A DNA stretch of 64,000 nt from Psilocybe cubensis (lineage: Eukaryota). The stretch covers positions 1,674,001-1,738,000 of the forward strand of contig CM039010.1 of the NCBI GenBank assembly GCA_017499595.2, read 5' to 3'. Each line of letters opens with the position of its first letter. Position 1 is the first letter of the stretch. Below are positions 1 to 64,000 of this stretch, piece after piece. The notes under the pieces are model-generated. The model saw nothing but the letters and a program-made list of their open reading frames with translations. It was not told where the DNA came from and made no database searches. The position numbers and the translations under genes were made by a program.

Positions 1-23599: not shown

Positions 23600-26500
23600 T
23601 CAAGGTGATTGGTCAACCAGGTCGACCCTCCAGACTTTTATCACGCCTGCGCGATCGCCGCTAATAATTCCGCCTCGGAACGGTGAATCTATACAAGCCA
23701 AAGCGGTTATCACATCCTGGTGGTTCTTCAACAAATTTTGTTGGCTGTGCGTTATGAGAGATATCCTCTGAGGGGGTCGATTTGAAGAGCTGCTGGCGGG
23801 CGATCGTGGCCACGTTTCAACAAAACAAGTGGCACCGCCAGTAGTCGCAGTCGAAGTAGAAGTGCTATAATAGGTTCGCATTAGCATGTGTATGAGATTA
23901 TGTGCACCGCATATCGGTAAAGTGGAATAAAAGAAGAGTAAGCAAGTACCTGTAAGAGGGCGTTTCACTCTCATTTTCGATTCCACTAAGTACGGCTGTC
24001 CGATCAAGTTTGCCTAAATCCCAGAGACGGATTTTCCAGTCGTCTGAACCTGTGATCACGAATCCGCGACTTGTCGGTCGCGCAGAAGTCGAATCCAATT
24101 CGGCAAATTCAGACCTGGGAATCGTAGAATACCCACCGAAATCCGAGCCGACCACTAGGGCTCGGACATCTGGCGCAGGGGGTTGAGGAAGTTCTTCTCG
24201 TGGAGATGACCGTGACGGGTCGTGTTGGTTTCCACTGTTCTGGCGAGAACGCACAAGGGCTGCGATGGCGGCTGCAGGTGTGGTCTCCGCGTCTGTACCT
24301 GTGACCTGCGGTGGCTCTGGCACAGGGTCTGTTGGAGAGCCCACCCGCGTCATGAATGTTTCCATCAAGACAGCGTTCTCTATATCCCAAACTTCCACCA
24401 GCTGTGTGGAGGTACGATCTGCGCTTTTCTTGGACGACTCCAGGGCGACGATTACCCATTTGCCTCGCCCTTTGGAGGGATGTATTGCGCATTGGTGGAT
24501 CCTATTGGACCTTCCCGCTGCTGCTGCCCCAACATGCCAACTCCGAATCAGAAGGCCAAACCGTTTGTCCCAGAGAGTTAGAACGCCAGTCGAGGTGCCA
24601 ACGACAATCCAAGCTCGCTTTCTATCTATGCACATGGATGTTATTGGACCATAATGCCTGGGATTCTCCATGGTCTGCAATATACGCATGGTCCGAAGGT
24701 CAAGAATAGCGATCACCGAATGAGTGGTTGCATATACAAGAATCGATGCCGAATCTAAGTTGGAAAAGTTAGCTAAAATATTGCGTAAAAGAGCCATGAA
24801 ATTACCAGTGCTATAATGCGTCATACAAGTGATATATTCGCCGACGTTCTCGACTCGGTGTTCTCGGATTACTTGCAGCTTACTGTATTTAGGTAGAGCA
24901 CCACTCTGCGTTATGTGTACTCGTACAACATGAAGACTTCCATCATCAGCAGCACTTGCGAAGCAATGAAAACCATCAATAATGCATACGCATTTAACTC
25001 GAGCATGATGTTGACCATAAGTATGCCGGGGCTTGCTGGTCACATTCCTTTCCAATCTGGCTGTATCCCATACTTTCACAGTCTTATCATCCGAAGAGGA
25101 CACAAAGAATGTGTGGTCGGGAGAAACTGCGAACCCAGTAATGGCTTCAGAATGGGACGAGATATTGGCGATGAGATTGGCTTCTACACGTTTGTTACCG
25201 TCACGTGCATAGGATGGACGGTTTACATTTCGTCGGCGAATGGGGCCTTCGTGAACTCTCGGTCCAAAGTCTTGCTGCAATTCGCGATTGTTATCCAGGT
25301 AGAGGTTTTCAAGCATGTTGCTAATGCCTGGTTCTTGGCCATCTGTAGCATGATCAAGTCAGAAATGAACTGATTGTAATAAAGAATATTTTTTACCATA
25401 TGTTGAAATTGCTAGTGACGAAGGATTGCGCATCTGCCGCGGAGCGCGTAAAGTCGCAGACATGGACATAGGTGATGACCGTCCCGATTCGTCAGGAGAT
25501 CCTTCTGGCCGAATCTTGAAATGTGCCTCCAACAATCCGGTGGCATTTGTTTTCGAGGAACCGACGGCAGGAGCGGCCTTCTGGCCATCTGTACTTCCAA
25601 CTTGGAGTCTGCTGGCTGGCCTCAAGGATACTGAATTTGAAGTTGATACGATAGATTCCGTGGGACTTGGTGGACGATCGGGTAATGTTTGAGGGCCACC
25701 AGAAAGAGATGTCGAAGATGAATTAGCTGCGGGAGATAGCGTGCTACGAGTATCGCGAGGAGTGTTTGTAACACTTAACGAGGAAGCCGATGCATTGATT
25801 GTGGCTAACCGCCTTCGGAGGTCTTCAAAGGGTGCGCCAGCGTCATTGGAAAATCGGTGTTGTCGGTTAGGACTAAGCAATGGAGTTCGTGATGTTGATG
25901 CGGTATTGGCCTTTCTTGAAGAGATGGACAAACGAGACGATCGAGGAGCTATATCGCTGTTTCGAGCCCTCAAGAAGACTGTCTGCGGTACTACACCTAG
26001 CTTCTGTAGTTCTATGTTGCCAACCACCTTCAGGCTTTTACCGGTGTCAGGCTCGTAGTTCAAACGAGAAGCGAAACTCGATGTTGCATTTGCAAGCTTG
26101 AGAGTATAATCCCTCAGTGCAAGTAATTTGTTTTCATCGCTTGGTGTCATTCCAAGTTGTTGAAGTTTTGTAAGTTGTGCTTCATCCCTAATAACATTTA
26201 GTCGAAATTAAAAAGAAAATAAAACAAAATGGGATTACGAACTCTTCTGATCTATTTCTTGCAATGCCTGCGTTCCCAGTTTTGCGCATAGATATCACGC
26301 TTTCTCGAGGTGATTCAACCTGCTTCGTAGATCTTCGAGGCCCGCGCCAGAATGCCGATTTGTCTGCTTTCATCGCCCACTGAACTGCAGCGTCTAGGAT
26401 TTGCCTTGGCAACTGTACACGCATTAGTCGCCCCAACATGTATTGACGAATGGAATACCTACCGGTGGCTTCATGGCAACCAGAAGGCTTTGTTCATTAA

Positions 26501-29417
26501 TATGCTCTATGTCCGACTTCAAAAAATGTCTCAAAGAAGGGTACAGAATACACCAAATGTCGCTGGGTGGAAGATGTTGTGCTGCTGAGGTGATGAAAGC
26601 CGCCGCTCCTTTGTATTTCGTCAACAATAAGTATCGACATTATATTACAGGAACACACCTTGTCGTATCCAAATATTTGGATGGTAAAGAAAGCCCAATG
26701 TCGCACTCATCAATTCCCATATGCGCATTTTCTGGAACAGTCCCAATTCGCACAAACTCGTAAGAGCCGCCAAAACTTTCGCTACCACAGACTCTTCAAC
26801 GTCTGCAACAAGTATAAGCAAAGCAACCCAAGGAAGGAAATGACAGTAGAATTACCGGATAGTGCTTGCACCATTAGCGGCAAGATGTATTCTTCCAAGC
26901 TCCGACCGCCTGCACAGGCGGCGACGTCCACGATGCTTTCAAAGAATGCGTACCGTAGCAGCCAATCCTTGTCGTTCAGATACGTAATCATGTGGCTTAG
27001 CAGGACATCGTTAGTCTTTTGCCTTCCAAGGAAAATGCACAGAGATGAAATGTCGTGGAGAACTGCACGCTTGACAATGCTAGAGGGATCCATGAGAAGA
27101 GCGGAAAGATGTTCTTGAATGTGACCTTGTAATTCCTGCATGTTGGCGTCATAAGAAACCTGAAAACGTGTTGATCAGTACATCAGTCTGGCTATATATG
27201 ATCATACAAACCTCGAAATTCGCATTCTCGTATTCATGTCCTTCAGCAGTAGATTGGAAGGCCCCGTGCGCCTTGAGAGCTTGTCCCATCTCTAGGTACC
27301 GGACTGCTGTATCTGCCAACTGGACTATACACTGAGCATATGTGCTTCGCACTGAAACCTCGGGATCTTGGACCAAATGCTTAATGTGGGGTATAATATA
27401 TTCTGGGAAGATAGAAACATTTGACGGCGTAATGACAGTAACGAGCATAAGCTGGAGTTAACATCAGAAATTGTGCAATTTATAACAAGAGGATGAAACC
27501 TACTGTTTGCATCAACGTGCGCAGAGCCGCAGAACGGACGAGAGCGGCATCGTCGTGGAGTAGTTCCACAATATATGGAACCATGCGGTCCAATTTCGCT
27601 TCGTCTGTTAAGTGGCAAGCCAATGCAAGGAAAACATCGAGAGCTCGTATTTTATTGCTTGGAAGGCTACAGTTACGAATGTTGGCAGTGACGAGAGCGA
27701 GTATGATCAGCGGAGGGCCATCTATAGATGAGGTCAGCCGGAAAAGGTTGGGCAGTAATCATAACAAGGCTAACCTTCATTCGCAGCACTACTGCGTCTG
27801 TTGACTGGATTCCTAAGACTGGAATCACGATTAGGAATGTGAAGCTCCACTGGAAGTACGTCCTAACCCAAAATTAATTTTGAGATGAAGGAACGAAATA
27901 AAATAACTAACCTGGAAGGGCCTCACTGGCGCAGTTACGCTAGTCAAAAATTCAGGAAGCGGGTCTGAATCGAGATTCGGATCGACTTCAGGAATAATAT
28001 AGGGCTCAATACTCTCATAATCTTCCCATATCCTTTCTATGCGGTGATCAGAGTCGCTGGGTAACGTATCGTTCTTTCCTTCATTCCCCGCTCCAGAAGA
28101 ATTGAGTTGACCAGAAGAACTTGTTCTCATTGTAGCCGACAGAGGAGGCTGGATAGGGGAGTGGCTCAATGACGATGCAGAGGTGGGTGGATTGTTAACA
28201 GCCAAAGTATCGCTTGATAGCTCATTGATGGAAGAAACATAGTTGTGTAGAAATGAATAGAATGATTCGGGGAAGACTGTTCCTCGCGATGTATGCAGTA
28301 AAGTGTCGAATGTAGGACGTTCAGATGGGTCAAGATTGATCATAAGCTTTATGAGATTCTACTGCCGAGGATAAGTCAGGAAACAATTGAGAATACAATG
28401 TACTCACTTGAACGCCTTCGTCGTTAATTGCAGCGAGTTGTCCATCTACTTTGTAATCTCCTTCTCGGTATTTGAAGAGCTGGCTTAAAGTGAACAACGG
28501 CGCTCCTTCAAGAAATAGTTCGGCAATAACACAACCAGCACTAAAACAGTCCATGGCTTCTGTGACCTTCCCGTCCCTTTTGCCTTCAACTTCTTCCATT
28601 GCGATTCTTGACTTTTTGGCGCTAATCTCCGGATTGGTGGCCTGAGTATAGAATCTTTCAGGTGCGAGATAACATGTCCGACGTCCAGACATGTCAAAGA
28701 AGAAAGAGAAGTCGGCAGGGTCATCTAGCGGAAGATAAGTAGGCTTGTATGAAGCAAAGTCGGTGAGGTAGATCCAATTCCAGGACGTGACCATGATATT
28801 CTCCGACTTGATGTCGCCATGGGATATCTTGCGATTCCTTGCATCGCGTAGTGCGTTCAGGAGCTGAAAGGAAATCCATTTCTTCTCGACTACGCTGAGA
28901 AAAGGTCGTGTGCTGTGGAGGATTCAGATTGCGAGTGCACACGATCATCCTGCAAAAAGGCTGACCTTATTCGATCATACAAACTGCTCGCCAGCCACTG
29001 TCTGATAATATAACCAGCTTTCTCAGTCTCCACAAATGCTTGATAGCTATAGACGTTGACGATATCAGCTAAGGCCTCCTTGTCCACTGAAGAGAGCCAT
29101 GAGAAGTGCGCATATCCCTAAAAAAACTTGACGCTTACATTTAAGCCGTCGATGGTGTGTCCGCAACGAGACTCCGGGGTCTGGTTTGATGAAGATCTTG
29201 ACCACCAAGTATCCATTCCTGTGCCGGCATTTGACTGTCTTCAAGAACCGTGCTGACCGCAAACTTGAGCATTAGTGAGTTAAGAAATCACGGAAACCTT
29301 GGTGAGACCACAGACACACTTCTTCTCAAATATAATGTCCCCTCCAAGCTCAGCTACAAATGAATCTAATGCCACAGTGGTGCGCGTGAGGGCAGATCCT
29401 GATTGTGCGTTCCCCAT
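23600..29417 (-). CDS. VPS15: Vps15 PI3K regulatory subunit (pseudokinase + HEAT + WD40)
   Basis: Myristoylation start MGNAQS; SARFLKTVKCRH; HGDIKSENIMVTSWNWIYLTDFASYKPTYLPLDDPADFSFFFD; GRQKTNDVLLSHMITYLND; C-terminal WD40 repeats ending DRAGVIKVW. Confidence 0.97.
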
Positions 29418-31169
29418 GGTGGCTAGATGGATGCTTGTGGCAAAGCAGTCTCAGGGGGAGTCTCCAGCTGGAATGCTCCAGATATTTGTGGGCCTTATCG
29501 GCGTAATAGTAGAGAATGTTGCTTCAAGATAGATTTTCAGACGATGTATTACCGATGGTGTAAAGTGATGCCGCGCCTGCGGACAGTGAGGAGGCACGTT
29601 CAGGGATGTTCAGGTCCTCGAGCGCGATTGTTATGATTCATTTAGTATGACGCGTTTGACCAAGCAAACACAAGCTCAACAGCACAGCCTCTCAGACTAT
29701 TATAAGAAGGCGAGGCAGGGACGAGAAATAATCTATGTTGATGGATGTAAAAGAGGTAAGCATCGAAAAGCTAATTTACAGAGTACCGTAAGATTGGTCT
29801 ATATGGAGAACATCAAAAGGATCGCGATTTTTGTTGCGGCTTGAAATAACGCTCCTAAACACCCTGAGGCGAACTTGTCTAGCGCCCATCTAAGAGCGGT
29901 GCCAGTGTAAAAAGTGATCGAAAAAAGGGGGAACCCTTACTAGAAAGTAACACCATGCGGTGGTGGATAGGTTAGAAGCGATTGCGCTAGAGCAATAACC
30001 TTGTGCAGCAGGTACATAAGCAGATATTTAGAGCTGTACTATCAAAATTTGCACACCTTCAGTGATCAAAGGTTACTACGTCAAAACTTGTGATAATGAC
30101 TTGTACACCAAAATGGTTCCACTGAGAACCAGTAAAGTCGTTTTATAGGAAGGTCAGATAAAAATTAAGCGTCCGTTTCAGGACCAGCAGGGAAGTATGT
30201 GTAGTATTGGTTTTTTGAAGGTCGACCGAGGTCCTCCATATTGACATTGAGTAGATCAGGCGAGTGGTATTTAATTGAAAGCATACTCATACCCAGTCGC
30301 GACGTCAAAGGGCAACACCAAGAGAAATCAAGAGTAACGAGCATACAGATTCATTCCAGTCAGTATAGTGACGACAGACCCTGCACCGACTAAAATGTAC
30401 GAGGATACAATCGCATTGAAGACGTTACCGTGCTACAGGAACGAAAGATGACTTGGGGTTCCAAAGCGGATATATGCGACCACTCCGAAGCAGATTTGGA
30501 TTAAACTTGGAGAACCTAGCTTGAATCCAGGTGATGACGTTCATGAACAAATCAAAAGGGAAAAAGAGTCCGGAGAGGCATAAACATGGCGAAGAGCACC
30601 ACAGGGTTGCCTTTGACTTCATCTTTTGTTCGACCAGGTAATAAAAACCAGCCAAGTAGTAGCCTGCTATCCTCTTCGCCAGCGGTTTCATTTGGTGTAT
30701 TTGCTACGCGCCTTGCCAAGATGGTCGAATAGGTACGAAGATGAAGACGAGAAAGATCGTCAGACGGAACAGAATGGCGGAGCGGAATAAAATGAACGGA
30801 GCAAGGTTGTCAATAATCACGTATTGACGGAAGACAAGGGCAATTGATCACTAAAGACATGAAATTTGGGAATGCTTGATGTCTCCTTGAAGATGGGCTT
30901 GGACCAATGACAACAGATGACAATCCATAATTCCCTTCAAAGTATTTCAACAGTATTTCAATACACCGGCAGTTGTATGTAGCGGGTCGGCGAGAAGGTC
31001 CAGAGGCTCCTTTTCGAAGGAAAACAACAATCGTAGAGCGTAATGACGTGCTCGATCCTATTTCTTGCGTAAAACATTCTGATAAGACGATCCCATTCGC
31101 AAGTCACCTTTAAAAGATGTCATCCAGTATGAGGAGGATTCAAGTTGAACTCTCCTTGACACTATCGCC

Positions 31170-32744
31170 ATGTCTAACGCCTCTACCAGCACTTCCACGA
31201 CGCTTGAAAACGCTGTTGGCAAGCTTAATTTGAATGTCAAGGACAAGCCTATCGACCTCCCAGTCTGGGTGCCGCCTCCAACAACGAAAGAGAACATCGA
31301 GTGGGCGGATATCCTAACTGTGGACTTGACCAAGTTCGACACTCATCGACAAGAGCTCGTGGACACTGTTCAGACGGCTCTGGAGCGCGATGGTTTCTTT
31401 TATGTTGTCGGCCATGGTATTTCCCCCGAAAAGGTAATTTGCCCCTTCTTTCATCTCCGACGCGAACACTGACCCCGCCTTTCAAACCCAGATCAACCGC
31501 CAGTTTGCCATTGGCGAGATTGCTTTCGACCAAGTCCCACAAGAGGAGAAGGAGAAGCATGTAGCGCCTATCAAGGAGAAAGGGACCTTTATGGGGTACA
31601 AGGTATGTTTTAAGTTGTCGTGTTTGCCTTGTTGAATGACACGCTTTTAGCTCCAAAACTATTGGGAGATCAAAGACGGTGTTCGCGACAGAATCGAGCA
31701 GTACAACTTTTATCAAAACTGGTCAGTTCAATTTAATCTTTCCTGTAATTTCTCCAATTTATGTTTCTTGTTCAGTATTGATCCTGTAACATCGCACCCG
31801 AAGGCCCTCCAGCCCCACGTCGAAGAAGTTAAAGAATTCCTTGAAGTGAGTTTGATGGATATCTTCCCTCGTGCGGCTGCTGATCAGTACAAAAGACAAG
31901 CAGACAGAAAGTACTCAAGCGCGTCACATACTTGATTGACGCTGTTTTGGGCCTTGAGGAAGGTTATTTGTGGCGGTTACATGAAACGGAGGAAGGTGTA
32001 AAAGGACATGATGTGAGTTCTGGCAGCAAATAATTTTCGGTGGGTTTTTTTCTAAAGCTTTTGCAGCTATTTAGATACATGATTTTTGATCCTCTCACCT
32101 CTGCTGAGTCTGAAAAGACGAATGGTGTCATGCTTAGCGGACATACCGACTTCAACAGTATCAGTTGTTTGATCTCTCAACCCATTACTGCTCTTCAGGT
32201 ACTCATGCCCGACAATGTATGGCGATATGTAAAACACCAGGAAAATGCCTACGTTATCAACATCGGCGATCAGCTTTCGTTCATGAGCGGGGGTATTCTC
32301 AAGGGCACTATGCACAGAGGTGAGTATACCGTTGCCAGAGAGTAAAAATTTTACTGACCATCCAACTTACATCTGCAGTTGTACGCCCTCCAGCAGACCA
32401 AGTCTCCCTTCGTCGTCTTGGTCTCTACCATTTTGCTCATTTTATCGATGGAGTGCCTTTGGATCTTGTCGATTCGAAGAAAGTGAAAGAAAAGGGACGT
32501 GTTCTTTTTGAAGGAAAGATCCCAACCACCGACGAGTACGCCCTTCTTTTACTGTATTGATTATCAAGCCGACCGCTATGAAAAGGTGGGAACGCAGTCG
32601 TGTCAAGAGCTTTGGGGTGGATAAATTTATTAAGGGGGAAGAATACGACATCGAAATTCTTAATGGAATTCAGGTAACATAAACTTTCGCAGAATTAAAC
32701 TTGTATATTGACATGAAATTTTACAGCTTCGCCATTATCATTGA
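31170..32744 (+). CDS. 2-oxoglutarate/Fe(II)-dependent dioxygenase (IPNS/DIOX_N family)
   Basis: DGFFYVVGHGI; iron-binding triad GHTDF...GTMHRV; YVINIGDQLSFMSGG; multi-exon; stop ...LRHYH* at 32742-32744. Confidence 0.92.
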
Positions 32745-33125
32745 TATCTTCAAATTGCCCGCCTTACCTCATGCTGGATCAATCTTGGTTGTATTTTCAG
32801 TTGTGTAATCATGAATCAACTTGTACAATCTTCCACAATGTGTATTACAAAATTGCACGCCATATTTGCTCCTTTCATTATGTTTCGTGTACAAAATACC
32901 TGAGAATCTCTTGAGTATTCCCTTGGATGCATATGAGGCGTGAAAAAGCTGCACGAATTTTTGAGTGTACCATCCAGGTTGTGAGGCATTTTGATCCATG
33001 TCATTCGGCGTTTTCATGACTCGTCTTCTTCATTAACCATCACATATATTTTTTGGTTATAATTGTTCATCTCACTATCACTCAATTTCTTGACACACTT
33101 CTTAGAGAAATTTGGTCAGAAATAA

Positions 33126-35280
33126 ATGGAGAACTTACCTCACCCAGAACTCCAGGCAATTAAAACCCGCCTCCTTCAGATTCACGATGGAATTTCAACG
33201 TTTACACCGCTTACAGCCAGACCACCCATCCTCGATTCTTCCTACGACGCTGGCAACGAAAATAACGAAGACAATCAATGGCTTCAGCAAGAAATTGTTC
33301 CCGGACTGAAGAAGTTAAAGGAGAATATCAAGCTTGATCTAGGCGTATTGGAGAAGGTACTTAGTCTTCAAAATTTTCTTGCCATTGCCTGGATTGTGCC
33401 AGAAAAGGACTTTGGTTTACCTGATTTTCTTCGATTCTAGTAGTTTCTCGACGATCCAAATTGTGTCAATCTACCTGCGCTGTCGACGAATGCACCGTAC
33501 CTCATCGCTGTGTGGAACGAGGTGATATGCGCAGCACCGCCAATCGTATCGGTTTACAAGACATTCCCCCTCCAAGTGTCATCCTCTACATTGACTCATG
33601 CTGAAAAAGTTGGCACTCGCCAGGAACCTAAGACTGGGGCAAAGGTGGATGTTGTTGCAGATAATGGACGCCAGTGGATCCGAGTCAATACGTGAGTGTA
33701 TTATTTCATGGTCATTTGTCTCCATCTTCATCATTCCGTTCACCGTTTCTAGTGTCAAAAATTCGCGCATGATGTCTGAATTTCGCGAAATCGATTCGTA
33801 TCTTACAGACAGCAGTGATGACTCTGATGAAGAATGGGATGACGTCTCACGGCCTACTCTAGCCCAAAAAGAATTCGATAACTCGGTCCTGCGTATGGGA
33901 CGCACACTATTACAAGCAGCGAAAGCCAACCCAATCGAAGGCACTGCTGAAATACCCAAAGTTACTCTCCGGCTCACACGTCTGGACCCACACGCAAACG
34001 AGGATGGTACATTGCCCGACAGTCGTATTGGCGAGACAATCGACAGACTTCTCGAGCTCGGAGTGAACGTTGAACTTGGGGAGCGCACCGACGCCGAACT
34101 GTCTGCCGTGCCTCCACCATCTACTGAGGATGCCCCGATACCTGATGACATCTCTTTTGCCCCTACTTCCAACATCAACCTCGACCTTTCGGGATTGATA
34201 GCCCTAATTTCAGATCTTACTCATGCCTCAGTTCCTGAGACGCCTGAAGAACTCAACAGGCGCTTCGTTCCCCCTCAGGAATATCGTGAATGGAAACAGA
34301 AGCGCCAAGATATGAAACTCAAAAATGGGGGGAAATTCTCTCAGTCTGATCTTGAAGACCGCGGCAAGTCGAAGAAATCCAACAAGAATGCAGGAGGCGG
34401 TACGCAAGTCCAGAGGGAAGGTTCTGAGACTCCTGAACTAGAAAACGATATCAATGATCTCCCTCGCGACTTAATACAACATGCGCGTGCGTTGACTAAC
34501 CAGTTACTCCAGGAAATGGGGCAAGGTCTTCTTCAAGAAATCCGCGATAAACTCGAAATGTCCACCGCATGTCCCAACGAAATAATTAACCCCTCATCAT
34601 CTTTGAAAGTGGTATTTTGGACAACCTCAGAAGCGCGTGAACGTTGCCTCCGCATCGTATCCAAAATTGGCGGTGTACATGAAAAGAGAAGGGCATATGC
34701 ACTCTTTTGTTTGTCTCCAACTGACGGCTCAGAAATTTCTCTTGAAGAGGCTGAGCGCTTGTACTGGCAAGGCTCGCGCTTTACACCTCAGTTTATCCCA
34801 CTTCTCCCCATTCATATATTTCCATCTGACGCCCCTGACGCCTCGTCGGTCGGACCAAACGTCCCCGTACGTCCCAGGTCAGGTTTTGCAAAGGCTCTGG
34901 GGAAAGTGTGCGCCGACATTCTCTCCCAGGAGAGTATCCCGCGCCGACGCGCGCTGCCCACTGACGACATAATCAACGGCGCTAACTCCGAGATCCAGCG
35001 CGCTACAGTGACTAAGGCGAACCCTCGGCTGACCGCGCATACAGTGCAGAGCATGCAATGGGGTGCAGAGCTTGGCTGGACGACGCTTACCGCCAATCGG
35101 ACAAGCGTCAAGGCAATCTTGCGGGAGCTCAAAAGCGCCAAGGTTGCGGGAAGGCTGGCGGGTGTGGGTAAGGGGGACAGCGATGCGGATGGGCAGGCTA
35201 CCGCCGCGATTTGGATTATTGACCCGCGTAGTCTTGCGGAGGGTATGTCGAGCGTGCCACCTGTGCGCAGCGGCCAGTGA
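33126..35280 (+). CDS. DUF1308 / UPF0415 (C7orf25-like) protein
   Basis: STNAPYLIAVW, VDVVADNGRQWIRV, INLDLSGLIALISDLTH, KIGGVHEKRRA, TLTAN and IIDPRSLAE motifs; 3 exons. Confidence 0.8.
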
Positions 35281-36412
35281 CAGAAATGGTGATACAAGGT
35301 GTGTTTACCTTGTTTTTACTTGATTAGATTTGAGTATTTAAAACTCAAAAGCGTAACCACATGTTAGGTTGGTTAGCCATAAAATTCTATGTTTAACGTT
35401 TGCTAGGACAGAATACAAATAACTCTGTCTACCGAGATCGAGTTGACTTTGGTTCATACTTAACAAAGAACACACAAAGAACACAAAGATGGGCTCGTAG
35501 TTTGAAATATGTGTGATCTGTCGCAATCGTATCATATGTAGAGCTAAGTATGCCTTGAACTCGGTGCATGCTTTCCAAAATTCACGCCGGCCATGGTCAC
35601 CTCAGATAGTATACCCCGTGATACACTTTTTGAGTAATTTTCAACATAGCCCATACCTGTCGGTAGAAGGTTAGCATTGAACTACAGCTGGCCCCCCCTG
35701 CACTGCCAAACGCCCACGCGCGCACCCTTGATCATGTGACATATTAGTCCGACGCGACGCGACGCGTCTTCAATGGCAAAGCCTATTCCTAAATGCAGTG
35801 GAAAGTTGCTTACTACCTTTGTACGTCAAGCATAAAAAGACATTGTGTAATGTACTCGTAGTTTGATCATTTTAACATGTTTATCGTATTCCAAATGTAA
35901 CCCCCTAAAGGCAGAAAGCGGGATACGGAGTAACCCGTACTAGAGAATTAAGGTGTTTGTGACATGTACGGAAGGGTGGGCATAAAATGGGAAGATACTG
36001 ATAGACTAAGGAGTAATGTACAAAAGACGGTTCAAGTGTACGGGGGGTTTGTATTCGGTTGGTCAGTGGGAATGAGTAAGCGGAGGAATGTGTACGTCTA
36101 AAGGGATCGATCGAACATGCTGTATCAGCGATGTGCAGCAGCCTCCACGCTCTCGTGGCCAAAAATTGGCGGAGACTGAGATAGGTGCAGTATGACTGGA
36201 GGAAGGGGAGGGAGGACGAGGAAAGGCATGAGCTGCGATAAAGGGTAATGGTGTAGATGGGAATAGATATCCATGAAAGGTATTTGTTTCCTCCAAGTGC
36301 CAGAACGAAAAGATAAAAAAAATGCAAATCAAAAAAGCAGTGTAAAGCGAAAATGCCAGATCGAAAGTCGGTCCCATAGCGAGTACGAACGGAGAACCAT
36401 ATTTTATGCAGA

Positions 36413-38728
36413 TCACTGGGCGGTGGAAGATCCAGAAGGACCAGGGGCGGAAGAAACGACGATTGTATCCCTTTTATTGCTATCAGGAACAATAGTAGCA
36501 TCAGTTAACTCAAGTGTATGCTGTCCGCCCAATCTCGGAGTTGATGGTGCACTTCCAAACTCACTCTCCCCAGCACCTGCATCTGCATCAGTGAAGTATT
36601 CTTCAGCATCTGTGACGCTCCCAGCTCGTGCCCTCCCGGTCAGTGACTCCTGGGCGGTTGCAAACGTGAACACGCTAGCGCGCGACTCAGATCGGACAGA
36701 CGACGCAGTAAGCTCATGGTACGACGAGGGCGGTGGTGCGGAGAGTTTGCCAAATTCCGAGACGGGTTGTGTCGCTGACGCTGCTGTCGATTTTGATGAG
36801 GATGCAGTACCCGATTTGGCCGTGTTTACATCATGCACAGCTGCTTCGGCGTCGGGGATGGCCCGTGCTTGCCCCGAGAGTGAGTTGTGATTTTTAGAGA
36901 TGGAGGACGATGGGGCATTTTGTGGGGCGGAAGGGACTGAGGCAGCGACAGGATCAGAGGAGGGAGGAGGAGGCGCTGATGCAGAAGGTATTGACGGGGA
37001 TGTCGGATCATTATTGGCGGTGCTGTTTGTGGATATTCCTGATTCACCGTTATCACCTGAAGGACTCGTGGAAGCAGCAGCAGCATCTGGTATACGGCGT
37101 GCGTTGCTCGCAGCGCGTAGCCTGGAAGGCCCTGCTGAACGAGGCGACACTAGAGCTTCTACTGAAGACTCAAAGTCCGGGGGAGGGACTAGGTCCAAGC
37201 GGGAAGAAGAGGCGTAAGCAATCGCATCAGCGCCGTAAGGGACTCCGAAACGCGCAAATGACTCCCTAGACGATATAACCTTCAATTGCTCCGCGGTAGG
37301 ACCCGACTTCGGATACGTGAACTCCGAGCGCGTTACAGTATGTGTTAAGGGTGCCGATATGGAGTTTAGGGAAATTAGAGAGGGCGAGTTGAGCCGGTTA
37401 GAGTTGAGGGTATGGTTGGACCTCTGGCGCGATATTGTGCGGAACATGTTGACGCTGAGGAGGGAACCCGATCCTGAAGGCGTTGTACGATGGTTTGAAG
37501 TCGACGTGCCAGCGTTTCCATTTGACGGGTCTGCTCCATGAGATATATTTGATGAGAAGGTCGAATTAACAGACTCGTTACGGTTGTGAGCATGATGATG
37601 ACTTGACATTGACATTCGATTTAGCAGTGTACGGAAGCCAGACCGCCTACCAGGTGTATGGTTCACGTCTGGAGGCGACGCTGCGCGTCGTGATGCCCGT
37701 GATGCAGTAGAGGGTTGCCTTGCGACTCTTGTATCCGTGATGTTATTTTGGATCTCATTTGGATCCACAACTTCATAATAAGCTGGAGCGTTGCCTCTGG
37801 GATCAGGAAGTCCGTCTGGAAGGTTACTGGTCGTGCGCATAAGGGAACTAGTCTCATGTGAACTTTGAGAACCTGCGTCAGCGCTAGGTCTGGCGCCATC
37901 TTCCCCTGGAGTAACATTTGGGAGACTCTGGAGGGAGAGATCGCCATGTAATGTATCATCTTGAAGTAATGGCATATCATGCGGTGAAGCAGGCATGGGC
38001 GAATATCGTTCTGCATTATCGTGCGAGAAGGCAGATTCATCCCGTTCTTCATCCAGGGAGGTCATTGCAACTGCCGTTGGCATCGTCGCATCCTCTGCAT
38101 CCCGGCCTCTGCATTGTCATTCAGTATTACTAAATGTAAAGACATTGTTAATTAATACCTGAATATGACCAGCTCCTCTTCGCCAGGCTCTTTATTGTAC
38201 GCGGGAAGTGAGGTAACCGACATTTGTGAAGGCGTTCTCCGAGGTCTGCGGGGCCTGCGAGTGGTCCTTGCAGCAGCAGCAGCACCACCAGCAGCTGGTA
38301 TGTCGCCGTTAATCGTTCCTGCTAGTTGCTCGGCAGTAAGCTCTCTGGGACCCGTGTTGGCTGCACCGCCTACAGGACCTCCGACGGCGGCTGCACCGGA
38401 GAACGAGAACAATCGCAAGGACCTTCGCCAGGATGTTTTGCTCCATACCAATAGCGTAAGAACGAAAATAATGATGGCAGCAACGACGACGGGAACCTTT
38501 GCATGATATAAGTGTTTGCTAGAGCAGCGAGTTTGGTTCTTGCCTCACCCATATCTTGGGAGTCATCCCCTGGCTGATTTGCTGGTCAGCTCTTTTCGAT
38601 ATTGACTCTCCAGACTGAATTGGAGTGCCAGCGACGGCAACGGCGTTACAGACCAAGAATAGGCCGAGCAACGGTGCGGTTGCACTGTGCCTGGCAAGAG
38701 GGTTCAAGAGAGTAGAAAACTGAATCAT
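36413..38728 (-). CDS. Single-pass membrane protein with long disordered Ser/Pro-rich cytoplasmic tail
   Basis: Signal-like N-terminus, KR site, TM segment VPVVVAAIIIFVLTLLVW, then RRPRRTPSQMSVTSLPAY; long terminal exon ending at 36413. Confidence 0.8.
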
Positions 38729-40018
38729 GGCAGTAGTATACAGGTCATATCGTTCGTGACGCGGTCGTGGAGAAAACATGAAGGAAGAGAAGAGGACGGA
38801 GGGCCCGAGAGGAGGGCTGTGGTTGAGTTACATTTACCTCCGAACAGAGAATCAATTAATGTAAGCGTCGCTGACATTCCATTTCAGCCACGTGGTGCTC
38901 TCTTCAGCATAAATGTTATCTTTCTTGCTTATGTCGACTACTCTAAAGCTTTCAATTCAACTCCATCAGTACTTTCAGAAGACAAGTACATGTGGTACGC
39001 CAACCAGGCTTCCACAGCTGTCTACGCCTGCCAAAGACAGTAACGCCCCTAATTCCCCACAATGTTCCCTATTCCTACGTTTTGGCATGTTGGCAAGACA
39101 GAATCTCTAGCTCTGGATGACTGGTTCGCAGGGAGGAATATGCATGGAATGGTCGGAAGAGGCGCTAGACTGGATATCACGATATTTCCAACGCCGTTTA
39201 CCCCGCCCTTGTTCCGTGTCTAATCATTTCTGCTTGCTGTTGACACTGACAAGATCAAGCCATCAGGAAAGAAAAGAGCCCTGGGGTAGCCGTCCCGACT
39301 GGTCCCTGGAACCATGGCCTACGAACAACGTAACGATTTCGAGCATCCTTGAGTAGGCAACTACTGCTCTTTTGCCTATCGTCAATCAGACTCTAGACTA
39401 TCCCGGCAAGTCCTGGCCGCTGCTCAGCGATTTGTGTCGGGCCAATTAAATAAAGAACCACCTCGGGCTGTATAGACTCAAAATATCTCCTTTTTTCATG
39501 GGAAGATACGCGTCTAATCAAGTGAGCTGCCGTCAGCTAGCGTTCGCCAATAGTACTGCTGCAAGTCGCCATGTACTATGCAAAACTGCGGTGCTAGTGG
39601 CTCCGTTCGGTGAGAGTAGCATGCAGAAGCCATAGATGAAGCTAGTGGGGTAACCATCCAGTCGAGAAGTAAGAAAGACATGCAGAGAGAAGAAATCTGT
39701 GCAAGGACTTTGTTTAGTTTTGCGGTGTTCTCGGCCCCGAGTCCGAGGCACCAAAGAAGCGCGCTGTTGATCTACCATCTTCATCACTGACGCGGGGATG
39801 ATCCACATTCACATCAAAAGTTTTTTTAAAACAGGGGCATTAGATTGGGAACTTGAGGTATAATAAAGTGTATGATACATTGAGTATGTTCCGCTATGGT
39901 ACCGCCAGGATATTGACAAGGTTGAGGTGTAGGATAGAATGAACAGCGCGAAAGCAGAATGACTGCATAACCGAGAGCATGGTTAACACAAGACAGGCTA
40001 GAAAGAAAAGCGTAAAAA

Positions 40019-42952
40019 TCAAACAAACGCAGCGAATAGCTCGTTGTGTCCCGCCATCAGACGCTCAAGTTTCTTGGTGAGCTCGACGCGACGAGTCGCG
40101 GTTTTGCGGTTTTCCTGAGCAAAGTCTTTACATATAGCGTCACCTTTTGGCCCATTGATACCCAATTGTGAGTAGAGGGTAGGGAGTAGATCTTGTGCGA
40201 GGCCGTCAACAAGCTCCGCGTCGATGGTGAGTGGGACGTAGTCGATGAAACGCTTATACGCGACTGGAGTGGGGTATAAAAATTAAATACAAGGTAGCAT
40301 ATCACTTTGACAAAGATAAAGTCTACCTTGGAAGTAAGCTCGCACAGCGGCCATGATTTCAAGAGCGGCTGCATTGCGATCATCCGCCTCTGAAGACGAC
40401 GTCGTCTTTGTCTGTGCTTCATGGTTGGCCTCAGCGACAGGTGTACTTTTTGATGATTCGGCTGGTTCGATTGGTTTGAATGAAATCGTGTTACTGGTGC
40501 CATCACCAAATACATTCGGCCTCGGAATTGTAGTACCGAAGGCCGTTGTATTTGTGCTGGGAGGTTGAGGGAATGTGATTTTCAAGGGCGCCTTTGCATT
40601 TTTGGCGTGTTCTTCGCGAGCAGATTTATACTGTGCCAGGAACTTCGCCTTGTAATCCCTATAGTAATGTGTGTTCATTGTAAAGGGCCACTTCTGTTCC
40701 AGCTTTCGCTGATATTTGACGTGTTGCTCGGCCTTTGCGTGGCAAGCGTTTATATGCGCTTGGACGATGCCCCTAATGTTAAATAATTGAATGAGAAATA
40801 GCACACTTTCAACCTCTTGAGTGCAGTATGAAATACGCACCGAATTTGTTGCTCTAATTTTCCCTGTCCGAACTGGTGGAAATGGTCACGAACCATTTGC
40901 TTTAAATGAGCGCTGACAATGTTATAGGTCGATTTGACCAAAGCATCCGAAGGCGCATCCCACTGTTTGACAATATTCTGGATATATGTCCGCACAACGA
41001 TAGGCGGCATATGGTCTGGAAGTTCGCGCGTGCGCGCCCTATAGATATCATTCAGTCCAAAGTAGACTTTCCCTGTGCATATATGACGTACTTTTTAATT
41101 CGTTCATTCACTTCGTCAAGGCAGATTTTAGGGGACGCCACGGCTTTTGAAGAGGCGAAACCCTCTCGAGTGTCCTCTTGCTCTTCACCGTGCAGAAAAT
41201 CTGCAGGCGGGAGTTTTCCATTGAGCACGCGCGTTTCAAACGGCCAGAACTCCGGCGCGGTTGCGCGTATCGCCCGTTTGAAGTTTTCTTGCTCTGGGGT
41301 GATAGATTGGATTAATCCGGAGGGTGCTCCGAGTCCAAAGCCTTCGGAAACTCCTTTTACGCTCTGCGACACGTCCTGTACAAACATGTGGAGGAGTGTC
41401 AGAATCTCGCTCCGTGGGTCGGTTGAGGGTGGGGGTGCGAGACGTGAAAGTAGTTCGCGAGTACTTGCGATCGACTTTTCTAGCTCATCTTGGATTTCGG
41501 GCATTCTGAAGGTCGCACGTTAATTAATCGAACAAGATAAACGCTATGATTAATGAAACTTGCCTGCTGGAGATCAAGTCAGATAAGACGGTACTAAGCC
41601 TCTCCACCAAGTTTTCGGTCCCAAGGTACTTCCTGTATGGTTCTTCAATTTCAGACCATGGACCAGGCTTTTTGGAGAAGAAATCTTCTTCCAACTGCCG
41701 ACTCTGTGCCCACGATAGTTTCATGTTCAGCTGGAACGAAGAAAGAAGCTTCACGCAGAACCAATTATTTTCAAGAGGCTCCCTTTCGTCACGGATGAAT
41801 GGAATCCACGACGATTCCTCGCCTTGAGGTATACGGTCAGGTTTCGTTAAGACGCCTACGAAAATGCCATATAAATATTCAGAAAGAGAAGGGGAAAATG
41901 CTATTAGTAGACATACCGACTGTACGTTTGCCTTCAGGGTCATATTGTTTAGCTAGGCGGTGGGCACCTTGGTTTTCGAAGTCGGCTGTAAACAGGTCAA
42001 ATTAGGTCTCAATTTGACGCCGGATTGAGCTTACTTTCACAGGCGACGGTCAGAAGAATGATACAACTAGGTTTCTTTATATAGGACACGACCATTTTCT
42101 CCACAAGGGCAATAGAAGAGTCTTCACCACCACGAGCAACGCTGGCGATAAGACCTGAGGACAATGGTCAGGAAAACAACAGCATCAAATGAAAGGTATG
42201 CACACACCTGGGAGGTCGCAGAATGAAAGGTCGGCGACATCTGGGCCACTTATCGAGAGCGTGATACAGTTCAGCGAGAATGCCAATTGTTTCGTAAGTT
42301 TTGTGTTGATGTCGTCCTCCCTTTCGTTCAAAAAGAATTGAAGGTCGAGTGATTGCTGTGGATTAAGAATGGCCCGCTGCGCACGACGGATGCGGTCTTC
42401 AACTTGGGACTTGTCATAGATGATGTCGCCGAACTGCTCGTTCCTCACTTGACCCAACGGTTTGCCGTTAGAGTCCGTGGTGATTCTTAAAGACACAATG
42501 CACTGCCACGGCGCGTCTGTTCGCGTAAGATGACATTCTGTGGGACAGCTGTTTGGCGTTGGGTGTGCGCCACTTGAGAATTTTTAGAAGGAGGACCAAC
42601 AAGCGACAACACGCACCGTGTGCACGTTCCAGACGCCCGTGGCAGTGTGATGCCCGAGACGGCCTCGATGAGCGACGACTTGCCGGCGCTTTGGTTGCCT
42701 ATGACGGCGATTTGTGGGAGGTCGATGTCTACCTGAACACTGCAAATAAAAATGTCAGGTCATTGAAAATTTACTTTCAGGAGAGCACACTAACCCTGTG
42801 TTGTGAAGCTTCTTCATAATGTCGAGCTTGCGGCGCATTTCGTAGTTGAGGCTCGAGGCAGACAACCCAACGCCGCTGGACTCATTGTCCCCGACGTCGT
42901 TGCTTGACTCTTCGGACATCGACATGGACTGGACGGACGAGCTCCTGGACAT
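40019..42952 (-). CDS. Dynamin-superfamily (Mx-like) GTPase, copy A
   Basis: G1 [25 protein letters not shown]2 GTCTR, G3 DLPG, G4 LTKPD; middle domain [22 protein letters not shown]; ends [10 protein letters not shown]. Confidence 0.92.
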
Positions 42953-43285
42953 AGATGGAATATGGAGGGGAAAAGTGGTTCGAGAACAAGTTGCTCAGTG
43001 GTGGCTTGTTCAGGGTTGAAAAATAAGTGTTTTTACTATGTGTTACGTTACCGTCTGCATCGAGGCGATCAAGTCAGGGACCTTGACCACCTCTTCAAGA
43101 CTTCACCACAACTACACGATGATATTAAATTAACGAGCAAATGATCATATTATAACACAAGGGAATGGTAGATTACAATGGAGATGGAGTAGTGAGTGAG
43201 AGATTACAAGTGAAAAGCAAATACACGCCAGCGGATCCAAACTCGACTATCAACCATGTGGTAAGAAAGAAGGAAAGAAAAAAGG

Positions 43286-46274
43286 TCACACAAATGCAGC
43301 GAATAACTCGTTGTGGCCCGCCTCAAGCCGCTCTAGTTTCTTCGTGAGTTCGAGTCGACGATTGGCGATCTTCGGGCTTTCTTGTGCAAATTCTTTACAA
43401 ATTTTATCGCCATTGGGACCATTGATGCAAAGTTGCGAGACGAGAGTAGGCCAAAGGTCTTCCGCGAGACCAGTTACGAGCTCCAAGTCTATGGCAGAAG
43501 AAACGTTGTCGATAAAGCGTTTGTATGCAACTATAGTTTGAAGAGTTAAAGGCACGTAATTGAATAGTCAACGGAGGCGCAGTGACTAACCTTGGAAATA
43601 GGCCCGAACGTTGGCCATAATGACAAGAGCAGGTTCCATAGGATCAGAAGAAGGGTCATTTCCTGTTGTTGAATTATCCTGAACAGGAGTAGACGACGAC
43701 GACGAGGTAGAGAAACCAGACGCATTAGGTGGAAAGTTGAAAGCAAGTTTTTCGCCAGTAGGTTTGAAGTTGCCGGAGGTTGGAGCAGAAGAAAATGTAG
43801 GTGTGGCAGGAGTGAATCCTGGGGCCGCCGAGGTAGTCCCGGTCGCCGACTTTGTCCAAGTATCTTGTTTGACATTTGTATTATTGAAGGCAAAGGAATT
43901 AGGGGTTGTGAAGGGGTGCGGAGGTGATGTCACCGAAGGACCGTCTTTCTTTGCCTTGCGTTGTTCTTCATGGGCAGATTGGTAAAGTGCAAGAAATTTC
44001 TTCTTATAATCAGTCAGGTGGTGGGGACTCAGGGTAAAGGGGCAATTTTGCTCAAGCCTCCACTGGTATTTGACACCAGCCTCAGCCCTTGCAAGGCAAG
44101 CACTTATATGCCCCTGAACAATAGCCCTGGATAGCATTGTTAGATAAGAAAAAGCATACTACAGGGTAAAGGAACCACATACCGCACTTGCTGCTCCAGT
44201 TTCCCATGGCCAAACTGCCAGAAATGATCATGGACCATCTGCTTCAGGTGTTTCACGATGATATCATGAACGGCCTTGATCAGAGCTTCCGATGGTACAT
44301 CCCACTGCTTGATAAAAGTGCGAATGTATTCTTCAATGATGTTGTAAGGAACATGACCAGGTAACTCTCTGGTGATTGCCCTACAGCAACAATTACAGTT
44401 TAATGCAAGTTGGAGAATATGTGCAACAGTGCTAGTGAAACTTACTTTGGTATCTGAGCAGACACCTCATCAATGTATATTTTCGTAGGCAAACTGTTTC
44501 TCGCGAAAGATGGTTCCATAAACTCATCCCCTTCTTCGGAAAGAAGGAAATGTGCATGGAGCAGTCTGCCAGGGTTGGTGGTGCCTTTCTCAAAAGGCCA
44601 GAATTCAGGAGCGGTCCCCCGGATGCTTCTTTTGAACTTGTGTTGTTCTGGTCGGATTGACTGAATAAGGCCAGTCAACGAATTCGAGCCAGCCAATTCG
44701 GGGACACCTTTGACATGCTGGGTTACATTCTGCACAAATGTGTGAAGGAGATTTAGAATCTCCGAACGAGGATCAGCGGAGGGTGGAGGTGGGAGACGAG
44801 AGATCTGTTCGCGGGTGTTCGCGATAGATCGTTCGAGTTCATCTTGAATTTGAGGAACTCTGAAGTAATTATGAGACTAGCTCATATATCAGTCAAAAAG
44901 GGTACACACCGCGTTGAAATGAGATCCGAAAGCACAGTGCTCAACCTCTCCACCAAATTGGTGGTTCCGAGATATTTGCGATATGGTTCTTCGACCTCAG
45001 CCCAAGGAGAAGATTTCTTGACGAAAAAATCTTCCTCCAAACGCCTGGTCTCCGCCCACGATAGTTCCATGCGGAGCTCATGAGAAGAAGGAAGTTTGAC
45101 GCAGAACCAGTTGTTCTCCAGTGGCTCCTTCTCATCGCGAATAAATGGGATCCATGAGGATTCTTCTCCCTGGGGTATGCGATCCGGCTTGGTAAGAACA
45201 CCTATATGAAACAATATTCAGGTTTGTTCAATCATTTGTACAGCAATAAACCCACCAATAGTGCGTTTTCCTTCTGGGTCATGTTTTTTGGCCAAACTAT
45301 GGGCTCCTTGGTTTTCGAAGTCGGCTGCATGATGATTAGCTTGACTGAGAAGAGTTACAAAGGTTGGACGTACTTTCGCATGCTACAGTTAAAAGAATGA
45401 TACAGCTTGGTTTCTCGATGTAAGTCTCCACCATCTTGTTGACGAGAGCAATCGAGGCGACATTGCCGCCATTGCCAACACTTGCGATTAAACCTGGTAA
45501 AGATGATAGCACTGAGTGAGCTGATGAAATAATAACGAAAGAAAGGTGCAGCACCTGGCAGATCGCAAAATGAAAGGTCCGCAACATCAGGTCCACTGAT
45601 TGAGAGCGTGATACAATTAAGAGAGAAAGACAGTTGATTATGAAGCAACCCTTTTACTGTGGGATCGTCATCAAGGAGGAATTTTTCACTGTTTATGTTT
45701 GGGTTCAAGATGGCGCGCTGCGCGCGGCGAATACGATCCTCAACCTCGGATTTGTCGTAAATAACATCACCAAACCGGACGTTCTTTGCTTGGCCCAATG
45801 GATTGCCGTTGACGTCTGTAGTTAGTCTTAAAGATACGACACATTGCCACTTCTCGTCTGTTCGAGTGAGGTGGCACTCGGTAGGGCAGCTGGGCGACAA
45901 TTAACATCAAAAATTGGGTCTGTACGAAATGTAAAAAAAAATATACCGCGTGCATGTACCCGACGCGCGTGGAAGGGTTATTCCAGAGACAGCTTCGATG
46001 AGAGACGATTTTCCGGCACTTTGATTTCCGATGACTGCAATTTGTGGGAGATCGATATCTATCTGCACACTAAAACGCGAAAAAGTTAGAAAATAACAAG
46101 TCAGGTTTACTGAAGAACTCACCCTGTGTTGTGTAGCTTTTTCATAACCTCAAACATCCTGCGCACCGCGTAGTTGAGACTTGAGTCCGATAAACCAATA
46201 CCAGTTGATTCATCTTCTTCCATCTCTTCAGAGACAGAGTGAAACGAGGGTGATTGGGGGATGATGGGTTGCAT
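43286..46274 (-). CDS. Dynamin-superfamily (Mx-like) GTPase, copy B
   Basis: Same G1-G4 motifs, matching intron positions and identical C-terminus [10 protein letters not shown] as copy A; start ATG (MQPIIPQ) inferred. Confidence 0.92.
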
Positions 46275-46727
46275 TGGAATGGGTTTGGGCGTTGGGGCGA
46301 AGAATTGGTTGTTGGAATACAAAATTGAAGCCCACTATTAAATAGTGGTACAGGTCAAGCAGGTTACATATGTGGACAAAGGTATTCATTGGGGCGCGTT
46401 GGCCTGGTTTCTTTCAGTGTCAAACGACGAACAATCCGACTAAAAGATAGAATAAGGGCAGCGAAAAGGAATTGTGGCTCTGCTTGGCACTTCGAGTTCA
46501 ATTGGGGATGGGGATTCCATAACAAAAGTCGATAGTTCAATAGAGCGTTTATTAAATGGGAGTATAGAGAGCTGGGAATTGATAAACACAAAGAAACGTA
46601 TGGAGTCAGGCTAGTCAAAGTACTCTGGTTGTTTTCACCGAAGAGAACATGACAAGAATAAACCTTTGCCGCGGTCTGTTTAAGGGCGGCCCGAATTCCC
46701 ACGGTGTCTGTCAAACGAGGCCCGCGT

Positions 46728-46986
46728 TGTGACGGGGCGCGTTATTCACACGGGTCCCGGCACACTGTCGAAGCTCAAATGACTGGATAAAGTGGTCTAT
46801 TCAAGCTCCGTCCTTCTACCTACTCTACCTACTGCTTATATACCTTACTGTAGTACATACGTCATAGATAGAATAATGAGAGAAATATCAAATACGAAAC
46901 TTGTGGAAAGCGATAGAAAACTGTGTCGCTCCGGCACGTCCATGCCGGATATGCTCGGCATTCCCTATTAGGATGCCGCCGTCACA
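46728..46986 (-). repeat. 3' LTR of gag-only element
   Basis: TGTGACGG...CCGTCACA 8-bp terminal inverted repeats; direct repeat of 53201-53459. Confidence 0.96.
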
Positions 46987-47838
46987 TACGCCCTCCAGGC
47001 ATTCCAAAGGAATGACTTATGTCGCCGCTTTCATGGGTGAACTCGATAGGGCAAGATTTCTGACACTCGATACCTTGTTTAACCAAAGAATCTGCATCAA
47101 AAAGGGATGTAGCAATTTTCTCCGGCTCGAGGTCAACATCTTCATCCTGAAGTTGGGCTGTCACGGTTTGTGCAAGTTGTGTCCACCCGCCCTCCAAATC
47201 TTCGGATACGAGGATTTGATTAACGTGTAATTCGCTCAGTTCGACATTAGTTCCTTGTGAGGCCGTAGTATCAATAGCAGAGTGGTCACTGTAACTGTAA
47301 ATATCTGTGTTCAACCCTGTGTCTGCAATGTCACACATAGCCACTTCAACTTCCATGAAATATGATCCCAAACCACTGGCAGTCTGGTCTGTTGCTCCGT
47401 GGTGCTCATTCTCGCTATTACTATCGAGCTCACGGTCACGGTTGCTTACACTCGGTGACTCGTTATATGTAGACGAGATGTTTTGGCGAACATTCCTGCA
47501 GTGACGTCCGATATGCCCAGTTTTCCCGCATCTGTAGCATTTAATTTGGGCATTTCGGACATATCCGCTAGCTTTCACATTTGAATCCTGAGGTAAAGCT
47601 AACACCTTGTCTTCCTTGTCTTGATCTGAGTCATCATCTGTTCCCCCCGATGAAAGTTGACCATGATCACTGTCACTCGGCTCGTCGTCATTATTTACAC
47701 CATAGTTGTTATCATGTGTCTTGTAGTCATATTTACCAGAAACATAGTATTGCTTATTGTATTTTATATATTGTCGTTGATTTCTTTCAATTTCATGCGC
47801 AACTTCATAGCGAGTAGCAATTCTAATGACTTCATCCC

Positions 47839-48140
47839 TGTTGGAGTTTCTCTTCTCACTTGTGTCACATGTCTTCCTCTTTCTCCACGCGTCAACCTCT
47901 GTCCATATTTGCCACTATTTGTTTCCTCGCCAGTATAGACTTGTCGTTTCTTAATTCTCGCATTCCTCAGTTGTTCACTCACTCGAACACTGAGGTATGT
48001 CGGTTTCTGTTCTCGTATACATAGCCTAGCACTGATTCACACCATTCGCACTTCTATAGATACGTCCTCTATAGGTAGTGTTCTGAATATAGTTGTTCAC
48101 TCACTCGAACACTGAGATACGTCCTCTATAGACTCGAACA
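47839..48140 (+). repeat. 5' LTR of copia element (contains intron-like segment and internal duplication)
   Basis: TGTTGGAG...CTCGAACA; no differences seen versus 51427-51728. Confidence 0.97.
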
Positions 48141-48152
48141 GGTTATGGGCCC
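48141..48152 (+). other. Primer-binding site (half tRNA-iMet type)
   Basis: GGTTATGGGCCC immediately after the 5' LTR, the motif used by Drosophila copia/Ty5-type elements. Confidence 0.85.
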
Positions 48153-48344
48153 CGCCTTCATGTAAAGGCGGATATATCTGTTTCGAAGAAATTCTGGTCT
48201 TCTTCGCTGTTCCAATAACTCACATCATACACACTGTCAATCTTTCACTGAACGTGTTCTACTCGGTTTGTATCTGGGTTAACACGCATATATCCACTGC
48301 ACTGTATCTCACACTCTGGGATATCTCTTAGTCACTGTTAAAAT

Positions 48345-51300
48345 ATGGCCGCTGCTCTTACTGGTGGAAGCAGTGCCATAAAAATTGGCGATATTGAGCT
48401 TCTCGTCGGCGCCTCAAACTATGACGCCTGGCGTCGTGGAATGACCACGTTTCTACGAACAAACAACCTATGGGGATACGTCGAAGGCAACCCTAGAGCT
48501 CCAAACGCAAGGCATCACGATGCTCAGCAACTTGCTCCCCATGTTCCGCTCGTTGGTGCAACCGAAGCGCAGGAAAACGCTTATAATACGTGGAGTTTTA
48601 ACGACATGAAGGCTCGCTCTCTCATAGAGCATCGCATCTCACCTGTGTCGCTGTCACTTATTCCATATGAAAAGTACAAAACTGCACGAGAAGTCTGGGC
48701 TGCGATCAAGCTGCTGTATGCGCGTCAGGACACAGCCAGCCAATTCCTCATCAAGGATCGCTTACATTCGCTGAAGTTGAAGGATCACAATGATCTCGAC
48801 AACTATATCAGTGAATTCCAGCGTGGGCGAACAAAACTCATCGAGATGGGTGTACCATACACCGAATTCGAGATGGTTCACGGAATTATACGCGGTTTAC
48901 CAAATCACGGCTCTTGGCAGCACTTCCAAATGCTTCTTACGCAGAACATGGAAGACCATATCGCTCGGCAAAGTGCAGCGAACCCGGATCCTCCTGATAC
49001 CCTGCTGACAAGGACAATCTCGCGTCTCACTGTTGAATGCGCACGTTTGGCGTATAAGACTCCGTCCAATCGCTCTAACGGTCCAGGATCCGAGTACGTG
49101 AATCTTGTAAATGAAGCAACTGGCGTCCGCATCCATGACAAGAACCCGGATGGTGTTGTCTGCACTGTTTGTAAACTACGCTCTCACGACGCCGTGCACT
49201 GTTTTGCAAAAGGCGGCGGCATGGAGGGCCAAGGTCCAAGGGGAAAAGGGAAGGAAAAAGCGAAAATGAAAGATGTCGGCACACTGAAAACCGAAGTTGT
49301 TGCTGCAGTTGTGCCTTCCACTTCGACGTCGACATATGTTGAACCTTCGTTCTACCCAAACGACTTCCTCGGCGACTTATCATGCACCACCATTGAAGAA
49401 GTTTCCCCAGACACGCCACCACTTCACGATCTCACTGCCATGGCATCAGCTCTTGCAAATACAATCATTGATTCAGGTACAACTTCGCATCTCATCAAAG
49501 ACCGTGCTTACTTCTGGACTTACGAGCCAGCTGCTGCACGAGACATGGTGACTGCCAATGCTGGTATTCTTCGCACTAGAGCAAGAGGGACCTGCTATAT
49601 GCGCGTCTCCCTTAACGGTCAATCCACTGTTGTTAAGCTAAATGAATGCTTGCACTCACCCGACGCAACACTCAATCTGTTGTCGCTCGGTCGCATCGTT
49701 GCAAGAAACAGCAAAATTGGTTTTGCATCTGACGATGGCGTCTTCACGCTAATCCGCAAAAACCCACATGCCGTTATCTTCAAGAACAATATCATCAACA
49801 ACTTGTTCTTTCTCAATGTGGAGTTCTTACCCCCTTCACCACCGCTTCCTCGGACTCTCGCGCCACATCCCGTCATGCCAGAAGTTGCACTATATGCTAA
49901 GGTCCCTGAAACCCTTGACCTATGGCATCATCGTATGGGTCACATCGGGGAAGCTGCAACAGGTCGTCTAGTGCACTCCGTGCTCGGTGTCTCCTTTCCC
50001 GCAGGAGATAAAATGGAACGGTGCGAACCTTGTATCATCGGAAAACATGCCAGGAGTCCTGCTCCCTCTTCAACGACTCCAAAATCTGACCATCTTCTGG
50101 CAATTGTCTACGTCGACGGCTGTGGTTCCTTTCCTGTGCTGACTCCACACGGAAAGCTGTACATGATCATTTTCATGGATGACTGTTCCAACGCCATCAA
50201 ATGCCACCTGCTCGCTGATAAATCACAGGCCCTGGATGCATACCTGATCACAAAACGCGCTTGGGAGCGTAAGACTGGTAAATCTCTTAAGTTACTTCGC
50301 TTTGATCCAGCTGGAAAATTCACCTCCAAAACCTTCCTCGGGCAACTGGAACTTGACGGCGTCATTGCAGATGTGATTCCTCGTGCCGAGCACTGGAAAA
50401 ACGGCAAAATCGAACGTTGTTTGCGAACGTTACTTCCGCTTTGGTATTGGGGCAAAGCCGCTCTATGCGCTGCGTATCTGTGGAACCTCACTGTTATCTC
50501 TTCTCTGCCCAAAGATGTCACCCCGTTTGAAATATTTCAAGAGCGCAAACCAAACATTTCGTACCTTCGTGTGTGGGGGTGCAGGTGTTTTGCGCATGTG
50601 CCGCTTGATCTTCAATCCAAACTCGGTGCGAAATCTGTGGAATGTCTTTTCATGGGCTATCCACCTTCAGGAAGAGGATACAGAGTTCGTTGTCTGTCAA
50701 CAAACCACTTCTTTGACTCGGGATCGGTGTACTTCAATGAGAACATTCCTTATAAAGCGCGCCTGCAAATTTCAGAAGAAGAAATGGACTACTCTTCTTT
50801 CCCTTTCCCACAAGATGTTCACGACAACGTATCATCTCAACACCTAATCGGCTCTCTATTGTTTCTCCAGATGAACACACGACCCGATATAGCTTACGCC
50901 GTACAACTGCTGTCACAACACTGTTCCAACCCTTTGCCTCATCACTTCATTGCTGCAAAACGCGTGCTTCGTTATCTCAAAGGCACAAAGTCCCTTCGTC
51001 TTCACTATGGCGGTTTTGTTTGGTCGATGGCAGGCGGTCCCATCTCTTGGTCCTCAAAAAAGCAAACCTGCATTGCTTTATCATCCACCGAAGCCGAGTA
51101 TGTCGCTCTCACTCGCTCTGTACAAGAAGGGATCTGGCTCCAACAGGCCTTCAAGCAAATCTTCATTCCATGTCCTTCCCTACTCATCCTATCAACCGAC
51201 AATAACGGCGCAAAATCCCTTGCTGAAAACGACTCAAATCACGGAAAAGCCAAACACATTGACATACGCTACCATTTCATTCATTCTCACGTAGAATCCA

Positions 51301-51419
51301 ATTCTTTTTCTATTTTACATATTCCAGGTATTCTTAATACTGCAGACATTTTCACCAAGCCCCTCGCCCGTGTCGTCTTTCAAGGTCATGTCGACAGACT
51401 CGGGCTCGCAGCTCGCTGA
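48345..51419 (+). CDS. Copia Gag-Pol polyprotein with in-frame deletions (1024 aa)
   Basis: Gag (ASNYDAWR, KTAREVWAAI), CCHC CTVCKLRSHDAVHC, protease IIDSGTTSH, HHCC WHHRMGH..CEPC, integrase D/D/E, LIGSLLFL..TRPDI, RNase H SWSSKKQ..ALSSTEAEY..KHIDIRYHF..ADIFTK; no YVDD RT core. Confidence 0.93.
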   Translation: MAAALTGGSSAIKIGDIELLVGASNYDAWRRGMTTFLRTNNLWGYVEGNPRAPNARHHDAQQLAPHVPLVGATEAQENAYNTWSFNDMKARSLIEHRISPVSLSLIPYEKYKTAREVWAAIKLLYARQDTASQFLIKDRLHSLKLKDHNDLDNYISEFQRGRTKLIEMGVPYTEFEMVHGIIRGLPNHGSWQHFQMLLTQNMEDHIARQSAANPDPPDTLLTRTISRLTVECARLAYKTPSNRSNGPGSEYVNLVNEATGVRIHDKNPDGVVCTVCKLRSHDAVHCFAKGGGMEGQGPRGKGKEKAKMKDVGTLKTEVVAAVVPSTSTSTYVEPSFYPNDFLGDLSCTTIEEVSPDTPPLHDLTAMASALANTIIDSGTTSHLIKDRAYFWTYEPAAARDMVTANAGILRTRARGTCYMRVSLNGQSTVVKLNECLHSPDATLNLLSLGRIVARNSKIGFASDDGVFTLIRKNPHAVIFKNNIINNLFFLNVEFLPPSPPLPRTLAPHPVMPEVALYAKVPETLDLWHHRMGHIGEAATGRLVHSVLGVSFPAGDKMERCEPCIIGKHARSPAPSSTTPKSDHLLAIVYVDGCGSFPVLTPHGKLYMIIFMDDCSNAIKCHLLADKSQALDAYLITKRAWERKTGKSLKLLRFDPAGKFTSKTFLGQLELDGVIADVIPRAEHWKNGKIERCLRTLLPLWYWGKAALCAAYLWNLTVISSLPKDVTPFEIFQERKPNISYLRVWGCRCFAHVPLDLQSKLGAKSVECLFMGYPPSGRGYRVRCLSTNHFFDSGSVYFNENIPYKARLQISEEEMDYSSFPFPQDVHDNVSSQHLIGSLLFLQMNTRPDIAYAVQLLSQHCSNPLPHHFIAAKRVLRYLKGTKSLRLHYGGFVWSMAGGPISWSSKKQTCIALSSTEAEYVALTRSVQEGIWLQQAFKQIFIPCPSLLILSTDNNGAKSLAENDSNHGKAKHIDIRYHFIHSHVESNSFSILHIPGILNTADIFTKPLARVVFQGHVDRLGLAAR

Positions 51420-51426
51420 GGGGGGC
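51418..51426 (+). other. Polypurine tract of copia element
   Basis: GAGGGGGGC directly before the 3' LTR. Confidence 0.8.
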
Positions 51427-51728
51427 TGTTGGAGTTTCTCTTCTCACTTGTGTCACATGTCTTCCTCTTTCTCCACGCGTCAACCTCTGTCCATATTTGC
51501 CACTATTTGTTTCCTCGCCAGTATAGACTTGTCGTTTCTTAATTCTCGCATTCCTCAGTTGTTCACTCACTCGAACACTGAGGTATGTCGGTTTCTGTTC
51601 TCGTATACATAGCCTAGCACTGATTCACACCATTCGCACTTCTATAGATACGTCCTCTATAGGTAGTGTTCTGAATATAGTTGTTCACTCACTCGAACAC
51701 TGAGATACGTCCTCTATAGACTCGAACA
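51427..51728 (+). repeat. 3' LTR of copia element
   Basis: Direct repeat of 47839-48140. Confidence 0.97.
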
Positions 51729-53200
51729 ATCCCACGTGTTTTGCTCGTAGTCGAGTCCTTCCTTCCAAAGGGCGGATTGTAATTCAGGTTTCAATCCGTT
51801 CCACAAACGATCTACGCGTTGCGAAGGAGTAGACTTTCCCACAATGCGGAATAAAATCAATAATTCGGCAGCATACTCAGCCACAGTCATTGATCCTTGA
51901 GAAAACTTCTCGAGTTTCTTTCTTTGTTTCAGTCTGTAATCGGGTGGGAAGCAATAATTATAAAGTTCAGTAAAGAATCGTTGCCTGTCCCAGGAGTCTA
52001 CACTTATGGACACCATTGTAGAGTAGAATTTGTATGCTTTTCCGGCGAGGTAATCAGCACATTTCACTACTTGATCCTGGGGAGGTAATGCAGCCTCTTT
52101 ACAAAATCTGTCACACTGAGTAATGTATTTGTAAAATTTCATAAAGTCTGCGTCGCCATGATACTTATCCGGGGCTGTAGGCGGTAACGGTTTGAATCTC
52201 GCGGGATTTATTATGTGTCCCTCGGTGTCCAACGGTCCCAGTGCTCGGGCGCTTAACTCGGCGTGCTCCTTGCCGCTATTACCTTTCGGGTTGGCCAGAA
52301 GCTGTCCGAGTAAACTTTCCGCGGGTAACTGGTTGCTAGGCTTAATAGCCTCTGTCCGTCTAGCCTGCGTTTGTTGACGCGCCGCTTGTGTGATAAGATC
52401 TTCGACATCATGAGACATGGGAGTGGTGGATATACCGCGTCTCTCAGTTTTCGGTTGAACTTCAATGGATTGATATCGTCTCGTGTATACCTTCTTCATT
52501 TCAGTGAGTTTCCTTTCCATTTCCTGAATTTGTAAGTAATCATTATCAATTGTAATTTCCTGCGATTCTTCGCGACCGTGACTGTTATCGGAGTCCTCTG
52601 GTGCACGGGAAACCTCAAAAATGCTACCATTCATATTAATGGCATTCTCAATTCTACTTAACCTATCCATCAAGGATGTAATGAGTTCCTTAGTTTCAGT
52701 AACAACAGTCTGTGCATCATTCACAGAGCTTCTATAGACACTATTAATCTCAGTGTCTACCATATACCTATTAAAACTATTCAAGCTTAAGCTTCTACGA
52801 GCGCGCCTGGCTGCAGCGGCTGCGCTCCCGGTGTTGTTTGGATTATTCCCGCGGTGGTCATCCCGACCACGCGCGCCGCCTTCCTCCATTCCGGTAGGCA
52901 AGGCTTCCTGCTTGGGGTCGTCACCTCTCGAAGCAGGGGGATCCCGGTCAGACCCCGTGGTTGGCACGTCCCTGGCGGCCGTATGACCCCTCGGTGCTCG
53001 ACCACTCCTCAACGTGGCTCCTCTAGTAGCCATGGTCTGAACTAATAGCAAAGTTAATACACAAAGAAAGTCCGTCACGACGTACCTGGTATCCTCGGGT
53101 GATCAAGCCGAGGGGGAACGCAATGGTAGATGTCGGCGACGGCGAACGCGAGTTAGAGAGAGTAGAGTAGTGCGATGAGAATAGACGAGAGTCAAAAATA

Positions 53201-53459
53201 TGTGACGGGGCGCGTTATTCACACGGGTCCCGGCACACTGTCGAAGCTCAAATGACTGGATAAAGTGGTCTATTCAAGCTCCGTCCTTCTACCTACTCTA
53301 CCTACTGCTTATATACCTTACTGTAGTACATACGTCATAGATAGAATAATGAGAGAAATATCAAATACGAAACTTGTGGAAAGCGATAGAAAACTGTGTC
53401 GCTCCGGCACGTCCATGCCGGATATGCTCGGCATTCCCTATTAGGATGCCGCCGTCACA
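53201..53459 (-). repeat. 5' LTR of gag-only element
   Basis: Direct repeat of 46728-46986; TATATAAG on the minus strand. Confidence 0.96.
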
Positions 53460-53922
53460 CGCGTATGTTTGCGGACTTGAACAACACATCGTCGAGCACC
53501 CATGATCACAGTCTAAAAGTGTCCCTCGACTTAATCAGTCAGAAATCATATTTTTATTTTGGCTTTCAAGGGCCCGCTCAATATGATGAGTTGCCGACAC
53601 TGTTCCATAACCCACGCCCTCATCGTTCCATGTGGCTTCATTCCGTCACGGATCGTCTTAAAGGAGGGAAAGACGTGTTATCACGACGTCCGTGGGTGAA
53701 GGTATACATCGACAACATGACTTTTCAGGCTAGAAATGCTATCGCTCGCTGTTGTTCACATGGCACACAGCCTGACTATTAATGAACTTGCCACGAAATT
53801 GCTCGTCTTGTATTTTTACGGTGTGGGGCTAACGTTTCATCAAGGATAAAAGGAACGTCGAATGGTGTGGTACGACCTGATAGATCGTGTGAGGTCTTTC
53901 TGTGTGTTCTTGGCTGGGAACT

Positions 53923-56900
53923 ATGGTGTCCTTCGAGCTGCGTCGACTAGTGGGCCTCCTCGTTGTAGCTTACCCGCTGCTCACATCGGCCGCTCCCCCT
54001 CCTCCCCCTCCCCCTCCGTCTCCTCCATCTCCCCCATCTCCCCCAGCTCCTCCTCATCCCCCTGCTGCTGCTGACCCATGTGCTAAAATTGCTGGTCTGA
54101 CTTTTGTTCCTCCTGCTGATGCATTGGCATGCTACAAGGCTTTCCCCTTCAACGAAACCCTACGCGACAATGTCATGACTAACATGGAACGGGTGTTTGA
54201 CTTTTTCACCTTTGAAGATTTCTACCTCAACTCTCCTCCACCCTTCCAGGAGTCGACCAACAATATTCGCGCGACGCTAGCCAAGATTGGTTCTACCAAG
54301 TTTGCGGTATGCATCCCTCGGTTCCCTTGTTGTAGAGAAATTTATTCTGACTTTGGAGCGCTCAGACCGACTATGACTTCAACAAGGCACTCTATGATTT
54401 CACTACCCAGTTGAATGATGGACACACGCGTATGTGGTGCTCTGATCATGTCCGTGGCATCTCATCTCATATACCATTTAGGCTATTTCCCGGCATGCTA
54501 CAATGCGTTCCAAAATATCCTCCCCGCACCCGTCGTTAGTCTGGAAGAGGATGGCGTGCAGAATCTTTTTGTTGCCCCAGACTCGGTCGAGTTCATATCT
54601 CTCCTCGGCACAAACTACACTGGCTTCTTTGACAAGATCAACTTTGACTGGAAGCGTCTTGCAGGGGCGAAGATTGTCGAGATTGAGGGCCAGAACCCCT
54701 ATGACTATGTTGATCTCATCGCTCGTACTGTTTCTGGAAATTATCTCGACCATGGTGTGCGTGTAAACTCGGTATTCACCAGCTACCGTATTTCTGGTGG
54801 TGTCTTCGGGCAACGAATTGGAGATCTTGCTGGGCCTCTTGATGTCACCCGTACTTCACTGAACATGAAACTTATTACGGTCAATTCGACGAAAGTAGAG
54901 TCGGTGGAAATCCCTTACCTCGCTGACTTTATCGGTGTCGACTTTACCGACAAAGAATCATTGTAAGTGATTCTTATGATGCTGTCTCTGTGATGCTCAT
55001 ACTATGATTGTATAGCTGGGCAAACAACTGCGCTGCTGACGATTCTACTAATGGTGTCGATGTCCGTGGGCAAGTTTCTAATGGGCCTATCAAAAAGTCC
55101 CTTCGCAAGCAGCCAAAAGCAGATATCATTGACGGGCGCCAAAGTCGTGCTATCAACCTGCCTGACCCATTTTTGCCTACCGCGCCTCCTCTCGACGGAT
55201 CCGATGATGCCATCAAGACGTTTGTTCTTCCAGATGGCAAAACTGGTGTTGTAAGTTATATATCTTTTTGTTGTAACGCTAGGTACAGACAGAGTATATC
55301 TAGATGTTCGTCGGGACGTTCTCTCCCAACGACTTTGACCAATTCCAACTCGACACGGTCTCCAGCGTCAATGCGTTGAAAAAAGCAGGTGTCACGCAGC
55401 TCATCATCGATTTGACGGGCAATGGAGGTACGTCTTCCTCAGTCGACAGCAACATGTTCTAGTATGCTCACCACATACCCAAACGTGGACAGGCGGCTTC
55501 GTGTGTCTCGGTCAGTTCCTGCACCAGTTTTTGGCAGGTTCCCAAATTGGCTACCCGTAAGTCCGCTTCGCCATGAAACCCATATCCATGAGTATTAGGC
55601 TTTTTCCTGATTGACTGACGGTAAATGTTGTATCCTTCTTTTTTGCATGTCCGCGGCATGTTCTGGCATTTCCTGTCAATCAAAATGACAAATATATAGG
55701 GGCTTCGAATCGACGCAACGCGCTAATCCGCTCGCGCAGAAGATCGTCGCTGCGCATGTGGCCCTTGGAAATAACAGTATCCAAGAACTCTTCTATAATC
55801 CTACTCAATGTATGCATTATTTTCGTATCCGGCGGTTTTTTTGGTTGGAGGGCTGACGTTGTGTGGCTTGCAAAGGGGCTTTCTTGAACGACACCATTAT
55901 GCCTGTTACGTTTGACTACAACAACCCTTCGGCTCCGTTTGTGGTGAATGGAAAGAGCGACCCTACGTCTCAGCGGTTCCACGTGAGTCCCTGCCCAAGA
56001 TAAGCGCGTAGACAATGGAGCTGAAATGCGTTTGAATATAGGATACTTGCACCGAATCGTTCTCGCAGGCTATTCCGGAGACTCCGCCGTTCGATCTCAG
56101 GTTCGTGCTCGTATTTTATTCGACTCGATCGTATACTTTGTCTAATCCAGTTTGTTGATACATTGTGCCACATACAGCAAAGTCGCCATTGGTTCGTTTC
56201 GGTTCACATTCTCTTTTACATACACATCTTAATTTTTTAACGCATTTACCGTGACATACACAGTGAGCAACGGGAACTGCGCTTCGACGTGTGCGATGTT
56301 CAGCACGCTCATGTTCGAGCGGCACAACACCAAGATCGCCGTGTTTGGCGGTAAGCCGGGCGAGAATGTCGAGTTCAAGGGTATGGCTGGGAACCAGGTC
56401 CTCGAGTGGGCGGATTTGGACACTGAGATCAAGTCTGTCGGTTTGAAGGATGTGAGTGGCTATTTTTCTATTTCGGCGGATGACTAGAGTTTCTGACGGT
56501 TTATTTTTCTTTTTTCTTTTTCCCGCTTCGCTTGTTGGGTCGCGTTTCGTTTCGTTTCGTTTTTAGGATCCGTTGGCTCCGCCTGACCTGTGAGTTTTGG
56601 TTTTTCTGTTCCCCGTTTCAGGAGAGCTGGGCTGGCTCGGAGTGAATGAGGGACTTACTGACTAAAAATGACTCTTTTCAATCGTGCCGCTTGCACTACA
56701 GGCTTGTCAACTCCAACTTCCGGTACGTCGTGCCCGTTAAAATACGCTTTTTTCGGGATTTATTGAATGCTGAAATATTTTTTTGGTTTTGTTTTGGGTA
56801 GTCATAACTGGCGCACGGGTAAGCTGCGCCGCCTTTGTTCGTTCTTGTCGGATGAAATTTGTTGATCTTGGATCTTGTGGAATGTTTTAGCTTGGAGTTT

Positions 56901-57383
56901 CCTTGATGAGACCAGGCCGATTGGTATGTGCAAATTTTTACATCGTGTGTGCTTGGGTTGGCCAGGGCTGACGCGATGAAATGTAGCTTATGTATCGGAG
57001 CTCCCGTTGTGTACGTACCTTGACTTTACGTTTTTGCGTCTTTTTTCCGGTCTGTATTGGCTTGCTGACTATGTATGGTGGTCTCTATGCAGTGCGCTTC
57101 CCGTACACGAAGGACACGTACAATAACCCGCAGAATCTCTGGACATTTGCGTAAGTTCCTCCTCTTCCTCTTCCTCCTCCTCCTTCTTTTCTCTCTCTCT
57201 TGTTTTTCTCTTTTTTGTTCTTTTCCTCGTTTGTTTCAGTTCCTTCTGATTACAATATTCCGATATTGGAATCGGAGTTTCATGCGGCACCCTTACACCA
57301 AGCGTTGGCGGGATACCATTCATTTTACTAATATTCCTTTTATCGCGTTATTTTCTTACAGGGCAACCAAGCTCTTCACGTAG
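53923..57383 (+). CDS. Secreted peptidase S41-family (tail-specific protease-like) protein
   Basis: Signal peptide followed by a poly-Pro linker; LNDGHT, IIDLTGNGG|GFVC and VSNGNCASTCAMF motifs; many small exons ending AATKLFT* at 57381-57383. Confidence 0.88.
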
Positions 57384-57699
57384 GAGCTGCGTAAGCTCAA
57401 TCACTGGTACCCAATTCGAGCTGGTTCGTGGATGTGGTTAGTAAACCATGGAATTTTGGAATTTGGGTCGGAATTGTGTATTTTTGGAATAGGGGGTGGG
57501 TGTGCCAGGGAAGGAGAACGGCGCGTGACCGCGATGTGTAAATTATGCGACGCCCCTAAGCGCGTCTTGGTTCTCGGCAGCTCGTACTTGTGTGTTGGAG
57601 ACTGTTGGAGAGTTCTGATGCGGTGTGGGGGCGGGGAGGGCGGGGACAAAAAAATGAAATGTGGGTTGTATGTATTGATAATTTGATATACGTATTGGA

Positions 57700-60600
57700 T
57701 ATTTATCTTTGATCTTTCTTTTGCAATGGACATGGCGTCGTCTTGTGTTTTGTGTTTTGTATTTTGTGTTTTAACGTTTAAGCTCTTGGATCTGGTGTTT
57801 GATTGGGCGCGGTAAGGCTTGAAAGGTAGGGTACCAGCTCGAGTCCCGACGCGTCGTAGGCGGTTTTATTTGATTATTGATTTTTTTTGGTGGTACGCTA
57901 TCTATAAGCTCACTTTACTTTACCTTTAGCTTTACCTTTACGCGTCGGATCCCCAGGAGGAAATCCCGTCATTCCAGGAAAACATCTTATTTAATTTTCA
58001 TTGATGTGCTTTTTTCTGGCTTTCCACCGTTTGTGTGATGCGTATACTTACGTACTGTAAGCGTTTATTGTGCCCGGGCCTCAGGCATGCCATTCGTGAG
58101 GTCGTCGAGACGAGACAAGATGAGCCTGAACCTGAGCCTGAGTAATAGCGATGGATGTCTGGAGCAAGTCAGTAGGTGTTATATTTATCTATGGCATAGG
58201 ATAGAACAGAACAGAGTAGCCTGAGGACAGGATAGGAAATAGGAAATAGGATATAATTTGAACTTGAAGTCCAGCTTAACCTACGTCGACTCTCGAGAAA
58301 TTAATAATTATACATACGCAGGGGATTGACTTGGACTTGGACTTGGAGTGGGAGTGGGAGGAAGAGTCCATTTGGCGCTTGGGGCCGGGCAGCCGACGTC
58401 GTCCGATGTCGATGTCGATGTCGATGTTTGATGCGACGTCGAGTCGAGTCGAATCGAGGTGTTGATGAGAGATTTTAGATGATTATCGATTATCGGCGGT
58501 TGCTAGTCGTCGAAATCGAAATCGAAATCAAAGTCTATGTCGATATCAAAGTCAAAGTCGGATTCCAATCCGACTCCGGAGCTCGTACGAGTCTTAAAAT
58601 ACAGAATACAGGATACAGATACTGTAATAAATATTCTTCCGGTCCCGAGTCCCGAGTCCCGGTTCACTGTTCTTGTCATTCATTCATTGTCAAATGTCAA
58701 CTGGCAGTCAACGAGCAAATGGTCATGCTCAAGGAGCAGTCGTCGAGCAAATGGTCAACGAGTAAACGGTCATCAGTCAACGGTCAACGGTTAATGAGCA
58801 CTGGTACTGGCATTTATCAAAGGTTAAAGGTCACGGTTAGTTAACGAGCGGTTAAACAGAATAGTCGGTGTTCACGATTCCAAGTCAGAATACGCAGGCA
58901 TACTTTATTACAGGCTTTTTTGTTGATGCCAGCCTGAGATGGACTCGGACAGACTATCGTGAGTACTGGGACTCGGAGATGATCATGCGGGTAGACGAAT
59001 ATCATGATGCTATGGTCTCCGAATGTGGCGGATGTGTAAAAAATGAGATGTTGGATTTTGAATCAGCAACGTCAGTAGATGGGATTTGAGAGGCGAAGGA
59101 GGGTCTTCGGGAATCTGAGTCGGAGTCGGAGTAGAATATGAATGGATTATAACTTGGGCCTTGAGGCTTGTTCAACTGTTATGTCTGCTCTGGTGTAACG
59201 GCTCTGGTGTAACGTTTGTTAGTATGCGTGTATGCCGGATTTGGTCGAACTTGAGCTTGATGTTGGAGCCTGTAGGCGCTCGTTTACTTTGATTGTTGAT
59301 AGTGTTTGATCTTTATTTTTTGATCCTTCGATTCTTTGATCCTTATTTTTGATCCTTTGACGCGTATGTGTATGTATCCACAAGACTCAAGACACAAGAC
59401 TCGCTCTCAAACTCAAACTCACATCCACCTCAACTCAACTCGACTCGACTCGAAGTCTCAGATTCCAGAGCCGAAAACGCCAATATTGAATTTGAACAAG
59501 TTTCCCCAGTGCCCAGTGTCGAAGCCCATGCTGTGTATCCCGATTCTGATGCTCGCAGCTCGCTAAACGCTAAACTCTACGTGTTAATTTCTAAACCCAG
59601 CCAAACTGAGCTCGGCTCAACTCTGGGCTCTGGCTTGATTTCAGTACTTCGTCGTCGTCGTCGTTGTAGTATTTCGCTTATTTATCGGTTATTGATGATG
59701 GCTCGCTAATGCGAGCTCAGCTGGTCAAGCCTTGAGGTGAAGGAAGATGAAAATGGAAGATGAAGTTGGAGATGTAACGAGTAAACGAGTAAACCTGTGC
59801 ACGGAGCCGAGCCTTGGATACGGGACACCGAGGTGCGGAACACGTTAAGCGGACTCGGACTTGGATGCCAGTGCGGGTGTGCGTGTGTGTGTGTGGGGTA
59901 TGAATACAGCATTGCAAACGCGGTCGCGGTCGCGTCGCCTTTGGGCCACTATCATCTCATACTCGTACTCTCATACTCGTACCCATCCAAAACTCAAACA
60001 GTCTGGTTCAAGTCGAGTTCTTGAAGTACACAACGTAAAGTGAAGTCTGTCTTGGCACTACAACTAAGTACAAGCCGGCGGCATCTCACCCTCGGCAACA
60101 CGGCAGGCTGCAGGGATGTCACATGGCTATGGAATGAAATTTGAATGGAATTGAGGTTACTCGATTTGGGCATGGGCGCTCTTTTTTGAGAGCGTGGGAA
60201 TTGGGATTTGGGGTTGTGGGAGTTTTCTTTTCTTTTCCTTTCTTGAATTTTGCTTTTTTTCTTTTCTTTTCTTGAATTTTGCTTTTTTTTGGGTGGGGAG
60301 GGAGGGAAGGGAGGAGGGAGGAGGGTTTGACTTTGAGTTGGAATTGGAATTGGGAGTTTTGGAATGTGGGATGAGTTGGAGGTGGAGGCGGGGGTGGGAT
60401 TATGGATAAAACACTGCAGGCAACAGGCAACAGGCGAGGCGGTTGGAGGAGAGGATAACCGTTCTTATGATCATGTCGTGTCGTGTTGTTATACTATTCC
60501 TATTCATATTAAAACTTTAGTTCAAGATAAGTAGGGTTGATAATGATTGTATGTATGTATGTGTAGTGGTGTTATGTTATGGCAACCGTATGTACGTACT

Positions 60601-63600
60601 ACCAGGTACTACTACAACACGAACTGACAAAACGAGAGCTGACGAGAAATGACGAGAAATGACAAAAACGCGGACTGCTGTTGCAAGTTCAAAGGTTCAA
60701 AGTTCGAAGAAGCGAGGGAAGAAGTATATTTAGGACATCGCATTCCACTCTATCCCACTCGACATCCACTCGACATCGTCGGCATAGCGACTCGAGCTAC
60801 ACATACAGTCTTGGCGTTATTCCGGTGCATTATATCCAAGTGTGATCGCGGTATCGCGACATGTCGGTAATGGGCATGTGGGCATATGGGTAATGCGGTA
60901 ATGGGGTAATGTACGCGTTTGATCCGATACGCGATCGTGGCGGATGTTTACATACACATACACAAGTTCAAGTGCGAGGTTCGTTTTTCTTCCATGTCTT
61001 TGGGGCAGTGGCTTGGTTGAATTAATTTTTTGGATGTTTTGGATGTTTTTGGTGAGAGGTTGGAGTTTGGGTTGTGCTTGGCTCCGGGAGAGTGTGCACT
61101 GTGCCGACATGCTAGGACACGACGCGACGTACGACATGTACGACACGACATGGGATGAGAGGACGTGAGATGACGCGGTGCGAAAGCGAAAGTTTGCGTT
61201 AGGGAATGCGTTAGCGAATGCCGCAGAATGGGCGACCCTGGTTGACCCTGACCCTGAGCGTGAGGTGAGCCTTGAGGTGAGCGCGGCAAGTAAGTTCGGT
61301 TCGTTTGCTTTTCTCGGCTGGACATGTTCCAACGTTCCAACGGTAGTGGTTTGTTTTCTCTCGAGCTTGTTCCGTTCGTTTCGTTCGTGTTGGTTTTTAC
61401 GCGTTTCCCTTTGCATTTCGTTACCTTTTTCATTTCATTTCATCGCTTTTCAGTGCTTTGCTTTTCTTCCCATACCTTTTTTCGACTCTTTGTTGGAACT
61501 TTACAACTTTCGCCTTCGCTTTCGACCTCAGTACTCTCACCCCCACTCAACACTCTCACTCAGTACCCAGCTCTTCAAATTAAACCACCCTCGGACCTAG
61601 GACCTAGGAGCTCGGATTCGGAATCGGAGTCGGAGTCTCGGACCTGACCCACATCCACATCCACATCCATCCACGTACCCACACATTCTCTTTCCCTCTC
61701 TCACTCACTTACCAAGTTTTCTTCTCCGACATACCCACGCACACGCACACGCACACGCGAGGGTAATTGTCAGTCGCGGTCGCGGTCAGCTGGTCTGACC
61801 TGTCACATTTCACATTTCACATTTCACATTTCATATTCAAGCCGAGCACTTGAAAACGAGACGTTATTTCAGGAGTTGGATACCCCGAGGAGCAAGGAAT
61901 AAAACCACGCACGCACGCACGTACACCGACGACGATACGAAAAGCCGGAGACAAACAACGCACAAACCAACGCACAAACCAAAACCAAAAACAAAGCGGT
62001 TCGAATTCGGATTTGGAAGTGAACCAATTGGATTTTACATTTTTTAATTCGGATTTTGGCTTGTCAGGCTTGACACCGTCTTGTCAGGCATCTTAGGCAT
62101 CCTCCCCTCATCCTCGTGTTCGTGTTCGTGTTCGTGTTCACGTTGAACGTTCTTTGTTTACCGTTTCCCGTTTACATCGACTGTTGCCGTTGGCTTGATT
62201 CTGCTTACTGACCTTCTCGCCTGACGGTTCTCGAGTGGGGTCCCTGCCTGTGGAAACGCGCTTATTCTTTACTCTTTACCGGTGCGGTTGCAGTTGCAGT
62301 TGCAGTTGCAGTTGCAGTTGCAGTTGCAGTTACTGTGTTATCCCTGAGGTTGCTCTTGCCGTTACACTCGCGGTTGCACTTTGCGCTTATACACGGCACG
62401 GCACACTCCAGGGGCAAAGCTTAAGCTTAAGCTTGATCTTAAGCTTACTCCATTTCTCTTTCTTTATCGAGCTTTAACGTGCTTTATCGAGCTTTTGTTC
62501 TTGTTCTTGTACTCCTACCACCGCTTACGCCTGCTACACCTCCTGCGCCTGCGCCTACGCCTCCTACGCATACGCATACGGGCTACTACCTCCTACCTCC
62601 TTACCGGTACCGCTTACACCTACGGGCTACTACCTCCTACTCTTACGCCTAGCAGTGGAGCGGACACATCCACCCGCTTCATCCACTTCACCCACCCACC
62701 CGCTTCATCCGCTTCATCCACCCACTCGCTTCAGATTCAACACCCACTCGCTACTCCATTCCAACCCCACCCCACCCGTTCAATCCACCCATTAAATCCA
62801 CCTATTGAATCCACCTTTTCCCTTTCCCTTTCCCGTTTTGGCTTAGGACACAAAGAAAGAAACAAGAAGCTAGGAGGCAAGGAGAAGCCCATCATACCCA
62901 TTACGATGCCTGGAGTTGTAGATATAGATGTGCGCGCGCGCGGGGTTGCAAGTGTTAGTGTTGGGTCTGGTTTTGAGTTTGCGGCTTCATCTGGGTTTGC
63001 GTCTGCGTCTGGGTTTGCGGCTTCATCTGGGTTTGCGTCGGCGTCGGCGGCTTCATCGGGATTTGCATCGGCGTCGGAAGAGAACAATAACAAGGACGCG
63101 CGAGAGAGAGGGACTGGGACCGGGACTGGCATTGGGAGGAGTAAAGAGAGCAGTTATCGATTTGAAGGGCCGAGTGTTGTGCGCGCGCGGACGGTATCTG
63201 CGCGGACGAGGACGAGGACTAGGACTAGGTCGGGGGGAGAGTCGGATAGGGCGCCCGTGGATAGAGCGCCCGTGCCTGGGTCTGTTTTTGGGTCTGGGTC
63301 TGGGTCTGTTTTGGGGGATTTGGAGTTGGGATCAGCGTTAGATTTGACGAAACGGGAAAAATATACAGAAAGGGAAAAAGGAACAGAAAAAGGAAGAGGA
63401 AGAGAAGGGGAAGAGGAGATAAGAATATCGACGAGCGCTCGAGGCATTGTTCGGGTTGGGGCTGGGGGTGTTCCCACTCCAACTTTGAGTGAAGGTGTGC
63501 CACCACCGCTGCCGCCGAAAACGATATCGTCGACATTGTCCATTGCAACTCCAATTCCAATACCATCATTACCATTACCAACAGCAGCGGCAGCGGCAGC

Positions 63601-64000
63601 GGCAACAACTCTAACATTGACATCGACATCGACATCGACGTCGAAAAGCACGATAACACCACCACCACCACCACCGAAAACAACGACGACGACGACGACG
63701 ACTCCAAGCGCGTCTGTACCACCATCCATTACTAGACCGACACATCCACCGACATATACGCCTACATATACGCCTACTCACACCCCTACACATACACATA
63801 CTCTAACGCGTACTCCAACACATACGCCTACGCATACACCTACACCATCAACATCAACAGCGGCAGCGGCAGCGGCAACGGCAGCAACAGCAGCATCATC
63901 AGCAGCAACTGCGACAACAACAGCAAAAGCGAGCACACGCCCGCTAGTGAAAAAACATAGCGCGCGGAATCTTAGTAGGGATAGTATTGCTAGTCCTACT
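57700..64000. repeat. Microsatellite/short tandem repeat-saturated region
   Basis: Dense degenerate 5-7-mer arrays, e.g. (GTTGCA)7 at 62287-62328, (CACATTT)n at 61804, (GATGTC)n at 58406, (GACTTG)n at 58328, (CGTGTT)n at 62115. Confidence 0.85.
62906..64000 (+). CDS. Low-complexity ORF open to the window end (likely N-terminal region of a larger gene)
   Basis: Frame open from 62348 to 64000, first ATG at 62906 (MPGVVDIDV...VPPPLPPKT...RPLVKKHSARNLSRDSIASPT); repeats inside are mostly multiples of 3 and keep the frame. Confidence 0.5.
   Translation, partial: MPGVVDIDVRARGVASVSVGSGFEFAASSGFASASGFAASSGFASASAASSGFASASEENNNKDARERGTGTGTGIGRSKESSYRFEGPSVVRARTVSARTRTRTRTRSGGESDRAPVDRAPVPGSVFGSGSGSVLGDLELGSALDLTKREKYTEREKGTEKGRGREGEEEIRISTSARGIVRVGAGGVPTPTLSEGVPPPLPPKTISSTLSIATPIPIPSLPLPTAAAAAAATTLTLTSTSTSTSKSTITPPPPPPKTTTTTTTTPSASVPPSITRPTHPPTYTPTYTPTHTPTHTHTLTRTPTHTPTHTPTPSTSTAAAAAATAATAASSAATATTTAKASTRPLVKKHSARNLSRDSIASPT

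Follow-up and report, generated by a model that had tools for sequence, protein, structure and literature searches.

Retroelements are expected to lose their introns when they pass through reverse transcription. Where splice signals persist within an LTR, as in HTLV-1 and BLV and in the foamy viruses, it is the major splice donor that lies inside R and is present at both ends of the RNA, and these LTR signals are kept because the unspliced RNA is the template. Spliceosomal introns lying wholly inside LTRs have been described in maize from long-read RNA, in passages where the authors call this the first such evidence; the maize LTR introns average 1303 bp and the spliced LTR transcripts are non-coding (10.64898/2026.05.08.723830). 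For split-intron retroviral vectors (Ismail et al., 2000, as summarized in the relevant part of the review PMC3182074), sequence upstream of R in the 3' LTR is copied to the 5' LTR, which creates or restores an intron in the provirus. Reverse transcriptase can also make sequence duplications within LTRs, as excerpts on the motif duplications of HIV-1C describe (PMC12115494, PMC13288777), and aberrant strand transfers in retroviral reverse transcription are treated in the cited portion of PMC12657518. Among the basidiomycetes, mRNA accumulation depends on introns in the cases given in the cited parts of PMC3744415, PMC7017817 and PMC4935854, and RNAi coupled to the spliceosome is described for Cryptococcus in a passage of PMC7175516. 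A limited literature search on introns inside LTRs, and on spliced RNA together with minus-strand transfer and duplication, returned no description of an LTR that carries an intron plus a processed copy. The initial annotation of the DNA analyzed here had proposed such an LTR, organized so as to preserve its introns through retrotransposition. We find this partly supported, in that the sequence points to a copia LTR with an intron that was rearranged by aberrant strand transfer; the intron and its processed copy are supported, and the design is unproven and not required.

The LTR retrotransposon, of the Ty1/copia type, occupies positions 47839-51728 (3,890 bp) of the 64,000-nt stretch of DNA that was analyzed (hereafter the window), with all of its features given on the plus strand. 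Its two 302-bp LTRs, which begin and end in TG...CA (5' LTR, 47839-48140; 3' LTR, 51427-51728), are 100% identical, and their 9-nt ends form an inverted repeat matching at 8 of 9 positions. A 5-bp target-site duplication, ATCCC, flanks the element at 47834-47838 and 51729-51733 and is evident both in the sequence and in reads of the empty site. The primer-binding site (48141-48156) directly adjoins the 5' LTR in the sequence, and its reverse complement contains CAT (anticodon CAU) in a context like that of an anticodon loop. [quoted passage not shown] The polypurine tract, GAGGGGGG, lies directly before the 3' LTR at 51418-51425.

A single ORF of 1024 aa (48345-51419) covers gag, a protease barrel, pre-integrase, integrase, SH3 domains and an RNase H tail. 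Its Pfam matches are, in order, Retrotran_gag_2, Pol_BBD, gag_pre-integrs, rve and SH3_retrovirus, and no Pfam match to RVT_2, the reverse transcriptase domain, was obtained in this ORF. RVT_2 occurs in 100% of the members of every cluster listed by an atlas search with the polyprotein, where lengths are 1316-1666 aa, and alignment with 15 of the best 120 relatives (39-60% identity to the polyprotein across the alignment) places the missing part at the reverse transcriptase block and a portion of RNase H. Near-full-length BLASTP matches among those best 120 relatives reach at most ~52-55% local identity, and the named species among the closest of the 120 include Agaricales. By its sequence the element appears to be a non-autonomous deletion derivative with an open frame, very recently inserted, which must presumably be mobilised in trans since the reverse transcriptase domain is absent and RNase H is shortened. 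The host is probably an agaricomycete; a single host ORF, whose best atlas match was 0.87 with Basidiomycota the commonest, gave a weak lead to that phylum. The insertion is itself nested: around it lies another LTR element, on the minus strand, 2.8 kb long and with gag only, whose identical 259-bp LTRs are at 46728-46986 and 53201-53459 and which has Retrotrans_gag and zinc-knuckle matches.

A script resolved both LTRs into the same order of parts, U(130)-A(26)-I1(65)-B(15)-X(16)-A(26)-B(15)-C(9). In the 5' LTR, U (47839-47968) is the part 5' of the first A copy and the putative promoter, within which a TATA-like TATAGA at 47934-47939 lies 35 nt before A1. The first "exon" piece, A1 (47969-47994, 26 nt), starts in TCAGTT and contains ACTCGAACA, 9 nt identical to the LTR terminus. 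It is followed by I1, a 65-nt candidate spliceosomal intron (47995-48059), by B1, the second "exon" piece of 15 nt (48060-48074), and by X, a 16-nt spacer (48075-48090) whose end together with the first base of A2 reads AATATA (48086-48091). The fused A2+B2 (48091-48131, 41 nt) is an exact intron-less copy of A1+B1, and C, the terminal 9 nt of the LTR (ACTCGAACA), occupies 48132-48140. The corresponding parts of the 3' LTR are A1 at 51557-51582, I1 at 51583-51647, B1 at 51648-51662, X at 51663-51678, A2B2 at 51679-51719 and C at 51720-51728. The LTR coordinates and strings that the initial annotation had given for A, I1, B, A+B and C were every one reproduced by script, which likewise bore out its statements that the last 50 nt of the LTR are A+B+C and that a TATAGA, here placed at 47934-47939, precedes by ~35 nt an A that starts in TCAGTT.

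The 41-nt A+B, allowing up to 3 mismatches, occurs in the window only at 48091 and 51679, against a chance expectation of 0.00 (100 shuffles). To the left, identity stops abruptly at 47969/48091, without a common base before it; to the right, the copy extends to the LTR end, which adjoins the primer-binding site. Position 47969 fits the place where a transcription start would be expected, 35 nt after the TATA-like box. The second copy is also preceded by TATAGA, 36 nt upstream, where I1 runs into B, and with AATATA ending on its first base the surroundings of A2 resemble what one would predict for an ordinary U3|R boundary. TATAG is frequent in the LTR generally, with 5 occurrences vs. 0.26 expected. 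The spacer X has no similar sequence elsewhere in the window. Its similarity to the promoter region ahead of A1, of which it might have been a diverged copy, was not significant (the local score was reached by 1651 of 2000 shuffles and the global score by 986 of 2000), and B, X and the end of I1 were considered as a degenerate tandem array of 15-18 nt, where nothing beyond the common TATAG was significant (350/5000, 847/5000 and 4740/5000 shuffles). A weak BLAST match of A at 16262-16290 proved unrelated on inspection. No known RNA family was found in 47700-48400 at E up to 1, and a search for a special RNA fold of the leader gave z = -0.41.

The signals of I1 seem those of an ordinary intron, with a GTATGT donor, a CTGAT whose branch A lies 24 nt from the 3' end, and a TAG acceptor. 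Where exactly the cut falls can be fixed only to within 2 nt, since with AG included the repeat at B extends over 17 nt. To put a number on how often such signals arise, 2,000,000 65-mers were drawn at random from the window and scored, in the three cut phases permitted by the 2-nt AG overlap, for GT..AG, a GTRNGT donor, a CTRAY located 10-40 nt from the end and a YAG acceptor. The 65-mers that remained as these requirements were added numbered 19,835 for GT..AG, 642 with GTRNGT, 142 with a placed CTRAY and 93 with YAG; I1 passes all four, as do these 93 of the 2,000,000. Outside the transposon nest, host introns were sought with a strict heuristic that required GT..AG between two open stretches of 50 codons plus the same signals, and 12 of 2,086 candidates were kept, of 49-85 nt with a median of 57.5, so that I1 with its 65 nt is within range; a first and looser version of this heuristic was too noisy and was replaced by the stricter one. 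The sequence thus supports, indirectly, the reading of I1 as a genuine spliceosomal intron, and the description of 47995-48059 as a canonical 65-nt intron is upheld in donor, branch site, acceptor and length. It follows that A-I1-B and A-B are almost certainly an unspliced/spliced pair and not a chance indel, and since I1 is intron-like to a degree found in 93 of 2,000,000 random 65-mers and A+B is unique, A+B is almost certainly the reverse-transcribed spliced copy of A-I1-B.

A second intron of 57 nt had been proposed at 48075-48131, and here the agreement is partial. The segment does begin with GT and end with AG, but the donor, GTAGTG, lacks the G at +5 that GTRNGT calls for, and as a branch site 48075-48131 offers TTCAC and CTCAC but no CTRAY. 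That its removal gives A+B+C is a tautology, because the segment is exactly one tandem unit X+A+B, so this part of the proposal is automatic. The independent support for a second intron is only that X starts with GT, which has a chance of ~1 in 16.

The element is present in six public DNA runs from three studies. We compared 47500-49000 with the raw-read DNA run X11 and with the contig sets X5 and X6. A fourth run, X13, presumed to be RNA, gave 0 contigs here, which bears on expression in neither direction. The full 302-bp LTR was recovered with 0 differences in one 302-nt contig (X5) and in one 331-nt contig (X6), the latter including 29 nt of upstream flank. Summed depth in X11 was ~158-226 over the LTR, ~45-66 over the inner part from 48469 and ~228-277 over the left flank. 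Reads leaving the LTR start in X11 enter at least 3 contexts unlike that of the window (polypurine tract, 55 reads; two other flanks, 25 reads and 28 reads, the latter mixed), and 71 reads leave the LTR end into other flanks, again mixed. The empty site, in which 47838 is joined directly to the sequence after 51733, was found in 225 reads of X11 and in contigs of X5 and X6; these reads represent empty sites in other copies of the host element or in the strain of X11. Within the LTR, only two variant letters are listed for X11: 48014 C>T, carried by 17 of 173 reads, and 48135 C>T, from a related subfamily. From its sequence the family appears young and small, and it is found at several loci with the intron intact. 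The initial annotation had reasoned that its proposal would suffer if the pattern were restricted to one copy or if daughter copies routinely lacked the intron; the same LTR is found at several loci, and the copies seen keep I1.

Joints in X11 were listed from 3 reads and 4% upward, and at these thresholds there was none for loss of I1, for a 57-nt loss or for a 122-nt gain; because the LTR copies are so few, the absence of an intron-less LTR in X11 is weak evidence. What was listed is a joint leading from 48114 back to 48058, supported by 24 reads with 19 different start positions and with 17 letters that fit on either side; it corresponds to an LTR with one additional X+A+B unit, hereafter the "+57" variant. 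A related LTR is also present, in which the sequence from 48127 onward follows an upstream part that differs from the one described here; it is seen in 29 reads of X11 and in contigs of both X5 and X6. It has its terminus, primer site and leader in common with the LTR described here, and the 30 nt before 48127 match at 18 of 30 positions by manual count, including an unbroken 12-nt run over A|B, which suggests that this diverged relative also carries the fused A|B junction at its end. Depth over I1 in X11 (~193) is close to that in the neighboring LTR bins (~190), and the window holds no other copy of it; I1 is then not a multi-copy introner, given that X11 has no excess depth.

More distant relatives were sought in environmental and viral collections. 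An exact pattern of LTR end plus primer site had 0 matches in metagenome contigs. With the polyprotein there were 542 pattern matches in metagenome contigs and 34 in viral contigs, and with the alignment of polyprotein relatives 29 in viral contigs, none of the three sets including a relative. The 16-nt primer-site pattern matched 2 loci in viral contigs (L001, L002), taken as chance, and an ORF search with the 74-aa frame traversing the LTR gave 1 candidate, with none scored.

To see which RNAs can reproduce this LTR, first-strand transfers were enumerated by script for a start at A1 or A2, for 5' splicing of none, I1, I2 or both, and for a 3' LTR with I1 spliced or not, with acceptor sites taken as all those having 12 nt in common with the leader start. 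Four routes regenerate the LTR unchanged. Two of them start at A1 with an unspliced 5' end, one with both ends unspliced (172 nt of homology) and the other with the 3' intron spliced; a third, which is that of the initial annotation, starts at A1 with both introns out and lands on A2 (50 nt), and the fourth starts at A2 and lands on A2 (50 nt). Of these only the third begins with an RNA spliced at its 5' end. For intron retention the pre-spliced copy is not required, because three other routes regenerate the same LTR, just as retroviruses do without such a copy in keeping their splice sites; it is required only if spliced RNA serves as the template. The proposed intron-preserving cycle is thus self-consistent in this enumeration, but it is not necessary for keeping the intron, for which three ordinary routes suffice. 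The "+57" variant has one transfer route, from an A1 start with I1 spliced onto A2B2 of an unspliced 3' LTR (41 nt of homology), and it can equally be made by copy choice or by unequal exchange between the 17-nt B repeats.

The reading that we prefer, and to which we give somewhat more credence than doubt, is that the composite LTR is the fossil of an aberrant strong-stop transfer from spliced RNA. I1 would be a real spliceosomal intron in a 5' leader borne by the LTR, and at least once an RNA starting at or very near 47969 would, after splicing, have been copied by reverse transcriptase from the primer-binding site as far as its cap, yielding a 50-nt strong-stop cDNA, A+B+C. We read the last 50 nt of the LTR as this cDNA because the copy spans exactly the strong-stop extent, from the start-like position 47969 to the LTR terminus. 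Annealing to A in the 3' repeat would only have deleted the intron; instead the cDNA would have been joined farther downstream, after X, by a misaligned or microhomology-guided first-strand transfer, with the composite LTR U-A-I1-B-X-A-B-C as the outcome. This LTR would since have been copied as an ordinary one, any RNA in which the templating I1 copy is unspliced being able to regenerate it. Transcription may now start at either A copy, and the number of 57-nt units would still vary through the same kind of transfer or through copy choice. The identity of A1B1 and A2B2 would, under this reading, reflect the youth of the family and not a renewal in each cycle. We infer the splicing, the start site, the accident of strand transfer and the present mode of copying alike from the DNA sequence.

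Several observations weigh against the fossil reading. No simple single transfer from a U-A-I1-B-C ancestor yields X, so that under this reading the ancestor would have carried additional sequence between B and C, which may have been a genuine second intron, unless another event was involved. A further weak point is that A contains the same 9 nt in which the LTR ends. The fused junction in the diverged relative, if it is the same event by descent, would favor the cycle of the initial annotation, as the perfect identity of A1B1 and A2B2 would then call for repeated renewal; we read the relative's junction, without proof, as an independent and ordinary intron loss. The "+57" variant is a predicted by-product of the cycle, and the near-equal distance from TATA to A in the two copies, 35 and 36 nt, might be a sign that the arrangement is under selection.

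It is also important to consider the other ways in which such an LTR could have come about, beginning with the cycle itself, which we regard as unlikely. In it transcription starts at A1, both 5' introns are removed, the 50-nt strong-stop DNA anneals to A2-B2-C in a 3' LTR that has stayed unspliced, and the portion holding the intron is copied in the manner of U3, so that spliced genomic RNA still gives intron-bearing daughter LTRs. The enumeration regenerates the same LTR in this way over 50 nt of contiguous homology, and the by-product that arises when intron 2 is retained, with 41 nt of homology, is the "+57" variant found in X11 (24 reads, 19 starts), though copy choice, or an unequal exchange involving the two 17-nt B repeats, accounts for that variant equally well. 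No intron-less LTR joint is listed in X11, and the fused junction is found in the diverged related LTR too; against this, the evidence comes from a single family of near-identical copies in which nothing shows renewal over time. The cycle can also draw on the intron-dependent mRNA accumulation documented, in the parts of the papers cited above, for basidiomycetes, the closest named relatives of the polyprotein being from Agaricales. Its difficulties are that intron 2 has the poor donor GTAGTG and no CTRAY, that within one molecule the 5' copy of I1 has to be removed while the 3' copy stays, an asymmetry for which the sequence offers nothing, and that three ordinary routes retain the intron without it. 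In the 3' LTR, I1 lies 164 nt beyond the stop codon, and because of this position RNAs spliced there might be exposed to nonsense-mediated decay, which is a speculative point in favor of the cycle. The corresponding view of the present LTR as a working device, with the terminal A-B-C a landing pad for spliced RNA that is rewritten from A1+B1 each cycle and so keeps the copies identical, and with "+57" as the by-product when the weak intron 2 stays, seems to us improbable to much the same degree.

An order of events in which duplication came first is, in our judgment, quite improbable: a tandem leader duplication of ~122 nt, by reverse transcriptase copy choice or DNA slippage, would have been followed by precise loss of the distal intron, when an RNA from which only that intron had been spliced was reverse transcribed or when a spliced cDNA converted the distal copy. 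Changes in tandem unit number do occur here, as the "+57" variant illustrates, and precise intron loss through cDNA is standard, with Ty1 cDNA replacing intron-containing genes as described in a passage of PMC7175516. At least 2 events and a further change are needed, however, as the distal unit precedes C and not X, and the exact edges of the copy, at a start-site-like position and at the LTR terminus, are left unaccounted for. The reverse course, in which the fused A+B was original and was duplicated before the 65-nt intron entered the proximal copy at ...GAG|A by reverse splicing or an introner-like insertion, we consider very unlikely. The related LTR is observed in the fused form only, and a reverse-spliced intron could naturally become fixed by way of a retroelement RNA; yet there are no further I1 copies in X11, where depth is flat, or in the window, I1 is without terminal repeats, and a duplication plus a rare gain would be needed where precise loss by splicing and reverse transcription is common. 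It is hardly credible, finally, that the 65 nt are an ordinary indel between repeat copies that is intron-like by accident, as the 2-nt AG overlap at the cut is also expected after microhomology-mediated deletion but only 93 of 2,000,000 random 65-mers satisfy the same requirements, even with three phases allowed.

What makes the fossil reading of interest is that a whole intron is kept in the LTR of a retroelement that spread with it, and that the spliced form is stored in DNA beside the unspliced one, a built-in record of an RNA start, of splicing and of a strand-transfer accident. An arrangement on which every round of copying relied would amount to a novel means for a retrotransposon to reconcile splicing-dependent expression with accurate propagation. 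The marks left by splicing would, were the LTR such a working device, aid expression or the avoidance of spliceosome-linked silencing in basidiomycetes, and this would bear on fungi whose transgenes need introns and where the quality of splicing feeds genome defence. Intron-dependent expression and spliceosome-coupled RNAi are, by analogy with the fungi in which they are described, a possible selective context for an intron in the LTR. The scope at present is that of a well-defined, testable curiosity of one small, young family.

In HTLV-1/BLV and the foamy viruses, set beside this LTR, only a donor is found in the LTR, with no whole intron and no processed copy. The element itself is like Ty1/copia elements that use half of an initiator tRNA (Ty5) in its TG...CA LTRs, its 5-bp target duplication, its gag-protease-integrase order and a primer site with the complement of CAU, and it differs from them in being without the RT domain, in its shortened RNase H and in an LTR with an intron and a processed copy. 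The maize LTR introns are alike in lying wholly within the LTR; they have a mean of 1303 bp, are RNA-based and have no adjoining processed copy in the passages cited, whereas the intron described here is of 65 nt and is known from DNA alone (10.64898/2026.05.08.723830). The split-intron vectors follow the same logic as the cycle of the initial annotation, but they are man-made, with donor and acceptor in separate parts of the vector and, in the account cited, no pre-spliced landing copy (PMC3182074). The duplications in retroviral LTRs are similar to the rearrangement that we propose, in that misaligned or non-homologous template switching gives heritable tandem duplications, as reported in the cited parts of PMC12115494, PMC13288777 and PMC12657518. 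The sequence copied in those retroviral cases is unspliced, as far as these parts describe it, whereas here one of the two copies is spliced, and for this reason the donor template would have been a processed RNA.

The copia element (47839-51728) carries a single ORF at 48345-51419 that encodes 1024 aa in an uninterrupted frame, yet it lacks the entire RT domain together with a portion of RNase H. The two LTRs (47839-48140 and 51427-51728) are identical. The element is a recently mobilised deletion derivative that depends on functions supplied in trans, and its in-frame deletion may itself have arisen through splicing or a template switch. It lies inserted within a second, short LTR element on the minus strand (46728-53459), whose 259-bp LTRs at 46728-46986 and 53201-53459 are 100% identical. 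The ORF of this outer element is split and its only domains are Retrotrans_gag and a CCHC zinc knuckle, which makes it a gag-only, non-autonomous element. Raw reads of the public DNA run X11 reach their maximum depth for the stretch, about 228-277, on the outer-element flank, and the uninterrupted insertion site is seen in 225 of the X11 reads. Upstream of this transposon nest there are two pairs of direct repeats of 81 and 88 nt, 78-82% identical and about 3.3 kb apart (41908-42292 and 45247-45639), a pattern that suggests a diverged duplicated gene or element.

The terminal 9 nt of the copia LTR (ACTCGAACA, 48132-48140) are also present in each copy of segment A, at 47981-47989 and 48103-48111, which may point to a former LTR end or to an additional template switch. 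Within this 302-bp LTR the motif TATAG occurs five times (47934, 48055, 48070, 48088 and 48127) against an expectation of 0.26, with a Poisson probability for four or more of 1.5e-4; its positions include the end of the candidate 65-nt intron, the end of segment B, and the joint between the spacer X (48075-48090) and the second A copy. TATAGA stands upstream of both A copies, at distances of 35 and 36 nt. One LTR variant in X11, which derives from another strain, holds an extra 57-nt unit of X, A and B with a joint from 48114 to 48058, supported by 24 reads with 19 start positions (region 48058-48131); this variant is not listed among the contigs of the public runs X5 and X6.

A related LTR subfamily is seen in X11, X5 and X6 as loose ends from 48127 onward. 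It has in common with the copia LTR the last 14 nt, the primer site and the leader, and differs from the copia element by scattered changes as far as about 48450. Its upstream sequence has diverged, but a 12-nt run spanning the A-B junction is kept.
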